This document shows, piece after piece, positions 1-64,000 of a stretch of 64,000 bases of DNA (position 1 is the stretch's first letter; the number at the start of each line of letters is the position of its first letter). Under the pieces are notes generated by a model. The model was not told the DNA's origin. It was given only the letters and a program-made list of their open reading frames with translations, and did no database searches. The position numbers and the translations under genes were made by a program. Source of the stretch: Candidatus Doudnabacteria bacterium (lineage in GTDB: Bacteria > Patescibacteriota > Doudnabacteria > UBA920); assembly GCA_023245895.1 (NCBI GenBank), contig JAHFJJ010000003.1:11343-75342 (forward strand), given 5' to 3'.

Positions 1-1408
1 TTTTTACCGCGGGCACGTTTAAACTGCCGGCCATGGCTTTGCGCATGGAAATCGGCCCATAACTTTCACCGCTGTAGTTTTGGGGGATGTAGCTTTTGCC
101 GGCGTAGGTGCCAAAATTAGTTACTACATCTACCAGTAAAGAGGCGGGAGAATAGCCAAAATCTTTTTTAAATGCTGTGCCGTAAACATAAGGCTTAAAA
201 CTGGAGCCGGGCTGGCGTTGGGACAGCGCCACGTTTACGTTGGGTTCAAACAAACATGTCTTGCCGGGTTTACAGCCTTCTGGTTCGGATTTCCCAAAGT
301 AATCTTTACTGCCGACCATGGCAAGAATTTGCCCGGTCTTTGGGTCAATGGCAACTAAGGCAGCGTTGTTTATGTTGTATTTTTTGCTTTCTTTTTCTAT
401 GTCGTCCTTAACCACTTTTTCGGCTATGTCCTGGAGTTTTGGGTCCAATGTGGTATAAACTTTCAGTCCGCCTTCTTCCAAAGTTTTCTCGCCGTACTTG
501 TTGGCTAAGTAATCTTGCACCCATAAAACGAAATGCGGCGCTTTAATGCCGTTGCTTAATTCCGCGAATTCTACTTTGGTTTCTTTTGCCTGTTTTTCCT
601 GTTCTTCATTAATGTAGCCCTGTTGCCTCATGACAGAAAGGATGGTGTTTTTCCTGTTATCCAGCGCTTCCCTGTTTGGGCCAAAGGGGTTGTAGTAAGT
701 CGGGGCCTGGGGCATTCCGGCAAGGTAGGCGCTTTCGGCCAGGCTTAAATTTTTAGCCGATTTATTGAAGTAACTAAGCGAAGCGGCTTCTATCCCGTAG
801 GCGTTCCGGCCGTATGGGATTTCGTTTAAATAGAGTTTTAGAATTTCATCTTTGGAAAAACGCGAGTCAATGAGCACCGCTAAAATAAGTTCGCGGATTT
901 TTCTGTCCCAGGATTTGTCATCGGTTAAAATGGCTTTTTTTACAAATTGCTGGGTAATGGTACTGCCACCCTGGCTTTTACTGCCCGTCAAAATATCCAC
1001 CATAATGGCCCTGGCAATGCCGGTTAAGGAAATTCCGCCGTGTTTAAAAAAGTCTTTGTCTTCAACCGCCACCGTGGCGTTTTTTAAATCAGGCGAGATT
1101 TGGTCCAGGTTAACCTGCGTGCGCTTGTATTCGCCGTGGATTTCGTAAAGCAGGCTGTTGTCCCGCGCGAAGATTTTGGTAGATTCCGGAACATTTCTAT
1201 CCAGCAGTTTGTTGGGATCCGGCAGGTCTTTGGCGTAGTATAAAAACAACACGGCCGTAAATAAAACGCCGAGGGCAAAAATTCTGAACAGCCAGGTAAA
1301 AGTTTTTTTAAGGTTAAATTTGCCGAACTTAAAGCGGAATTTTTTTCCGGATTTGGGTTTACGGTTTTCCGAGTTAATTTTTGGGGTTTTGTAGCTGTAT
1401 ACGCGCAT
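1..1408 (-). CDS. Class A penicillin-binding protein (GT51 transglycosylase + start of transpeptidase), partial, C-terminus beyond window edge
   Basis: Reverse-strand translation gives MRVYSYKTPKINSENRKP... with an N-terminal TM anchor, the EDKDFFKHGGIS glycosyltransferase motif and ...GSLNVPAVK at the window edge. ATG at 1406-1408 (rc). No stop inside window, so absent from ORF track. Confidence 0.75.
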   Translation of the reverse strand, partial: MRVYSYKTPKINSENRKPKSGKKFRFKFGKFNLKKTFTWLFRIFALGVLFTAVLFLYYAKDLPDPNKLLDRNVPESTKIFARDNSLLYEIHGEYKRTQVNLDQISPDLKNATVAVEDKDFFKHGGISLTGIARAIMVDILTGSKSQGGSTITQQFVKKAILTDDKSWDRKIRELILAVLIDSRFSKDEILKLYLNEIPYGRNAYGIEAASLSYFNKSAKNLSLAESAYLAGMPQAPTYYNPFGPNREALDNRKNTILSVMRQQGYINEEQEKQAKETKVEFAELSNGIKAPHFVLWVQDYLANKYGEKTLEEGGLKVYTTLDPKLQDIAEKVVKDDIEKESKKYNINNAALVAIDPKTGQILAMVGSKDYFGKSEPEGCKPGKTCLFEPNVNVALSQRQPGSSFKPYVYGTAFKKDFGYSPASLLVDVVTNFGTYAGKSYIPQNYSGESYGPISMRKAMAGSLNVPAVK

Positions 1409-1680
1409 ACCCAGTAGAATTTCTTTGCGATTAATTAGTTGTAAAATCTATAAAATAAACAGGACTTTGATTATGCCCTAAAGTTTGCTAATCAACAGGC
1501 GCAAACAAGTTCTGCTGGGCATATGGTAGATTATACCTTTTTTGATTAATGATTGACAAATAGGAAAAATAATGATAGTATAGTGTTATATGAAGATTTC
1601 TTCTTCACAAATCAACAGCTATTACTACGCAACCTCCTTGCAGAGATTGCGGTAATTTGAAATTGTAATTTATTTTCAAA

Positions 1681-1712
1681 CCGCCTCCCTGCAGGGAGGC
1701 GGTTTTTGTTTA
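1681..1712. terminator. Palindromic hairpin ccgcctccctgcagggaggcgg followed by T-run; rho-independent terminator-like
   Basis: Perfect 9-bp stem with 4-nt loop, then ttttt, seen directly. Confidence 0.5.
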
Positions 1713-1966
1713 CCTAAATTTATTAAATATAGAAAACAATCCGCCGAATCCGCCTTAGGCGGAGAAGGCGGATAGGATGAATATCATATGACTTTAAATT
1801 TTACTCAACTAAACCCTTATTATTACAACCCTTTTCATAAGGTCAGTTTCAAGGCGCCGAAGAGTTATTGGTTATAAATTATCAATTATTAGTTATTTCT
1901 TCAGCTCCTCCAACTGGCCTTATTATAGGGCCGGTTTTTTTGTTTTTGAAAAACGAAAGGAGGAAA

Positions 1967-2638
1967 ATGAAAATAAAAACTATCGGGATTTTGGGAGGTC
2001 TTGGGCCGGAAACCACCGCAGAGTTTTATCTTAATTTGGTCAGGATGGCAACCGCACAGACCAGGCCGCCGGCTTGTATTTGGAGCCTGCCGCTGAACCT
2101 TAAAAAGGAGAGTGAATATATAAGCACAGGCAAGCACCTTGCTTATTACTTCTCTTTGCTAAAGCAAGGAGCAGAGGCGCTTGAAAAAGCGGGGTGCGAA
2201 AGACTCGTTATCCCCTGCAACACGGTCCACGAGTTCCATTCACGCCTAGCCAAAGCAGTTAATGTGCCTGTCACCAACTTGATTGAAGTCGTTGGCGGAG
2301 AAATCAATCGCCGCGGCTGGAAAAAAGTTTTTCTGATGGCAACTAGCCGCACGCTAAAGACAAGGCTTTACCAAAAAATTCTTTTGGGGTCGGGCATTGA
2401 GACAGTCATTCCCGCCTCGCAAGACCAAAGCAAGTTGGACAGGCTGGTTCAGGGTTTGTTGGGAGAAAAGGCCTCAACAACACATCAGGAGTTTTTGGAG
2501 AAGATGGTAAGTCGGAGCAAATCACAACACATCGTCCTTGGTTGCACTGACTTGCAATTACTTTTTCCCGCATCGGCAAGTGTTGTTGACAGTATGCACA
2601 CACTAGCGGCTTACACAGCTCAGCAGATTAAAATTTAA
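1967..2638 (+). CDS. Aspartate/glutamate racemase family protein (Asp racemase-like)
   Basis: MKIKTIGILGGLGPETTAEFY N-terminus typical of Asp/Glu/hydantoin racemase family. RBS aaggagg 6 nt upstream of ATG 1967. The longer ORF from 1868 has no RBS. Confidence 0.65.
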   Translation: MKIKTIGILGGLGPETTAEFYLNLVRMATAQTRPPACIWSLPLNLKKESEYISTGKHLAYYFSLLKQGAEALEKAGCERLVIPCNTVHEFHSRLAKAVNVPVTNLIEVVGGEINRRGWKKVFLMATSRTLKTRLYQKILLGSGIETVIPASQDQSKLDRLVQGLLGEKASTTHQEFLEKMVSRSKSQHIVLGCTDLQLLFPASASVVDSMHTLAAYTAQQIKI

Positions 2639-2648
2639 AGGAGGCAGT

Positions 2649-3371
2649 ATGAAAGTTCTAGTTTTGGGTTTAGGCAAGTTCGGCATGTTTTTAGTTCAGC
2701 ATTTGGTTGCGGCCGGGCTTGAGGTTTACGGCTCTGACACCAACGCGGCTAAAAGGCAGGAACTGGAGGCTTGCGGGGGAGTTTGGCAACCGGAACAATT
2801 TTGTCCCGATGTGGTTATATTGGCCTTGTTTCCCAGCCAGATGACACCAGAGTTGCTTTTGGGACTTTGGCCGTCATCGCTGCTTGTGAATATAAGCAGT
2901 GTGCAGGCGCCGGGTATTGCCGCGCTACGGGAGGCGATTGGAATCGGCATCGAACGGATTTTTAGCCTCCATCCCCTGTTCGGCCCGGTGGCAGTCGCTA
3001 AGTCGGGCTGGGTAGGCAAGCAAATTGTCGTCACGCTTGAACCGTCTAATGACTGGCGAGCTGTTCAACTACTGGAGACTTTTGTAAGCAAGGGTGTGGT
3101 GATTGACAGGATGTCATCGACCGAGCATGACCACAAAATGCTCACCCATGCGCTGGCTTTCTTTCTGGCAGAGTTCATCCAAGCCGGAGCCGAAAGAGCG
3201 GATCCACGCTACCTTACAAGTTCCGCGCGGCATATGCTGGGTTTGCTGGACTATACGGCCGATTCCGCGGAGTTGCGGCATCTGATTCTTTCCAACCCAT
3301 CTCTCAAACAGCTTTTCCCAAAGCTACAAGGAGTCTGGGATGGGCTAGCGCAAGAGTTCGGTTTGCTATAG
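2649..3371 (+). CDS. Prephenate/arogenate dehydrogenase-like NAD(P)-binding protein (TyrA family)
   Basis: N-terminal GxGxxG Rossmann motif (VLGLGKFG). SLHPLFGP and STEHDHKMLTHALAFFLA resemble the HPMAG and HD...SHLPH motifs of prephenate dehydrogenases. RBS aaggagg upstream. Confidence 0.5.
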   Translation: MKVLVLGLGKFGMFLVQHLVAAGLEVYGSDTNAAKRQELEACGGVWQPEQFCPDVVILALFPSQMTPELLLGLWPSSLLVNISSVQAPGIAALREAIGIGIERIFSLHPLFGPVAVAKSGWVGKQIVVTLEPSNDWRAVQLLETFVSKGVVIDRMSSTEHDHKMLTHALAFFLAEFIQAGAERADPRYLTSSARHMLGLLDYTADSAELRHLILSNPSLKQLFPKLQGVWDGLAQEFGLL

Positions 3372-3449
3372 TGCTGGTTTGGGGCGGAAAGATATTCTCT
3401 TTCCGCCCGTATTTTAAATAACCGATAAAAATGTTATTATAATATCATT

Positions 3450-4619
3450 ATGAATCCAATTGAAGAATTACTAACCAGAGGCGTAGAGGAAGTAATAGAC
3501 AAGGCTCATTTAGAGTCTTTATTAAAGTCTAAAAAAAAGCTTAGGATAAAACTCGGCATAGACCCAACTTCCCCCAATATCCATATTGGCAGGGCGGTTG
3601 CTTTGTGGAAACTTCGGGCGTTCCAAGAGCTTGGGCACCAGGTAATTTTTATTGTAGGCGACTTTACAGGGTTAATTGGCGATACCGCGGACAAAGATAG
3701 TGAGCGGCCAATGTTAAGCGAAGTCGAAATAAAGACAAATTTAAGAACTTACTTCAAGCAGGCCTTTAAAATTTTAGATCCTAAAAAAACAGAAACCCAT
3801 TATAATTCCAAGTGGCTGAAAAAATTAGGTTTTTTAGAAATCGGTAAAATGGCCAACTTATTTGGGCTCCACGAATTTGAATCCAGGGAGAACATTGCCA
3901 AGCGTATGAAAGCAGGTAAGAGAGTTTCTTTGCGCGAATTGCTCTACCCCATAATGCAGGGCTACGATTCAGTTGCCATAAAGGCAGATGTGGAACTTGG
4001 CGGAACGGACCAGCGCTTTAATTTTTTGGCAGGCAGGACTATTCAGCCGGCTTATGGACAACAGGGCCAGGACATTATAACCTTACAGCTTATGGAAGGC
4101 ACGGACGGCCGTAAAATGTCTTCTTCCTGGGGTAATGTAATTAACATTACGGACGAGCCTAACGACATGTTCGGCAAGGTAATGTCTATTACAGATGAGC
4201 TAATAAAAAAATATTTTGTGCTGGCAACTAGGGTGGATATTACGGAAATTGATGAAATTATGAAATTGCCGAACCCGCGTGACCAAAAAATTATCTTAGC
4301 CGAAAAATTAACAGGTCTTTACCATGGCGACAAAAAAGCTGCCGGCGCAAAGGAAGCTTTTATTTCTCAATTCAGTAAGGGTGAACTGCCGGAAGACATT
4401 GAAATTAAATTTTTGCCTTCAGGCTTCATACCAACAGTTTCAGTGACGACATCCTTTTTGGTTGGTATTAGTAAATCAGAGGCTAAGAGGCTGATGGATC
4501 AAGGTGGTTTAAAGATAGATTCTAAAGTGGTTAAGGAAGATAAAATAATCGAAGATATAGAGAAAGAGCATTTGCTTCAGGCAGGAAAAAGAAGATTTTT
4601 TAAATTCAAAAGAAAATAG
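3450..4619 (+). CDS. tyrS: Tyrosine--tRNA ligase (class I aaRS with C-terminal S4 domain)
   Basis: HIGH-type motif (PNIHIGRA), GGTDQ motif, KMSSS (KMSKS variant), C-terminal S4-like RNA-binding region. Confidence 0.8.
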   Translation: MNPIEELLTRGVEEVIDKAHLESLLKSKKKLRIKLGIDPTSPNIHIGRAVALWKLRAFQELGHQVIFIVGDFTGLIGDTADKDSERPMLSEVEIKTNLRTYFKQAFKILDPKKTETHYNSKWLKKLGFLEIGKMANLFGLHEFESRENIAKRMKAGKRVSLRELLYPIMQGYDSVAIKADVELGGTDQRFNFLAGRTIQPAYGQQGQDIITLQLMEGTDGRKMSSSWGNVINITDEPNDMFGKVMSITDELIKKYFVLATRVDITEIDEIMKLPNPRDQKIILAEKLTGLYHGDKKAAGAKEAFISQFSKGELPEDIEIKFLPSGFIPTVSVTTSFLVGISKSEAKRLMDQGGLKIDSKVVKEDKIIEDIEKEHLLQAGKRRFFKFKRK

Positions 4620-4627
4620 CAAACATA

Positions 4628-4660
4628 AAACCCCCTCGCTTATGAGGGGGTTTTAATTCA
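4628..4660 (+). terminator. Rho-independent terminator after tyrS
   Basis: aaaaccccctcgcttatgagggggtttt hairpin with flanking A/T runs. Confidence 0.6.
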
Positions 4661-4902
4661 GCGTCTGATCAGCGTTATTATCCGCGAGTAATCGGCGGCT
4701 GTTACATTGCGGCATTCATACCTTCGCCGCCGTCTTTGCCATCTTCGTCGTCTGTAGCAGGGGCATCAGTTGCAGGGGCGTCGGCCGTTCCGCCGTCTGC
4801 GCCCATGCCGTCTTCGTCGTCAAAAAACATATATTTTATTTTTTAATGGTAAGCCTAAAAACTTATAAAAATTATATCAAGGGATATTTATAATGTCTAG
4901 CG

Positions 4903-4954
4903 TAGCGTGCCCATTTATGGGCGTCCTCATATCGCCGATAAATCGGCACGCTAC
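4903..4954. repeat. Family C ~52-bp structured palindromic repeat, copy 1 (outer stem gtagcgtgcc/ggcacgctac, inner hairpins gcccatttatgggc and gccgataaatcggc)
   Basis: Near-identical copies at 6151-6203 and, inverted, at 47428-47480. Confidence 0.8.
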
Positions 4955-5433
4955 ATCTTATATTTAGTAAAATAATGTCCGGCACACAGCGCAATGGCTA
5001 TTGCATCTGCCGCGTCGTCGGGTTTGGGAGGTGTTTTGAGCTTAAAAGTTTGCTGTACTACATATTGCACCTGTTTTTTTTCGGCCTTGCCATAGCCGCA
5101 AATAAAATTTTTAACTTGCAGGGGCGTGAATTCAAAAATAGGCAATTTATTTTTTTGGCAAACAAGCAGGGCTACTCCCCTGGCTTGGGACACAGTCATT
5201 ACGGTTTTTTGGTTGGTGGTTAAAAAAAGTTTTTCTACTCCCACAGCTTCGGGCTTGTATTTTTTTATCAGCTGATTAACATCTGCCGCTAAAATTTCCA
5301 AGCGTTCCGCGTCTGATAATTTTTTGTCAGTTGATATAACCCCAAAGTCAACCAGCTCCGGTTGGGTTTTTGTCTGCTTGATAATGCCGAATCCGGTTGT
5401 GGCGGTTCCGGGATCTATGCCGAGTATTATCAT
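4951..5433 (-). CDS. ruvC: Crossover junction endodeoxyribonuclease RuvC
   Basis: MIILGIDPGTATTGFGII... RNase H-fold RuvC N-terminus, ~160 aa. Confidence 0.85.
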   Translation of the reverse strand: MIILGIDPGTATTGFGIIKQTKTQPELVDFGVISTDKKLSDAERLEILAADVNQLIKKYKPEAVGVEKLFLTTNQKTVMTVSQARGVALLVCQKNKLPIFEFTPLQVKNFICGYGKAEKKQVQYVVQQTFKLKTPPKPDDAADAIAIALCAGHYFTKYKM

Positions 5434-6146
5434 AAGTTTGCCGATGTATGTACCGCTATTACATCTTCATCATTTTCCAATTCCGCGAATAAAGCGTCTA
5501 CTTTGGGTTTTTGTTCTTCTGTTAAGTCCGTTCCCTGTGAAGACTCTTTAATTACGTCTGCCTGGGCTATTTTGGCCCCAGCAGAGAGCAGGGCCTGTTT
5601 AATTTTATTTAAATCTTGCGGCTTGGTGTAGACTTCAAGCCCTTCTGCTGATTCACGCACGTCGTCAGCTCCGACATCAATCGCAGCCATTTCTATCGCG
5701 GGTAAATTACTATCGCGCTCAACTAAAATTTGCCCTTTAGTGTTAAATTGCCAGGCGACGCTCCCCTGCGCGCCTATGTTGCCGCCGTGCTCAGAAAATA
5801 TTTTGCGAATGTTATTAAATGTGCGGTTGCTGTTGTCGGTTATGGCTTCTATTAAAAAAGCTGTTGCAAAAGGTCCGTAGCCTTCGTATACGACTTCTTT
5901 AATGCCCGCGCCTTTTTCGCCCAGGGCAGACTTAATTGCCCGCTCAATGTTGTCATTGGGCATGCCTTGGTCTTTGGCGTAAACTATGGCGCTATTTAAC
6001 CTAAAGTTGGAAGAGGGGTCTCCGCTACCGCCTTCTTTTACGGCAATGGAAATTTTTTTGCTTAACTTGGAAAACAGCGCTCCCCGTTTTTGGTCAAGGA
6101 CGCCTTTGGTGCGTTTAATTTGTGACCATTTGCTGTGACCGCTCAT
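5430..6146 (-). CDS. yebC: YebC/PmpR family DNA-binding transcriptional regulator
   Basis: MSGHSKWSQIKRTKGVLDQKRGALFSKL... canonical YebC N-terminus. 4-bp overlap with ruvC start. Confidence 0.85.
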   Translation of the reverse strand: MSGHSKWSQIKRTKGVLDQKRGALFSKLSKKISIAVKEGGSGDPSSNFRLNSAIVYAKDQGMPNDNIERAIKSALGEKGAGIKEVVYEGYGPFATAFLIEAITDNSNRTFNNIRKIFSEHGGNIGAQGSVAWQFNTKGQILVERDSNLPAIEMAAIDVGADDVRESAEGLEVYTKPQDLNKIKQALLSAGAKIAQADVIKESSQGTDLTEEQKPKVDALFAELENDEDVIAVHTSANL

Positions 6147-6150
6147 AAGT

Positions 6151-6203
6151 GTAGCGTGCCCATTTATGGGCGTCCTTGTACCGCCGATAAATCGGCACGC
6201 TAC
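6151..6203. repeat. Family C structured palindromic repeat, copy 2
   Basis: gtagcgtgcccatttatgggcgtccttgtaccgccgataaatcggcacgctac, between yebC start and rsmI stop. Confidence 0.8.
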
Positions 6204-6211
6204 AAGAAGAC

Positions 6212-6877
6212 TTACTTAAATGATACTAATACCGTCATTTCCCCCTTTATTGCTTGGCGGGTTTTTAGGTCCGCAATAACCTGGTCGGGCGCGCCGCGCA
6301 GAAATTCTTCGTGCATTTTGGTCAGCTCGCGTGCAATTACCACCTGGCTGTTTGGGAAGGCGTTGGAAATGTAGCTTAAGGTTTTCATAATCCGCTCCGG
6401 TGATTCATAAAAAATTGCAGTTGCTTCGGCATTGGCTGCGTCCTGCAAAGCTTGCACAGTTTTAACCGCGGTCTTTTGCAAGAAACCCAGGAATAAAAAT
6501 TTATCCGTAGGAAGTCCCGATGCAGAAAGCGCTGCAATGGCCGCGCTGGCTCCGGGGATTGGAATAACCGAAACATTTTCTTTTATGCATTCTCGCACAA
6601 GCCTAAAGCCAGGGTCTGAAACTCCCGGAGTACCGGCGTCGGTAATTAAACATCCGTCTTCTTTAGCCAAACGGCGGGTCAGGTCTTTAACTATCTGCTG
6701 TTCATTATGTTCGGCAAACTGCACCATTTCTTTTGGCCACGCGCCAACATGCTCCAACAGCCTTTTTGAGTAAAGCGGATTTTCGGCCATGACAAAAACG
6801 GCGGATTTTAAAGTTTCAATCGCGCGAAGGCTTATGTCGCCTAAATTACCAATGGGAGTTGCTACTACGTAAAGCAT
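6212..6877 (-). CDS. rsmI: 16S rRNA (cytidine1402-2'-O)-methyltransferase RsmI
   Basis: MLYVVATPIGNLGDISLRAIETLK... tetrapyrrole-methylase fold, RsmI N-terminus. Confidence 0.8.
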   Translation of the reverse strand: MLYVVATPIGNLGDISLRAIETLKSAVFVMAENPLYSKRLLEHVGAWPKEMVQFAEHNEQQIVKDLTRRLAKEDGCLITDAGTPGVSDPGFRLVRECIKENVSVIPIPGASAAIAALSASGLPTDKFLFLGFLQKTAVKTVQALQDAANAEATAIFYESPERIMKTLSYISNAFPNSQVVIARELTKMHEEFLRGAPDQVIADLKTRQAIKGEMTVLVSFK

Positions 6878-7644
6878 TAATCCAATCCTTTAAGCCAGCT
6901 AATAAAAGTATCTTTCATAAATTTTTGGTGTTCCGGCTCTTTGCTGCCGTGCTCGGCTCCTGCCATTATTGCCAATTGTTTTTCACCGCCCAGTTTGTCC
7001 AAGAGCATTTTTTGGTGCTCCAAAGGGCAGACAGTATCTCTATCCCCCACTATAATTAATACAGGCATGGTTAGGTCGTGGGCCTTAGTCAGTAAGTCGT
7101 ATCTCAGCCGGTCTTCCATATGGGACCATGGCAGTAATTTTTTCTCTCCGGTTTCCGAATTAAATTCTTTTTCCTGTGCGCCTTGTTCTTTCCAAGTTTT
7201 TAAGCTTTCCGGACTTTTTGTTGCGGCGCTTAATTTTCCCGATACTACAGGAGCCAGCAAAAATAAAGCCTTAACTTTTTGTGGGTAGTCTTCAGCGTAA
7301 ACCCCGGCCGTAATGCCGCCCAGGCTTGAGCCAGCCAGAATAAACGGTTCCTTAAACCAGTTTTGGCCGCGTGCCCAGTTTATGACTTCTTTTAAGTCTT
7401 GGTAAAATTCGGTTATGGTTGCGTCTTCTGGTTTGCCGTCGCTTTTTCCGCGATGGTTCCTTGCGTCAAACCTTACAGCGGTATAGCCTTGTTCAAGGCA
7501 AGCTTCGGCAATATTTTTTCCGGTCGGCCTGTCCATATGCGTCCACAGCCCGTGCAGAATGAATACAGGGCCTTTGATATTGCTTTCGCCTTCGACTTTT
7601 ACGGCAATTTTTTGGCCTAATTTATTTTGGATAAAAGTTTCCAT
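6877..7644 (-). CDS. Alpha/beta hydrolase fold protein
   Basis: GSSLGG nucleophile elbow (GxSxG), HG oxyanion motif, ~255 aa. Confidence 0.6.
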   Translation of the reverse strand: METFIQNKLGQKIAVKVEGESNIKGPVFILHGLWTHMDRPTGKNIAEACLEQGYTAVRFDARNHRGKSDGKPEDATITEFYQDLKEVINWARGQNWFKEPFILAGSSLGGITAGVYAEDYPQKVKALFLLAPVVSGKLSAATKSPESLKTWKEQGAQEKEFNSETGEKKLLPWSHMEDRLRYDLLTKAHDLTMPVLIIVGDRDTVCPLEHQKMLLDKLGGEKQLAIMAGAEHGSKEPEHQKFMKDTFISWLKGLD

Positions 7645-7647
7645 ATT

Positions 7648-7926
7648 CTACCAGCCCTTGTCCGGGGCTTCCAAATTAAAAGCGGCTTCTATAAAGTCGT
7701 ATTCGGCTTTGAGTTTGTCGCGTTCTTCTTCCAATTCCTCTTTTTCGCGGCCTTCGGCTTCGTACCACTGGTCGTGGCTGTTTTGCAGTTCATCGTCTAT
7801 CTCCTGAAGCCTGGCATAAGCTTCGGTCTCGTTTTGGGGCCCCTGCTCGCTCCACTCCTCGTACTTCATCCCTAAGGTTTTTTGGTACTTGTCTTCAAAC
7901 AGGCTTTTTATATCATCTGCATCCAT
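7648..7926 (-). CDS. Hypothetical small acidic protein
   Basis: ORF tightly packed behind the hydrolase gene. No recognisable domain. Confidence 0.35.
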   Translation of the reverse strand: MDADDIKSLFEDKYQKTLGMKYEEWSEQGPQNETEAYARLQEIDDELQNSHDQWYEAEGREKEELEEERDKLKAEYDFIEAAFNLEAPDKGW

Positions 7927-8239
7927 ATATTAAATTTAATATTTACCTTGATATTCTACATCAAAAAGGCAAAAAGAAAAACCCCTTAGATTACCTGACC
8001 GTCGGGTCGAATGGTAAAAGGGGTCTTCCGGAAAAGTCAAAAGAAGTTTTTGTAACTATAAGAATAACCTTATAGCCGATTGCCCAGTAAATTAGGGCAA
8101 AAATGACGTTGCCTCGCGGCAATGTTGTTTAAAACTATTGATTTGTTTTTTATTTTGGTTTCTTCTAATGAAGAACTAACTTTTCTATATTCATTATAGC
8201 ACACCTAAATTTTTTTTGCAACCCCCACACCAAACAGAC

Positions 8240-8929
8240 CTACTTTTCGTTTAAAATTGATTTTGCTAAATACATAAAAGGAATATCAATAATTCCAATG
8301 AGCCATTTGATTGTGGTTTGCCCGACGATGAGCCCAAAAATCGGAATTGCTCCGCCATAAAAAGCTATGGTAATAAATATCGCGCTGTCTAGAATCATTG
8401 AGGGAAGAGATGAGAAAACATTGCGCATCCACAAATGTTTGCCTTGGGTTTTATTTTTAAACCAGGCAAAAATATACGCATCCGCGTTTTCGCTAATTAA
8501 GAAAGCTATAAGGCTGGCAACTACAATCCTGGGCACCGAGCCAAGCACAGCTTCAAAAGCCGCCTGGTTTAAAAAGAACGGCGCGGGAGCGGTGTGAATG
8601 GCTAAATAAGAAAACACCACCAAAACAATTTGCGAGCAAAAGGCAATAAAAATCATCCTTTGGGTTTCAGCGCGGCCAAACCTTTCGTTTACAATATCTG
8701 TCAGCAAAAAAGTAACCGCAAAAATAAGCACCGCGGCCGGCGCGAAAATTTGGGTAAAGCCTAAATCAAACCGGATAATTTTGGAAGCTATAATATTGGC
8801 AAACAATATTAAAACAACATACAGCGCCACCAAAGCTTCGGAGCGCCCATAGCGTTTGGCATAAAAAGCGGCGGCTGAAGTTAAAAGCGAAACCATAACT
8901 GCCCAAAAAACAAACAATGAGAGTGTCAT
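8240..8929 (-). CDS. Queuosine precursor transporter (YhhQ/VUT family) - putative
   Basis: ~229-aa polytopic membrane protein. Pattern resembles the YhhQ/DUF165 family. Confidence 0.45.
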   Translation of the reverse strand: MTLSLFVFWAVMVSLLTSAAAFYAKRYGRSEALVALYVVLILFANIIASKIIRFDLGFTQIFAPAAVLIFAVTFLLTDIVNERFGRAETQRMIFIAFCSQIVLVVFSYLAIHTAPAPFFLNQAAFEAVLGSVPRIVVASLIAFLISENADAYIFAWFKNKTQGKHLWMRNVFSSLPSMILDSAIFITIAFYGGAIPIFGLIVGQTTIKWLIGIIDIPFMYLAKSILNEK

Positions 8930-8988
8930 TTAAGTAAATAGTTAAGATTAATAAAATTATTCTATCAAATTGACAAATTTAAATCAAT

Positions 8989-9027
8989 AAAGTAACATGT
9001 TAATACTTAGTATTAACATGTTACTTT
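8989..9027. promoter_or_regulatory. 39-bp near-perfect palindrome (aaagtaacatgttaatacttagtattaacatgttacttt) abutting the antitoxin start codon; putative autoregulatory operator
   Basis: Palindrome broken only at the central dinucleotide. TTGACA at 8970-8975 upstream. Confidence 0.6.
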
Positions 9028-9300
9028 ATGAGAAACACATCTTTAGTCACCATATCTTTGCCTCCGGCAATGGTTAAGGAGTCTGAACGCTTGGCTAAAA
9101 CCAGGCAAATGACCCGCTCGGAGTTTATGCGCGCGGCTATTCGCAGGTTTATAGAAGAGCTAGACAAAACCCAAGCCAAAAGAATCGCTTGGGAAGAAAG
9201 AGATACTCTTAAAGCTATCCAGTCTTTTGAAAAGGCTAAAAAGGCAGGGAAGCTTAAAATTTTACGCCCCGGGGATTTAGCTAAGTGGGCCAAAGAGTAG
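9028..9300 (+). CDS. Ribbon-helix-helix (CopG-like) antitoxin
   Basis: VTISLPPAMVKESERLAKTRQMTRSEFMRAAIRRFIEE is an RHH fold signature. Stop overlaps start of next gene. Confidence 0.65.
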   Translation: MRNTSLVTISLPPAMVKESERLAKTRQMTRSEFMRAAIRRFIEELDKTQAKRIAWEERDTLKAIQSFEKAKKAGKLKILRPGDLAKWAKE

Positions 9301-9301
9301 T

Positions 9302-9568
9302 ATGAAAGTCAATGCAATAATTTACGCCCCATATTTTAAGCGGGCTTATAAAAAGTTGCCTCCGGAGCTCAAGGCTATATTTATAGAAAGGGAAAAATTA
9401 TTCCGCCAGGACTGTTTTTATCCTTTGCTTAAAACTCACAAGCTTGGGGGAAAATGGAAAGGTTATTGGGCTTTTTGGCTTGATTACCACCACAGGGTAA
9501 TGTTCCAATTTGCGGATGACGGCCAAGTTTATTTTTTTAATGTTGGCGACCATTCAATATATCAGTAA
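9302..9568 (+). CDS. RelE/ParE-family type II toxin (mRNA interferase)
   Basis: 88 aa, ...LGGKWKGYWAFWLDYHHRVMFQFADDGQVYFFNVGDHSIY C-terminal RelE/ParE signature. Located 1 nt after the antitoxin stop. Confidence 0.6.
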   Translation: MKVNAIIYAPYFKRAYKKLPPELKAIFIEREKLFRQDCFYPLLKTHKLGGKWKGYWAFWLDYHHRVMFQFADDGQVYFFNVGDHSIYQ

Positions 9569-9574
9569 ACTTAA

Positions 9575-9650
9575 GGGCGTGTAGCTCAGTTGGTAGAGCG
9601 GTCGTCTTATACACGACTGGTCGGGGGTCCGAGTCCCTCCACGCCCACCA
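9575..9650 (+). tRNA. tRNA-Ile (anticodon UAU), encoded CCA; atypical T-loop (C at position 55)
   Basis: Manual cloverleaf: acceptor gggcgtg/cacgccc, D-arm gctcagttggtagagc, anticodon stem gtcgt/acgac, loop cTTATac, T-arm ggggg-tccgagt-ccctc, CCA. Confidence 0.7.
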
Positions 9651-9696
9651 CTTCTTCGTCCGCCTGAGGCGGACTACGAAGTGCAAGCATCCAAAA

Positions 9697-9730
9697 ATAA
9701 ATCCCCTAAAGGGGATTTATTTTTTTAACA
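9697..9730 (+). terminator. Rho-independent terminator after tRNA-Ile
   Basis: aaatcccctaaaggggattt hairpin + ttttttt. Confidence 0.6.
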
Positions 9731-9866
9731 GTAAATTTATTTCTTGAACGAGTATTTCCAGATAGCTCTCCATGTCATCAAGGTTTTTGACCGACACTAT
9801 TTTACTTACCGCCCCGCTGGTCATTAAGTCTAGCGGATGCTCCTCATCTGTCAGTGCAAGTATAGA

Positions 9867-12347
9867 TTATATTATAGTAGCGCTGGCGACCTTATCTCCT
9901 TCATCCAACCTCATCACCCTTACGCCCTGAGTGGCTCTGCCTAATGTAGACACATTATTTAGCGGTGTGCGGATGGTTTGGCCCATTTTGGAGATTATTA
10001 CAAGGTCGTGTTCTTCGGCGTTGTTTAGGATGTACATGGCTACAATTTTGCCGGTCTTGGGGGTAACTTTTAGGGTTTTGATGCCGGAGCCGCCGCGGTT
10101 TTGGATTTTGTAGTATTGGCCTTCCGTTTTTTTGCCCAGGCCGTTTTCGGTTACCACCAAAACTTCCAGGGATTTTACATCAACTTCTTTTCTTATAATG
10201 TCCATGGAAATAATGTGGTCGTCTTTTTTAATGCGCATGCCGGTAACGCCGCTGGCGTTGCGGCCCATTGGGCGCACGTCTTTTTCGTTAAAGCGAATAG
10301 CCTGGCCGTTTTCCGTGGAAAGCATTATTTGGTCTTCTCCGGAAGAAGTTTCTACCCATTTCAATTCATCATCCCCTTTGAGGTTAATGGCAATCATACC
10401 GCTCTTGCGCACTTTGGCAAATTCTTCCCGCGCGACTTTTTTAATAAGGCCATTTTTGGTGGACATGACCAGGAATTTTCCGCCGGAGGCGGATCCGCCT
10501 CTGGCGGAGGCCATGGTTAAAATTGCTTGCGCGGTTTCATTGTTCTGGAGCTGTAGGAAGTTTACCAAGGCCTGGCCTTTGGCTGTCCTTGAGCCTTCGG
10601 GCAGTTCGTAAACTTTAGTCTGGAAGACGCGGCCTTTGTTGGTAAAGAAAAGAATGTCGTCGTGAGTGTGTGAAGATATAAGTTTGTCCACTACGTCTTC
10701 TTCTTTTAACGATTGGCCAATTATTCCTTTGCCGCCGCGGGCCTGGGCTTTGTAGGTATCGGGCGCCAGGCGTTTTACATAGCCGCTCTTGGTTACTGTA
10801 ATTATTACATTGCTTTCAGGGATTAAGTCTTCGGCGCTAAAGGAACCTATGGCGTTCTTGATTACCACAGTCCTGCGCTCGTCGCCGAATCTTTCTTTAA
10901 GGTCCAGCACCTCTTTTTTAATAATAGATAAAATCTTTTTAGCGGACTGCAAAATGCCTTCTAATTCTTCTATCAATGCTTTTTTTTCTTTCAGTTCATC
11001 GTCAATTTTTTTGCGTTCAAGGCCGGCCAAAGTCTGCAGGCGCATTTCCAAAATGGCGTCTGTCTGGATGTCGGTCAGCTTGAACTTCTTCATTAAGTTG
11101 ACCTTGGCTTCTTCCTTGGTCGGTGATTTGCGGATAATACTGATGACTTCATCAATATGGTCCAAGGCTTTCTTTAAGCCTTCCAAAATATGCGCGCGTT
11201 CTTTGGCTTTTTTAAGCTCAAAGGCTGTCCTTCTTTTTACCACAACCTGGCGGTGCTCCAGGAATTTTTCCAAAACCGTTTTTAGGTTTAAAACATGGGG
11301 CTCAATGCCCCCTACCAAGGCCAGCATGTTCAAATGGAAAGTTTCCTGCATTTGGGTGTAGGAAAAAAGCTGGTTTAAAATTTTGTTGGCCAGGCCGTCT
11401 TTTTTTATATCTACGACAATCCGCACGCCGTCTTTATCGCTTTCATCGCGCACGTCCTTAATGCCTTCTATTTTTTTCTCGCTGACCAGCAGGGCGATTT
11501 TTTCCAGCAGGGTGGCTTTGTTAACGCGGTAAGGAATTTCGTGGACTAAAATTTGGAAGGCCCCGCTCTTGGTCTCCACAATTTCAGTTTTTGCGCGCAT
11601 AACAATCCCGCCCTTGCCGGTAGCATAGGCGTTCTTTATGGCCGCGACATCGTAAATAATTCCGCCGGTGGGAAAGTCCGGTCCTTTAACAAATTCCATT
11701 AGGTCTTCGGTGGTGGCTTCGGGGTCATCAACCAGTTTTACAATCGCGTCGCAAATTTCCGTAAGGTTGTGCGGCGGAATATCTGTTGCCATGCCCACGG
11801 CAATGCCAAGTGTGCCGTTTAAAAGCAAATTAGGCACTTTGCCCGGAAAGACAATAGGTTCTTTGCGCGTGGCATCGTAGTTGTCGCGCCAGTCTACGGT
11901 TTCTTTGTCTAAATCTGTCAAAAGTTCTTCGGCTAAGGCGGACATCCTTGCTTCGGTGTACCTCATGGCCGCGGCGCCGTCGCCGTCCATAGAACCAAAG
12001 TTTCCCTGGCCGTCTATTAACGGGTAGCGCATGGCGAATTCCTGGGCCATGTGCACCATGGCGTCGTAAACCGAAGCGTCGCCATGCGGGTGGTATTTAC
12101 CCAAGACATCACCGACTACAGCCGCGGATTTGCGGAATTTAACGCTATGGCGCAGCCCCAGTTCGTGCATAACGTAAAGGATGCGGCGGTGCACGGGCTT
12201 AAGGCCGTCGCGTACATCGGGAAGGGCGCGGGAAACAATTACGCTCATGGCGTAATCCAAATACGACTCCTGCATTTCTGTTTGGATGTCGCGCTGTTTT
12301 ATTTCTCCTATGTCGGTTGATAGTTCTGCTTTGGAATCTTTGGGCAT
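9867..12347 (-). CDS. gyrA: DNA gyrase subunit A
   Basis: 826 aa. [27 protein letters not shown]-terminal signature, C-terminal beta-pinwheel repeats. Confidence 0.9.
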
Positions 12348-12448
12348 AGTGTGATTGACAAGATTAAGTAAGATTTAAATGATTGACATGATTGTCTGCA
12401 GTAATTCTTGTCATTCTTGCTCAATCTTTTAATTCTTTTAAATCAAAT

Positions 12449-12697
12449 TTATTTCCTGAAGTTATCTTTTACATCCTTTATCCCCTGTCCAATTGTTTGG
12501 AAAAAGGTAGCGTCTTTGTCTACTCTTTTATAGTACCTGGAGCTAATTACCCAGACAATAGTAAGTAAGATTGCTGCTATAATTACTGCTGTCCAAATAA
12601 GCTTGAGCTTTTCGGCTTGGGGTTTGTGTCTTATTTGCTCAATCCATTTCATATTATGTAGGGTTCCCAAATATACAAATTTTAGACAAATATACAA
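12449..12697 (-). CDS. Hypothetical small membrane protein
   Basis: Single TM helix. Real start may be the internal MKWIEQ. Confidence 0.3.
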   Translation of the reverse strand: MYICLKFVYLGTLHNMKWIEQIRHKPQAEKLKLIWTAVIIAAILLTIVWVISSRYYKRVDKDATFFQTIGQGIKDVKDNFRK

Positions 12698-12751
12698 ATC
12701 ATAAGAATTTCAGGGTTTGTATATTTGTGTTGATTTGTGTATTTGCGATTA

Positions 12752-13378
12752 CTACCTTAAGGGTTCCAGTATCACCAACTTTGTGCCCTCTTCCTGAAGT
12801 TCTTTCTTTTTTATTGTCAGCTTGTCCATTTCTTCCTTTTTGCCGCCCATTTCTTTTACAAATTTTTCCAAAGAGTCTAAATCTAAAATCAAATCTTTAT
12901 TCTTGTAGTGCGATGGGATAACAATCTTTGGTTCAACTTCATTTACGACTTTTGCGGCGGCCGAAGCGGAAAGCACAGTGTTGCCGCCGACGGGCAAGAT
13001 TAAAATATCTATTTCTCCCAAAGATTCAAGTTCGTCTTCTGTTAAGTTAAATTCTTTTATATGCGTTAAGTTTAAAATGCGAATGTCTTCGCTTTCTATT
13101 AAGAAAATTGTTACGTATTTATTTTCCTGTTTTAATGGAATGCCTGTTACGGTTACGCCTTTAATGTCGTATTCGCCCGGGTCAGTAATGTCAAAATGCT
13201 CGCCACTAATGCCGCTAATGGCCGAGTAAAGTTTGCTGTTTTTGTCAGCCAAAACTAAAACATCCGCCGCCCCGCGGGGCGGGGTCAGGCCGGAGTCCTT
13301 GTGGAAAGGATCGGTAATAATTGTGGCTTCTTTAGTGGTTATTTTAAACGAAGAAAGTCCGAAATATTGGATTTGCAT
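12752..13378 (-). CDS. MBL-fold metallo-hydrolase (UPF0173-like)
   Basis: ~208 aa, metal-binding HxHxDH-like spacing consistent with the beta-lactamase fold. Confidence 0.5.
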   Translation of the reverse strand: MQIQYFGLSSFKITTKEATIITDPFHKDSGLTPPRGAADVLVLADKNSKLYSAISGISGEHFDITDPGEYDIKGVTVTGIPLKQENKYVTIFLIESEDIRILNLTHIKEFNLTEDELESLGEIDILILPVGGNTVLSASAAAKVVNEVEPKIVIPSHYKNKDLILDLDSLEKFVKEMGGKKEEMDKLTIKKKELQEEGTKLVILEPLR

Positions 13379-13571
13379 TTTAGGTTCTAGGCGCTAGGTT
13401 TTAGGTTCAAGAAAGCCCAGGAAACCAGCGGTATTATTAAAGGTTTAAGCTTAAATCTTCTATTGAATTATAGCTGATTTTGGGTAAAAAGAAAAGGGGT
13501 TTTAAGACTTGAAAATTTACTAATTATTTGATATAATTTTTTGTTGCTAAGGCAACAATTTAGGAGGACCA

Positions 13572-14033
13572 ATGCAACAGGCAGTTCTATGGAAAAACCC
13601 AATTTCTCCACCTGCGACGCGTGACGAAGTTGAGCAGATAGAGAAAGAATTGGGGTTTAAGTTTCCCCAAGATTTTCTTATCTGCGCCATGAAAAACCAT
13701 GGCGCTAACACGAGTCAATTCAGGGTGGTATGTCTCGATGTCCCGCGGTCTCTAGACTTTCTTCTTTCGCTGAGGATAGGTACCGAAATATTTACGCCGC
13801 TTCAGGCTATCGAGAAAAGCATCTCTCTGCTTCCTGGTCTCGTGCCTTTCGCAACCGCATCTGACGAAGGCTGGTGGTGTTTCGATTACCGAAAAGCACC
13901 AGACAACCCATCGATCGCATTTTGGGACCGGGCTTTGTCTCACAATCCTTTGAAGGCGGTGATTCCCGTCGCTCGTTCTTTTACGGAAATGTGCGAATTG
14001 ATGCATTGCTACGAAGGCGAAGCTTTGAACTGA
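13572..14033 (+). CDS. SMI1/KNR4 (SUKH-1) family protein, putative orphan immunity protein
   Basis: ATRDEVEQIEKELGFKFPQDFLICAMKNHGA matches the SUKH/SMI1-KNR4 N-terminal signature. Strong RBS taggagg. GC-rich compared with neighbours. Confidence 0.5.
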   Translation: MQQAVLWKNPISPPATRDEVEQIEKELGFKFPQDFLICAMKNHGANTSQFRVVCLDVPRSLDFLLSLRIGTEIFTPLQAIEKSISLLPGLVPFATASDEGWWCFDYRKAPDNPSIAFWDRALSHNPLKAVIPVARSFTEMCELMHCYEGEALN

Positions 14034-14042
14034 CTTGCAAGC

Positions 14043-14082
14043 TATGGGGTGTACTGGTTACCAGTACACCCCTTGCTTTTTT
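14043..14082 (+). terminator. Rho-independent terminator after SUKH gene
   Basis: ggggtgtactggttaccagtacacccc + ttgctttttt. Confidence 0.6.
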
Positions 14083-14398
14083 ATATAAAACTGCTATAAT
14101 ATTTGGGCTTATTTGAATAAGTGCTAAAGCCCGCCGGAGGCGGGTCCGCCTCTGGCGGAAAATAATAATTATTAATCCCAAATAAGCCTTTGAAACAGCA
14201 CTTTTTAACAATTAACCAATGCAATACGTATCTTAAATTTGTTCAACGATTTTAAGTCGTTGATTTTTTATTTTCACCCTCCCCTAACCCCTCCCATCAA
14301 GGGAGGGGAAGACTGCAGACTGCAGTAGTTCCTTCCCCTTGATGGGGAAGGCTAGGAAGGGGCGAATGATCGTAGTTGGTTAGAGAAAGAAAATTAAT

Positions 14399-15634
14399 AT
14401 GACAGAAGAAGTAAAACAAGCAGTTATTCCCGCCGGAGCGGCCAGCGCTACGACAATGACAGATTTGGTCAATAGCGGCGTGGAAATCCGCGTGCTTAAA
14501 CCAGGCGACATGGTAGAAGGCGCGCTTATTAGCGTAGGCAAGAACGAAGTTTACGTTGACTTGGAAGGCTATGGCGTGGGCGTTGTTCGCGGCCGCGAGT
14601 TGTATGACGACGAAGCAACTTTGTCCGCTTTAAAACCCGGCGACAAAATTTTTGTTTCCGTGGTTGAAGGCGAAAACAAAGAAGGTATTGTCGAATTGTC
14701 CTTAAGACAAGCCGGGCAGGAAAGAGTTTGGCAGACCTTAAAGGAAAAGTTGGACAGCAAGGAAATTGTCCGCACCAAAATTTTGGAAGCCAACAAAGGC
14801 GGCCTTATGGTAGAGATAAACAACGTAATGGGTTTCTTGCCCGTATCCCAGTTGTCTTTGGAGCACTATCCCCGCGTGGAAGACGGCGACAAGAACCGCA
14901 TTTTGGGCGTTTTGCAGTCTTATGTTGGCCAGTCGTTCGATGTGCAAATTATTACAGCCGACTCCACCGAGGAAAAACTGATTGTTTCCGAAAAAGCCGT
15001 TTTTGAAAAAGAAATGGAAAACAAGCTCGGCTCGCTTAAAATTGGCCAGGTTGTGGAAGGTACAATTACCGGTGTGGTAGACTTTGGCGCCTTTGTTAAA
15101 TTCGGTGAAATGGAAGGCTTGGTCCACATTAGCGAACTTGCCTGGCAGAGGATTGAAAACCCCAAGGACATTGTGAAAGTCGGCCAGAAAGTTACGGCCA
15201 AAGTTATTTCCATAGACAAAGGCCGCGTATCTTTATCCATTAAACAATTACAGGAAGACCCATGGCTGGAAGCGGTTAAGAAATACCAAATTGGCCAGGT
15301 GGTTAAGGGCAAGGTAGGGAAAATTATGCCTTTTGGCGTATTTGTGGAATTGGACAAAGACATCCAGGGCCTGGCCCACATAATGGAGCTTTCGCACGAA
15401 GCGGTTAAGAACGCGGAAGACTTTGTTAAACCGGGCGAGGAAAAAGAATTTAAGATTATTTCCATTGAACCGGCCGAGCACCGTTTAGGCCTTTCTTTGA
15501 AAGCTTTAACCGAAGCGCCTAAGAAGGCGAAAGAAGAAAAAGCTTCTGTCTCCGTTGAAGTTTCTGCGGATAAGGAAGAAGTCAAAGAATCCGCCGACGC
15601 TAAACCCATGGCGGACAAGGAAGCGGCAACATAA
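14399..15634 (+). CDS. rpsA: 30S ribosomal protein S1
   Basis: 411 aa with four S1 (OB-fold) repeats, acidic/lysine-rich C-terminal tail. Confidence 0.8.
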   Translation: MTEEVKQAVIPAGAASATTMTDLVNSGVEIRVLKPGDMVEGALISVGKNEVYVDLEGYGVGVVRGRELYDDEATLSALKPGDKIFVSVVEGENKEGIVELSLRQAGQERVWQTLKEKLDSKEIVRTKILEANKGGLMVEINNVMGFLPVSQLSLEHYPRVEDGDKNRILGVLQSYVGQSFDVQIITADSTEEKLIVSEKAVFEKEMENKLGSLKIGQVVEGTITGVVDFGAFVKFGEMEGLVHISELAWQRIENPKDIVKVGQKVTAKVISIDKGRVSLSIKQLQEDPWLEAVKKYQIGQVVKGKVGKIMPFGVFVELDKDIQGLAHIMELSHEAVKNAEDFVKPGEEKEFKIISIEPAEHRLGLSLKALTEAPKKAKEEKASVSVEVSADKEEVKESADAKPMADKEAAT

Positions 15635-15647
15635 AGTAAAATTTAAA

Positions 15648-15680
15648 AACCCTCCCCTTAGTCGGGAGGGTTTTTTTGTA
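15648..15680 (+). terminator. Rho-independent terminator after rpsA
   Basis: aaaaccctccccttagtcgggagggttttttt. Confidence 0.6.
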
Positions 15681-15721
15681 TGGTACGATGACTGCCATCG
15701 TATACATTGTACAAAGGGATT

Positions 15722-15958
15722 TTAAATTGAAGTAGGGGCGGCAACAGGATTGCAGTTGCGGCAGAGTTTTTTGTGGACTGCAATTTCGTAAATCGCGGAC
15801 AGGCCGACAAGCACGTAGATTACCATGGTAACAGGGTTGGAAACAGGGCCGAAGATTTTTTCAACAAGGTTGAAATTAAACGCGGTAAGTCCCCAGTTAA
15901 GCCCGCCAACAATCAATAGGATAAAAGCAATGGTGTGTAAAACTTTCATTCTTTTCAC
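15722..15958 (-). CDS. DUF378 family membrane protein
   Basis: 78 aa, two TM helices, GGLNWGL motif characteristic of DUF378. Confidence 0.55.
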   Translation of the reverse strand: MKRMKVLHTIAFILLIVGGLNWGLTAFNFNLVEKIFGPVSNPVTMVIYVLVGLSAIYEIAVHKKLCRNCNPVAAPTSI

Positions 15959-16079
15959 CCCCTTTCAAGGGTAGTTGATTGGTTAATTTAGACGTCCTAA
16001 TTATAACAACCGCCTTAGTTTTTAACTAATTGGTTATCAACAATTAAAAATCCTCCGTATGAGCGGAGGATTTTTATAT

Positions 16080-17342
16080 TTATGATATGACCCGGCTTGG
16101 GATTTTTGGCAGTGGGATATCAACTGTAAATTCTTTGTTTAGCTCGCCTTCTTTTGGAGATTGGCGGTGGGTGTTAATATGGACCACGCGGGCTTCCGGG
16201 AAGCCATTAAAGTCAGTAGCCGATGCTAAAGTGTATGCGCCAATATTTTCAGCGTATAGCAAATCGTCAATTTGTAAATCTTCCGGCAGTTCGTCGGCCA
16301 AAGAAATTGTGTCAAAAGCGTCGCAGGTCGGCCCAAAGGTGGCACAGACTTTTAGCTCGCCTTCCTTAAAGGCGTGGAGCGGATAATGCTGGTGGTCATA
16401 AACTTGTCCGGAAAAAGTATGGTAAACGCCGTCATCTAAGTAGTAGCAGGTCTTGCCGTCGCGCACAGATTTGCCAATAATTTTCGTAACCAAAGTGCAG
16501 GCCGTGGCAACAATAAACCTTCCGGGCTCGGCTATTGGGTCGACGTCGCCGTTAAACAATCTTTTAATTTCTGAATTGATTTTTTTTGCGGCTTGGGCAA
16601 AAGGTTTTACGTCGGAAGTGTACCTTACGGGGAAACCGCCGCCAATGTCTAAAATTCTCATTTTTTTACCGTCTTTGTCAACAAACCCTATGTCCAATCC
16701 CCGCTGTTTGGCTTCTTTAAAAATTGAAGAAGCCAAGGATAGCGCCCCAACATAATTTTCAAAATTGTAACATTGGCTGCCTACGTGGAAACTGATGCCT
16801 TCTACGCTCAAGCCTAAATTTACAGCTTCGGCAATTAAGTCCACGGCTTCGCCGGGGTGTGCCCCGAATTTGGATGATAACTCAACCATAGAACCGGTAT
16901 TGGGTATGCGCACGCGCAAGACTAAACGCACGTCCGGAGCATGTTCTTTAATTTTTTTGAGTTCCTCAATGTTGTCAAAAGTCACTAAAATTTTGTAAGG
17001 GTTTAGCTTTTTTAAAACCTTGGCCGGCTTAATTGTGTTGGCGTAAATTACTTTGTCCCAAATAAAGTCCTGGCGTTCTTTTTCCGGCCAGTCTTTGATA
17101 TTTTCATACACAAGCTTAAATTCCCAAATTGAAGCCACGTCGAAACTTGAGCCCATGTCGAACATGGTCTTAATTATTTCCGGGTTGGAGTTGGCTTTGA
17201 CCGCGAAATACGCCTGCACGTCCGGCAGTTTGTCGCGGAATTCTTTATAATTTTCGCGGATGATGTCGTGGTCCACTACAAACAGCGGCGTACCGTGTTT
17301 GGCCGCCAATTCCTGCACCAGTTTTTTTCTTTCTTCAGTCAT
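16080..17342 (-). CDS. PLP-dependent group IV decarboxylase, ornithine decarboxylase-like
   Basis: YFAVKAN (PLP-lysine motif), SFDVAS, GGG region. Fits the eukaryotic-type ODC/Lys-Orn decarboxylase family. Last gene of the hss operon. Confidence 0.7.
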   Translation of the reverse strand: MTEERKKLVQELAAKHGTPLFVVDHDIIRENYKEFRDKLPDVQAYFAVKANSNPEIIKTMFDMGSSFDVASIWEFKLVYENIKDWPEKERQDFIWDKVIYANTIKPAKVLKKLNPYKILVTFDNIEELKKIKEHAPDVRLVLRVRIPNTGSMVELSSKFGAHPGEAVDLIAEAVNLGLSVEGISFHVGSQCYNFENYVGALSLASSIFKEAKQRGLDIGFVDKDGKKMRILDIGGGFPVRYTSDVKPFAQAAKKINSEIKRLFNGDVDPIAEPGRFIVATACTLVTKIIGKSVRDGKTCYYLDDGVYHTFSGQVYDHQHYPLHAFKEGELKVCATFGPTCDAFDTISLADELPEDLQIDDLLYAENIGAYTLASATDFNGFPEARVVHINTHRQSPKEGELNKEFTVDIPLPKIPSRVIS

Positions 17343-17348
17343 GGTTTT

Positions 17349-18218
17349 TTAGCTTAACTTAATTCCGGCAAAAATTAATGTAGCTGCCGAGGCTATTCTT
17401 AAAATATAAACTTTCCAAGTATGGTGTTCAAACAGTTTGGGGAAAAAGAGCGACGAGGCCATGGCAATAATTACGGACAAAGGAATGGCAATTATGGCCT
17501 GGGAAATGCCAATGTTGAGGGTAAAGGCTTTGGCGGAAAGCAAGTTGGCAGTAGCGCCGGCTAAGGCGAATAAAAATATTATGCCAATGTGGCTCTTGTC
17601 CAGGGTTTTAATGTCTTTGCTAAACAGCGGCCAGGTAAATAGCATTATTCCTGCGGCAATAACGTTGTACCAAAGGTTTAAAGTCCAAAAGTTATTATCT
17701 ACAGCGGCTTTGTTTAGGAACAGGGCCATTAAGGATATGGCCAGCATTTCAACTAAGGCTAAAATTACGCCTTTGCTAAAAAAGGATTTAATGGAAAAGT
17801 TTTCATCGAATGTTACAAAAATTCCCGCCACTACCATTGCACCTATTAAGTACATTTGGTTTCCTGTAAGAACCTCCCCTAAGAACATTGCCCCTAAAAT
17901 TACGGAAAAAATAGTCTTAAAATTTTCCAGCGGGATAAATACCGAAACATCCAGTTGGTAAGCCACCAAGTTAAACAGGGTCATGCCCAGGGCAAAAAAT
18001 AGCGCTGCTAATAATATGTTGCCCCAAGCCGACGGCCAGCCCGCGCCCATGTAAAGAGAAACAGAAGAATTCAGGAGGATGGTAAAAAATAAGCACGTAA
18101 TGTTAAGGAGCCACGGGTTATTAACTTTATGTTTGCTTAGGTACTTGAGCAATAGGCTTTCAATGGCAAAGGTGATACTGGCGCCCCAGGCGAAAAACTG
18201 AAAGGGAATGTGTTCCAT
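17349..18218 (-). CDS. DMT/EamA-like polytopic membrane transporter (putative)
   Basis: 289 aa, ~10 predicted TM helices. Sits between hss and the ODC-like gene. Confidence 0.4.
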   Translation of the reverse strand: MEHIPFQFFAWGASITFAIESLLLKYLSKHKVNNPWLLNITCLFFTILLNSSVSLYMGAGWPSAWGNILLAALFFALGMTLFNLVAYQLDVSVFIPLENFKTIFSVILGAMFLGEVLTGNQMYLIGAMVVAGIFVTFDENFSIKSFFSKGVILALVEMLAISLMALFLNKAAVDNNFWTLNLWYNVIAAGIMLFTWPLFSKDIKTLDKSHIGIIFLFALAGATANLLSAKAFTLNIGISQAIIAIPLSVIIAMASSLFFPKLFEHHTWKVYILRIASAATLIFAGIKLS

Positions 18219-18232
18219 TATTTAATAATTTT

Positions 18233-18571
18233 TTAGGCTAGTGACAATAGAACTATCGCAATAATAGCAGTAAGGATGCCGGCTCCGCTAAACCAGTTTA
18301 GTTTTTCGCTGAAGATAAGGACTCCTATAGATACGGTGGCAAGCAAACTGAGTACTGACCAGATTGTGCCGACAATGGAGAGTTGGTTTTTTTGCAGTAT
18401 TGCGGGGAGCCAAGCCAAGGTGCCTAGTATATACGCCGTAAGGATCAAGGCGACAAAACTTGGCGTGGGGTGTAAGGCAAATTTTTTTGAGAAAAACTCA
18501 CCGCACGCAAAGAACAAAGCGGACAGGACTAACCAAATAAAGTAATTAATGGATAGTAAGTACTTCATCAA
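18233..18571 (-). CDS. Small 4-TM membrane protein (SMR/DMT-like)
   Basis: 112 aa, four hydrophobic helices. Confidence 0.35.
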   Translation of the reverse strand: MMKYLLSINYFIWLVLSALFFACGEFFSKKFALHPTPSFVALILTAYILGTLAWLPAILQKNQLSIVGTIWSVLSLLATVSIGVLIFSEKLNWFSGAGILTAIIAIVLLSLA

Positions 18572-18577
18572 TTATGC

Positions 18578-20026
18578 CTACGGTATGAACTTAAAATTGT
18601 CGTACTGCCAAATGTCAGAGGTGGGCTGGTTGGCGGGGTTTTCTTTAAAGTAGGCTTTGCGGTTTTTTACGGGAGTCCAGTCGGAGGGTTTGGAAACAAA
18701 GTCGCCAAGATAGGGTTTGGATAAATCAAGCACAAAATCGTGCGGCAAATCGTCGGGCAATTTTAACCCTTCATTCGGGTGGTCAAACATCCAAAGCACG
18801 GCCGACAAAACCCCAAGAGCCACTTGTAAGGTTGTAGCGTTTTGTCCCGGAGCCAGCCTTCTGGCTTCTTCTATGGTAAGGATGCTGCCGGTCCACCAGG
18901 AGTTGTAAGGGTGGCCCATTAACAGGGCGCCTAATTTGTCCGCGCCGGAAGTAATTTCGTCCTGCATAATCCTGATTTTCGGCTGGAGTTCGTAGTTGCG
19001 GCCGCGGAGTTCATACAAAGAAGCCAGGGTTTCGTGGCAGGTCATGTAAGCGTAGTGTACGGTGGGGCGATAAACGGCCTTGTCCCCTTCCCAAACAGTC
19101 AGGCGGTCGGAAAGCCCAAAAGCTTCGCCGTGGCGGATGACCATGCCGACAATTTCTTCATCCGGCACCCAAGACCTGACCAAAGTGTTAATGCCCATTT
19201 GCGCCAAAAAGATTTGGTTCTTAGGACCAATGGGCGGGACGTGAGCAAGCTCGGGCAGTTTTCCTTCATGGGTGCCCCAGCCCATTTCCGCAGGGGCCGT
19301 GCCTTCTTCACGCAAGCCTTCTATGCTCCAGGTGCCTACGAATTCATCCACTTCTTTGGGTTTGTTGGTGACTTGGGTGTCGCGTTCGCTGCAGTGAATA
19401 GTTTTAACGCCTAATTTTTGCGCAAGTTTGTTAAATTGAAGGTCTTTTAGGTATTGTTGGATAAGTTCTTTATCTGCTCCGGCGGCTTTTCCATCGCTAA
19501 TCATTTGATTGGCAATGTCTACCAAGCCTTGTTTAACAAAGTGGGAAATAAGCCCGGGGTTTGCCCCATGGTCAACGACTACGCTGGTAGCATTCTTCCA
19601 ATCTTTGGTCATTTCCCTAAGTTTCATTTGCCTAAAGTAGAGGGATTTTTCGTAGGGACTGTCTTTAAACAGGCCGCCTACGGAATCCCAAACTTCAACC
19701 GAGGTGTTAACATAAAAGACTTCATTGTCGTGGCACCAGCTAATTATTTCGCAAGCATCAATATTCCAGGCCAAGTCTATTAAAAGCCCGCCTTTGCCTA
19801 CATGTTTGCCCAAAATAGTGCGCAGGTTCTCCTGGGTGACCCTGTCCTGTACGAATTTTAAGCCTTTGTCCGTAAAGGGTTTTAAACTTTGGGCTTTGTC
19901 TTCAAAGTCCATTATGGTGACATTTTCGTAAGGCACGTCAATTTTATCAAAAAGGATGGGCAAAGTGCACTGGGACACTGAGCCGTAACCTAGAATCAAA
20001 ATCTTTCCGCTGAAAGGTTTTTTCAT
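18578..20026 (-). CDS. hss: Homospermidine synthase
   Basis: Matches to recalled bacterial HSS sequence across the full length: GYGSVSQCTLP (GFGSIGRGTLP), HCSERDTQV (HIAERDTQR), TWSIEGL...PAEMGWGTHE, YRPTVHYAY, APGQNATTLQVA. 482 aa. Confidence 0.8.
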   Translation of the reverse strand: MKKPFSGKILILGYGSVSQCTLPILFDKIDVPYENVTIMDFEDKAQSLKPFTDKGLKFVQDRVTQENLRTILGKHVGKGGLLIDLAWNIDACEIISWCHDNEVFYVNTSVEVWDSVGGLFKDSPYEKSLYFRQMKLREMTKDWKNATSVVVDHGANPGLISHFVKQGLVDIANQMISDGKAAGADKELIQQYLKDLQFNKLAQKLGVKTIHCSERDTQVTNKPKEVDEFVGTWSIEGLREEGTAPAEMGWGTHEGKLPELAHVPPIGPKNQIFLAQMGINTLVRSWVPDEEIVGMVIRHGEAFGLSDRLTVWEGDKAVYRPTVHYAYMTCHETLASLYELRGRNYELQPKIRIMQDEITSGADKLGALLMGHPYNSWWTGSILTIEEARRLAPGQNATTLQVALGVLSAVLWMFDHPNEGLKLPDDLPHDFVLDLSKPYLGDFVSKPSDWTPVKNRKAYFKENPANQPTSDIWQYDNFKFIP

Positions 20027-20470
20027 ATATGTGAGTTAGTTGATTATTGTCAGCTACCCGCCTTCTCCGCCTGAGGCGGATTCGGCGGGTTGTTCTCTAT
20101 TATAAATAAATTAAAGTGAACAAAAAAACAAATCCTTAAAGAATTTGTTAACGTTGAACTAAGCCATTGAGTTGACTTTGTAAGTTTTGGTTGTAGGGCT
20201 GTGAGTTTGCTATTCTTTCCAACTCCTTAAAAAATTAATAATACACATAATTTACAGTAAAGTTTTTAATTTGTCAACCCGGTAGAATCACATTGCAATT
20301 TATTGTAGAGAGTTTTTAAAATATTGGCAAGTTTTAACTTATATTTTGTAGTTTTGTTTGAAATGTAGCTCTACCGGGTCAAATATTTATTCTGCAGAAG
20401 TTGTAATTTTGTCTTTTGGCCGGGGTAGATGCCATGGCTTTGGGTATTTTGCCGTCTGGCGGAGCAGTAG

Positions 20471-20854
20471 TTATGACTTTAAAACTATTAACATGGCGAA
20501 TTTTTCTTTATGGAAGGTGTCAAAGCCCGCGCTTTGGAAAAGGGCTTTTGAGCCGGTAACAGTACAAACTTCGGCGATTTTTAGTTTTTTTGCCCTAGCT
20601 ACACAGGCGTCAATCAGTTTTTTGCCTATGCCTTGGCCCCTGTGGCCGGGATGTACCGCCAGACTGCGGACTTCGCACATCCTTTTTGAGTAAACTTGCA
20701 GGGCGCAGCAGCCAACAACCTCTCCATTTTTTTCCGCAACCACAAAAGACCTGTAGCTGGGCAGGTATTTTTGCATAAGCTTGTCCGGGAACATTTTAAT
20801 AAGCCCTAAGATTGCCGGCCGGTCTTGTTTTTTAGCGTTGCGAATTTTGTTCAT
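20471..20854 (-). CDS. GNAT family N-acetyltransferase
   Basis: VVGCCAL...HPGHRGQGIGKKLIDACV acetyl-CoA binding motif A. Confidence 0.7.
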   Translation of the reverse strand: MNKIRNAKKQDRPAILGLIKMFPDKLMQKYLPSYRSFVVAEKNGEVVGCCALQVYSKRMCEVRSLAVHPGHRGQGIGKKLIDACVARAKKLKIAEVCTVTGSKALFQSAGFDTFHKEKFAMLIVLKS

Positions 20855-20897
20855 TTTTTAGCTTTAATATTTAATCTGGCCAGGTTTTGGCGGAAAC

Positions 20898-22214
20898 TTA
20901 ATCCAGCCCGCGCATGGTCTTGCAGGTTTTGGTATATAGGTCGCGGAAAATATTGTTTGGGTCGGTTTGGGATTTTACTGTATTGTAATTCTGCTTGTTC
21001 CAAATTTTCCAGAATTCTTCCTCTGAATAAAAATTATTGGAAATCAGGGTCTTTATGCCCCCCAGGCGCATCAGCTCCTCTTCCATAAGCCTGTAGTAGT
21101 TAGTGCCTTTTTTTCTCGGCATGCCGTAAATGGCTATATCTATAAACAGTTCATCGCCGGGATTTTTATCAAATAATTCTTTAGATATCCATTCGTAGCG
21201 CCGGACAATTTTATAGGGCACCCACCACAGCGGGAAGAAACTCATTTCTTTTTGGTACCATTCGAAAAAGGCGGTGATTTTGGAAAAAGGGATAAACAAA
21301 TCAATGGTAACGGGTATCCTTTCCGGATTGATGAACCTGCGCAACTTAACCACCAAATTAAGCACATTGGTTGTCCCCATTATTTTGCCAAAAAATAACC
21401 TGCCCAAAAAAGATTTGGGAAAAACGTTGGTTACTCCCTGCTCGTAGCGGAAAAAATAGTCGGAGGTTTTTATATAATCTTCTTTGCGTTCTTTTGTACT
21501 AATGTAAAAAATCCTAAGCCAGTCGTATTTGTGGCTGTACGGAGCAGTATCTGCAAAATTCCCGATGCACAGCACCCATTCTTTGGGCGAATGGATAATG
21601 CCGTCCATAAAGTCCACATCGCGCGCTTTATAATGCCGCCACGTCGCCTCTTTGTAATCTTCCAAGCTGGTATATTTTTCGTAAGTCATTTTTACGAACG
21701 GCTTGGCCGGCACCAGCTTGAAGGTAAGTTTGGAAATAATGCCTAAGGTCCCAAAGGTGCCGTGCAGCATTTGGAAAATTAAGCTATTTTGGTTATCCGG
21801 CGCGCAAATAATGACATCGCCGACTGCGGTAATGACTTCGTATTCCAGGCAGGAATCGTGGAAGCCGCCGAATTTGTAGGACATTGACTCGAGCGTACCG
21901 CCGGCAACGCCGCCGCCAATAGTAATGGTCTTGAGCTCCGGCACGGTAAAAGGCGCTAAGCCGTGTTTGAGTGTGGCCTTTATTAGGTCTATAAAAGTAA
22001 CACCGGGTTCGGCAACGCAAATCCTTTTTTCAGGGTCAACTGAAATGATGTCGTTTAAGTCGCTTATATCTATCTTCTCGTCCAAATAGCGCCCGTCCTT
22101 GGGTTTTGGCACTTGGTGGGAAACGACTTTCTTTTTAAAAGATACCGGTTTTGTGCTTGTTCGATTTTTAAGTTCCGCGCAAATTCTATCTACTTTTTGT
22201 TCGTGGGATTGCAT
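20898..22214 (-). CDS. FAD-binding (PCMH-type) oxidoreductase
   Basis: FAD-binding domain motifs (PGVTFIDL, TIGGGVAGG), ~438 aa. Confidence 0.55.
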   Translation of the reverse strand: MQSHEQKVDRICAELKNRTSTKPVSFKKKVVSHQVPKPKDGRYLDEKIDISDLNDIISVDPEKRICVAEPGVTFIDLIKATLKHGLAPFTVPELKTITIGGGVAGGTLESMSYKFGGFHDSCLEYEVITAVGDVIICAPDNQNSLIFQMLHGTFGTLGIISKLTFKLVPAKPFVKMTYEKYTSLEDYKEATWRHYKARDVDFMDGIIHSPKEWVLCIGNFADTAPYSHKYDWLRIFYISTKERKEDYIKTSDYFFRYEQGVTNVFPKSFLGRLFFGKIMGTTNVLNLVVKLRRFINPERIPVTIDLFIPFSKITAFFEWYQKEMSFFPLWWVPYKIVRRYEWISKELFDKNPGDELFIDIAIYGMPRKKGTNYYRLMEEELMRLGGIKTLISNNFYSEEEFWKIWNKQNYNTVKSQTDPNNIFRDLYTKTCKTMRGLD

Positions 22215-22231
22215 TATTAAATTTTCTATTC

Positions 22232-22318
22232 TGGTGCCCGAGGAGGGAGTCGAACCCTCAATCCCTTACGGGCGACTGATCTTAAGTCAGTAGCGTATGC
22301 CAGTTCCGCCACTCGGGC
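22232..22318 (-). tRNA. tRNA-Leu (anticodon UAA), long variable arm, encoded CCA
   Basis: Manual fold of the reverse complement: acceptor gcccgag/ctcgggc, anticodon loop cTTAAga, 15-nt variable arm, T-arm gaggg-ttcgact-ccctc. Confidence 0.8.
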
Positions 22319-22389
22319 TAATTGAAATTATTCTTTTTAGTTTGCCCTTCGGCTTCGCTCAGGGCATAAAACTTGCTTCGCAAGTTCTA

Positions 22390-22464
22390 TGGAGGCGCAG
22401 ATGGGAATTGAACCCATGCATAGTCGTTTTGCAGACGACCGCGTTACCACTTCGCCACTGCGCC
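22390..22464 (-). tRNA. tRNA-Cys (anticodon GCA), encoded CCA
   Basis: Acceptor ggcgcag/ctgcgcc, anticodon stem gtcgt/acgac, loop ctGCAaa, T-arm atggg-ttcaatt-cccat. Confidence 0.8.
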
Positions 22465-22526
22465 TTATAGATCTTTAACTAATACATTTTAATCAAAAAC
22501 CTTGAATAATTCAATAGCCAAACTAA

Positions 22527-22560
22527 AACCCCCTCCCGGGAAACGGGAGAGGGTTTTTAA
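22527..22560 (-). terminator. Bidirectional hairpin terminator
   Basis: aaaaccccctcccgggaaacgggagagggttttt. Confidence 0.55.
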
Positions 22561-22563
22561 AAT

Positions 22564-23244
22564 TTAATTTATATTTTCAGGGAAGGTGGCCAGAGCGGTT
22601 ATGGTCTGGGCCAGTTCCTGCCTGTCAATTTCAGCCTGGCTGGTAATGGCTATTAGGTCGTTGTATTTCTTAGTGGCGCCGTTTATCCAGTTAGCGCTGC
22701 CCGGCTGTACGTACACGCCGTTCATTTTTTTGAAGGTGGTGTACTTTTCTTTGTAGATGGGTTTTTCAAGCAATTCAGTCAGGTCAATAAACCAGTCCAG
22801 CTTGGTTTGGTACTTTCTCCAGGTAGGTGTGCCCGGGGCTCCGCCCATCCCGCTGCAGTTGTTGTTGAAACAGTATTTGCCCATGTGGCTTTCAACGTAG
22901 CTAATGGCCAACGCTCTCTGCCACTGCGGCAGTTTGACCATTTCAGCCGCGTATTCTCCCAAAGGAGAATCGTTGTCTTTGAGGTATTGCTTTAAAGCAA
23001 TTACCAGAGGGTCATTTTGGGCGACAGTTTCAATTGTTAATAAATTTTGTTTTGGAGACTGGCTCAGAAGACCAGAGTCAGTTATTTTGATTTCAAAAAT
23101 TTGGTTCTGTTTTCCTACAGTCTGTAGTTCGGCGGCAAAGGCTAATCTGGGAAAAATTACCGGGATTAGCATGACCAGGGCGATTATACCGATTTTAGAT
23201 GAGCTCTGGTCAATGGCAGACTTAAGGCTAAAAAGAGCTTTCAT
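22564..23244 (-). CDS. Hypothetical secreted protein (signal peptide)
   Basis: N-terminal hydrophobic signal with AFA-AE cleavage-like site. No recognisable catalytic motif. Confidence 0.4.
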   Translation of the reverse strand: MKALFSLKSAIDQSSSKIGIIALVMLIPVIFPRLAFAAELQTVGKQNQIFEIKITDSGLLSQSPKQNLLTIETVAQNDPLVIALKQYLKDNDSPLGEYAAEMVKLPQWQRALAISYVESHMGKYCFNNNCSGMGGAPGTPTWRKYQTKLDWFIDLTELLEKPIYKEKYTTFKKMNGVYVQPGSANWINGATKKYNDLIAITSQAEIDRQELAQTITALATFPENIN

Positions 23245-23297
23245 TTATGTAAATCAAACTCCTTTCTACGGGCCAATCGTCCTCACTTCATTCGTCT

Positions 23298-23314
23298 GTC
23301 CGCCTAAGGCGGAC
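23298..23314. repeat. REP-like CCGCC-TNAG-GCGG hairpin (gtccgcctaaggcggac)
   Basis: Member of a recurring small palindrome family. Other copies at 1741-1775, 9658-9674, 14130-14159, 20057-20089, 33513-33550, 53536-53548. Confidence 0.7.
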
Positions 23315-23564
23315 GGGACTCATTACGTTTCGGACGTTGTCCCTTTCCCCAAATTTTCCAAAAGTAATGCTTGTAAGAAAATTTGGGGGCCCCATTTTTT
23401 AGGGGCTTTAAATGTTAAGGTAAATAAAAAAGTGCCGATAAGCACTTTCTTAACTATCATTATACTCCTTTTTGACCTCTTTTTCAAGGGCTTTTTGCCC
23501 TTTTATGGCTTATTTATAAGGTAAAACATTATTTTAGCCTAAGCCTAGGCCGTTTTGGGCAATT

Positions 23565-23595
23565 AAAAACCCCTTATTTATAAGGGGTTTTTAAT
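23565..23595 (-). terminator. Rho-independent terminator downstream of the 23634 gene
   Basis: aaaaaccccttatttataaggggttttt. Confidence 0.55.
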
Positions 23596-23633
23596 TCAAT
23601 TTCATTTACCAACCAGTTTAATCCTTTGACAGA

Positions 23634-25004
23634 CTAGTTGGTTAGGGGTGCAGGCTGTGGGGCTGTTGAGGCCGGGTCCATACCTGATTCCGTCATAATA
23701 TGCGGCCCGGAAGAGTAGCCTCCGGTGTTTCTGCCCAGACAAAAGGCCAGGTCGTATTGGTCTGTATTTAAAAGGCTGTAAGTGTAGGTATTTTCGGCCG
23801 TCGTGCAGGTGCCGTCAGCGGGCTCGGGCGCTGTGGGAAGCTGTTCTATATATTTGGGGGTAAGGCCGGATAAGTTTTCCGGATAAGCATTGTTGTCGTT
23901 GAAATAAAGTTCAAGCACGGAGCTAACTTGCCTGACATCTGCCAACCTTTGGGCATCGCGCGATGTTGACCGCGCGGAGTTAAGCGCCAGCAAGACCACG
24001 GACGCGATTAGTCCGCCAATAACAATTATGCCGCCAATTCCGCCCCAAATTGCCCAGCCCGTAATAGCCCCAATATACTTTCCGCCATCAGCGGCGGGTG
24101 CGGAATTTTTAACCTGCTTATAGAGCGTGTAAGAGTATGACAGCTGGAAGTAAGCGTAGAAGAATTGCCAGATGAATAAAACAATCCTTAAAAATATATT
24201 CACTCCCCAATTGCGGTTAAAAGCAAGCACGGCCTGCAGGACCATTGCCGGCACTATGTAAATTAAGTTTAGCAAAACTATCCTGCCGAAAACTTTCCAC
24301 CAGCGGCCGGCTACATAGGCTTTGCTTTGGGCAAGGGCGGCGCGGCCTTTTTTGCCTTCCGCAACCATTATCATTGGCGCAAAACAGTACCAGACCATAA
24401 AAATTATGCCCGGGATTATCAACAGCACAAACCCGCCTAGTGCTACAAGTTGAGTCAAAAGCCCAACCACAAGGAAACTGCCTATTAGCGGCCGCGCGCG
24501 TTTTAAGTTTTCTTTTATCCCGGTATTTTCATCGGCGTCCCTTAAGGCGGTAAAATAAGCAGTGGCTACCCAGAATATAGCGTAAAAAATAGCCACAACC
24601 CCAAGTACTGCAAAAATCAACAGCAGTATATTGGAAGCAATAGAACTGAATTTATGGACAATAAACCAGACAGTACCGGCAACAATAGAAAATGCCACCA
24701 GGCCTAAAATAGGCAAGAGGCCGGAGACAACCATAACTAAGATTCTTTTCTTCATCAATTCAAAGCTGTCTGAAAAAAGTCTGCCAATTTTGGGAAGCTC
24801 GGTACTCACCGGGCCGCTTACTGGCATAGGCACTCCTGATGCCGCGTGGGCAAAGCCTTCTTCCACGTCGGCCTGATGCCAGCCCTGGGCCAGCAAAGTG
24901 GAAGTTATCTGCTCTTTGCTGTGGCCCATCTGCTGTTGGTGCTTTATATAATCTATTAACTGTTGCGAGACCATAAATTTTTGTTTCCTTGGGCTTTTAC
25001 CCAA
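23634..25004 (-). CDS. Polytopic membrane protein with C-terminal type IV pilin/pseudopilin-like segment
   Basis: Several TM helices, then GGLIASVVLLALNSARSTSRDAQRLADVRQV. This resembles the mature N-terminal helix of type IV pilins but is internal and lacks the G|FTLIE processing site. Confidence 0.4.
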   Translation of the reverse strand: MGKSPRKQKFMVSQQLIDYIKHQQQMGHSKEQITSTLLAQGWHQADVEEGFAHAASGVPMPVSGPVSTELPKIGRLFSDSFELMKKRILVMVVSGLLPILGLVAFSIVAGTVWFIVHKFSSIASNILLLIFAVLGVVAIFYAIFWVATAYFTALRDADENTGIKENLKRARPLIGSFLVVGLLTQLVALGGFVLLIIPGIIFMVWYCFAPMIMVAEGKKGRAALAQSKAYVAGRWWKVFGRIVLLNLIYIVPAMVLQAVLAFNRNWGVNIFLRIVLFIWQFFYAYFQLSYSYTLYKQVKNSAPAADGGKYIGAITGWAIWGGIGGIIVIGGLIASVVLLALNSARSTSRDAQRLADVRQVSSVLELYFNDNNAYPENLSGLTPKYIEQLPTAPEPADGTCTTAENTYTYSLLNTDQYDLAFCLGRNTGGYSSGPHIMTESGMDPASTAPQPAPLTN

Positions 25005-25191
25005 TTTAGATAATCGTACTCTTATAGTTTAGCGGGATTTTTTAAAAAAGCAAACCCTAGCCTTATTTCAAACAAAAAACACCTGCGATTAAGAGATGTT
25101 TTTTGTGGAGCGGCTAACCCCAGTAGAAGCCCTCGGATGCACTCGTGCTTTACGGGGCGCAGGGGGAAAAGTTCCCTTACCTTAATCAAGC

Positions 25192-25222
25192 AAAAAGCCT
25201 CCACTTCATGTGGAGGCTTTTT
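25192..25222 (-). terminator. Rho-independent terminator after tRNA-Gly
   Basis: aaaaagcctccacttcatgtggaggcttttt perfect hairpin. Confidence 0.6.
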
Positions 25223-25225
25223 GCT

Positions 25226-25299
25226 TGGAGCGGCTAAGGGGAATTGAACCCCTGTCCATACCTTGGCAAGGTATTGTACTACCGTTGTACGATAGCCGC
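25226..25299 (-). tRNA. tRNA-Gly (anticodon GCC), encoded CCA
   Basis: Acceptor gcggcta/tagccgc, anticodon loop ttGCCaa, T-arm agggg-ttcaatt-cccct. Confidence 0.8.
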
Positions 25300-25429
25300 G
25301 CGTCGCAACTTGCTCCGGGCTTTCGGAATCAGCTAAGGCTAATTCCTCAGACCCTCCGCAGTTTCTCCTTTTCCCAAAAATCCCTTTGAGATTGCGTGGT
25401 TGGATTTTTGGGAACCCTGTAAGAAATTT

Positions 25430-25505
25430 TGGTGCCGGACCCCAGAGTCGAACTGGGCACGCCTGCCTCTTCAGGGCAGCGCTCTAACCGCTGAGCTAGC
25501 CCGGC
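25430..25505 (-). tRNA. tRNA-Phe (anticodon GAA), encoded CCA
   Basis: Acceptor gccgggc/gtccggc (one G-U), D-arm gctcagcggttagagc, anticodon stem ctgcc/ggcag, loop ctGAAga, T-arm cccag-ttcgact-ctggg. Confidence 0.8.
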
Positions 25506-26215
25506 ACAACTTTTGTTAATCTGAAGCTTCTTAGCTCAGGAAGACGAAGTTTTATTCTAGAACCAAAATCAATAGCGTTTTTGATTTTATCATGTTTTCT
25601 TTTTAAATACAATACTTCGTCTTTATAATACATAGCCTTAAAAAGGCTTACGCTATCCCCTTTTACATACTGCAATCCATATACTCCTGCGCCTCCGTGA
25701 TTTCTCAAAAGTCCTTTCACACCATAGAGTGTGGTTAGTCTTTTTTGCAACCATGCCAGAAAGTCTTTACTCGCAGAATAAAAGAAAATCTTGTAGCCAA
25801 AGCTGTTTGGCCAGCGTTTGTCCCAAAAAATATGGAAAGAGCCGTTTCCGTCAAATAAACCCCTTAAAAAGTCGGCAAAGTATTCATTTGGAACTAATAC
25901 TTGCTTAATAGTTTTGGACTTGGCGGATGTTAATCCTAAGGAGTTTAAAAATTTGTAGAAGTTTTTGTCCCCAAAGTCAATACGGAAATATTTTTTCTCT
26001 GTTTCCCCGCCCCTGGCGTACCTTCCGATTTTGTTGTTTAAAGAAAGAGCTTGTTTAAAGTTATTGACCATCTCTTCTTCTTTGGAACAAAAATTTATAT
26101 GTCTGCCGTCAGAATGTAAACTGCCATCGGAAGCAATTAAGCCAATTGCATAAGCAAGATTACATGACCATCCAGTTTTTACTTTATGTTTTAACTGGCC
26201 TCCGCGAGTTTGCAT
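25496..26215 (-). CDS. LAGLIDADG family homing endonuclease (two-motif, single-chain)
   Basis: Motif 1 LAYAIGLIASDGSL and motif 2 FLRGLFDGNGSF ~100 aa apart, 239 aa. Lies between tRNA-Val and tRNA-Phe. The last 10 nt overlap the 5' end of tRNA-Phe. Confidence 0.8.
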   Translation of the reverse strand: MQTRGGQLKHKVKTGWSCNLAYAIGLIASDGSLHSDGRHINFCSKEEEMVNNFKQALSLNNKIGRYARGGETEKKYFRIDFGDKNFYKFLNSLGLTSAKSKTIKQVLVPNEYFADFLRGLFDGNGSFHIFWDKRWPNSFGYKIFFYSASKDFLAWLQKRLTTLYGVKGLLRNHGGAGVYGLQYVKGDSVSLFKAMYYKDEVLYLKRKHDKIKNAIDFGSRIKLRLPELRSFRLTKVVPG

Positions 26216-26234
26216 AAATTTTTATTTTACACCG

Positions 26235-26309
26235 TGGTGGGCAATGTAGGGATTGAACCTACGGCCTACCCGGTGTAAACGGGTCGCTCTACCACTGAGC
26301 TAATTGCCC
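26235..26309 (-). tRNA. tRNA-Val (anticodon UAC), encoded CCA
   Basis: Acceptor gggcaat/attgccc, D-arm gctcagtggtagagc, anticodon loop ttTACac, T-arm gtagg-ttcaatc-cctac. Confidence 0.8.
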
Positions 26310-26453
26310 ATCATCAAATAACTTGCCAAGATAATATATCAAAATAATGCCTTTTTGGCAAGCCCGGTAATACAACTTTTAATATTTTTTAGCTGTATTA
26401 AAAATAAAAAATTTCGAACCTTTTCTGTAAGTAAAATTTAGTAATCAAAAAAA

Positions 26454-26768
26454 TTAAAAGTTGATATACCGGGCAAGAGTTTCGGAGAGCGTAAGAAACG
26501 CATTTATATCATCTTCCGGAGAAGACTTGCATCTTGCCTCGGCACCGCAATTTTGACATTGGTGGAGTATGTGGTAAATTCCTTTTTCCAAATCCAAACC
26601 CACGGGTTCCATTAAGCCGCCGCACGCCTCGGCGCGGTCGCCGGGATAGACATCCACATGTTTGCTCCACAGGCACTTGGGACAATGGTTGGTATAGCCG
26701 TTGCCTTTAACTTTTTTGCCGCAGTGGCCGCAGGTGAAATCTTCAATTGTCCTTATAAATTTTTTCAT
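26454..26768 (-). CDS. RNHCP domain-containing zinc-ribbon protein
   Basis: CGHCGKK...YTNHCPKC...CQNCG; RNHCP signature and cysteine pairs. Confidence 0.6.
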   Translation of the reverse strand: MKKFIRTIEDFTCGHCGKKVKGNGYTNHCPKCLWSKHVDVYPGDRAEACGGLMEPVGLDLEKGIYHILHQCQNCGAEARCKSSPEDDINAFLTLSETLARYINF

Positions 26769-26771
26769 AAC

Positions 26772-26832
26772 TTTACGAATACTAACGGGTACGAACGTAC
26801 GAATTCGTAAGTTCGTAAAGATTCGTACTTCG
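26772..26832. repeat. Cluster of TTCGTA/TACGAA short inverted and direct repeats
   Basis: acgggtacgaacgtacgaattcgtaagttcgtaaagattcgtacttcgtaaaat, read directly. Confidence 0.5.
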
Positions 26833-26930
26833 TAAAATCTATATTAGCACAATCTCTAGAATTTTGTTATTATAGAGGCAGAATTGGTTGGGCGGATTGG
26901 ATTCTCAAATCTTGTCAATTTTGCTCAATC

Positions 26931-27839
26931 ATGGTCAATCTTGTCAATAATTCTATGCCCCAAGCCATCCATTTGGTTTCCCCTAACTTTGCCGATATTT
27001 TTGAACCGAATGTTGAAATTGGCAAGTTCCCCGACGGCGACAGTCATGTTAGGATTCCGCTAATTAACGAATGCAAAGGCCAGGAAGTTATTGTTTTCCA
27101 TAGGCTTTACCCCAAGCAGAACACCTCCCTGGTGAGTCTGCTTTTAATTTTGGATTCTTTAAGGGACATTGGCGCGCAAAAAATTACCGTGGTCGCGCCT
27201 TACCTCCCCTACTCCAGGCAGGACAAGAAAAAGTTAAACGGCGAAGTCGCCAGTGCTTTCGTGGTTTGTAATTTGCTGGCGAGGGCCGGCTGCGACAAGC
27301 TGGTAGTTTTTGACTGTCATTTTTTAAAAAAAGAAGGACCGGCCAAGTTTGGCGAACTGCAAATAGAAAATATTTCCATGGGCAGGGAACTGGCCGCCTA
27401 TGCCATGAAGGAAAGTTTTGGCGGAGAGGCTTGTGAAGTAATTTCCCCGGACATGGGCGCCAACTATTTGGTTACGGACCACGGCGGCAAGTCTTACAGC
27501 AAAGTCCGCAAAGAATACGAAGGCGGCAAAATCCATTACCGCGACGTGGGGGAAATGAGCGGCGACTTTGACGTTTCGGGCAAGAACGTTTTAATTTTAG
27601 ACGACATGATAAGCACGGGCGGTACCATGATCCGCGCGCTGGAAAAGCTAACTGAAGCCGGCGCCAAAAAAATTTGCTGCGCGGCCACCCACGGCTTGTT
27701 TTTATACAATTGCATAGACAAAATTAGGAAGCTTACCGACTGCGTCTATTCCACGGACACAATACAAAACCCCCACAGCGCTGTTTCCATTGCGGAAAAG
27801 CTGGTTGCAATTACCGAGCAGAACCTTAAGTTATTTTAA
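26931..27839 (+). CDS. prs: Ribose-phosphate pyrophosphokinase (PRPP synthetase family)
   Basis: PRPP synthetase N-domain (FPDGDSHVRIP) and PRPP-binding loop (LILDDMISTGGT). Start may instead be the ATG at 26955. Confidence 0.7.
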   Translation: MVNLVNNSMPQAIHLVSPNFADIFEPNVEIGKFPDGDSHVRIPLINECKGQEVIVFHRLYPKQNTSLVSLLLILDSLRDIGAQKITVVAPYLPYSRQDKKKLNGEVASAFVVCNLLARAGCDKLVVFDCHFLKKEGPAKFGELQIENISMGRELAAYAMKESFGGEACEVISPDMGANYLVTDHGGKSYSKVRKEYEGGKIHYRDVGEMSGDFDVSGKNVLILDDMISTGGTMIRALEKLTEAGAKKICCAATHGLFLYNCIDKIRKLTDCVYSTDTIQNPHSAVSIAEKLVAITEQNLKLF

Positions 27840-27840
27840 T

Positions 27841-28488
27841 ATGGCGGATTATCAAAGGGAAGTCGCGAAAAGTTTGCTGAAAATCGGCGCGGTTGGGTTT
27901 AAGCCCAAAGAGCCGGTTACTTTTAAATCCGGTATTGTTTCCCCAGTCTATGTAGATAACAGAAGATTTCCTTTTCATCCGGAAGAATGGCGGATAGTAA
28001 TTGAGGGGTTTAAGGCATTAATTGAGCGCGATAATATCTCGGCTGATATTATAGCGGGCGTGGAAGCGGCAGGTATACCCCACAGCGCGGCTTTGGGGTT
28101 TTTTATGCAAAAACCCTCGGTCTTTGTACGCAAAGAAGTTAAAGGTTACGGACTAAACAAAAGGGTTGAAGGCGGAGATATTTCAGGCAAAAAAGTTTTA
28201 TTAATAGAAGACTTGGTTTCCACAGGCTCCAGCAGCTTATCTGTGGTTGAAGCAATGAGAAATGAAGGCGGAGTCGTTGAAGATTTGATAATAATAGTAA
28301 CCTACGGCTTTAAGGAATCGGCGGAAGCTTTTGAAAAAGCTAAAATAAACTTGCATACCCTTACATCTTTCCCGATAATTTTAGACGAAGCATTGGCCAT
28401 GAATAAATTAACAGGTGATGAAAAAGCATCGGTGGAAGATTGGCTACAGGAGCCTCACGGTTGGGCGGCCAGGAATAATTTTAAATAA
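27841..28488 (+). CDS. pyrE: Orotate phosphoribosyltransferase
   Basis: PRTase type I motif VLLIEDLVSTGSS. N-terminal MADYQREVAKSLLKIGAV typical of OPRTase. The ORF-track start at 27790 overlaps prs, so the ATG at 27841 is preferred. Confidence 0.7.
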   Translation: MADYQREVAKSLLKIGAVGFKPKEPVTFKSGIVSPVYVDNRRFPFHPEEWRIVIEGFKALIERDNISADIIAGVEAAGIPHSAALGFFMQKPSVFVRKEVKGYGLNKRVEGGDISGKKVLLIEDLVSTGSSSLSVVEAMRNEGGVVEDLIIIVTYGFKESAEAFEKAKINLHTLTSFPIILDEALAMNKLTGDEKASVEDWLQEPHGWAARNNFK

Positions 28489-28520
28489 AATGTACCTCAC
28501 TATTTCACGGCCGTGAAATA

Positions 28521-29396
28521 GTGAGGTTGTTGAATGGTATGATAATCGATAAATACAATCAGCGAGTTCAAAATTCTCATTCCCTGCTATGCGTGGGGCT
28601 GGATGCGGATTTTGAAAAAATCCCGTCATCTTTTAAAGAAAAGGAATTCCCGCAGTTTGAGTTTAACAAATGGATTATTGACCAGACGGCGGAATTTGCC
28701 GCGGCCTTTAAGCCCAACTCGGCTTTTTATGAAGGGCAGGGCGACCAAGGCATTAAAGAGCTGAAGATGACAATGGAGCACCTTCAGCAAAAACACCCTG
28801 ACATTTTTACCATTTTAGACGCCAAGCGCGCGGACATTGGCAACACCAACAACGGCTATGTGGCTTCAATCTTTGACTGGCTGGGTTTTGACGCAGTTAC
28901 CCTGCATCCTTATTTGGGCAAAGAGGCTTTAAAGCCGTTTTTGGACAGGAAAGATAAAATATCCATCATCTTATGTAGGACTTCTAATCCTGGAGCGGGA
29001 GAATTTCAAGACTTAAGCATTTTACCCCCTCTCCCCCTGGCCTTCGGCTCTGAAGCTCAGGCTCGAAGAGGAGAGGGCCGGGGTGAGGGTCAAAAGCTTT
29101 CGCTAGTAGTTGCTGAAAAAGTTTCCAAGGAATGGAACACAAATAATAATTGCATGTTAGTAGTCGGCGCGACTTATCCGGAAGAAATGCAGGCCATAAG
29201 GGTCATTGCCGGCGATATGACTTTTTTGGTGCCCGGTATTGGCGCGCAGGGCGGCGATGTTGAAGCCGCGGTAAGGGCCGGCATTAACTCGCAAAAAATG
29301 GGGATGATAATTAACTCGTCACGTGGGATTATTTTTGCGGAAAATCCCGCGGAAGAAGCCAAGAAGTTAAGGGATGAAATTAATAAATACAGGTAG
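28521..29396 (+). CDS. pyrF: Orotidine-5'-phosphate decarboxylase (type 2), carrying an in-frame 66-bp repeat insertion
   Basis: LLCVGLDAD...DAKRADIGNT motifs of type-2 OMP decarboxylase. Residues PLPLAFGSEAQARRGEGRGEGQ are encoded by the family A repeat at 29025-29090. Confidence 0.7.
   Translation: MRLLNGMIIDKYNQRVQNSHSLLCVGLDADFEKIPSSFKEKEFPQFEFNKWIIDQTAEFAAAFKPNSAFYEGQGDQGIKELKMTMEHLQQKHPDIFTILDAKRADIGNTNNGYVASIFDWLGFDAVTLHPYLGKEALKPFLDRKDKISIILCRTSNPGAGEFQDLSILPPLPLAFGSEAQARRGEGRGEGQKLSLVVAEKVSKEWNTNNNCMLVVGATYPEEMQAIRVIAGDMTFLVPGIGAQGGDVEAAVRAGINSQKMGMIINSSRGIIFAENPAEEAKKLRDEINKYR
29025..29090. repeat. Family A GC-rich palindromic repeat (ccccctctccc ... ggagagggccggggtgagggt) inside pyrF, in frame
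   Basis: Same termini as the copy at 33284-33318 (inside rbfA) and a related copy at 33494-33590. 66 bp = 22 codons. Confidence 0.75.
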
Positions 29397-29520
29397 TAAT
29401 CGCGAATATACAAATTTACAGTAATATACGAAGCTAAAAGTCGTAATCTATGCTAAATTTTTTAACGCGTTACTGGTCACGGTTTTGTATATTAATTTAA
29501 GATTCGTATATTCGCGATTA
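29395..29520. repeat. Inverted repeat pair (gtaatcgcgaatatacaaat ... attcgtatattcgcgattac) bracketing the pyrF-pyrD intergenic spacer
   Basis: ~19-bp arms with one mismatch, ~85 bp apart. Confidence 0.5.
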
Positions 29521-29522
29521 CT

Positions 29523-30587
29523 ATGTATAAACTAATCCGCCCACTATTATTCGGCATTTCAAAAGACCCTGAAACAGTGCATAATTTGGCACTGTCTTTT
29601 TTAAGGCTGGGAGGAGTTTTTCCTATACCATCAGCCATTAAGTTTTTTACAAAAGTTGATGATGAAATTTTGAAACAAAAAGTATTTGGTTTGGAGTTTA
29701 AAAATCCTGTTGGCCTGGCCGCCGGGTTTGAAAAAGACGGTAAGGGTTTGCCGGGTTTGGAAGCTTTGGGTTTTGGGTTTGTAGAATTAGGAGGCTATAC
29801 TAAATTGCCTCAGCCGGGCAACCCCCGCCAAAGGATTTTTCGTTTGGCCAAAGATTTTGGTTTAATAAACAGGATGGGTTTCCCGAATTTTGGGGCTGAT
29901 GAGGCGGCTAAGAATCTATCTAAAGTAAAAAACCTAAGTATGCCTTTAGGCATAAATTTGGCTAAATCTAAAATTACCCCGAATGAACACGCCGTAGAGG
30001 ATTATTTATACTCTTTTTCCAAACTGTATGATTATGCGGACTATTTTGTTATTAACGTCAGTTCCCCAAACACTCCGGGCTTGCGGAAGCTGCAGAGTAA
30101 AGAATTTTTAACCGGAATTATTTCCGCGGTAGTTGGTTATAGGGACAGGCAAACTGTAAAGAAGCCCATTCTCATTAAAACCGTGATTGATTTTTCTTTT
30201 GCCGAGGTTGATGAGCTTTTGGGAGTTTGCGAAAACTATAACATTGCCGGAATTGTTTGTACCAATACCAGTACGAGCCGTGAAGGCTTAAAGACACAAA
30301 TTAACGAAATGGGAGGGCTGTCCGGAATGCCGGTCAAGCAAAAGGCAACAGAACTAATTAGATACATCCATAAGGCCAACCCGAAACTTGTTATTATTGG
30401 TTTGGGCGGGATTTTTACGGTAGAAGATGCTTACGAGAAAATAAAAGCCGGAGCGTCGCTAGTCCAAATTTTTACGGGTTTTATTTACGAAGGGCCGTTT
30501 GTGGTGAAAAAAATTAACCAGGGCTTGGCCAGGCTTTTAAAAAGGGACGGGTTTAAAAATATTAGCGAGGCTGTTGGCAAAGAATAG
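29523..30587 (+). CDS. pyrD: Dihydroorotate dehydrogenase (quinone), class 2
   Basis: N-terminal membrane-association helix, NPVGLAAGFDK motif, GGI..GFI region; 354 aa. Confidence 0.75.
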   Translation: MYKLIRPLLFGISKDPETVHNLALSFLRLGGVFPIPSAIKFFTKVDDEILKQKVFGLEFKNPVGLAAGFEKDGKGLPGLEALGFGFVELGGYTKLPQPGNPRQRIFRLAKDFGLINRMGFPNFGADEAAKNLSKVKNLSMPLGINLAKSKITPNEHAVEDYLYSFSKLYDYADYFVINVSSPNTPGLRKLQSKEFLTGIISAVVGYRDRQTVKKPILIKTVIDFSFAEVDELLGVCENYNIAGIVCTNTSTSREGLKTQINEMGGLSGMPVKQKATELIRYIHKANPKLVIIGLGGIFTVEDAYEKIKAGASLVQIFTGFIYEGPFVVKKINQGLARLLKRDGFKNISEAVGKE

Positions 30588-30593
30588 TCCTAA

Positions 30594-30630
30594 CAAGGGG
30601 AATCCTTGCGTAGCGCAAGGATTCCCCTTG
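30594..30630. repeat. Family D 37-bp perfect hairpin (caaggggaatccttgcg-tagc-gcaaggattccccttg), copy 1; also acts as the pyrD terminator
   Basis: Identical stem at 52725-52761. Confidence 0.75.
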
Positions 30631-30680
30631 TTTTTGGTACTAAGCTGTTATATAATTGATAGGCAAATTTAATATGTTAA

Positions 30681-30766
30681 GCCCGGGTGGCGAAATGGCA
30701 GACGCACTACCTTGAGGTGGTAGCGACCGCAAGGTCATGGGAGTTCGACTCTCCCCTCGGGCACCA
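30681..30766 (+). tRNA. tRNA-Leu (anticodon GAG), long variable arm, encoded CCA
   Basis: Acceptor gcccggg/ctcgggc, anticodon stem ctacc/ggtag, loop ttGAGgt, 15-nt variable arm, T-arm gggag-ttcgact-ctccc. Confidence 0.8.
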
Positions 30767-30980
30767 TGAACCAGTCGCTCACTGCGTTCACTCCGGTTCA
30801 TGGCACAGCCACGAACCGGGCAACCACGCTGTGAGTGATAATGGGCGACTGGTTCATGCAGTGTACCTGAGGCCCGCAAAGCGGGACGAATGGTTCACTG
30901 CTGTACGTGGCGCAGCCATGTGCGCGATAGAGTGATGAGTGCCCTGTACCTGAAGCCCGAAGGGGTGAATGGTTCAGGGC
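30767..30980 (+). repeat. tRNA-3'-adjacent structured element, copy 1 (long nested inverted repeats beginning tgaacca immediately after CCA)
   Basis: Shares ttcactccg(g)ttca..tcatggcac, gtgaatggttca and ccctgtacc motifs with the element 3' of tRNA-Ala(CGC) at 56811-56918 and with the partial copy at 63974-64000. Confidence 0.6.
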
Positions 30981-31004
30981 AGACAGACAATAAATTTTAT
31001 TTTT

Positions 31005-31298
31005 ATGCCAGACAACGAAAAATTTGAATCAACTGAATTTGAGCGGTTTTTGGAAAAGTATGAAGTCCACAGGATCCGAGAAACTTTTAAGGAAAGGGTT
31101 TTAACCATCGTAATCGCTTCTTTGGGCTTGATAGCGGCTTTGGCGTGGGATGACGCTTTAAAACACCTGTTTGAAAAATTATTCGGCGGGGAAGCGTCTT
31201 TGGCAGAAGAAGTTTTGTACGCTTTAATAATAACCATTGTCGCGGCCGCGGTGTCTGTATATTTAGCCAAGCTTTATAATAAAAGAGAAGAAAAATAG
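31005..31298 (+). CDS. Hypothetical small membrane protein (two TM helices)
   Basis: ORF track starts at 30969 inside the repeat element. The ATG at 31005 (MPDNEKF...) is more plausible. Confidence 0.4.
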   Translation: MPDNEKFESTEFERFLEKYEVHRIRETFKERVLTIVIASLGLIAALAWDDALKHLFEKLFGGEASLAEEVLYALIITIVAAAVSVYLAKLYNKREEK

Positions 31299-31300
31299 CC

Positions 31301-31867
31301 ATGTTAAACATTCCCGTAATTTTAGGAAGTGTGCGTGAGGGCAGGAACAGCGAAAAACCCGCTAAGTTTTTGATTGAAAAAATTACCGCATTAGGACACC
31401 AAACTCAACTGGTGGATTTTAAGGAAATGCCTTTGCCGTTTTTTGACTCCGCGTTAACCCCGGTTGCAATGAAGGGTGTGTATCCTTATCCCAATGTCCA
31501 AAAGTGGAGCGGGATTGCCCAGGCGGCGGACGCTTTTGTTTTGGTTTTTCCGGAATACAACCACGGCTATAACGCGGTAATAAAAAACGCGCTGGACTGG
31601 TTGTTTAATGAGTTTTCCAAAAAACCTTTTTTACTGTGCGGCGTTTCCGACGGCTCCTTTGGCGGGGCAAGGGCAATTGAGCAAATGCGGCCCATCGTCG
31701 AAAATTTTAGGGCCGTCGCAATTCGTGAAGCCATAACTTTTTCCAAGGCGGACAAGTTGTTTGACGCTGAAGGAAAGTTACTTGATGAAAGCTATAATAA
31801 AAGAATTGACAGTTCTCTGGAAAATTTGGTTTGGTGGGCCGAAGCTCTTAAAAAAGCCAGGGAGTAG
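31301..31867 (+). CDS. NAD(P)H-dependent FMN reductase (flavodoxin-like fold)
   Basis: MLNIPVILGSVREGRNSEK...YNHGY motif typical of NADPH-dependent FMN reductases. Confidence 0.65.
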   Translation: MLNIPVILGSVREGRNSEKPAKFLIEKITALGHQTQLVDFKEMPLPFFDSALTPVAMKGVYPYPNVQKWSGIAQAADAFVLVFPEYNHGYNAVIKNALDWLFNEFSKKPFLLCGVSDGSFGGARAIEQMRPIVENFRAVAIREAITFSKADKLFDAEGKLLDESYNKRIDSSLENLVWWAEALKKARE

Positions 31868-31904
31868 CTTCTTCTACTAAATACTAAAATTTACTAAAAA
31901 TACT

Positions 31905-31932
31905 AAAAAACCCACAGAGGTGGGTTTTTTAG
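31905..31932 (+). terminator. Rho-independent terminator
   Basis: aaaaacccacagaggtgggttttttag. Confidence 0.6.
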
Positions 31933-31957
31933 TATTAATTTCGTATTTAGCAGAAGA

Positions 31958-31982
31958 GATCCCTCGGCTGCACTCGGGATGG
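31958..31982. repeat. Family B repeat fragment (gatccctcggctgcactcgggatgg)
   Basis: Same sequence as the right terminus of the 32965-33060 element. Confidence 0.5.
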
Positions 31983-32006
31983 TTTGTCTATATTAATTTA
32001 ATAAGG

Positions 32007-32957
32007 TCAAACCACTTTCCACTTCCCCGCCTCATCCTTCACCAGCTTGCCCGCAACAGAAAAGCCCGATGCCAGCTTATGTCCGCCGCCGCCAAAGGCG
32101 TGGGCGATTTTGGAAACATCTATATTTTTAAACGGGTCGCTCCTAAGGCTGCCTTTTATAATTGGCCCGTCCTGCCTTAAGAACATGGCAAACTTGGCTT
32201 CGGGCATGGTGTTTAGGGTTTCGGTAAAGCCTTCAAAGGCGGCCCCGGGCAGGTTTTTAAATTCCGCCAAGTCTTTTTCCGTCATGACGGAATAAATTAT
32301 TTTATTTTTTTTGTCGTAATAGGAGTTTTCCATGGCCTTGCCCCAGGCTTTAAGCACTTGGGGTGATTTGCTGTTATAAGTATTTTTGATAATTTTACTT
32401 ATATGCGCGCCTTTGCGCATTAGCTCGGCCGCCGCGTCCATGGTGGAACTTTGGGTGTTGGAATGCATAAAACTGCCGGTGTCGGTAATAATGCCGGTCA
32501 GCAAACAGGTCGCGACTTCTTTGGTAATCACCCAATTATTAAAAAGGAAAAATTCGTAAATTAATTCCGCGACCGAAGATTTTTTATGGTCAACTACATT
32601 GACATGGCCAAATTGGCTGTTGTCCGGATGGTGGTCTATGTTTACTATTGGCACGTCCAGCGACATAACTTTTTCACTGCCGCAGCGCACTTTTGAAGAA
32701 CAGCCAAAAGTTATTAATAAGTCAAAATTATGATGGTCTATGTCATCCTGGATTTTTTCGCTCCCCGGCAAAAAGCTTAAGGCCGGAGGCACGCCTTTTT
32801 TTATGGCGTAAGTTACAACCTTGCCCATTTTTTCCAACTGGTGCCCCATAGCCAAAAGCGCGCCGCCGTCGTCCCCGTCCATGCGTTCGTGCATGGTTAG
32901 CAGGATGCGGTGGGAGTCGTTTATGAGTTCTGTGGCTTTTTGGAATTCTTTTTGCAT
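32007..32957 (-). CDS. nrnA: DHH-DHHA1 phosphoesterase, NrnA-like bifunctional oligoribonuclease/pAp phosphatase
   Basis: DHH motif (DHH at IVNIDHHPDN), GGGH motif near the C-terminus (AFGGGGHKLASG), 316 aa. Confidence 0.7.
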   Translation of the reverse strand: MQKEFQKATELINDSHRILLTMHERMDGDDGGALLAMGHQLEKMGKVVTYAIKKGVPPALSFLPGSEKIQDDIDHHNFDLLITFGCSSKVRCGSEKVMSLDVPIVNIDHHPDNSQFGHVNVVDHKKSSVAELIYEFFLFNNWVITKEVATCLLTGIITDTGSFMHSNTQSSTMDAAAELMRKGAHISKIIKNTYNSKSPQVLKAWGKAMENSYYDKKNKIIYSVMTEKDLAEFKNLPGAAFEGFTETLNTMPEAKFAMFLRQDGPIIKGSLRSDPFKNIDVSKIAHAFGGGGHKLASGFSVAGKLVKDEAGKWKVV

Positions 32958-32964
32958 AAAAAGT

Positions 32965-33060
32965 GTGTCATTCCGAGCGAGTGCATCCGAGAGAGGAATC
33001 TCTTACATCCGATAATCCACCAGTGTTAAGGGATCCCTCGGCTGCACTCGGGATGACACA
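32965..33060. repeat. Family B MITE-like element with terminal inverted repeats gtgtcattccgagcgagtgcatccgag ... ctcggctgcactcgggatgacac, filling the rbfA-nrnA intergenic region
   Basis: Related copies at 60007-60112, 60632-60706 (inside a CDS) and 61575-61645. Confidence 0.75.
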
Positions 33061-33067
33061 TAGAAGG

Positions 33068-33502
33068 TTACTCTTCTTCATGTATTTCCCTAATCAGCTC
33101 ATCTATATGCTGTACATACCTTGGCGAGACGTCTAAATGGAAAGAAATGCGCGGAATTATTTTGGTGTGGAAGTGTTTGTTAACTTCGCCTTGGATGTCG
33201 TAAATATTTTTGGCCAAAAAGTCCATAATTTTTTTGTCCAAAGATGGGTTAGCCAGAGGTTTTTTATCAACCGAGGATTTAACCCCCTCTCCCTCTGGGA
33301 GAGGGCCGGGGTGAGGGTTTACAGCATGGAAAATAGAAATCCAAATTTTCGCCCACTTCATGTCTTTGGACGTTTCCACTTTAGTAATAGTTACCAGCGC
33401 GTCAAAGTCCTCTAAAAATTCCAGTAAAACCGGCCCCAGTTCATGCTGGATAAGCGAGTTAACTTTGGCTATGCGGTTGGTGTCTTTTTTAACTTGTTTC
33501 AT
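33068..33502 (-). CDS. rbfA: Ribosome-binding factor A, carrying an in-frame repeat-derived insertion
   Basis: KQVKKDTNRIAKVNSLIQHELGPVLL matches the RbfA N-terminal KH-like region. Residues PHPGPLPEGEGV are encoded by the family A repeat at 33284-33318. The preferred start is the ATG at 33500-33502. The longer ORF to 33541 reads into the repeat. Confidence 0.6.
   Translation of the reverse strand: MKQVKKDTNRIAKVNSLIQHELGPVLLEFLEDFDALVTITKVETSKDMKWAKIWISIFHAVNPHPGPLPEGEGVKSSVDKKPLANPSLDKKIMDFLAKNIYDIQGEVNKHFHTKIIPRISFHLDVSPRYVQHIDELIREIHEEE
33284..33318. repeat. Family A GC-rich palindromic repeat inside rbfA
   Basis: ccccctctccctctgggagagggccggggtgagggt. Confidence 0.7.
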
Positions 33503-33590
33503 TTGGTTTCCCTCTCCCTCCTTGTCCGCCATAGTCCGCATGAGGCGGACGACGGCGGATGGGAGAGGGATTAAGGGTGAGGGTTAAGAG
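33494..33590. repeat. Composite palindromic element (family A-like arms ccctctccctcc / gggagaggg around nested gtccgcc...ggcggac hairpins), immediately upstream of rbfA and at the left edge of the GC-rich island
   Basis: Read directly. Arms complementary. Confidence 0.6.
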
Positions 33591-33725
33591 GTTAGATAAT
33601 CTAATTATAACAATTAAGTATAATAAATTTTTTAAATTTTAACAAGACTGTACATATAAAAAATAAAGAAGGAGCCTGAAAATTCCAGGCTCCCTTCTGT
33701 GGTTCTTGAGAATTATTTGTCCGGA

Positions 33726-35132
33726 CTACAGCTTGGCCAGACGGTCGAGCAGGGGCTTGGCGTCCTTTCCAAAAACCTCTCTTATCCGAGCCTCGAATTG
33801 AGGCCTGAATGTGCTGCCGCTGGTGCGGGCGAGGTTTGACCGGAGGCTTGCGGCAAGATGCTTATTGTAGGCGCCGAAATCATCTTTGAGCATCTTGTCC
33901 CACACATTTTTAGGGAATTTGCCCCCGTTCTCTTTCTTAGTTTCTAAAGCCTTGATTTTCCATTCGATCTGTTCACGTTTGGAAAGGGCGTCCCAACTTT
34001 GTTTGGGTTTAGAGTTCCGTCCGCCTCGTCGGGGGGCTCGCGTTGGCTCGTGTGGTGTTGTAGGGGCCTGCGGGGAGGCAGGTGCCTCCACCACCATAAT
34101 TTTACCCCGCCGCATCAATATATCGGCGATTTCTTGGAGCGTTGTCCCGTCGCCGGTTGAGTTTTGTGCAGCCGCGAGCAGGGCTTCGAATTCCTCCAGC
34201 GCTTCTCCTCCAACCGCTGTAGCAATAGTCTGGAGCTTGTCGAACTTTAACGTGGTCATGGTCTGGCGTACCTCAGGAATTGGATGTGTGAAGACCGAGA
34301 TTACTTCGTCTTCCTTCACCCACCACAGGTTGCTGTTTACCCACTGCTCCAGCAGTGAGCGGATGTTTGCTTGCGTGAATTCTCGACCGTCGCATGCGAA
34401 GTGGAAAAGGTAAGTTCGCATCCGGGCAGGCCGTCTGGCGTTCATGAAGCGCGATACATAAACGTATCGCTCAATTCTGTCGGGAAACAAAATGTTACCG
34501 CCTTGCTGGATCATTGCTTGCAGCAATAGGACAAACAAACCAAATTCCCTTTTGGCTCCCTTGATGGGATCGAAGTGCTGCTTAAAAAATGTTGGCAAGT
34601 GGTCGGTTTTCGCTTTGGGCAGGGATTTTTGCTGGGCAATGAGCTTCTGGAAAAAAACTTCAGCCTCATCTGCGTTCAGCATTTCTTCCAAGGCCAGCTT
34701 AATTTTTCCGTGTTGCTTAATGGACTTGTTTTCCCGCGCGTCGTGTACGGTTATAGCAAGACAGCGTGCGCTGTTTTTGGCCGAAATCAGTTGCAAGGTG
34801 TTTTGGATTTCCGTAATCCTTGTTTCCGCCGTGCCGCAAAAATCCAAGTGGAAAGCATCTACGTAGGCATCTTTGCCGTGGACCTGTCTTAACCTGGACG
34901 GGAATTGCTCAAGGTTGGGGCAAAACCGGTATTGAAACCTACGGATTAAGTCATTGCCAAGGTCGTTGTCCCATTCAATAAGAAAACCCTGCTTTTCCGG
35001 AACGTTGTGCCTAAGCCAAATTTCGGCTTCAAAGCCTTTGCCGCCCAAGGTGGCCAGCTTAGCCTCAACGAGAGGCTTGAAACCGGCAATCATCTGCAAG
35101 AACATTTCAATAATTCTCTCTTTTGGTTGCAT
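33726..35132 (-). CDS. Island protein 1: large hypothetical protein (468 aa) with Pro/Arg/Lys-rich low-complexity C-terminal segment
   Basis: Long ORF with GC-rich codon usage unlike the flanking genes. No domain recognised by eye. Confidence 0.5.
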   Translation of the reverse strand: MQPKERIIEMFLQMIAGFKPLVEAKLATLGGKGFEAEIWLRHNVPEKQGFLIEWDNDLGNDLIRRFQYRFCPNLEQFPSRLRQVHGKDAYVDAFHLDFCGTAETRITEIQNTLQLISAKNSARCLAITVHDARENKSIKQHGKIKLALEEMLNADEAEVFFQKLIAQQKSLPKAKTDHLPTFFKQHFDPIKGAKREFGLFVLLLQAMIQQGGNILFPDRIERYVYVSRFMNARRPARMRTYLFHFACDGREFTQANIRSLLEQWVNSNLWWVKEDEVISVFTHPIPEVRQTMTTLKFDKLQTIATAVGGEALEEFEALLAAAQNSTGDGTTLQEIADILMRRGKIMVVEAPASPQAPTTPHEPTRAPRRGGRNSKPKQSWDALSKREQIEWKIKALETKKENGGKFPKNVWDKMLKDDFGAYNKHLAASLRSNLARTSGSTFRPQFEARIREVFGKDAKPLLDRLAKL

Positions 35133-35469
35133 GAACCCCCCTGAAAATTGTTAAAAATGCTAAACCATACTGACCAATAAGATTAATAAAAACAGCCCGA
35201 AATGTCAAGGCAAAAGTCTTTGACATAATTGCCTGTTTATGATACATTTTAAAGTCCCTTTTCTAGGGTAACGTACATAAAGGGTCTGTTGCCAAATGTC
35301 ATTTTTGCCCAAAACGAGCTTCTTTGGTAAAATTTCCTAAAAAATTTATCTGCTTACCTTCCAGGTAAACATCAAAATTTGTTTAGAAAATTTTCCTCAA
35401 ACAATCTCATTTTGTTTCAAAAAGCCCATTCGGCAACAGACCCTTAAAAATCTTTTGGAGGATAGATAA

Positions 35470-37029
35470 ATGACTGATAAAAAGTCCGAACTTAAACCGG
35501 TTGCGGTTGTCAGCGCCATGCGCACGGACAGGGATGTGGCTTTGACGCTTGAAAAAGTCATTGCCACCTTGAGCTCCCTGCAGAGTGAATTTGCCTCGGG
35601 AGGTATTGCCCAGGAGTTTTTGGCCTTAACCTTGTTGGTCCTCCAGTGCGTACGCTCCGGAAGAACAGACAAGCAGGCGGAAGACGCGGCAGACAGTCTT
35701 GGTCTATTTTTAATTGACCTAGCGGCTTGCCTTACCACCACCCCCTTTGAGAATCCACATGTCGAAGGAGTTACAGCCTTAGGCAAAGAACTTCTCCAAC
35801 TCCGGACAGACCTTAAAGAGTTGGCCGTTTCAAAAGCCCAAGTCGCAAACGAATTGCAAAGCAGGAACGCGGCGTTTGATTCTCTTTCACAACTTGCCGG
35901 CCAGCAGACTGGGAAGATTCACGAGTTAGAAGCAAGGCTGGCCAGCGCCACGGAAACTAACTTTGACCGGTTAAACCGGTTGGAGCCCACGCTTGCGGGA
36001 ATAGCCAGGGGCCTTGGAGAGAAGCTGGAGTCTGCCAAACACCGCGAAAGCTTGTTGCGGCAGCTCTCTCAAGTTCACGAGGAGCAGGCCGTCCAAGTTA
36101 GCAGGGATGTTGAACGGGTTGCCGAATTGGTTGTTTCCATTCAACAGGTGGTTGCCAATGTTAAGGCTCAAGTTAATCCAGTTGAGGTCGTCCAATATGC
36201 ACCTCAAGAGCCACCCGCGGCGGAGTCAGATCTTGATGTTGCCAAAGAAATTGGTCGTAGACAGGAATGGCTGCTTCAAGTTGGCGAGAGGATTGAGGAA
36301 ACTTCGTCGGCTTGTTCCGATATTGGCCATGAGTTGAGCCGTGTAAGCAGCGAGCTGGGGTTGGCCAAAGGCCCTGCCCGCGCTCCACTAGTCATTCAGC
36401 AAACCAAGCTCACTCAACAAAAAGGCCAACTCGAGGCTTTGCAACAGAAGCTGTTGGACTCAGAAAAAGGGGTCCAAGAGCAAATCAGAAAACTGCGTGC
36501 TTATAAGGCCGCGCAGGAACTGGTTGCTTCAGGCTTGGACCAGCAGGCAATGCTTGCCGGTTTACCGGAAATTCCTGATACGACGGAAGCAGAACCCGAA
36601 CAGCAGCAAGAGGCTGGTCATGATGCCGATTTGAATAAAATCCAGGCGCTTGCCGGCCTGGCGGCTGCTCACGGAGTGTCCACCAAGGCACTCTTTATGA
36701 TTACCTTGTACGAATGCCTGCCGCAAAGGCCAACCGGCGGCGTTCTAAGAAAGAGCAGTTTACGGATTGCCAGGGTAGCAAGGGATTGCGGACTGCTTTC
36801 GGAGTTTGGGTTTGGAAGAGAGATCCGCCAGATTGTCTACTTAAAGCAAGATGAGGCCTTTCCCAAGGCCTTTATGCACTATGGCGGGACCCCCGGCGGT
36901 ATAGCAATTTACAGCCGGACGGCCAATCCGCTTAGCTGGAAAGTCACGGATGTGTTTTCTGGTGAGGAGGTAAGTAGATTTCTGGCGCAGTATGTCCAGA
37001 ATGAACAAAAGGCGGAGGAGCGTTCTTAA
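35470..37029 (+). CDS. Island protein 2: hypothetical coiled-coil-rich protein (519 aa)
   Basis: Long heptad-like Q/E/L-rich central region and globular C-terminus. Divergent from island protein 1. Confidence 0.5.
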   Translation: MTDKKSELKPVAVVSAMRTDRDVALTLEKVIATLSSLQSEFASGGIAQEFLALTLLVLQCVRSGRTDKQAEDAADSLGLFLIDLAACLTTTPFENPHVEGVTALGKELLQLRTDLKELAVSKAQVANELQSRNAAFDSLSQLAGQQTGKIHELEARLASATETNFDRLNRLEPTLAGIARGLGEKLESAKHRESLLRQLSQVHEEQAVQVSRDVERVAELVVSIQQVVANVKAQVNPVEVVQYAPQEPPAAESDLDVAKEIGRRQEWLLQVGERIEETSSACSDIGHELSRVSSELGLAKGPARAPLVIQQTKLTQQKGQLEALQQKLLDSEKGVQEQIRKLRAYKAAQELVASGLDQQAMLAGLPEIPDTTEAEPEQQQEAGHDADLNKIQALAGLAAAHGVSTKALFMITLYECLPQRPTGGVLRKSSLRIARVARDCGLLSEFGFGREIRQIVYLKQDEAFPKAFMHYGGTPGGIAIYSRTANPLSWKVTDVFSGEEVSRFLAQYVQNEQKAEERS

Positions 37030-37043
37030 AAGCATAAAAAAAA

Positions 37044-37076
37044 TGGCGTGGAATTCAGATGAATTCCACGCCTCTT
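37044..37076. terminator. Bidirectional hairpin terminator between convergent island genes
   Basis: ggcgtggaattcagatgaattccacgcc flanked by A-run and T-run. Confidence 0.6.
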
Positions 37077-37083
37077 TTGTTGC

Positions 37084-38589
37084 CTATTTTTTCTTTTGCT
37101 TGAGAAGCAACTCCCGTTGTAGGGTCGCCCGAAACTCCCTGGCTCCTTCGGCATCTGAGGGGGATTGGCCAATTGCTACTGCCTCCAGGATGCACGTAGT
37201 CAGGTGTTCCCGCTGGACAGGCTTGCTTTTTGGCCAGAGCTCGTATCCATCTATATTAAGGTGGATGATTTCCCGGTTGCCAATGGCCAGACTGGCCAGT
37301 ACCGTGGGTCCTAACGGCCGTTTAATAAGGAGGTAGGTTGCCTCCCCGATTTTTACCGGAATGGACCGGGGTTTGGGATCTTTTTTTTCTGTCTTTACCC
37401 CGCCGCCGCCTCCACTTCCGCCGCCTCCACCCGGCTTTTTTTTGCCCGGTAAATCAATGGTTGGTCCGTCGCCGTGAAGGGTGGGGATTCCCCAAGTGTT
37501 GCCGAACATTTCCACCAGTTCCATAACTTGCGAGCCGAGTGAGTTCCTTTCAAAGACATCCTGACCTTCAAAGAGGGCTTGAGCCGGCGGCGAGATGTGC
37601 GTCCCGAGGTAAGCGTAGTCCTTTCGCCACGCTGCGCTCTTGAGAAATTTGTCACTCAAAGAGTCGCGGGCTGAGTTTTGGTGGGTTAGAACCGAACGGA
37701 CGAATATATCTCCGGTCAGTCCATGGCTGAAGAGGGGGTAAGGCAGCGCAGACCCAAGGTGAGGGCAATACGCAACCCGCAGACCAGTCTCGGCGTCGGC
37801 AATCCAGAGACCGCCGTCACCGTCTTCGGTTCTTTCTATGCAGGCTTGGATAGCCAGGTCGCTTCCCGGAAGGATCCTGTCGGCCAAAGGCGGAGGATCA
37901 AGCTGTTCTCCCCCAATTAAGAGTCTGAACATTTTGTCTTTGATCCTGGGGATCCGCCACTTCAAAGCTTCGCGGATTTCAACGTAGCTTGTGAATACCG
38001 GATCCGGGACGACAATGGCTGTAAATGAGCCTTTGATGCCTTTTTGAGGCCCCAGTTCCACTCCGGCCTCGTCCACCTCCCGAACTTCCGGTGGTGTACC
38101 CAGTTCAATGTCCGGAATGGATATCATTCTGACCTGGCCTTTTACGGTCGTCCGGGTTAGTATGTAAAATCCGGACCTGCCATCGTCGTTGGTTTCTCTC
38201 AAGGCAAAAGTAGCCAGCCTGCCAATCCGTTTTTGGGCCGCGCCGTGGTGCAGGGCAGACCGTCCTGACCTTCTTTCTTCCCTGGGCGTGCCCAAGAATA
38301 GGTAGCGGTCCACTCTTGGGTCAGTAAGGCCCACGCCATGGTCTAAAATCACAAGGGCCCGTCCACTGGCAGACAGGGGGTGATTTTTGACCAGGAAAAT
38401 TTCCACGAAAGCTTTTTCCGGTTCCCAATTTTCCTCGTTCATGCAGGCGCAAGCTCCGTTCCTTACAACTTCCCACAAACAGGCGCCTTTGTCCTTATAG
38501 AGCTCTCCTGCCAGGGTTTCGGTAAACAAGGTAGGGTCTATTTTCCACCCTTGGGCCCATGCGGTAGATTTTGCAGCAGCTGATTTCAT
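37084..38589 (-). CDS. Island protein 3: putative GHKL/Bergerat-fold (HATPase_c-like) ATPase with Gly-rich linker and uncharacterised C-terminal domain
   Basis: N-box-like EVVRNGACA, G1-box-like VILDHGVGLTD, a weaker G2 region, and a linker KKKPGGGGGSGGGGG. ATG overlaps the stop of the upstream gene (ATGA). Confidence 0.45.
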   Translation of the reverse strand: MKSAAAKSTAWAQGWKIDPTLFTETLAGELYKDKGACLWEVVRNGACACMNEENWEPEKAFVEIFLVKNHPLSASGRALVILDHGVGLTDPRVDRYLFLGTPREERRSGRSALHHGAAQKRIGRLATFALRETNDDGRSGFYILTRTTVKGQVRMISIPDIELGTPPEVREVDEAGVELGPQKGIKGSFTAIVVPDPVFTSYVEIREALKWRIPRIKDKMFRLLIGGEQLDPPPLADRILPGSDLAIQACIERTEDGDGGLWIADAETGLRVAYCPHLGSALPYPLFSHGLTGDIFVRSVLTHQNSARDSLSDKFLKSAAWRKDYAYLGTHISPPAQALFEGQDVFERNSLGSQVMELVEMFGNTWGIPTLHGDGPTIDLPGKKKPGGGGGSGGGGGVKTEKKDPKPRSIPVKIGEATYLLIKRPLGPTVLASLAIGNREIIHLNIDGYELWPKSKPVQREHLTTCILEAVAIGQSPSDAEGAREFRATLQRELLLKQKKK

Positions 38590-39443
38590 TTTTTCCTCTT
38601 TGAAGAACCGCTTGTCGCGGATATGCCGGCCAGTAGCCGCATATCCCTAGCAGACAGCGGTTGTCCGGTTTGCAGTTGTTGTAAAGTTTCAGCGTCTATC
38701 CCGCAACATCGAAACAGGCGCTGTACATTGGTGATAATGCGTGTCTTGTGGGCGTCGTTTAAACTGCCCGGCTTGAGCGCGAGTTCGATAAAATTTATGG
38801 CCGCGGTAAGCATAGTAAGCAGGTTATTGACCAGTTGGTCAGGCCTGCAGTCCACACTTACGACTTGGTCGCCAGGCGCTGGCTTGCCTCTGGCTTTGAG
38901 TTTTGCGCCTTTCTTCTTTCTTTTGTGCCAGTCCTCTTCCTGCTCAAGCAGGAAGGGAAGCTCATCCCATTTGCCGGCCTGTTCCGCAACGACCACATTA
39001 AATATTCCGGCTGCGGCTTCCACGTTCACGGTACCGCCTTTTTGAATGCAGTGTCTTAATACTTTTCGGCTTTGGATGCCGGCTTTCCTGCAGGTCTTAG
39101 CCAAGCCGTGTTTTTTAACTACTTGCGCGGCGGCTTTTGCAAGGTCGGCCATGGAACCAATTTCCGGGTGTTGGCTTTGGAAAGTTCTTGTAACGGCGGC
39201 AAACACCAATCCGGGTATGCTCATCTTGGTTACGGTTTCCAACCGGTTGATGTTTATACCTAACGGTACTTCCGGCGGATTGGAAGCCAGTATTCCCTCA
39301 ATAAGGGAATCGGGAATTTTGCCCGCCCTGAGTTTTTTCCAGTCAGGGTCATTCTCTTCTATCCATGCAGAAAGCGCCGAGGCCAGTAATGCCCTAAAGA
39401 CGATTACTACTGTCGGTAATTCTGTTGTTGCTTCTCGTTTCAT
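38586..39443 (-). CDS. Island protein 4: hypothetical protein (285 aa), translationally coupled to the GHKL-like ATPase gene
   Basis: 4-bp ATGA overlap with the downstream gene. Lys-rich central linker. Confidence 0.5.
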   Translation of the reverse strand: MKREATTELPTVVIVFRALLASALSAWIEENDPDWKKLRAGKIPDSLIEGILASNPPEVPLGININRLETVTKMSIPGLVFAAVTRTFQSQHPEIGSMADLAKAAAQVVKKHGLAKTCRKAGIQSRKVLRHCIQKGGTVNVEAAAGIFNVVVAEQAGKWDELPFLLEQEEDWHKRKKKGAKLKARGKPAPGDQVVSVDCRPDQLVNNLLTMLTAAINFIELALKPGSLNDAHKTRIITNVQRLFRCCGIDAETLQQLQTGQPLSARDMRLLAGISATSGSSKRKK

Positions 39444-39561
39444 TAAACCTCCTTAATTCACGAAAAATCGTATTCAAAAGTGCGCCGTAAATTTTTTACG
39501 GGACTAATTACAGTAACCTAATTTGCCAACTTAGTCAAGATAAAGAGCTTTTTGGTTTGGC

Positions 39562-39590
39562 TTGACAAAAAGCTAAAAAATAGCTATAAT
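39562..39590 (+). promoter_or_regulatory. Consensus sigma-70-type promoter (TTGACA-17 nt-TATAAT) oriented toward island protein 5
   Basis: Perfect -35 and -10 hexamers with a 17-nt spacer, seen directly. Confidence 0.6.
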
Positions 39591-39728
39591 TTTTGGTTAA
39601 AATAGAGTTTCTTCTTTTGGGTTAACCTTTATGAAGCCAAAAGGAGAAGCGCTGTTTTTTGAAGGTTTGAAAGATAGCGTGAGCACACCAATCCGGAAAC
39701 GGACTACATTTGACAGGAGGACACTAAC

Positions 39729-41294
39729 TTGACTACCACAGCTACAGCACCAGCTCGAAAGCCGATTGTTTTTAAGAAGTCGCTTGTGTTCAGGGAAATT
39801 GCCTTGCACCCTTGGGTGCACTTTGACGAGGCCGCCGGGGTATATTTAATCCGCAACTACGGTTCGGCTTTGTTTAGGGGTATAGCCCAGGCCGGCTTTG
39901 TTTTTTGGAAAACCGGCGACACGCCGGACGGCCGTCCGGGCGACGCCTGGCTATACGATGGCGTGGTTCCCGTAGGAACCGGCCACGGGATATTTGACGA
40001 ACATACCGAGGACGGGCGGAAGAAAGATGCTTGCGCGGCCACGCTTGTGGCTGAGTACCTCGAAATTTCTTCCATGCCTGAACTGGCAGAGCTCCTGGCT
40101 TACACGCTGGGCGCGGATAGCAAGGCTAGAGCCAACCCGTTTTCCCTGCCCACCGTCCTCAAAGACATGAATTTGTTTTTGGAGGAAGATCCCGTTTCAA
40201 TCTTATCGTGGGTCATGGAAGCGGTTACGGCTCACGTTAACCGCCGCCGGTTTGAACTCGGGCGCCAAACTTCCGCCAGGCCGTCGCTGGAAAACCCGCT
40301 TACGTTTGACTTGGTGCTGGCAGATTTTTTGTGCCAGTATCACGTCCAGTACGGGGCTCAGGCGAATTCCGTGCTGGCTCCGGCCATTCGCGAGTTTTTC
40401 GCGCTGGCTCCGGCCGGAACAAATCCGGTGGAGTGGCTTAAGACCAACTATCCCGCGTTGCAAGAGTACAAAGCCAAACAAGCTTGTGTACTCATGGCCC
40501 AGGCTTTTGGCCTTTTGGACCATCCTCACTTCCGCTACATAATACAGTACGTGGTCAATCCTTCCCTCTGCCAAAAGGGCAAACTTCCTTTTGCCGCCTC
40601 ATTTGAGTTGCCTACCTTAATTGTTGACATATTCAGCGACAACGGCGGGCAGTTGGAGCAGGCCTTGGACTGGGCTTCAGTAGCAATTGCCGCTAAGCTC
40701 TACTCTTCCAAGAGGTTTGTAGAAGCCAAGGCCGAGTACGCAGCCGGGGCAAAGTTAGAAGTACTAAAAACGTCACAAGGGGAAGTCAGCCTGGTCAGCC
40801 TGGTCAGCGACAACCCAAAGGCAATGGCGGTGTCCCATTCCGCCGCCGCCGCCAGGGCCCAACGCAACGCTGATATTTTTGTCCTGCGAAAGCCTTCCGG
40901 GCATGTTGGGGTGTTTGCGGATCCCCTGCTCGACATCCGTGATGTAGTAAAGCTGCTGCGGATGCTGGAAATACAGAAGCGTGGTCTTGAAATGCCACCT
41001 TGGGACAAGCTGGTGAAAGGGGGCGACGGGCCTGATGGAGCGTTCTTTTACTTTCCGGACGCGAACCATTTGTACAACAGTTCGCTGTCCACTCCTGACG
41101 TTCCCAGGACGCTCCTGTCTTTGGACCGGGTCCTCCACACCATTCGGTTCGCCTTGGACCAAAAAGCCTTCCCGCCCGATTTTTCCGCGGGTTGCTTGAA
41201 AGGAGTGTGTGGCTCAACAGACAACGATCCCTGCCCGATTTTCGCGGCAGGCCTGGAGCGTTGCCACCAAATCCGCGCGCGGTCCAAAAAGTAG
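39729..41294 (+). CDS. Island protein 5: hypothetical protein (521 aa), TTG start with strong RBS
   Basis: aggagga 8 nt upstream of TTG at 39729. No in-frame ATG nearby. GC-rich. Confidence 0.5.
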   Translation: MTTTATAPARKPIVFKKSLVFREIALHPWVHFDEAAGVYLIRNYGSALFRGIAQAGFVFWKTGDTPDGRPGDAWLYDGVVPVGTGHGIFDEHTEDGRKKDACAATLVAEYLEISSMPELAELLAYTLGADSKARANPFSLPTVLKDMNLFLEEDPVSILSWVMEAVTAHVNRRRFELGRQTSARPSLENPLTFDLVLADFLCQYHVQYGAQANSVLAPAIREFFALAPAGTNPVEWLKTNYPALQEYKAKQACVLMAQAFGLLDHPHFRYIIQYVVNPSLCQKGKLPFAASFELPTLIVDIFSDNGGQLEQALDWASVAIAAKLYSSKRFVEAKAEYAAGAKLEVLKTSQGEVSLVSLVSDNPKAMAVSHSAAAARAQRNADIFVLRKPSGHVGVFADPLLDIRDVVKLLRMLEIQKRGLEMPPWDKLVKGGDGPDGAFFYFPDANHLYNSSLSTPDVPRTLLSLDRVLHTIRFALDQKAFPPDFSAGCLKGVCGSTDNDPCPIFAAGLERCHQIRARSKK

Positions 41295-41316
41295 GACAAG
41301 TTTCGTTTACCACTTA

Positions 41317-41366
41317 GGCAGTAGGTTTTGCGTCGGCAACGCAAAACCTACTGCCTCTTTTTTTTG
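41317..41366 (+). terminator. Rho-independent terminator closing the island (17-bp stem + T9)
   Basis: ggcagtaggttttgcgtcggcaacgcaaaacctactgcc + tcttttttttt. Confidence 0.7.
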
Positions 41367-41397
41367 TAAAATAAAAAACCTCCCAGTTAGGGAGGTT

Positions 41398-43326
41398 TTA
41401 AGTGTTCAAAGTTTTTTGTTTTATTTTCTCCTCAAAGCTTTCCAGCACGTCTCCCGCTAAAACTTTTACGTTGGTTTTAAGTTTTATACCGAATTCTTCG
41501 CCTTTGCCCGCGGTTCTTGCGGCGACTTTGCTTTGCTGGAGTTCGGTTATTTCCGCGCGGCCCATTTCCACGCCTTCCCTTAGCACCATAATGTGGCTGA
41601 CTTTTTTAAGTTCGCCTTCTTCCACTTTGCCGCCGACTATCATTAAACCTTTTTCCGTGCGGAAAATTGCCAGGACTTTGGCTTTGCCAAAGGTGTGCTT
41701 TTCCAATTCCGGCGTGAACATTTTAATTACGGCAGAAGTTAAATCTTCAATCAGTTCATAAATAACTTCGTAAGAATCTATTACCACTTTTTTTTGTTTG
41801 GCCAGGTTAATGGCTTTGGAATTTATTTTGGTATGGAAGCCAATTATAGTAGCGCGGGAACTTGCGGCCAAAAGAACATCGCTCTCGTTAATTTCGCCTA
41901 CGCCTTCGTTAAGGATGGAAATTTTAACTTCATCGTTCTTTAATTTGGCAACGGATTGCTTAATGGCTTCCAAAGAGCCGGCCACGTCGGTTTTTATTAT
42001 CAGGTTCAGTGTTTTATTCTTTAAGTCGCCCACAATGGCCTGCTTGCCGGCAATTTTGTGGCTCTGGTTTTTGCGCTGGACGGTAATGGCAATTTGTTTG
42101 GCGGAGTCTAAATCTGCCGTGGTCTGCAGAATGTCGCCGGCTTGCGGGACTTCGCTAAAACCGGAAATTTGCGCCGGGGTGGAAGGCACGGCCTCTTTTA
42201 ATTTTTTACCCGTTTCATCCTCTAAGCTCCTAATTCTGCCAAAAGCCGCGCCGGCCGCAATAATATCGCCGACTTTAAGCGTGCCGTTTTGTACAATTAC
42301 GGTTGCGGTTGCCCCTTTACCCTGGGAAATTTTACTTTCAATAATGGTGCCAATGGTTTTGCCAGCCGGATTGGCGCGGAAGTTTTCTACTTCAGCCGTG
42401 AGTAGAATCATTTCCAGCAAATTGTCTATGCCCATGTTTTGTTTGGCGGAAATTTCTACGGCAATGGTTTTGCCGCCCCACTCCTCGGTTAACACGCCCT
42501 GTCCGGCCAGTTCCTGTTTGACTTTTATTACGTTGGCCTCGGGTTTGTCTATCTTATTTATAGCCACAATCATGGGCGTGTTGGTAAACTTGGCGCGATT
42601 TATAACTTCCAAAGTCTGCGGTCTTATCCCGTCATCGGCCGCAACAACAAGGATAATAAGGTCGGTTACGTTGGCGCCGCGGGCCCGCATTTCACTAAAG
42701 GCTTCGTGGCCCGGAGTGTCCAAAAAGGTAATTAACTTTCCATTTTTTTTAATCTGATAAGCACCAATGTGCTGGGTAATGCCGCCGCTTTCACCTTCGG
42801 CGACTTTGGCTTTCCTAATGGTATCGAGCAAAGTGGTTTTTCCGTGGTCAACGTGCCCCATAATGGCAACAATGGGCGGACGATATTTTAAATTTTCTTC
42901 TTTTTCGGCTTTTAAAACTTCCTGCAAAAAACCAATGCCGTATTCCGCCACTGCTGTATCAACTTCAGTCTCAACTTCAAAACCTAACTCTTGCGCCACA
43001 ATAGAAGCAGTATCAAAGTCCACCTCTTCGTTAATGCTGGCCATTACGCCGTTGTTAATTAAAACGGTTATGACTTTGGTTACGGGCAGTTTTAACAAAA
43101 CGGCAAAGTCCCTAACCTTAATGAAAGAAGGCAGTTTAACTTTTTTTATCTCCTTCGGCCCCGTTGCCTGCTTGACCGGCTGGCCGTAGGCTTCCAAAAG
43201 TTTCCGTGCCACGTAGTTGTCTACCTTGTTGGCCTTAGGCGAAATAAAATAACCCTTCTCCTTGGCTTTCAGGCGAAGGTCTTGGATGGACATATTTAAT
43301 TGTGACGACAAACTAGATAGATTCAT
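41398..43326 (-). CDS. infB: Translation initiation factor IF-2
   Basis: G-domain motifs (GHVDHGKTTLLD, DTPGH, NKID). 642 aa. Confidence 0.9.
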   Translation of the reverse strand: MNLSSLSSQLNMSIQDLRLKAKEKGYFISPKANKVDNYVARKLLEAYGQPVKQATGPKEIKKVKLPSFIKVRDFAVLLKLPVTKVITVLINNGVMASINEEVDFDTASIVAQELGFEVETEVDTAVAEYGIGFLQEVLKAEKEENLKYRPPIVAIMGHVDHGKTTLLDTIRKAKVAEGESGGITQHIGAYQIKKNGKLITFLDTPGHEAFSEMRARGANVTDLIILVVAADDGIRPQTLEVINRAKFTNTPMIVAINKIDKPEANVIKVKQELAGQGVLTEEWGGKTIAVEISAKQNMGIDNLLEMILLTAEVENFRANPAGKTIGTIIESKISQGKGATATVIVQNGTLKVGDIIAAGAAFGRIRSLEDETGKKLKEAVPSTPAQISGFSEVPQAGDILQTTADLDSAKQIAITVQRKNQSHKIAGKQAIVGDLKNKTLNLIIKTDVAGSLEAIKQSVAKLKNDEVKISILNEGVGEINESDVLLAASSRATIIGFHTKINSKAINLAKQKKVVIDSYEVIYELIEDLTSAVIKMFTPELEKHTFGKAKVLAIFRTEKGLMIVGGKVEEGELKKVSHIMVLREGVEMGRAEITELQQSKVAARTAGKGEEFGIKLKTNVKVLAGDVLESFEEKIKQKTLNT

Positions 43327-43464
43327 ATTAACCGCTGATTAGTCGCCGATAGGAATGCTGACTACACGCTGAGTGCAGCGTGCCGATCCCGTACCGTGTA
43401 CGGGACAAGTTTACCGGCGTCTAAGTATTTAACTTACTTACATTATCAGAAAATAGTAATAAAA

Positions 43465-44238
43465 TCAAGGCGTTTTTGTTTGGGAAACATGCTTTTCGTC
43501 AGGACAAAAGTCCCAGATAAATTTAAACCAAGTCCTGTAACAATCGGCCAATTCCTTATTAACTATCACTGCCAGGGTTACGTCTTCAGTTAAGCTCTTT
43601 AAGTGCAGGCCTGAAAAAGTTACTATATGGTCGCCAAAGATATCAATAGCGCCCGTAGTTGAGTATTGGGGCGGCAAAAATTTATAAGGCTTGCCTAAAG
43701 CAGGAAGAAGTTCCGCGGCTTGAGCTATTACTTCGTGGTCAAAAATATGATGGTACCTTATGCCTTTTTCCTTTGCCTGCTTTAAAAATTTTGCAATAAA
43801 AGTTGCAAGGTCTTTATCAAACCAGCCGCCCTTGGCGCCAATGAAGTAAACGTCTTTGCCGGTTTTTAAAATATCCCGCAGGTAATTTTTAAAGCCTTCT
43901 TTGCCTTTGTAAACATACACCGCCTCATGTGACGCCGTTTTTTTAAACTGTGTTTTTAGTGAGGGCAAGATTTTTTCCAGCTTGGATTGTTTCTCCCCAA
44001 TTAAGTCTTCCAGCTTATCCGGCGGCACCGCGGCGTATTTAGCTTCTTTGCTTTCCGCAATTTGGTAAATTAAACCTTTGTGCAGGATTCGGGGTATTGC
44101 ATCGTAAATATTGCGTTTATGGGCTTTGGTCTTTTCAGAAATTTGCGGGACTGAGAGTTCGCCATTGCCAAGCAAGGCCTCGTATATTTTGGCTTCGTTT
44201 AACGATAATCCTAGCTCCTGGAGAATTTCTATATGCAT
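43465..44238 (-). CDS. TrmB family transcriptional regulator
   Basis: N-terminal winged-HTH (LGLSLNEAKIYEALLGNGELSVPQISEKT) typical of TrmB, plus C-terminal sensor-like domain. Confidence 0.6.
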   Translation of the reverse strand: MHIEILQELGLSLNEAKIYEALLGNGELSVPQISEKTKAHKRNIYDAIPRILHKGLIYQIAESKEAKYAAVPPDKLEDLIGEKQSKLEKILPSLKTQFKKTASHEAVYVYKGKEGFKNYLRDILKTGKDVYFIGAKGGWFDKDLATFIAKFLKQAKEKGIRYHHIFDHEVIAQAAELLPALGKPYKFLPPQYSTTGAIDIFGDHIVTFSGLHLKSLTEDVTLAVIVNKELADCYRTWFKFIWDFCPDEKHVSQTKTP

Positions 44239-44337
44239 ATAAAGTGGTGGTGTTTACCCCTCATTCAGAATTATATATCATAAGCTGTTTTAGGTAAAGA
44301 CTGCCAATTTAGACCTAAATAACCAAAGGAGGCATAA

Positions 44338-44637
44338 ATGTTCAGTTTTGGTTCTTCAATCCCTAAGCCCGGAGGCGCGGTAGCCTTTGTGGTACTCACG
44401 CTGTCCAAAGTTAATATTTACACTACTGGTGTAAAGGATGAATGTTCATGGGAGTATAAAGAGCAAGGATGGCGGTTAGTTGAGTGTTTGGTGGTTTCCA
44501 GGCTAACCCTGGAAGATGGCCGTGTGCGATTAACACTTCAGGACGAAATTTACCAGCATTTGACACTGAAGGAAAACGAAGCAATCGCCGAAGTATCTTC
44601 GTCCCACGGTTGGCATGGGGTTGTCCGTATCCAATAG
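44338..44637 (+). CDS. Hypothetical protein
   Basis: RBS aaggagg upstream. No domain recognised. Confidence 0.35.
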   Translation: MFSFGSSIPKPGGAVAFVVLTLSKVNIYTTGVKDECSWEYKEQGWRLVECLVVSRLTLEDGRVRLTLQDEIYQHLTLKENEAIAEVSSSHGWHGVVRIQ

Positions 44638-44767
44638 GGAGCCAAAGAAAAAGTTCTTAGTAAGTTAAAAACCGGTAAGTCGTTCAAGTTAAGGAGGCGC
44701 TTGAACAGTTACCGGTTTTATTTTTTAGCTGGTAACTATTCGCGCGAATAGTTCCTAGAGAGATTTA

Positions 44768-45610
44768 CTAAAATGTCCTATTCTTCCCCACTATCATCCT
44801 TAATCTTTGGGGGATAATTTCTACTGTGGCCGGGAATTTGGCTACGACGCGGCCGAGCATGGTTAGGGGCAGGCCCAGCGGCTCTAGGAATTCAATTTTT
44901 TTGCATTTTATAACCGTGGTGTTGGGGACTTTTTCCAGCACGCCGTCGGCAATGGCTTTTTTGTGGGCCAGCACCTGCATTTTTCCCATGCGTTCTAAAA
45001 TTAGCAAATCCAAGCTGCCGTCCGTGGGGTTGGCGATTTTTTCGCTTTGGTTGGACTTGGCGCGGATGTTGGCCACCAGCCCGCCCAGCCCGTTTATGTT
45101 TACGCTGTAGGAGTCGTCTATCCTAATAGAGAAAGCTTTGGCTTCGGAAGAGAGCAGTTTTAAGCTTTGCCACAGGCCCGCCTCTTTAAGCCTGTGGGAC
45201 ATAACGCCGAATTCCAGGAAGCTGATAAAGTAGTTGTCGGCAATTTTTGCCAGGTCTATTTTTTCCACTCGCCTGCCTGCCACGGTTTTTACGCCGGCAA
45301 AAACATTTTCAATGCCTAAAATTTTTGCCAGGACGGAATTTTCGTCAAAAGGAATGAAGCCCAAAGTAAAATCCCGGCCCTTTAAAGCCGCGAGCATTTG
45401 GTTAAAGGTGTCGTCGTTGCCGCAGGCCACTAAAGTTTTGGCGCCGCGCTGGCTGGCCATGTCAACCAGTTCCTGCACGCCCCTTAAGGGGGTGACGCGC
45501 GAAATTTCGCCGGCCACTTTAAATTCGGCCAGCAGGCCCGAAAGTTCGGTCTGCAGCTTTTCAAACTTATCCACGGCCAGGGAGTTTTGGTCTACGATAT
45601 AATAGTGCAA
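44768..45610 (-). CDS. Diacylglycerol/lipid kinase catalytic domain protein (YegS/BmrU-like)
   Basis: N-terminal DAGK_cat-like region with a divergent GGDGT motif (ACGNDDT). Confidence 0.45.
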   Translation of the reverse strand: MHYYIVDQNSLAVDKFEKLQTELSGLLAEFKVAGEISRVTPLRGVQELVDMASQRGAKTLVACGNDDTFNQMLAALKGRDFTLGFIPFDENSVLAKILGIENVFAGVKTVAGRRVEKIDLAKIADNYFISFLEFGVMSHRLKEAGLWQSLKLLSSEAKAFSIRIDDSYSVNINGLGGLVANIRAKSNQSEKIANPTDGSLDLLILERMGKMQVLAHKKAIADGVLEKVPNTTVIKCKKIEFLEPLGLPLTMLGRVVAKFPATVEIIPQRLRMIVGKNRTF

Positions 45611-45716
45611 TTGGGGTAATTGACAACTAATAATTAATAACCCATAACCGATGCAAATATAACTGATGTGGTTGTTTTGTTATCAGTTATAAATTATCAA
45701 TTATGAGTTAGTCTTT

Positions 45717-46136
45717 CTATTCCGGTTCTACTTCCGTCGCGGCTTTCTTGCCATTGCCGTTGCTTGCGCCCATTACGCATTTGCCGGAAAATTGGGCGCC
45801 GTCTTCCACCCTTAAGACGCTGCAGGTAATGTCGCCCAAAATTTTTGCCGTGCCCTGGAGTACCAAATGGCCGGAAATTTTTAAATTGCCCTGGACTTCA
45901 CCGCCGACCATGGCGTTGCCGGCCATTACGTCGGCCATTATTTTGGCGCCGGGAATGACAAACACGCTCTGGCTGGTTTTAACCTTACCGGTTACCTGGC
46001 CTTCAATTTTTATGTTACCTTCGCTGTTTAAATCCCCCTGGATTTTAACGCTGGGCCCGACTACAGTTTCGGCCTGGGCGTTTAAGTCGTTGTCTAAAAG
46101 TTTGTCCATACCTAGTATATCAACTTTCAATTCCAA
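45717..46136 (-). CDS. Bactofilin (polymer-forming cytoskeletal protein)
   Basis: Repetitive beta-helical G-rich repeats (GxxxIxGxVxG) characteristic of the bactofilin/DUF583 family. Confidence 0.65.
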   Translation of the reverse strand: MELKVDILGMDKLLDNDLNAQAETVVGPSVKIQGDLNSEGNIKIEGQVTGKVKTSQSVFVIPGAKIMADVMAGNAMVGGEVQGNLKISGHLVLQGTAKILGDITCSVLRVEDGAQFSGKCVMGASNGNGKKAATEVEPE

Positions 46137-46466
46137 ACGCCTTTTGGCGAATGGGATTTGTTAATGGTAGTTATCAAATAAGTTTTATATTTTATTCCGG
46201 CTGTTGAGGCGTTTGGCAACCCAGCCCTTTTTATAGCGGCGTAATTTTTAAATAAATAATTTATGGAATTTTACCGAATATAGTTTTGATAAAAACTGGG
46301 GCTGGGTATTGAAAGTTGTATTACTAGGCATAAATGTTAGGTTGTCTGATAGTATTAGCTATCTTAGTTGGTAAAATTGTAAAATTTTTAATAAATGCCT
46401 GTTCTATAAGAACCAAGATCACAAGCACCAAGAACCAAAGAAATTCCAAGTTTAAAATTTAAATAT

Positions 46467-47012
46467 TCAAATCTTGGATCTTTTTTGGTTCTTGATTCTT
46501 GGTTCTTGACTCTTTTCATTAGTCATGTCCTGCAGCGTGTCCAAGAATCTGTCGTGCGCGATTTCCACGGCCTTTACTTCTTCTTCCGTAAGCTGGTTTT
46601 CAGATTTTCCGCCGTCAATCTTTTTTGTGTAAATCCGGTTTTGCTGGCGCCCATGCATACTGGTTAATATCAGCCCGTTGTTATGTTGGTCAAGCAGGGC
46701 CAGGGTAAAACTAAAATTTCCGCCGCCGTCATCAAATGGGTTAAAGCGCACCAGTCCGACTTTTTGCACGGCAAAACCAAATTGGTGCCTTAAATCGGAC
46801 AGTTCTTTTTCCAAAATTTCCTGCTGGCCGCGTCCGCTTTTCAGTTCTTGCTCCAGGCGCATTATTACGCTTTCCAAATCCAGCGCTCGGGAGCCGGCAA
46901 AAAATACGCTTCTTAATTTGTTCAATGAGCTTATTTGCCAGAGGCAATACCCCCCTGCCAAAAGGGCTAAAAGACTTAAAATTAGGCTGGCTGTGTTAAA
47001 TTGGGAGTTCAT
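46467..47012 (-). CDS. Hypothetical membrane-anchored protein (DUF4446-like)
   Basis: N-terminal TM helix then coiled-coil. Assignment by general resemblance only. Confidence 0.35.
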   Translation of the reverse strand: MNSQFNTASLILSLLALLAGGYCLWQISSLNKLRSVFFAGSRALDLESVIMRLEQELKSGRGQQEILEKELSDLRHQFGFAVQKVGLVRFNPFDDGGGNFSFTLALLDQHNNGLILTSMHGRQQNRIYTKKIDGGKSENQLTEEEVKAVEIAHDRFLDTLQDMTNEKSQEPRIKNQKRSKI

Positions 47013-47195
47013 GGCTAGACCATTGTAGCATTAGTTAGAGGTTGCTTTCAAATCATAAAAAATGCTATAGTTTTAGTATAAAGTTGTTGGTTGTGGCGGC
47101 CAGTATGGTTGTAAGGCAAAAGTAATAAGTAACTTACAACTACTTACCAATAACTACCCCGGCCGCCAAAACTAATAACCATAACTATTAATTTT

Positions 47196-47405
47196 ATGTC
47201 CAAAAAGCACAAAAAACCAATTTATATAACCGGCCATCCGGGTGCCACTCTTTCCCACGAAACGGAATATAGAGTAATAAAAATGGATTTGGTTAAGGTG
47301 GTGATTTTAAATGCCTTTTATTTGGCGACCATTTTAACCCTCTATTATTACAACAAACAGTCGCACTTCTTGGATAACTGGTTTGCTAAGGTACTGCATT
47401 TTTAG
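47196..47405 (+). CDS. Hypothetical small membrane protein
   Basis: 69 aa, one TM helix. Confidence 0.3.
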   Translation: MSKKHKKPIYITGHPGATLSHETEYRVIKMDLVKVVILNAFYLATILTLYYYNKQSHFLDNWFAKVLHF

Positions 47406-47427
47406 GCCGATGATCTAACTTGAACCT

Positions 47428-47480
47428 GTAGCGTGCCGATTTATCGGTGACTTAAGGACGCCCATAAATGGGCACGCTAC
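47428..47480. repeat. Family C structured palindromic repeat, copy 3 (inverted orientation)
   Basis: gtagcgtgccgatttatcggtgacttaaggacgcccataaatgggcacgctac. Confidence 0.8.
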
Positions 47481-47559
47481 GCAGATGCCCTTCCCATAAG
47501 GAAGGGTTTTGTCATATATGGTATAAAATTCTCTAAATTGTTGACCAAAAGCTGTTTAT

Positions 47560-49113
47560 TTGTTAAAATTAATAAACAATATACCATGTATGATTAAATC
47601 AACTGTTAAAGACCAGGAAAGAATAGGCCAGTTTATTAGCGAACTTAGGGAATTAAAAGGCTTTACCCAAAGTGATTTTGCCAAAGCACTAAAAACCAGC
47701 CAGTCGGCCGTAGCCAGGATGGAACAGGGGCGGCAAAATTTAACCACGGAAATGCTGGCTAAAATAAGCGGCGTGTTAAATCATGAGATAATTACTCTGG
47801 CTGACAAATCGGTCAACTTTAAAATACAAGGCGGACATAAGCTGTCCGGGAAAGTAATTATCAACTCCTCCAAAAACGCGGCGGTTGCCCTGCTCTGTGC
47901 CTCTCTTTTGAATAAAGGCAAAACAGTATTTAAGAATGTGCCTAAAATAGAGGAAGTCCATCGCGTAATAGAAGTGTTAGCCAGCATAGGCGTAAGCATT
48001 AAATGGCACGGTAGTGATGTAGAAATTGTCCCGGGTAAAATCAGCCTTAATAAAATAGACAAAGACGCGGCCGTAAAGACCCGTAGTGTGCTTATGCTTT
48101 TGGGCCCGCTTTCCCATCTTCTTAAAAATTTTAACCTTCCTTTGGCTGGCGGCTGTAAATTGGGCGAAAGGACAGTAAGGCCGCATTTGTTCGCTTTGGA
48201 AAAATTGGGGGTAAGGATAAAAACCAGCCACGACCACTATCAAGTAACCTCTACGAAGCTTCAGCCGGCGGAAGTTGTCCTTTACGAAATGGGCGATACA
48301 GTTACCGAAAATGCTTTAATGGCTGCGGCTAAGATATCCGGGGTTACAACTATCAAACTGGCATCAGCTAACTATATGGTTCAGGACATGTGCCATTTTT
48401 TGGTTTCCTTGGGAGTTAAGATAGAAGGCATTGGCACATCTACCTTAAAAGTCCACGGCAAGCCTAATATTAACCAGCGCGCGGTTTTTTATTTAAGTGA
48501 AGACCCCATTGAGGCCATGCTGTTTTTGTCTTTGGCCGCTACGACTAATTCTTCCATTACCATAGAAAGATGCCCTATAGATTTCCTTGAGCTGGAATTG
48601 TTAAAGCTTGAAAAGATGGGTTTTAAATACCAAATTACCAAACGCTATAAAAGCCATAATGGCGTTACAAATTTGGTAGACATTAAGACTCTGCCTTCCA
48701 AACTTACGGCTTTAGAAGAAAAAATCCATCCGCTCACATCATCTGCCGGCATAAATATAGACAACCTCCCCTTCTTTGTCCCCATTGCCACCCAGGCTAA
48801 GGGCACAACTTTAATCCACGATTGGGTTTACGAAAACCGCGCCATCTACTATCTTGAACTAAATAAACTTCGCGCCAATGTTATTCTGGCCGACGCCCAC
48901 AGGGTCTATGTAGAAGGCGTAAGCGAACTTCGCGGCGCCGAAGTCATTTGCCCTCCCGCCCTTAGGCCCGCCGCTATTATTTTAATAGCAATGCTGGCGG
49001 CTAAAGGCACATCTGTCTTGCGCAATGTTTACTCTATTAATAGAGGTTACGAAAATTTGGTCCAACGTTTAAAAAGTTTGGGCGCTAAAATAGAAATGAT
49101 ACACAGCATATAA
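47560..49113 (+). CDS. murA: UDP-N-acetylglucosamine 1-carboxyvinyltransferase with N-terminal XRE-type HTH domain
   Basis: Residues ~10-65 form an HTH (GFTQSDFAKALKTSQSAVARMEQG). The remainder has the MurA/EPSP-synthase fold. Confidence 0.75.
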   Translation: MLKLINNIPCMIKSTVKDQERIGQFISELRELKGFTQSDFAKALKTSQSAVARMEQGRQNLTTEMLAKISGVLNHEIITLADKSVNFKIQGGHKLSGKVIINSSKNAAVALLCASLLNKGKTVFKNVPKIEEVHRVIEVLASIGVSIKWHGSDVEIVPGKISLNKIDKDAAVKTRSVLMLLGPLSHLLKNFNLPLAGGCKLGERTVRPHLFALEKLGVRIKTSHDHYQVTSTKLQPAEVVLYEMGDTVTENALMAAAKISGVTTIKLASANYMVQDMCHFLVSLGVKIEGIGTSTLKVHGKPNINQRAVFYLSEDPIEAMLFLSLAATTNSSITIERCPIDFLELELLKLEKMGFKYQITKRYKSHNGVTNLVDIKTLPSKLTALEEKIHPLTSSAGINIDNLPFFVPIATQAKGTTLIHDWVYENRAIYYLELNKLRANVILADAHRVYVEGVSELRGAEVICPPALRPAAIILIAMLAAKGTSVLRNVYSINRGYENLVQRLKSLGAKIEMIHSI

Positions 49114-49144
49114 TTTTTTGACTTTAACATTTTTTTGAGCTAAT

Positions 49145-49405
49145 ATGAAAGTAGATATGGACTATGGACTCACCAACCATGCCCGACAAAGGATAAAAGA
49201 ACGTAATATTTCAATTAAGCTGGTAGAGGAAGCTGTCTCCAACCCAACCAAAATTTCAGTAGACTCAAAAGGGGTTTTAATACTTAAGAAAGCAGTTTTA
49301 ATTAAAGGTAAACGCAGGCTATTGCTTATAGCCGGACAAGTTCGGGAAAACAAATTTAAAATTTTTACGATTATTGATACGTCTAAAGTAAAAAAGTACT
49401 TATGA
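49145..49405 (+). CDS. DUF4258 domain protein (toxin-like component of DUF4258/DUF2283 pair)
   Basis: LTNHARQRIKERNIS N-terminal motif typical of DUF4258. Confidence 0.5.
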   Translation: MKVDMDYGLTNHARQRIKERNISIKLVEEAVSNPTKISVDSKGVLILKKAVLIKGKRRLLLIAGQVRENKFKIFTIIDTSKVKKYL

Positions 49406-49632
49406 AGAAACAACAGGCAAAAATTATATATGACAAGGAGAGTCAGGTGTTGTCTTGGCAGCTTCAGGCCGGCAAGAGCGTAGACAGCGACATTGACGAC
49501 AATGTGGTTATTGACTATGGCAAAAACGGCAAAATTATGAGAATCAATTTTTACAATTTTAGCTTGGAAAATTTTAAAAAACATAAAGCTAATTTTAAAC
49601 AGTTGCACAATTTAGCTTTGCAGGTGAGATAA
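49402..49632 (+). CDS. DUF2283 domain protein (antitoxin-like partner)
   Basis: 76 aa. 4-bp overlap with the upstream DUF4258 gene. Pattern VVIDYGKNGKIMRIN typical of DUF2283. Confidence 0.5.
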   Translation: MKKQQAKIIYDKESQVLSWQLQAGKSVDSDIDDNVVIDYGKNGKIMRINFYNFSLENFKKHKANFKQLHNLALQVR

Positions 49633-49640
49633 ATAAACCG

Positions 49641-49710
49641 CGGCTACGAAAAATGTGGTGCAAAGGCTGAAAAGTTTAGGCGCGAAGATAGAGATGATAC
49701 ATAGCATATA
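49641..49710 (+). pseudogene. Duplicated remnant of the murA 3' end (encodes ...VVQRLKSLGAKIEMIHSI*)
   Basis: ~80% nucleotide identity to 49046-49113, the real murA terminus. Lies immediately after the DUF4258/DUF2283 pair. Confidence 0.7.
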
Positions 49711-49784
49711 AATAAAAAAAGAAAGGCACTCCGTGTGGGGTGCCTTTTTGAATTTGGCCTGTATTTAGCGTTGTTGTTGGCGAA

Positions 49785-50156
49785 TTACGTAGATTTATGA
49801 GGAGGGGCAAGCCTTAGCCCTCTCCTGAAAACCCACTGGCGCGCTGCTTCTTCGCTCGGAAGGCCGAGAATGGTCGCGAGATCCTTGCCTGAAATGCCGT
49901 TGCCGATAATTTTGACTACAGTTTTCAGCGCGAGACCGTCCAGTATTTCATTTAAGCCTGTGGCCTGGATTTTCTCACCGTCACGGAACAGGCTGGCAAT
50001 AAGCGTGGCTATGGCCTCGAGCCTTTCTTCCGCAGAAGAAGCTTCCATTGCCTTTTGAAGCTTTGTAACAGTCAGCAGTTCCTGGTACCGACTGTCTGCT
50101 AGCCGTAAAGCGGCTCGGAGCTCGTTCAGTATGTCGTCTACAGTCCTGGTTGCCAT
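49785..50156 (-). CDS. Hypothetical protein (possible HTH near C-terminus)
   Basis: GC-rich 123-aa ORF. No clear domain. Confidence 0.35.
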   Translation of the reverse strand: MATRTVDDILNELRAALRLADSRYQELLTVTKLQKAMEASSAEERLEAIATLIASLFRDGEKIQATGLNEILDGLALKTVVKIIGNGISGKDLATILGLPSEEAARQWVFRRGLRLAPPHKST

Positions 50157-50358
50157 TGTGTCCTCCTAGTACTAATGGTGTTTTGGTTTTTTTAAGGCGC
50201 TCTTTTAGGTAAATATTTTAACAACCGGCCTAAATGAAGCCTTTAAATGTATCATGAAAATCGTTCCGTGTCAAAGGACAGCAGAAAGGTTTTTCTAATA
50301 AGCAATCCTGGATTTTTAGTCCGGGGTGTTTCCTGTTTGCATGGCCGGACGCCTTAGG

Positions 50359-50760
50359 TCAGATTTTTTTGATTATGATTCGAAATTCTTTTTCCTCCGT
50401 TTGAAAATTTTCTTCCGTCACGAAAAAGATGTTAGTTTTTTCGTCGTTTTCTTTAAATGAGAGAATGCCAAACGGGGAATAAAATCTTTCATGGGCCAAG
50501 ATGACCAGAATTTTAAAATGTCCGTGGTCGCCGCCCGCCTGGTAGTGGAAAGATCCAGTCGTCAGGTTGATGCTAAAGCTGACCCAAAAGCAATTTTCAT
50601 TTCCGGCATTTTTACTCTCGATTTCCATCAAATCTAGGAAAGGCAGTATAGTGTATTCGCAAGTATTGAAAGGAACGTCGGGCAGCACCTTAACCGCCTC
50701 CATTGCCACCATAATGGCGTACAAGACCTCTGCGCTGAAACTGGCTCCCTGAGTTTGCAT
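50359..50760 (-). CDS. Hypothetical protein
   Basis: 133 aa. No recognisable domain. Confidence 0.35.
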   Translation of the reverse strand: MQTQGASFSAEVLYAIMVAMEAVKVLPDVPFNTCEYTILPFLDLMEIESKNAGNENCFWVSFSINLTTGSFHYQAGGDHGHFKILVILAHERFYSPFGILSFKENDEKTNIFFVTEENFQTEEKEFRIIIKKI

Positions 50761-50949
50761 TTGTCCTCCTGTGGTATAGTGGTTTGGGTTTTTGTTTTAA
50801 CTTGATATATTAACATAAATATTTACTATTGTCAATAATTAACGTCAATTTTATAGTATTAATTTGCTTTAAATAAAGCCAAATTTATATATTTTAATAT
50901 TTTGTCGAAAGTTATTGACACAATCTGAATAATCATATATAATAGGAAT

Positions 50950-51738
50950 ATGATTAAAATAGATTCGCCAATTTATAGGAGCCTGGTAGGTTTAGGCCTT
51001 TCCGAAAAAGAGGCTGGGGTTTATTTGGCTTTGTTGGAACTTGGAAAGCGTACCGTGTCGCCTATTGCAAGGTCTTCAAATATAAACCGCACAACGGTTT
51101 ATGATATTCTTTCTTCCTTGACTGCCAAAGGTTTGGTGAGCGTTTCGGGCAAGGAGCCTTTGCAGGAGTACGTGGCTGAATCGCCGGACAAGATTTTAGA
51201 TTTGGTAAAGTTAGAAATAGAAAAAAAACAGAAAGATTTAAAACAAGCCGAAGGGGTTATTCCTGAGCTTAAGTCCATGCATAATGTTGCCGACAGGCCC
51301 AAAGTAAGATTTTATGAAGGCACGGCAGGAGTGGAGGAAGTTTACGAGGACACGCTTACTTCGCATGAAACCATAAGGGCTTACGCGAATGTAAATGAAA
51401 TGCACGCGGCCCTGCCCGATTACTTCCCAAAGTATTATAAACGCAGGACTAACAAAGGCATACACATTCGCGCAATTATCCCTTCCAATGAAGCGGGTAA
51501 GGAGCGGGCTGATAAAGATAAAGAAGAAGCGCGCGAATCCGCTTTGGTGCCGGAAAATAAAGTCTACTTTTCTCCGGAAATAAATATTTACGACAACAAA
51601 GTTATGATAGCTTCCTGGAAAGAAAAATTGGGTATTATTATAGAAAGCAAGGAAATTGCCGAAGCCATGAAAACCATTTACGAACTTGCCTGGAAAGAAT
51701 CTAAACGTTTGGAAAAAGAAAATAATTTGGTGCTATAA
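50950..51738 (+). CDS. TrmB family transcriptional regulator (paralog of 43465-44238)
   Basis: N-terminal wHTH (LGLSEKEAGVYLALLELGKRTVSPIARSS) similar to the other TrmB-like gene. Confidence 0.6.
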   Translation: MIKIDSPIYRSLVGLGLSEKEAGVYLALLELGKRTVSPIARSSNINRTTVYDILSSLTAKGLVSVSGKEPLQEYVAESPDKILDLVKLEIEKKQKDLKQAEGVIPELKSMHNVADRPKVRFYEGTAGVEEVYEDTLTSHETIRAYANVNEMHAALPDYFPKYYKRRTNKGIHIRAIIPSNEAGKERADKDKEEARESALVPENKVYFSPEINIYDNKVMIASWKEKLGIIIESKEIAEAMKTIYELAWKESKRLEKENNLVL

Positions 51739-51939
51739 TTAAAGCATGCCCGGTAATACAGCATTCAATAAGCTCTGCCTGCGGTAGCTACTCGTATTGA
51801 GCGAAAAGGTATTGTCGTTTTAAAGCAAGTTTTTCTATAAAGTTAAGCAGAGCTTGTCAAACGGGTTTAAAGAGTTCCTCATCTTTTAGTAACTAAAATT
51901 TTATTATAATTAAATTCTTTTCAAACATTTAAAAAACGT

Positions 51940-52719
51940 TTGGAATTGAATGTTGATATACCGGGCATGAAACCCACACATCCATCTCATCACGTCCGCC
52001 ATATGGGCATTGGCACCGGAGTCTACAAGAGCCTGGGTCATTTGGTTTTGACTTTGGTAATTGTGGTTTTGCCATTTTTGTTTTTCCTGTTGTTTTCCAA
52101 AGCGGCTAAGCTGGCCACGGGAGAGTTGTTTGCCGATGTTTTTATTTCCGTGGGACGTTTGTTTTTTGCTTACGCCATTGCGGCGGGTTTAGGCTGGCTG
52201 TTGGCCGTAAGTTTTTACCATGGCAGGCGCGCCTCGGTTGCTTTGCCGGTGTTTGATGTCTTGCAGAGTTTTCCCACTTTTGCCCTTTTGCCTCTGGTTA
52301 CTTTGCTTTGGGGCAAGAGCGAGCTGACCATTGTTTTCTTTTTGGTTATTACCATTATTTGGCCAATATTTTTTACAGTCGTGTCACAGCTCAAGCTTTT
52401 AAAGTCCGAATGGCAGGAAGTAGTTACGGTATACGGGCTTTCAGGAAAGGATTATTTAAAATATTATTTGTGGCCTGCATCGCTCCCCGGGCTTATTACC
52501 GGTTCCATTATTGGTTTGGGTGAAGGCTGGGAAGCGTTGGTGGCTACGGAAATTATTGTTAACCACCCTGTTGGCTTGGGCAGTTTTTTTCAAAATAATT
52601 CTTTACACCCCGTTCTGACCGCGGTGGGCATTTTTGGCCTTCTGCTTTTAATTTTTTGCGTTAACAAGCTAATTTGGTTGCCGCTTTTGGAATGGAGCCA
52701 TAAGAGGAGCGAGGAGTAG
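51940..52719 (+). CDS. ABC transporter permease (NitT/TauT-type binding-protein-dependent family)
   Basis: Six TM helices and an EAA-like loop. Followed by the ATPase gene. Confidence 0.6.
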   Translation: MELNVDIPGMKPTHPSHHVRHMGIGTGVYKSLGHLVLTLVIVVLPFLFFLLFSKAAKLATGELFADVFISVGRLFFAYAIAAGLGWLLAVSFYHGRRASVALPVFDVLQSFPTFALLPLVTLLWGKSELTIVFFLVITIIWPIFFTVVSQLKLLKSEWQEVVTVYGLSGKDYLKYYLWPASLPGLITGSIIGLGEGWEALVATEIIVNHPVGLGSFFQNNSLHPVLTAVGIFGLLLLIFCVNKLIWLPLLEWSHKRSEE

Positions 52720-52724
52720 CCATA

Positions 52725-52761
52725 CAAGGGGAATCCTTGCGCAGCGCAAGGATTCCCCTTG
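52725..52761. repeat. Family D 37-bp perfect hairpin, copy 2, between permease and ATPase genes
   Basis: caaggggaatccttgcgcagcgcaaggattccccttg. Confidence 0.75.
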
Positions 52762-52773
52762 TAGATAAAGTAT

Positions 52774-53514
52774 ATGGACACCGCAATCAGTGTAAAAAAC
52801 CTATATAAATCTTTCCAAAATTTTGCCGGTAAAAAGCAGGAAGTTTTGGCGGATATTAATTTGGAAATCCCGCAGGGCGAATTTTTTGTCTTGCTGGGTC
52901 CTTCCGGTTGCGGCAAGTCCACCTTGCTTAGGATTATGACCGGCCTGGATAAAGATTTCCGTGGCGAACTTTCTTACTCTAAGGGCTTTAAAGCAGAAGA
53001 CATAAGTTTTGTTTTCCAACAATTCGCGCTGTTGCCCTGGCTGACGGTGGAACAAAATGTAGGCTTAGGGTTGGTGGCCAGGAAGTTTCCTGAAAATGAA
53101 ATCCGTAAAATTGTAACTGACCAGCTAAAGGCTTTCAGTCTGGAAAAATACAGCAACCACTATCCTAAAGAACTATCGGGCGGGCAAAAACAGCGCGTGG
53201 GTTTGGCTCGCGCTTTTGCCACATCGCCTAAGCTTTTATTTATGGATGAGCCTTTTTCCGCCCTGGACAGTTTTATTGCCAAAGAACTCCGCGAAGAGCT
53301 TTTGCGCGTCTGGCAGGAAAGCAGACCTACGGTAATTATGGTAACCCACAACATTAACGAAGCCATTGAGCTCGGCGACCGCATTGCGGTTATGTCTTCC
53401 CGCCCCGGCAAAATAGAAAAAATTGTCCACAACTCCCTCGCCCGCCCCCGTCCAATGCGCGGCACACAGGTTTTTGAAATGGAAGATGAGTTATATAAAT
53501 TGGTTAAGCCATAG
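52774..53514 (+). CDS. ABC transporter ATP-binding protein (NitT/TauT family)
   Basis: Walker A GPSGCGKST, signature LSGGQKQRV, Walker B LLFMDEP. Confidence 0.8.
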   Translation: MDTAISVKNLYKSFQNFAGKKQEVLADINLEIPQGEFFVLLGPSGCGKSTLLRIMTGLDKDFRGELSYSKGFKAEDISFVFQQFALLPWLTVEQNVGLGLVARKFPENEIRKIVTDQLKAFSLEKYSNHYPKELSGGQKQRVGLARAFATSPKLLFMDEPFSALDSFIAKELREELLRVWQESRPTVIMVTHNINEAIELGDRIAVMSSRPGKIEKIVHNSLARPRPMRGTQVFEMEDELYKLVKP

Positions 53515-53631
53515 TAAATAACCCGGTAACTATTCCCGCCAGAGGCGGACAGGCGCGCGAATGGTTACTGGGTTAAAATAAAACCCTCCCCCCGCCAACT
53601 GGCAGAGGAGGGTTTTAGTTCTCTAGGTGAT

Positions 53632-54978
53632 TTAAGGCAGTACAAGTACGGAGCGTCGTCGGAAGAAGAATGTAGTAATTGCTCCGAGAATCAGGACAAG
53701 CGCAATCCAGTATAAGGGAACATAAAAATTAATTAGCTCCCAAATATTAATCCAATTAAGCGTTATAGTCCCGTGGACAGTGGCGACTGTATCAAGCAGG
53801 TCGCCGTTTTGCTGGTTAGCGGCTTGTAAATTATTTTGCGCGTTTTGGATGTAGGAATCCGCGGAAGCCATTTGTTTGGCGAAATTATCATTTTCCTGGG
53901 CCAAATTGTTTTGCAAGCTTTGAATTGCGTTTTGTAGGACTTGTTTTTGGGCTTGAATGTCCAGGTATTGTTGGAGGTTGTCAGCTCTTTGGTTTTGGAG
54001 CGCCGTAAGCTGGGCAGAGTATGAGTTTATTTGCGAACGGATTGAGCCGGCAACCAGGTTGTGGTTTTTTGTCAGCCTTGCCTTTTCGGCGTTGAGTTGG
54101 CTAAGCTCGTCACCGGCTGTTTTTTGGTCGGCTTCAATGTTCTTTTTTTGCGGCAGAAGATTTTCTGTTTGTATGCTTTCTTTATAAAAGCGTTCTCCCG
54201 CCAAATTTTTAATTTGCTGGCTAAAGGCGCTGAACTTATCCGCCGGCACAACAAAGCTTATGTAGCCAAGTTTGTTTGAACTGCTGCTTAAGTCAACCCT
54301 GCCGCCAAAGCCGCGAATGGCTGTTTGTATGCTGTTGGATAAATCTTGCACTTTGCGGGTAAGTACACTCGCAGAGTAGCTGGTTTTTAAAAACTCGCGG
54401 TTATCCGTGCTGGGCACTTCGGACTGGGGCGGGTAAGGTATTTGGGGGCTCCTAAATCGGTCCGCGACTTCGGGGTTGTAGGGAGGCACTGGAATTGGTT
54501 TGGCCTGTATGGAAGGCTTGTTCGGTATTTTTAATTCTGACTGAGAGGGAGTAGGCGGCATGACGCCTGAAATCAAGGGCGTTCCCGGGGTGTTAGGTAT
54601 TTGCGAGGTATTGGGCTCGTATGGCTGAGGCTGGATCATGTTGGCGAGCGGGTTTGGTGAAGCATCAACAGCCGTTCCCTGCTTGGCAACAGGAACAGTA
54701 TTTTCTTGTGAGCCGTCGCTTTGGGAAGTAGACGGAGCTGCCTTATAAGTCCCAAAGTTTGGCTTGCCCGGCGCCATGAAAAAAATAAAAGCAGCCGTGC
54801 CGGCCAGCAATAATGAAAGCCAAGGAGTTCGCAAACTTTTTTTCTTATGCGTTCCCAAGCTTTGATTTATGGAGAAGTTGGCCAAAATTTTATTTTTTAG
54901 TTCAAGATTGCTTTGCGGAATTTGATGCTGGGATTTCCCCCACTCGACAAGCAAGTCTTGGATTGTGTAAGTTTTCAT
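53632..54978 (-). CDS. Putative anti-sigma factor / DUF4349-type membrane protein
   Basis: Immediately downstream of an ECF sigma gene. N-terminal cytoplasmic segment, TM helix, Pro/Gln-rich linker, C-terminal coiled region, terminal TM helix. Confidence 0.45.
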   Translation of the reverse strand: MKTYTIQDLLVEWGKSQHQIPQSNLELKNKILANFSINQSLGTHKKKSLRTPWLSLLLAGTAAFIFFMAPGKPNFGTYKAAPSTSQSDGSQENTVPVAKQGTAVDASPNPLANMIQPQPYEPNTSQIPNTPGTPLISGVMPPTPSQSELKIPNKPSIQAKPIPVPPYNPEVADRFRSPQIPYPPQSEVPSTDNREFLKTSYSASVLTRKVQDLSNSIQTAIRGFGGRVDLSSSSNKLGYISFVVPADKFSAFSQQIKNLAGERFYKESIQTENLLPQKKNIEADQKTAGDELSQLNAEKARLTKNHNLVAGSIRSQINSYSAQLTALQNQRADNLQQYLDIQAQKQVLQNAIQSLQNNLAQENDNFAKQMASADSYIQNAQNNLQAANQQNGDLLDTVATVHGTITLNWINIWELINFYVPLYWIALVLILGAITTFFFRRRSVLVLP

Positions 54979-54982
54979 AGAT

Positions 54983-55504
54983 TTAAGGTTTTAAGGCAGC
55001 TTGGGCGCGCGCTAAAGCCCTGTGCAGGCGGACGCGGACGGCTACAAAATTAATATTTAAAATTTTGGCAATCTGGTTGTGCGGCAAATCGGCAATGTAG
55101 CGCAGTCTTAACAGTTCGCGGTCTTCGTTGGAAAGTTTTTCAAGCGCCTGCTCAACCAATATGGTATTTTCGGTTTCGTTAGTATTTTTTGCCGGCGCGT
55201 CGTGCAGGCTCGGGTCAAAAGGCACTTCGCGCTCGCCTTTGCGCCAGTGTTGCCGGCATTCATTTCTGGCTATGGCAAAAAGCCAGGCGCTTACCGGTAT
55301 GCCGCGCGGTTTATAGCCGGGTAAAGCTTCAATAGCTTTAACCCAGGTTGCCTGAAGCAAGTCTTCGGCCAGCGCTTTATCGCGCGTAGTATTAATAAGA
55401 TAGCCAAAAAGCTTTGGCGTAATATTATCCCATAACAGGCCCAAAGCTTCCCGGTCGCCGCTTTGCGCCTTTTTTACAAGTATTCGTTCTTGTTCTGGAT
55501 TCAT
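54983..55504 (-). CDS. RNA polymerase ECF-type sigma-70 family factor
   Basis: Region 2 and region 4 motifs (DLLQATWVKA, LRYIADLPHNQIAKILNI). Confidence 0.75.
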   Translation of the reverse strand: MNPEQERILVKKAQSGDREALGLLWDNITPKLFGYLINTTRDKALAEDLLQATWVKAIEALPGYKPRGIPVSAWLFAIARNECRQHWRKGEREVPFDPSLHDAPAKNTNETENTILVEQALEKLSNEDRELLRLRYIADLPHNQIAKILNINFVAVRVRLHRALARAQAALKP

Positions 55505-55595
55505 ATATGAATTTTGTAATATCGATTATTACATAAGGATAATACACCAACAGCCCGAAATGTTACAGAGTTTAAAAAAAGCCCGGTTGGGCTTT

Positions 55596-56288
55596 TTAGG
55601 TTTTTTGATAGGCTAAAATTAAGTATTTGGGGACTTTCTTTTTTAGCCTACTTCCATATTGCTTTAAAAATTTGGGATTATAGTCTAAGTGGCTTTCAAG
55701 CCTTTTTTTAAAGCCTAAATTCTTAAATATTTTGTCGTAAGCTTTGGCGTCTCTAATGTAAATCGGCACTTGTTGTCCGCTCCCGCCGGCGCGGAAGTTC
55801 TTTTTTATATTTCTTACCTTTAGAATTTTAGGGTCATGGACGGCAAAAATTATCTGGCCGTTTTTTTCCATGCTTTGTGAGAGAGTTTTAAAGCAATTTT
55901 TTACATTTGGCACAAACTGGAAAACCATAATTCCGCAAATCAAGTCGAACTTTCCTTTTAAGCGGATGTCTGATAAAACTTTTTTTTCGTCGCCAACAAA
56001 AAATTGGACCTTTTTGCCTAAATGATGTTTGGCAACTTTTATCATTTTGGCCGAAACATCTACTCCCGCCGCCTCAAAGCCCATTTTAATAAGTTGCCCG
56101 CAAAACATTCCGGTGCCGCAACCGTATTCCAGGGCACGGGCGCCTTTTGTATTTTTAATGTGCTTTTTTATGTATTGTAAAAACACCGGCCAAACCGTGA
56201 GCACGTTGTCCATGGCTCCGGCATAGGCTTTCTTTTTGTAAGTATTAAATTTAGCGCTTACTTCGTCCCAGGCTTTTGCTGAGTCCAT
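55596..56288 (-). CDS. Class I SAM-dependent methyltransferase
   Basis: Motif I LEYGCGTGMF, motif post-I VDVS. Confidence 0.7.
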   Translation of the reverse strand: MDSAKAWDEVSAKFNTYKKKAYAGAMDNVLTVWPVFLQYIKKHIKNTKGARALEYGCGTGMFCGQLIKMGFEAAGVDVSAKMIKVAKHHLGKKVQFFVGDEKKVLSDIRLKGKFDLICGIMVFQFVPNVKNCFKTLSQSMEKNGQIIFAVHDPKILKVRNIKKNFRAGGSGQQVPIYIRDAKAYDKIFKNLGFKKRLESHLDYNPKFLKQYGSRLKKKVPKYLILAYQKT

Positions 56289-56526
56289 TGCTTTTAATCA
56301 GGCTAAGTTTTTGTAATCTTGATAATTTTTTTACCGCCGCTTCCCGGCTCAATGTTTTGCCCCAAGACCTAAACGGTTCAGAGTAAACTATTTTTCCGCC
56401 GCCCCTGCTCCTAACGTAGGCGGATCCTTTTCCCGAATTATGGACCAATTCCCGCGCTTTTAAATCTTTCGCGCTGCCGCAATAAAGTGTGCCGTCTTTG
56501 CATTTGAGGATATAGAAATAAAACAT
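56251..56526 (-). CDS. GIY-YIG nuclease family protein (YhbQ-like, stand-alone)
   Basis: FYFYILKCKDGTLYCGSAKDLKARELVHNSG is a GIY-YIG signature. Confidence 0.6.
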   Translation of the reverse strand: MFYFYILKCKDGTLYCGSAKDLKARELVHNSGKGSAYVRSRGGGKIVYSEPFRSWGKTLSREAAVKKLSRLQKLSLIKSNGLSKSLGRSKR

Positions 56527-56528
56527 GA

Positions 56529-56795
56529 TTAATATTTCAGAAATTCTTTAAGCATTTGTTTTAAAGTCACCTTACCTTTTGTTGTTTTGAAATACGCTTC
56601 TCTGCGTAAGGCGTCTTCCTTTGATCCAAAAGCCTCGTAGAATATCAGCTCGAGAGGCCTGCGATTTTTGGTTGATATATTTTTACCCTTATTATGGTCT
56701 ATAAATCGTTGTTTCAAATTATCAGAGTAGCCAATATAGAATAGCTTATCTTTAAGACTTCTGAGTATGTAAACGTAATGAAATTTTATAGTCAT
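56529..56795 (-). CDS. GIY-YIG nuclease family protein (second tandem copy)
   Basis: HYVYILRSLKDKLFYIGYSDNLKQRFIDHNKG. The ORF track extends to 56855 into the tRNA-adjacent element, so the MTIKF start at ~56795 is preferred. Confidence 0.55.
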   Translation of the reverse strand: MTIKFHYVYILRSLKDKLFYIGYSDNLKQRFIDHNKGKNISTKNRRPLELIFYEAFGSKEDALRREAYFKTTKGKVTLKQMLKEFLKY

Positions 56796-56810
56796 TTGAT
56801 TCTTTGTGTC

Positions 56811-56918
56811 CAGCCCTGTACCAGTCGTCTGACTCCGGTACGGGGCATGAACCATTCACCCCACTTTCCATTAGCACGCTGGTGGCGTGCCATGAACCTG
56901 AACGGAGTGAATGGTTCA
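56811..56918 (-). repeat. tRNA-3'-adjacent structured element, copy 2 (3' of tRNA-Ala CGC)
   Basis: On the tRNA strand it begins tgaaccattcac immediately after CCA. Outer stem tgaaccattcac/gtgaatggttca. Shares motifs with 30767-30980. Confidence 0.6.
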
Positions 56919-56992
56919 TGGTGGACCTGGGGGGAATCGAACCCCCGCCTCGGCAATGCGAATGCCGCGTAATACCACTTTACTACAGGCCC
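56919..56992 (-). tRNA. tRNA-Ala (anticodon CGC), G3:U70 identity pair, encoded CCA
   Basis: Acceptor gggcctg/caggtcc with G3-U70, anticodon loop ttCGCat, T-arm ggggg-ttcgatt-ccccc. Confidence 0.8.
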
Positions 56993-57045
56993 AAACTTTA
57001 TAAATTTTACATTAAATAAGAATAAAGATAAAGGATAAAAACTTT

Positions 57046-57075
57046 ACTAGCATAGTGCGCGGCCGCGCACTATGC
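57046..57075. promoter_or_regulatory. 30-bp perfect palindrome tagcatagtgcgcggccgcgcactatgcta at the 3' end of the PaaX-like gene
   Basis: Perfect dyad containing gcggccgc. A related imperfect palindrome at 57616-57650 lies upstream of the same gene. Confidence 0.55.
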
Positions 57076-57606
57076 TAGTTGAAATTTTCGTTTTAAATCG
57101 GTATCGTCATCTAACTCATCTATTCTTGCTAAGTGTATAAACTCAATTAAACCGGTTTCTTTTAAGTACTCAACAGCCGCCCGGTTTAACGGATAGGGGC
57201 TGATAAAAACACTGGCCTGCCACTTAATAAAGTTATTTTCTTTTAGGAGCCTTCTGAGCTTGTCTCGTTTATCTTTGGCTTCTTCGGGGATATCAAATGC
57301 CGCCAACCTCCATTTATTGTCCCACTTACCTTTTTCCTTTCTCGACAAGTGCGCTTTTAAAAACAAGGTTTCCATCTCGCCTTTTTTAGTGAGTTCAATA
57401 AAATGCCTCCCGTGCTTACTAATTTTTTTTATTAACCCCCGGGCCTTCAGGTTGTGTAAGGTATCATAAATTTTTTTGCTCTTGTAATTTTTTAACTGCT
57501 CGCGCCTCCAAGAGTCAGAATACTCCAAAGGCCAGGTGAAAAACCCCGTAGCGTCGCCTATGGCACTTAGCAATACAGATGAAAATGTCCCGTACTTTTT
57601 TGACAT
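57070..57606 (-). CDS. PaaX-like transcriptional regulator (wHTH + Cas2-like fold domain) - putative
   Basis: WRLAAFDIPEEAKDKRDKLRRLLKENNFIKWQASVFI resembles the Cas2-like middle domain of PaaX-family proteins. Confidence 0.4.
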   Translation of the reverse strand: MSKKYGTFSSVLLSAIGDATGFFTWPLEYSDSWRREQLKNYKSKKIYDTLHNLKARGLIKKISKHGRHFIELTKKGEMETLFLKAHLSRKEKGKWDNKWRLAAFDIPEEAKDKRDKLRRLLKENNFIKWQASVFISPYPLNRAAVEYLKETGLIEFIHLARIDELDDDTDLKRKFQLA

Positions 57607-57797
57607 AAAATTTAATACTAGTATAACACGCGGCCGCGTATAATACTAGTAAGGTGGAGACTTTGTAAAAGGTTGTTTAACCGATATTTTATATTTTGGA
57701 TAACGGTGTTTGTTTTTATATATAAATTAAAGCACGCAAATTCCGGATGGAACTTGCGTGCTAGTATGTTCAGGCTGTTGCCTGAACGGGATTAAAA

Positions 57798-58355
57798 CTA
57801 CAAGCCAGGATCTTTTTCTTTGGGCGAGTCTGCCCCTCGGATTATAATTTTTATCCTGGGGAGGTCTGTCTGTTCAGTCTCCAGCGCTGACCCTGAGAGT
57901 AATACCATTAAGCCGGAGTCGATTCCGATTAGGCCCGTGGAGTTTTTTGGGACCACCAGAGCCCCGACAGGACAGGAGTTAGGAGCTGGGACGGACAGTA
58001 CGCTCACCAAAGATTTTGAGTTGTCGTAAGCCTGCCCTACCCACCTTACCTGAGTGCTTGCCCGAAGCGAACAGGTGTCCCGAGGACCCATGCCCGGCCC
58101 CAGCGGTTCAAGGTTTTGGATTTCGGCTTGCGCGGTGGTCAAAACTAAAAATTTTACTCCGCGGCCTACTACCCTTCCGCCCTCTCCTTTAACCCCGAAG
58201 TACGCGCTCCAGTCATCAGGGCCGACTGTCGAGCAGAAGATTTTTTCTCCCGGCAACTGAAACCAGAGGCATTTTCCGGGAAAATAAGGGCTTAGCGCCC
58301 ACATCCCGACTAAAAAGAACGACACACTTAGTACCAAAGTTTTTTTTCCTGACAT
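57798..58355 (-). CDS. Hypothetical secreted/membrane-anchored protein (GC-rich)
   Basis: Hydrophobic N-terminus (MSGKKTLVLSVSFFLVGMWA). Composition unlike neighbouring low-GC genes. Confidence 0.35.
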   Translation of the reverse strand: MSGKKTLVLSVSFFLVGMWALSPYFPGKCLWFQLPGEKIFCSTVGPDDWSAYFGVKGEGGRVVGRGVKFLVLTTAQAEIQNLEPLGPGMGPRDTCSLRASTQVRWVGQAYDNSKSLVSVLSVPAPNSCPVGALVVPKNSTGLIGIDSGLMVLLSGSALETEQTDLPRIKIIIRGADSPKEKDPGL

Positions 58356-58571
58356 TGAGTTTTCCTCCACTATAAGTTTTTGGGCCGAGCAACCCACTAT
58401 CTCTGTCTAAACTCTCTCGATACTAAATACAAAAATATAAAATTATATTTAGGCATGAAGTGTTTAGCTAAATATTATGGCATTTTATTAATTAATTGTC
58501 AATAGTAGCTGTATAAAAAAGCGCGCGAGCCCCGGGTGGAACTCGCGCTTTGGTTTATTCAACCAATAATC

Positions 58572-59333
58572 CTATTGCGCGAACGAAAAGTTCACCGTGA
58601 TTGTGGTGATAACTTCAATTGGCTGGCCGTTCAGCATTTGGGGCTTGTAACGCCATTGTTTGACGGCTGAGATGGCCGCATCGTTCAGCAAGGGATGTCC
58701 GTGCAGAACTTTGAGGTTCTCAATCATCCCCTCTTTGTTGATTGTCGCTTGCAACATCACGTAATCCTGTACGCGTGCTGCTTTTGCCAAAGCCGGGTAG
58801 ACAGGTTTGACCTGGTCAATCAAGTTAGCCTGCGCGACATCTCCGCCAATTCTTTGGACTTGTGCCGGAGGGGGTGGAGGGGGTGGGGCAACCGGCGGAG
58901 GGGGCGGAGGCGGAGGTGCTGCTTGTTTGGTTGGTCCAAACAAGTCGCCTAAGAGTATTCCGGGGCCTCCCGGAGTTCCGTTCGGTACTCCCCCAACTAT
59001 ACCGGGTCCCGTAGGTGAGTCACCGATTGTGGGGAGGTCGTTTGCTACGATTATCTTTGGAATTTCTGTGGGCGTTGTGAGCCCGCCCGGATTGGTTGGT
59101 GTTGGTTTAGGTCTGGCGCTTCCGGGGACCGGTACGGTTTTAATTACCGCCGGGCCCGGAGGAGGAAGGGGCAGTTTCAGTTCGCTCGCCTGGAGAACTT
59201 GAGTTGTCATGTCGTCGTAAAATACGAGCGGCAGAACAATCAGCCCCAGGGCAAGGGCGAGATGGACCAATGCCGACAGGCCTGTTGATTTCCAGTCCCG
59301 CGGTTTATTGCCTAACAAACTATCTTCGAACAT
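58572..59333 (-). CDS. TonB-family protein (N-terminal TM anchor, Pro-rich spacer, TonB C-terminal domain)
   Basis: PPPPPPPVAPPPPPPP spacer. C-terminal ...YPALAKAARVQDYVMLQATINKEGMIENLKVLHGHPLLNDAAISAVKQWRYKP matches the TonB_C fold. Confidence 0.65.
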   Translation of the reverse strand: MFEDSLLGNKPRDWKSTGLSALVHLALALGLIVLPLVFYDDMTTQVLQASELKLPLPPPGPAVIKTVPVPGSARPKPTPTNPGGLTTPTEIPKIIVANDLPTIGDSPTGPGIVGGVPNGTPGGPGILLGDLFGPTKQAAPPPPPPPPVAPPPPPPPAQVQRIGGDVAQANLIDQVKPVYPALAKAARVQDYVMLQATINKEGMIENLKVLHGHPLLNDAAISAVKQWRYKPQMLNGQPIEVITTITVNFSFAQ

Positions 59334-59529
59334 ACATGTAGCCTCCTATTGACTAGATGCAGGTTAGATTTGCATGGTACTTTGCCCTAAGTAGTAGGGT
59401 GACCATTGCTCTACTCCCACGACCTACCTTGTTAAGGGGCTACTTTAATTGTATACCCGGCCTATAATCAGTCAAACAAGTTATACACCATTACTGGACG
59501 GCAAGACCTATAAAGTTTATGATAATTTT

Positions 59530-60000
59530 ATGTTTAAGATTCGTATTATCGCTTTAGGAAAGTTTAAGGAGAAAGCGTATTTGGAATTGGAGCAGGAATA
59601 TTTAAAAAGGATGAAGCCCTATGCCAAAATTAAGATAGTAGAACTGTTGGAAGTCCCCTATTTTAAAGGCACTGATGTAGATAAAACTAAAGAAAAAGAA
59701 GCGGAAAAAATAATTAAACAATTGCCGGAAGACGGAATTGTAATTTTATTGGAAGAAAAAGGCACAGTAAGAAGTTCTCATCAGTTTGCGGAATTTTTGC
59801 AAAGGACAGGCGGCTTAGGCAAGGAATTAGTTTTTGTAATTGGCAGCGGCATTGGCCTGCATGCTTCTTTAAAAAGATATTCCAACTATTCTATTTCCCT
59901 CTCCCCTCTTACATTTCCGCACAACATGGCGCGCGTCATTCTTGAGGAGCAGTTGTATCGTGCGTGTACGATTTTAGCAGCTAAGGAGTATCACAAGTAA
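59530..60000 (+). CDS. rlmH: 23S rRNA (pseudouridine1915-N3)-methyltransferase RlmH
   Basis: SPOUT-class RlmH pattern (FKIRIIALGK...LVFVIGSGIGL). ATG at 59530 preferred over the ORF-track start at 59449. Confidence 0.7.
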   Translation: MFKIRIIALGKFKEKAYLELEQEYLKRMKPYAKIKIVELLEVPYFKGTDVDKTKEKEAEKIIKQLPEDGIVILLEEKGTVRSSHQFAEFLQRTGGLGKELVFVIGSGIGLHASLKRYSNYSISLSPLTFPHNMARVILEEQLYRACTILAAKEYHK

Positions 60001-60006
60001 AAAATA

Positions 60007-60112
60007 TGTCATTGCGAGGAGTCCCGCCCTTTTTGCATCAAAAGGACGGGACGACGAAGCAATCTCAAATTTATAGATTGCTTCGCTCGGATGCACTCGC
60101 TCGGAATGACAC
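60007..60112. repeat. Family B MITE-like element (TIRs tgtcattgcgag / ctcggaatgacaca with internal cgaagcaatct hairpin) in the rlmH / ligase-gene convergent spacer
   Basis: Read directly. Related to 32965-33060. Confidence 0.75.
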
Positions 60113-60117
60113 AAATA

Positions 60118-61476
60118 CTAATCCCCGCCTTGGGGATTTTTTGTTTCAGCGGCGATGATTCCTAAAATAACCCAAAGCAGCATTTGGGTTTGTTGGAGGG
60201 TGTAGAAGTAGTGGTCAAATTGCATTAGCACGAGGAAGGCGCAGAGGATGGTAGTAAATAGTAGGTAGTAGGTAGTAAGCTCAAAGCTAATCGGGGACTT
60301 TAATTTTTTTACCAGACCCCAAAGGTGAGAAAGGAAAATGGAGATTAAGATTAACGCGCCGGGGATGCCTAGTTCGGCGGCGGCAAGCAGGAAATAGTTG
60401 TGAATAGGCTGGATTTGCCATGGCCAAAGCCTTAAATAGCTAAATTGTTGCATGTGAAGCACGCTCTCCCCTATCCCAATGCCAAAGACTGGGTTTTCTT
60501 TTATCATTTGTAGCCCTAATTTCGCGTAAAAGATTCTTTCTAGAGAGGCACTATCACTTATTGTCGCGCGCGTTGAAAGGTAGGGGTGGAAAAGGATGAA
60601 TGAAGCCAAGATGGCCATCGCTGTCATTGCGAGTGCAACCGAAGCAATCTTTTTTTGGTGTGAGATTGCTTCGTCGGATGCACTCCTCGCAATGACAAGG
60701 GTATAGTAGAAAAACATGACTAGTCCTATCGCTAATGCTAAATAAGCCGCCCTTGAAAAGGTAACAGTTAGGCCAAGGGTGTTAATTAATATAGCCAGGT
60801 TGTATAAAAGTTTATTTTTAGAGTTTATTAAAAGGTAAATTGAAAAGAATACGCCAACTACCAAAAATGCAGATAGCAAGTTAGGGTGAGGAAAAGTTCC
60901 GTACCCTCTAATGTAAGCTGTTCCATCCGAAACAATCTTTGCTATACCCTGTAGATGTGGGGAAAGCACTTGCTCCCCTATCTTGCCCAAACCTAAGGAT
61001 TTTTGATTAAAAAACTGCCAAAGTGCCAAAATTGACTCAAAAGTCGCAAAAAAGACAAAACTCTTCAAAAATAAGCCTTTTATAGTTGTTTTACTAAATA
61101 AGTAATAAGCTGTTCCATATGAAACAGCTAGTTCTAGGTATTTTAAGAGGAACCAGTAGTTAAGTGAGCTGTTTGTTCTTAGTTTAAAAATTATCCCTAA
61201 AATAAGCCAAATTAAAAATATCGGTAATCCGAGATTTGCTATTTTTAGGTCTTCTTGGCTCAGTTTACTACTTTTTAGAGGTAAAATGAATAAAGTAGTC
61301 AAAATTAAGAAAATATCGCTTAAATATAAGGAAATAGAGGTAAAATCCGAATAAGCCCCAGTTTGGAAGGCTTCCTTGGTAGGGAAGACATAGCGGATAG
61401 GGAAAAAAAGGCTTGCCAAAAAGAGCAGGAAGAAGATTTGGGCAATGTTCAGCTTGTTTATCTTTTTTTCAAACAT
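60118..61476 (-). CDS. O-antigen ligase (Wzy_C) family membrane protein, with a 75-bp in-frame repeat insertion
   Basis: TFSRAAYLALAIGL and HNYFLLAAAELGIPG motifs of the O-antigen ligase family. ~12 TM helices. Residues AIAVIASATEAIFFWCEIASSDALLAMT are encoded by the family B element at 60632-60706. Confidence 0.6.
   Translation of the reverse strand: MFEKKINKLNIAQIFFLLFLASLFFPIRYVFPTKEAFQTGAYSDFTSISLYLSDIFLILTTLFILPLKSSKLSQEDLKIANLGLPIFLIWLILGIIFKLRTNSSLNYWFLLKYLELAVSYGTAYYLFSKTTIKGLFLKSFVFFATFESILALWQFFNQKSLGLGKIGEQVLSPHLQGIAKIVSDGTAYIRGYGTFPHPNLLSAFLVVGVFFSIYLLINSKNKLLYNLAILINTLGLTVTFSRAAYLALAIGLVMFFYYTLVIARSASDEAISHQKKIASVALAMTAMAILASFILFHPYLSTRATISDSASLERIFYAKLGLQMIKENPVFGIGIGESVLHMQQFSYLRLWPWQIQPIHNYFLLAAAELGIPGALILISIFLSHLWGLVKKLKSPISFELTTYYLLFTTILCAFLVLMQFDHYFYTLQQTQMLLWVILGIIAAETKNPQGGD
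60632..60706. repeat. Family B MITE-like element inserted in frame inside the O-antigen-ligase-like CDS
   Basis: tgtcattgcgagtgcaaccgaagcaatct-ttttttggtgtg-agattgcttcgtcggatgcactcctcgcaatgaca, 75 bp = 25 codons, no stop codons. Confidence 0.75.
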
Positions 61477-61574
61477 CGAGGTGCTTATTTGACAAAATGA
61501 TTAAATTATCATTTAAATAATGAAAAACTACTTAACAGCGTCTTTATTTAGACGCAAGTTCAAAAACCCTTAGT

Positions 61575-61645
61575 GTGTCATCCCGGCCGAGTGCATCCGA
61601 GAGTCGGGATCCAGTATATAAGCCAAGTTCTGGATCCCGGATATT
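61575..61645. repeat. Family B-related repeat (gtgtcatcccggccgagtgcatccgagagtcgggatccag + ggatccag...ctggatcc hairpin)
   Basis: Shares the gtgtcat...gagtgcatccgagag core with 32965-33060. Confidence 0.6.
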
Positions 61646-61757
61646 TTTACAGCCCTAAAAATTCCGGGATGGCATAGGTTTTTGGACTCACGTTATTAAG
61701 TCTAACATAAGCTTGGCTTTTGTGTTATAATTTTCAGAGTTTCTTAAGCAAATTTTT

Positions 61758-61832
61758 GCCTTCGTAGCTCAATGGATAGAGCAAATCCGTCCTAAGGATG
61801 AGATGGGGGTTCGATTCCCTCCGAGGGCACCA
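61758..61832 (+). tRNA. tRNA-Arg (anticodon CCU), encoded CCA
   Basis: Acceptor gccttcg/cgagggc (one G-U), D-arm gctcaatggatagagc, anticodon loop gtCCTaa (one A-G mismatch at the stem base), T-arm ggggg-ttcgatt-ccctc. Confidence 0.7.
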
Positions 61833-61887
61833 GAGAATTTAAAGATTTTGCTATAATTAAATCAAACCAAGCTCTTAAGTTATATCT

Positions 61888-62376
61888 ATGAAAATAAAAA
61901 TCTTTGTTACCGGTGGTACTTTTGACAAGGAATACAATGAAATTTCGGCTGAATTAGTCTTTAAAGAAACTCACGTGCCGGAAATTTTGAATTTAGGCAG
62001 ATGTAAACTTTCGGTTGATATTAGGACGCTAATGATGATAGACAGTTTGAATATGACAGATGCTGACAGGGGAATTATTTTGGATAATTGCAAAAAAGTT
62101 GTTGAAGACAGAATTTTAATTACACACGGGACAGACACTATGGTGGATACGGCTAAGGTTCTCGGGGGGGGCGTTAAGGGTAAAACCATAGTTTTGACAA
62201 GAGCTATGGTTCCTTATAAATTTGGAAGCTCTGACGGTTTGTTTAATATGGGCGCGGCTTTGGCCTTTGTCCAAACTTTGCCTACCGGCGTTTACATAGC
62301 AATGAACGGCAAATTTTTTACGGCAGATAATGTAAAGAAAAATAAAAAAATAGGGGAGTTTGAAGCCTTAAAATAA
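61888..62376 (+). CDS. Asparaginase N-terminal-domain-like protein (short, 162 aa)
   Basis: VTGGTF and ITHGTDTM motifs of the L-asparaginase / GatD N-domain. Lacks the C-terminal domain. Confidence 0.5.
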   Translation: MKIKIFVTGGTFDKEYNEISAELVFKETHVPEILNLGRCKLSVDIRTLMMIDSLNMTDADRGIILDNCKKVVEDRILITHGTDTMVDTAKVLGGGVKGKTIVLTRAMVPYKFGSSDGLFNMGAALAFVQTLPTGVYIAMNGKFFTADNVKKNKKIGEFEALK

Positions 62377-62380
62377 AAAT

Positions 62381-62728
62381 ATGATAGAACCTGAATTACA
62401 ACATTACCTTTCCGGCATAAACCAAAGCCTAACGGAAATAAAAAATAAAAAACAGCCGGGGATATGGCGGTCGTTTTTTAACGGCATGTTTGGGGCGTTT
62501 GGTTATTTGGTTGGCATAGCGCTGGTTATTATTATAGCCGGTTGGATTTTAAACAAAACCGGTTTGTTGCCGCAGTTCCAGCAGCAGGTCAAAGACTTCC
62601 AAAGCATTATCCAGGGAGCCAAACAGCTTATGGCTCCGCCGCAGAACAAGTCCCAGCAGGGGAGTGGGGTTAAGGGAAGTTATCAGGTGACTTTGCCGGA
62701 TGGGCAAGTAGTTAATATAAACCAGTAA
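62381..62728 (+). CDS. Hypothetical membrane protein
   Basis: One TM helix, Gln-rich C-terminus. Confidence 0.3.
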   Translation: MIEPELQHYLSGINQSLTEIKNKKQPGIWRSFFNGMFGAFGYLVGIALVIIIAGWILNKTGLLPQFQQQVKDFQSIIQGAKQLMAPPQNKSQQGSGVKGSYQVTLPDGQVVNINQ

Positions 62729-62779
62729 GCCCTTGATAACTTAGGTAAAAAAGAGTAAAATATCTAAGCAATTCAACAA

Positions 62780-62855
62780 GGGCCCTTAGCTCATTTGGTA
62801 GAGCGCTTCCATGGCATGGAAGAGGCGACCGGTTCAAATCCGGTAGGGTCCACCA
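62780..62855 (+). tRNA. tRNA-Ala (anticodon GGC), G3:U70, encoded CCA
   Basis: Acceptor gggccct/agggtcc with G3-U70, anticodon stem cttcc/ggaag, loop atGGCat, T-arm accgg-ttcaaat-ccggt. Confidence 0.8.
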
Positions 62856-62940
62856 TTCGACTTCGCTCGTGGCCTTCGGCCAATAATAGAATGTCGGGTG
62901 CCTTGAGAGAACGGAGTGAGTCGAAAGGCAAAAGAATAAT

Positions 62941-63333
62941 ATGGAAACCAACCCACCACCTTTACCGCCTAAAAAACATAATCTGTTTGCCCTGGTTGGT
63001 TTTATTGTGTGTCTTCCGCCCGTTATTGGGGTTTGCCTTATTCTGCTAATCCAAAATAAGGCAGAGCCTATGGCTCATGAGGTTTTTTTGGAAAGCTTTG
63101 TTTTTCGCCCGGCTGTTGTGTACGCGATAGTTGGTACAACTTTGTCGTCAATTGCCCTTTTCCAAATTCGTAAAACAAAGTCTAAAGGAAAAGCGTTTGC
63201 TATAGCGGCGATTGTAATAGGAATCATAACTAGTTTATTCTACTATGCCTTTACCAAATTTCAGCAAGACCGAATGAACGCATATGAACTGCGAGTACAG
63301 CAAGAAATTCAGATGAAAAAACCCAGTAATTAA
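62941..63333 (+). CDS. DUF4190-like small membrane protein (Pro-rich N-terminus, two TM helices)
   Basis: METNPPPLPP..., two hydrophobic helices. Confidence 0.35.
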   Translation: METNPPPLPPKKHNLFALVGFIVCLPPVIGVCLILLIQNKAEPMAHEVFLESFVFRPAVVYAIVGTTLSSIALFQIRKTKSKGKAFAIAAIVIGIITSLFYYAFTKFQQDRMNAYELRVQQEIQMKKPSN

Positions 63334-63395
63334 TAAATATTACAGAAAAAGCCTTCCTATCTTAGGAAGGCTTTTTCTGTGGTAAAATAGATTAT

Positions 63396-63926
63396 ATGAA
63401 ATGGCGAAATTTATTTAGCAACAGGGAAGTTGGCTTTCCGCAAGCAGAGGGGCCTACTTTAATATCCCGGGAGGAGCAGGAATCTTTTGGGAAGTTTGAG
63501 ACACAACGTTTAATGCTTTTAAAGGGTATAAATACCTTGGAAGCTTTAATCAAAAGCCAAAGCGGCAACGGCTCTGTGCCGGAGCAGGCTATAGATGAGC
63601 TTAGGGATTTTCGTGGGGCATTAGGAGATTTGTGGCATGAGTTTGATTCCAGCCCTTCGGTTAATGCCAAAAAAGCAGAAGAGTTTTTGACAGAATTAAT
63701 ATTAAGACGGGAAAAACCAACTTTTAATAATGACACTGAGCGAGGGTTAATAATCCTTGGCGTCACCTCGGATTTGGAAAAAATAGTGTCTAAATTGTTA
63801 TATGAGAAAACAGTTGACAGTCGTTTTGCTGAAGCGGAAGCAAGGGGGTTGGACTATTATAAATTATTTTTACGTGCTGACAAATCTAATGGAGCCGATA
63901 AGAAGAATAAGGCTAAGACAGCCTAA
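63396..63926 (+). CDS. Hypothetical protein
   Basis: 176-aa ORF followed by hairpin aaaagaccgtgcgtatggcacggtctttttt. Confidence 0.35.
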   Translation: MKWRNLFSNREVGFPQAEGPTLISREEQESFGKFETQRLMLLKGINTLEALIKSQSGNGSVPEQAIDELRDFRGALGDLWHEFDSSPSVNAKKAEEFLTELILRREKPTFNNDTERGLIILGVTSDLEKIVSKLLYEKTVDSRFAEAEARGLDYYKLFLRADKSNGADKKNKAKTA

Positions 63927-63973
63927 TTTTATTACAAAAAAGACCGTGCGTATGGCACGGTCTTTTTTGGTTG

Positions 63974-64000
63974 GAAGCTTTGGCCCTGTACCAGTCGTCT
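63974..64000. repeat. Partial third copy of the tRNA-adjacent element (ccctgtaccagtcgtct) truncated by the window edge
   Basis: Identical to 56815-56831. Same orientation as the tRNA-Ala(CGC) copy, which suggests a minus-strand tRNA just beyond the window. Confidence 0.5.

Follow-up and report, generated by a model that had tools for sequence, protein, structure and literature searches.

Selfish palindromes in genes were first described in Rickettsia. The Rickettsia palindromic elements (RPE-1 and its relatives) were reportedly introduced by Ogata et al. in 2000. RPEs are found in frame within numerous housekeeping genes of a bacterium with a small genome, where they are translated and are tolerated in surface loops. 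In REPIN/RAYT systems, doublets of GTAG-tagged REPs are moved by Y1 HUH transposases. Bacterial MITEs, such as Correia/NEMIS and Nezha, have terminal inverted repeats that derive from insertion sequences (IS), along with target-site duplications, and they sometimes extend or interrupt open reading frames (ORFs) in frame. The QMITEs of Coxiella are an example of bacterial MITEs that lie in frame (PMC5896051).

CGTC-tagged REPs form a superfamily that includes dRS3 from Neisseria and RPE-4 and RPE-6 from Rickettsia conorii (Di Nocera, De Gregorio & Rocco 2013, BMC Genomics 14:522, PMC3733652). Each unit has an unpaired tag at one end, which is often TGTC (and also CCTC) instead of CGTC; a stem of 8-9 bp that opens with an A-T pair and a T-A pair; a loop of 4-5 nt; and a 3-nt tail with the consensus CCA. 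The units occur mostly as head-to-head dimers with the tags on the outside, and dimers that lie within genes encode 20-30 amino acids. Several phyla contain these REPs, for which there is no dedicated transposase (PMC3733652).

Here we describe a palindromic element that lies in frame within a ligase gene. The gene is in a stretch of 64,000 nucleotides from an uncultivated, Patescibacteria-like bacterium, and we will refer to the whole of this stretch as the window. The first-pass annotation had labeled the element as MITE-like. Because the element has the tag, the stem that starts with AT, the tail, the dimeric arrangement, and the intragenic location of the CGTC-tagged REPs, we place it in that superfamily: it is a member or a variant of the superfamily and not a MITE. 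It also adds a case to the selfish palindromes that are known from genes of Rickettsia, and is not a new kind of element.

Structure of the element

The element and the related repeats in the window are listed in Table 1.

Table 1. Positions of the element, its parts, its host gene, and related repeats in the window
Feature	Position	Strand	Description
Host gene	60118-61476	-	452-aa Wzy_C / WaaL-like polytopic membrane protein; convergent with rlmH
Complete element	60622-60697	-	76 nt with the T/A tag bases; head-to-head dimer of two TGTC-tagged REP-like units
Core of the element, GTCAT to ATGAC	60623-60696		74 nt
Long monomer (5' in the orientation of the gene)	60662-60697	-	T-GTCATTGCGAG-GAGTGCATCCGA-CGAAGCAATCTC; encodes VIARSASDEAIS
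A/T-rich spacer between the monomers	60652-60661	none	Encodes the HQKK region
Short monomer	60622-60651	+	T-GTCATTGCGAG-TGCAAC-CGAAGCAATCTT; the gene strand encodes IASVALAMT
Related REP dimer	60006-60113 (60008-60110 from GTCAT to ATGAC, 103 nt)	+	Fills the intergenic spacer between the ligase and rlmH
Related REP dimer	61574-61674	+	Stem of the ATCCC type and the same GAGTGCATCCGAG loop; located some 100 bp upstream of where the ligase starts
Related intergenic REP dimer	32964-33060 (32967-33057)	+	ATTCC stem type, same loop module
Solo fragment, right arm of a REP unit	31958-31982	+	
Further REP fragment	near 25135		

The terminal inverted repeats and the internal hairpin that had been noticed in the first pass are both real. 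The motif GTCATTGCGAG is at 60623-60633 (+ strand) and at 60686-60696 (- strand), and CGAAGCAATCT is at 60640-60650 (+ strand) and at 60663-60673 (- strand), where it forms an internal hairpin of 11 nt. Given the positions of the termini, the coordinates that had been assigned to the element, 60632-60706, are shifted by about 10 nt too far to the right. If we allow up to one mismatch, GTCATTGCGAG has five matches in the window, versus 0.45 expected. The termini are complementary at 11 of 11 positions, or at 12 of 12 if the tag bases are included. Prediction of the RNA fold, which had been proposed as a check, gives one long imperfect hairpin, with a folding energy of -42.8 kcal/mol for the + strand and -39.0 kcal/mol for the - strand, which is the gene strand. 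The corresponding z-scores are -6.3 and -7.1, and none of 200 shuffled sequences folded as well.

Each unit has the same layout: a tag ([T/C]GTC), AT-NNN, GAG, a loop, (C)GA(A), N'N'N'-AT, and a 3-nt tail (C[TC]N). In the window's element, a TGTC tag is found at each end. Across 32 copies of the element, GTCAT is preceded by T in 28 copies and by C in 2 copies, and ATGAC is followed by A in 30 copies. The spacer of the dimer is the most variable part among the copies. The loop is GAGTGCATCCGA (12 nt) in the long unit and TGCAAC (6 nt) in the short unit; some other REP units have longer loops, with small hairpins nested inside them. Elsewhere in the window, as well as in related contigs, the GAGTGCATCCGA loop module is also joined to other stems (ATTCC, ATCCC, ATCCT, or ATCGC). 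All of the units begin the stem with AT. The tail is CTC or CTT in units of the B type, which is the type in the window's element, and CCA or CCC in units of the ATCCC type.

The stem of the B-type unit has just 5 Watson-Crick pairs (ATTGC/GCAAT), followed by a purine-rich block of mismatches (GAG/(C)GAA). Under nearest-neighbor rules, the folding energy of a single monomer is no better than that of shuffled sequence, so the evidence for a hairpin within each unit comes entirely from covariation. In 2.2 Mb of DNA, we found seven kinds of alternative stem triplets, and among 44 distinct units whose triplet is not TGC, the two triplets are complementary in 30, versus 0.7 expected. This covariation supports a putative hairpin for each unit.

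The related copies that the first-pass annotation had named in the window are all present: we find them at 32967-33057, at 60008-60110, at 31958-31982, and starting near 61574. The last of these had been given as 61575-61645, but its right end is at about 61674; its right terminus is degenerate (ATGGCA), and it has a stem of 8 bp. All four of the dimers in the window are head-to-head, and three of the four fall in a 1.7-kb region around the ligase gene (P ~ 0.008, if placement were uniform). The spacer between the ligase and rlmH is 117 bp in the window and 10-46 bp in six orthologous loci. On this direct comparative evidence from spacer lengths, the copy at 60008-60110 reads as an insertion.

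Comparison with known repeats

Like the CGTC-tagged REPs, the units that we describe have a [C/T]GTC tag, a stem that starts with A-T and T-A pairs, a 3-nt tail, and a head-to-head arrangement in dimers. Furthermore, the intragenic dimer encodes 25 amino acids, which is within the range of 20-30 for the CGTC-tagged REPs, and the peptides have a similar style (VI..., ...RND, or ...AMT). These units are also found in several phyla. At the loci we examined, we found no transposase that was flanked by them. There are three differences. First, the B-type units have only 5 Watson-Crick pairs and a block of purine-rich mismatches, instead of a stem of 8-9 bp. Second, the loops are 6-12 nt or longer, instead of 4-5 nt. 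Third, the host is Patescibacteria-like, and this lineage is outside the survey of CGTC-tagged REPs (PMC3733652). In the supplementary text of that paper, we did not find the sequence type GTCATTGCGAG...CGAAGCAATCTC.

Like the RPEs, the element is a palindromic repeat that lies in frame inside protein-coding genes. RPE-1, at about 100-150 bp, is longer than the element, and the two are unrelated in both sequence and host range. Like a REPIN, the element comprises two inverted REP units that together form one long hairpin, with no target-site duplication. In contrast to REPINs, its tag is TGTC or CGTC instead of GTAG, and its arms are conserved across phyla, while REPINs are usually specific to one genome. 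When we compared five RAYT/TIRYT sequences to 2.2 Mb of DNA using tblastn, we found no RAYT that was flanked by these units, and there were no matches in the window. The one match was a Y1 transposase in another locus (L273), and it is flanked by its own unique terminal repeats of 17 nt.

In a full-text search of the literature, sequence strings from the element gave only coincidental matches to primers, and our literature searches found no report of the element's sequence or of such repeats in Patescibacteria. We also compared the window to Rfam. At the gathering threshold, the only matches in the window were tRNAs; over the element itself, there was just a chance match to a miRNA family (27 bits, versus a cut-off of 70); and canonical copies of the element in 16 other loci had no match.

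The ligase gene and the residues encoded by the element

The host gene had been described as similar to O-antigen ligases, and this identification is sound. The ORF matches Wzy_C (PF04932) from Pfam (E = 8.1e-18, 65 bits versus a cut-off of 31.7), and its orthologues, at 47-65% identity, number in the hundreds. At orthologous loci, the convergent order of the ligase and rlmH is conserved. An AlphaFold model of the protein, built using 39 sequences, has a mean pLDDT of 87.9 and a pTM of 0.90, and its best match in the PDB is the O-antigen ligase WaaL (7tpg_B, E = 5.6e-7, TM-score 0.52-0.57).

As had been noted in the first pass, the element lies within CDS 60118-61476 without a stop codon or a frameshift. 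It accounts for codons 261-285 (60622-60696), whose sequence is VIARSASDEAISHQKKIASVALAMT, and we infer that it is translated as 25 residues of the ligase. The predicted peptides that span the junctions of the element include ...FFYYTLVIAR, SASDEAISHQK, and IASVALAMTAMAILASF. The 25 residues have a hydrophobic-polar-hydrophobic pattern, VIA-RSASDEAISHQKK-IASVALAMT. In the model, a helix at 242-262 is followed by a 5-residue turn at 263-267 (ARSAS) and by another helix at 268-295, with pLDDT of 80-98 over these blocks. Given these boundaries, the element encodes the end of the first helix, all of the turn, and then 18 residues at the start of the second helix. So the residues do not just form a loop, as originally proposed: they are modeled as parts of two transmembrane helices as well as the turn between them. 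The turn is probably cytoplasmic, as judged from the positive-inside rule, from native loops that are rich in K and R, and from the topology of WaaL. The large loop that follows, which has conserved R and H residues as in WaaL, also points to a cytoplasmic turn.

To ask how much longer the protein has become, we measured the stretch between two conserved anchors, ...SR and xP[YF]L. This stretch has 54 residues in the window's protein and 45-48 residues in the nearest orthologues that lack the element (P0003, P0002, and P0054). The first-pass annotation had stated that the element adds about 25 residues to a loop, and had suggested that an alignment of orthologues might confirm an insertion or deletion of that size. 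The element does encode 25 residues, but the net growth is just 6-9 residues, and a clean 25-residue indel is not supported. Across all of the orthologues that lack the element, the stretch has 37 to about 50 residues, while in the window's protein, just 29 residues remain if the element's 25 residues are subtracted. Since 29 is below the minimum of 37, this was not a simple addition of 25 residues; native codons were lost or replaced. The residues that the element encodes now presumably do the job of those native residues.

The element is unchanged in three independent assemblies of the same population (99.9% identity). We did not find an allele with an empty site: the strain variants L001 and L291, which are 99.9% identical, each carry the element. 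Among the orthologues that lack the element and for which DNA sequence is available, the closest (P0002) is 63% identical, which is too distant to define the boundaries of the insertion.

Copies in other genomes and other genes

The motif GTCATTGCGAG-N(1-30)-GAAGCAATCTC was found in at least 120 stretches of IMG/VR contigs and in at least 120 stretches of the genomes of GTDB species, where we estimated that about 2 matches would occur by chance. Among the matches listed are hosts from Chloroflexota, Bacteroidota, Pseudomonadota, Patescibacteria, Planctomycetota, Omnitrophota, Bacillota, Atribacterota, Nitrospirota, and other groups. The cultured isolates among the matches listed include Sporomusa malonica, Chryseobacterium herbae, Flavobacterium defluvii, Litorivivens lipolytica, and Chloroflexus islandicus.

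The exact long arm of 33 nt, which we call B1, was found in 43 copies on 42 metagenome stretches; 35 of the 43 copies are in head-to-head dimers. B1 had no exact match in viral contigs, where the more general motif is common. About 15 of the 43 copies lie within long ORFs, and all of these are in the frame that encodes VIARSAS. According to Pfam, the proteins with in-frame copies include acetyl-CoA synthetase (acs/AcsA), GATase_5, peptidase M16, GatB, RecJ, UvrC, and the beta subunit of ATP synthase (atpD). Other in-frame hosts are a tRNA_edit (ybaK-like) protein, with the copy at the same site in three orthologues, one membrane protein, and two more orthologues of the ligase.

The first-pass annotation had argued that a length in multiples of three is typical of insertions that are tolerated within genes, and the other copies bear this out. 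The length from GTCAT to ATGAC is of the form 3n+2 (or 3n, if one tag base is included) for 11 of 12 complete intragenic dimers, versus 9 of 23 dimers that are not in genes (P = 0.004, Fisher exact test). Of the six combinations of frame and orientation in which the element could be read, three are open. These filters on frame and length are expected if the copies are translated, and they argue against removal of the element at the RNA level.

Repeats in the same loop of orthologous ligases

We compared 120 orthologues of the ligase, and at least 22 of them have a REP-type peptide in this loop. The window's protein, P0073, P0036, and P0033 have the same dimer, and L254 is an additional, fifth carrier of it. 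The remaining carriers have variants of the dimer (5 proteins), another reading frame (1 protein, LRGG...RRSNL), or a second subtype (12 proteins), whose peptide, RHPE...RMT, arises from GTCATCCTGAG.... For seven cases, we confirmed the REP in the loop at the DNA level. Elsewhere in the body of the protein, there are no REP peptides; P0018 and P0019 have one in the C-terminal tail. Other loops of ligases contain other kinds of palindromic inserts, of the PRG...PRG type and the GGSASGG type.

The carriers use three reading phases: phase 0 and the RHPE phase were confirmed with DNA sequences, and the SLRG phase was seen at the protein level only. The left junctions also vary, from 17 to 23 residues past the SR anchor. 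With different frames and different junctions among at least 22 carriers, occupancy of the loop is recurrent. To our knowledge, it has not been described for RPEs that different subfamilies recurrently occupy one and the same loop in orthologues.

ATP synthase offers a second case. We compared the AtpD from a contig that carries B1 to 120 close relatives, several of which are named as Patescibacteria or Candidatus Doudnabacteria. Three of the relatives, at 86-88% identity, have this dimer as well; it lies in one loop of the N-terminal barrel, and its decay is visible. That same loop contains unrelated inserts in 14 other relatives, and the GGSASGG palindrome is found at two other spots in AtpD. 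These observations favor a general picture of heavy bombardment by palindromic repeats, which survive only in a few permissive loops.

Origin and mobility

The element is very probably a non-autonomous, palindromic, REP-like dimer that is tolerated in frame within the DNA that encodes a turn of the ligase, and that is selfish rather than adaptive. A REP-like dimer landed in the coding sequence for a short turn between two transmembrane helices, or replaced part of it. The dimer is open in the frame of the host gene and preserves that frame, and it would be translated within the ligase. The event was presumably tolerated and essentially selfish, with no adaptation. Repeats of this kind abound in these lineages, and selection would remove all insertions except for those in a few permissive loops that have an open frame and a length that preserves the frame. 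Such a filter would explain why the same loop is occupied repeatedly. By analogy with REPs and REPINs, single-stranded hairpin DNA is probably the form in which the element spreads. We did not identify a mobilizing enzyme, and no gene family recurs beside the element in 120 genome loci. (In these loci, we rejected an apparent cluster of "UvrA" partner genes, which was due to single-linkage clustering of ABC ATPases; two real UvrA genes are kilobases from the element.)

We favor the selection filter as the cause of the loop's recurrent occupancy, over either persistence with swapping of subtypes or targeting. In the persistence scenario, the loop received a single ancient insertion that was inherited vertically, was refreshed or swapped for another subtype by gene conversion or recombination, and decayed in some lineages, so that the loop became a long-lived nest for REPs. 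This is possible, and several observations are consistent with it. In a neighbor-joining tree with the loop masked, the other carriers are in a distant clade in which REP loops are the rule: most members have a REP or another palindrome, and the B and H subtypes alternate between sisters. The loop of P0087, which was supposed to lack the element, contains at the DNA level a decayed unit of the H type. The small hairpins within REP loops and the vertical inheritance, with decay, of the copies in tRNA_edit and AtpD also fit. On the other hand, a single ancient insertion does not readily account for the three reading phases (even if the SLRG phase is known from proteins only) or for the spread of the left junctions. 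The window's protein groups with P0003, P0002, and P0054, which lack the element, instead of with the other carriers. Finally, among the ligases with the same dimer, the arms are about 98% identical and the entire elements are 86-93% identical, while the 150-nt flanks are only about 60% identical. Overall, we think that persistence is the less likely explanation.

Five orthologous ligases contain a nearly identical asymmetric dimer in the same orientation and in the same frame. Besides the selection filter, targeting or gene conversion could contribute to this near-identity. In a stronger version of the targeting idea, machinery that is shared across phyla would insert or convert hairpins at DNA that is prone to form structures, and the dimers of Patescibacteria would be reusable "helix-turn-helix/loop cassettes" that remodel essential proteins. 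The target could be, for example, T-rich codons for a helix followed by A-rich codons for lysine. We folded four empty loops, and as targets with a hairpin between a T-run and an A-run, they were unremarkable and heterogeneous. We consider real targeting to be improbable.

Instead of a REP-like dimer, the element might be a classical MITE, that is, a deletion derivative of an IS, whose 11-nt terminal inverted repeats would be acted on by a DDE transposase that creates a target-site duplication. Like bacterial MITEs, the element is small, non-autonomous, and hairpin-forming; it has perfect terminal inverted repeats of 11-12 nt and multiple dispersed copies. But at the loci that we inspected, we found neither IS-derived terminal inverted repeats nor target-site duplications, both of which are expected of a MITE. 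Across 32 copies, direct repeats of 2-8 nt were found in just 0-2 copies, which is at or below the chance level with either definition of the boundaries. Among these loci, none showed a full-length IS with TGTGTCATTGCGAG at its termini. Two REP-like monomers, each with its own covarying stem, make up the element, and these halves occur singly and in tandem arrays in other genomes. The absence of a recurring neighbor in the 120 loci also argues against a MITE, and the only Y1 transposase that we found has unrelated termini. We conclude that the MITE label is very unlikely to be right.

It is similarly implausible that the hairpin is maintained because of a function in nucleic acid, such as stabilizing the mRNA, providing a site for RNase, or causing a translational pause between the transmembrane helices. 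The hairpin would be very stable in the mRNA, and the arms are conserved far above the synonymous level of the flanks. However, the same element also lies in genes for soluble housekeeping proteins and between genes, and close orthologues of the ligase lack it. Also, the hairpin is not followed by a U-tract, no terminator was called there, and it does not match Rfam. Finally, there is almost no chance that the segment belongs natively to the ligase or that it arose as an error of assembly: the first-pass annotation had linked the native reading to the same segment being present in orthologues and to there being no other copies, and nearly the same 25 residues are at the loop in P0073, P0036, P0033, and L254, but this reading fails because copies are abundant in unrelated contexts (the identical 33-nt arm is in at least 10 unrelated genes and at many intergenic sites), the nearest orthologues lack the element, and the three assemblies agree.

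Implications

Our results extend translated palindromic selfish DNA, of the kind that is known from Rickettsia, to Patescibacteria-like lineages, where the same dimer lies in frame within atpD, gatB, uvrC, recJ, and other genes. The arm sequences are common to isolates and metagenome-assembled genomes from many phyla, without a known mobilizing enzyme. For annotation, this implies that the "indels" in proteins of CPR bacteria may often be derived from repeats, and that small ORFs that lie over such repeats are spurious. In the ligase, according to the model, residues that are encoded by the repeat are now part of two membrane helices. Together, the loops of the ligase and of AtpD provide a natural series of gains, decay, and swaps between subtypes, which could be used to trace how CGTC-type REPs move.

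Protein segments encoded by palindromic repeats

The in-ligase REP dimer (a head-to-head pair of TGTC-tagged REP-like units within the Wzy_C/WaaL-like ligase gene) is not the only palindrome that contributes coding sequence. A terminator-like hairpin overlaps the end of the ligase ORF, final codons and stop codon included, and it is common to the ligase and the convergent rlmH. This hairpin appears to encode the peptide ...KNPQxGD, which is conserved at the C-terminus of many ligase orthologues. A separate type of insert, PRG(x)nPRG, is found in an N-terminal loop (after TM2) of 10 ligase orthologues (P0004, P0005, P0006, P0009, P0011, P0013-P0015, P0023, and P0024); these inserts are encoded by palindromes that contain CCACGTGG.

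A repeat of a type distinct from the in-ligase REP dimer lies in frame within GyrA, where it encodes 12 residues, and a second copy is intergenic. For this repeat type, in-frame GGSASGG peptides are also found in two ligase orthologues (P0005 and P0022) and in many orthologues of AtpD (ATP synthase beta). More broadly, palindromic repeats are unusually numerous in the window. One copy of the ~57-nt family (6148-6204) directly precedes the start of a YebC/TACO1-family gene.

Features of the window and of loci from other genomes or metagenomes (L-numbers)
Feature	Location	Strand	Details
Terminator-like hairpin AATCCCCGCCTTGGGGATT and T-run	60120-60138	both	
Palindromic repeat TTTTCCGCCGGAGGCGGATCCGCCTCTGGCGG	10475-10507		in frame inside GyrA ORF 9870-12374 (-), 835 aa
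Second TTTTCCGCCGGAGGCGGATCCGCCTCTGGCGG copy	14131-14163		intergenic
~57-nt palindromic family AGYGTAGCGTGCC-CATTTATGGGC...GCCGATAAATCGGCACGCTACA	4899-4955, 6148-6204, 47425-47481		
73-nt repeat pair	1703-1775, 20054-20126		the two copies are inverted and 86% complementary
39-nt perfect palindromes ACAAGGGGAATCCTTGCG...	30593-30631, 52724-52762		
GC-core palindromes TACTAGCATAGTGCGCGGCCGCGCACTATGCTAGT	57045-57079, 57616-57650		
tRNA-Ile, anticodon TAT (UAU)	9575-9650		ARAGORN
TonB_C-domain protein	58572-59333	-	adjoins rlmH
PRG(x)nPRG-type insert DNA	L003, about 2930-2990		
Tandem unit arrays	L128 1372-1508; L165; L179		Chloroflexus, Caldatribacterium
RAYT/IS200-like Y1 (HUH) transposase gene	L273 11654-12403		

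Other genes in the window

A tRNA-Ile with a TAT anticodon is uncommon: in most bacteria, AUA is decoded by a tRNA whose CAU anticodon carries lysidine. The TonB_C-domain protein has very long proline runs (PPPPPPPPVAPPPPPPPP), and it would be out of place if the host cell is of the Patescibacteria type and has no outer membrane.

Arrangement and mobility of the REP-like units

Some genomes carry the single unit (GTCATTGCGAG-hairpin-CGAAGCAATCTC) repeated head to tail in tandem arrays (period ~50 nt) instead of as inverted dimers.

One contig, L273, holds both the B1 dimer (the kind within the ligase gene) and a Y1 transposase gene, which shares 42% identity with a RAYT-family sequence from Geobacter. 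The transposase gene has 17-nt inverted repeats of its own (AAAGGTGTCAGGAGCC) on either side and is preceded by a 15-bp perfect hairpin with CATTGC/GCAATG; it is not flanked by TGTC REPs.

Within the 64-kb window, three of the four REP dimers fall in just 1.7 kb (60006-61674): one is 3' of the ligase gene, one is within it, and one is upstream. If placement were uniform, clustering of this kind would have P of about 0.008. Local hopping, or a preference for this region, may be behind the clustering.
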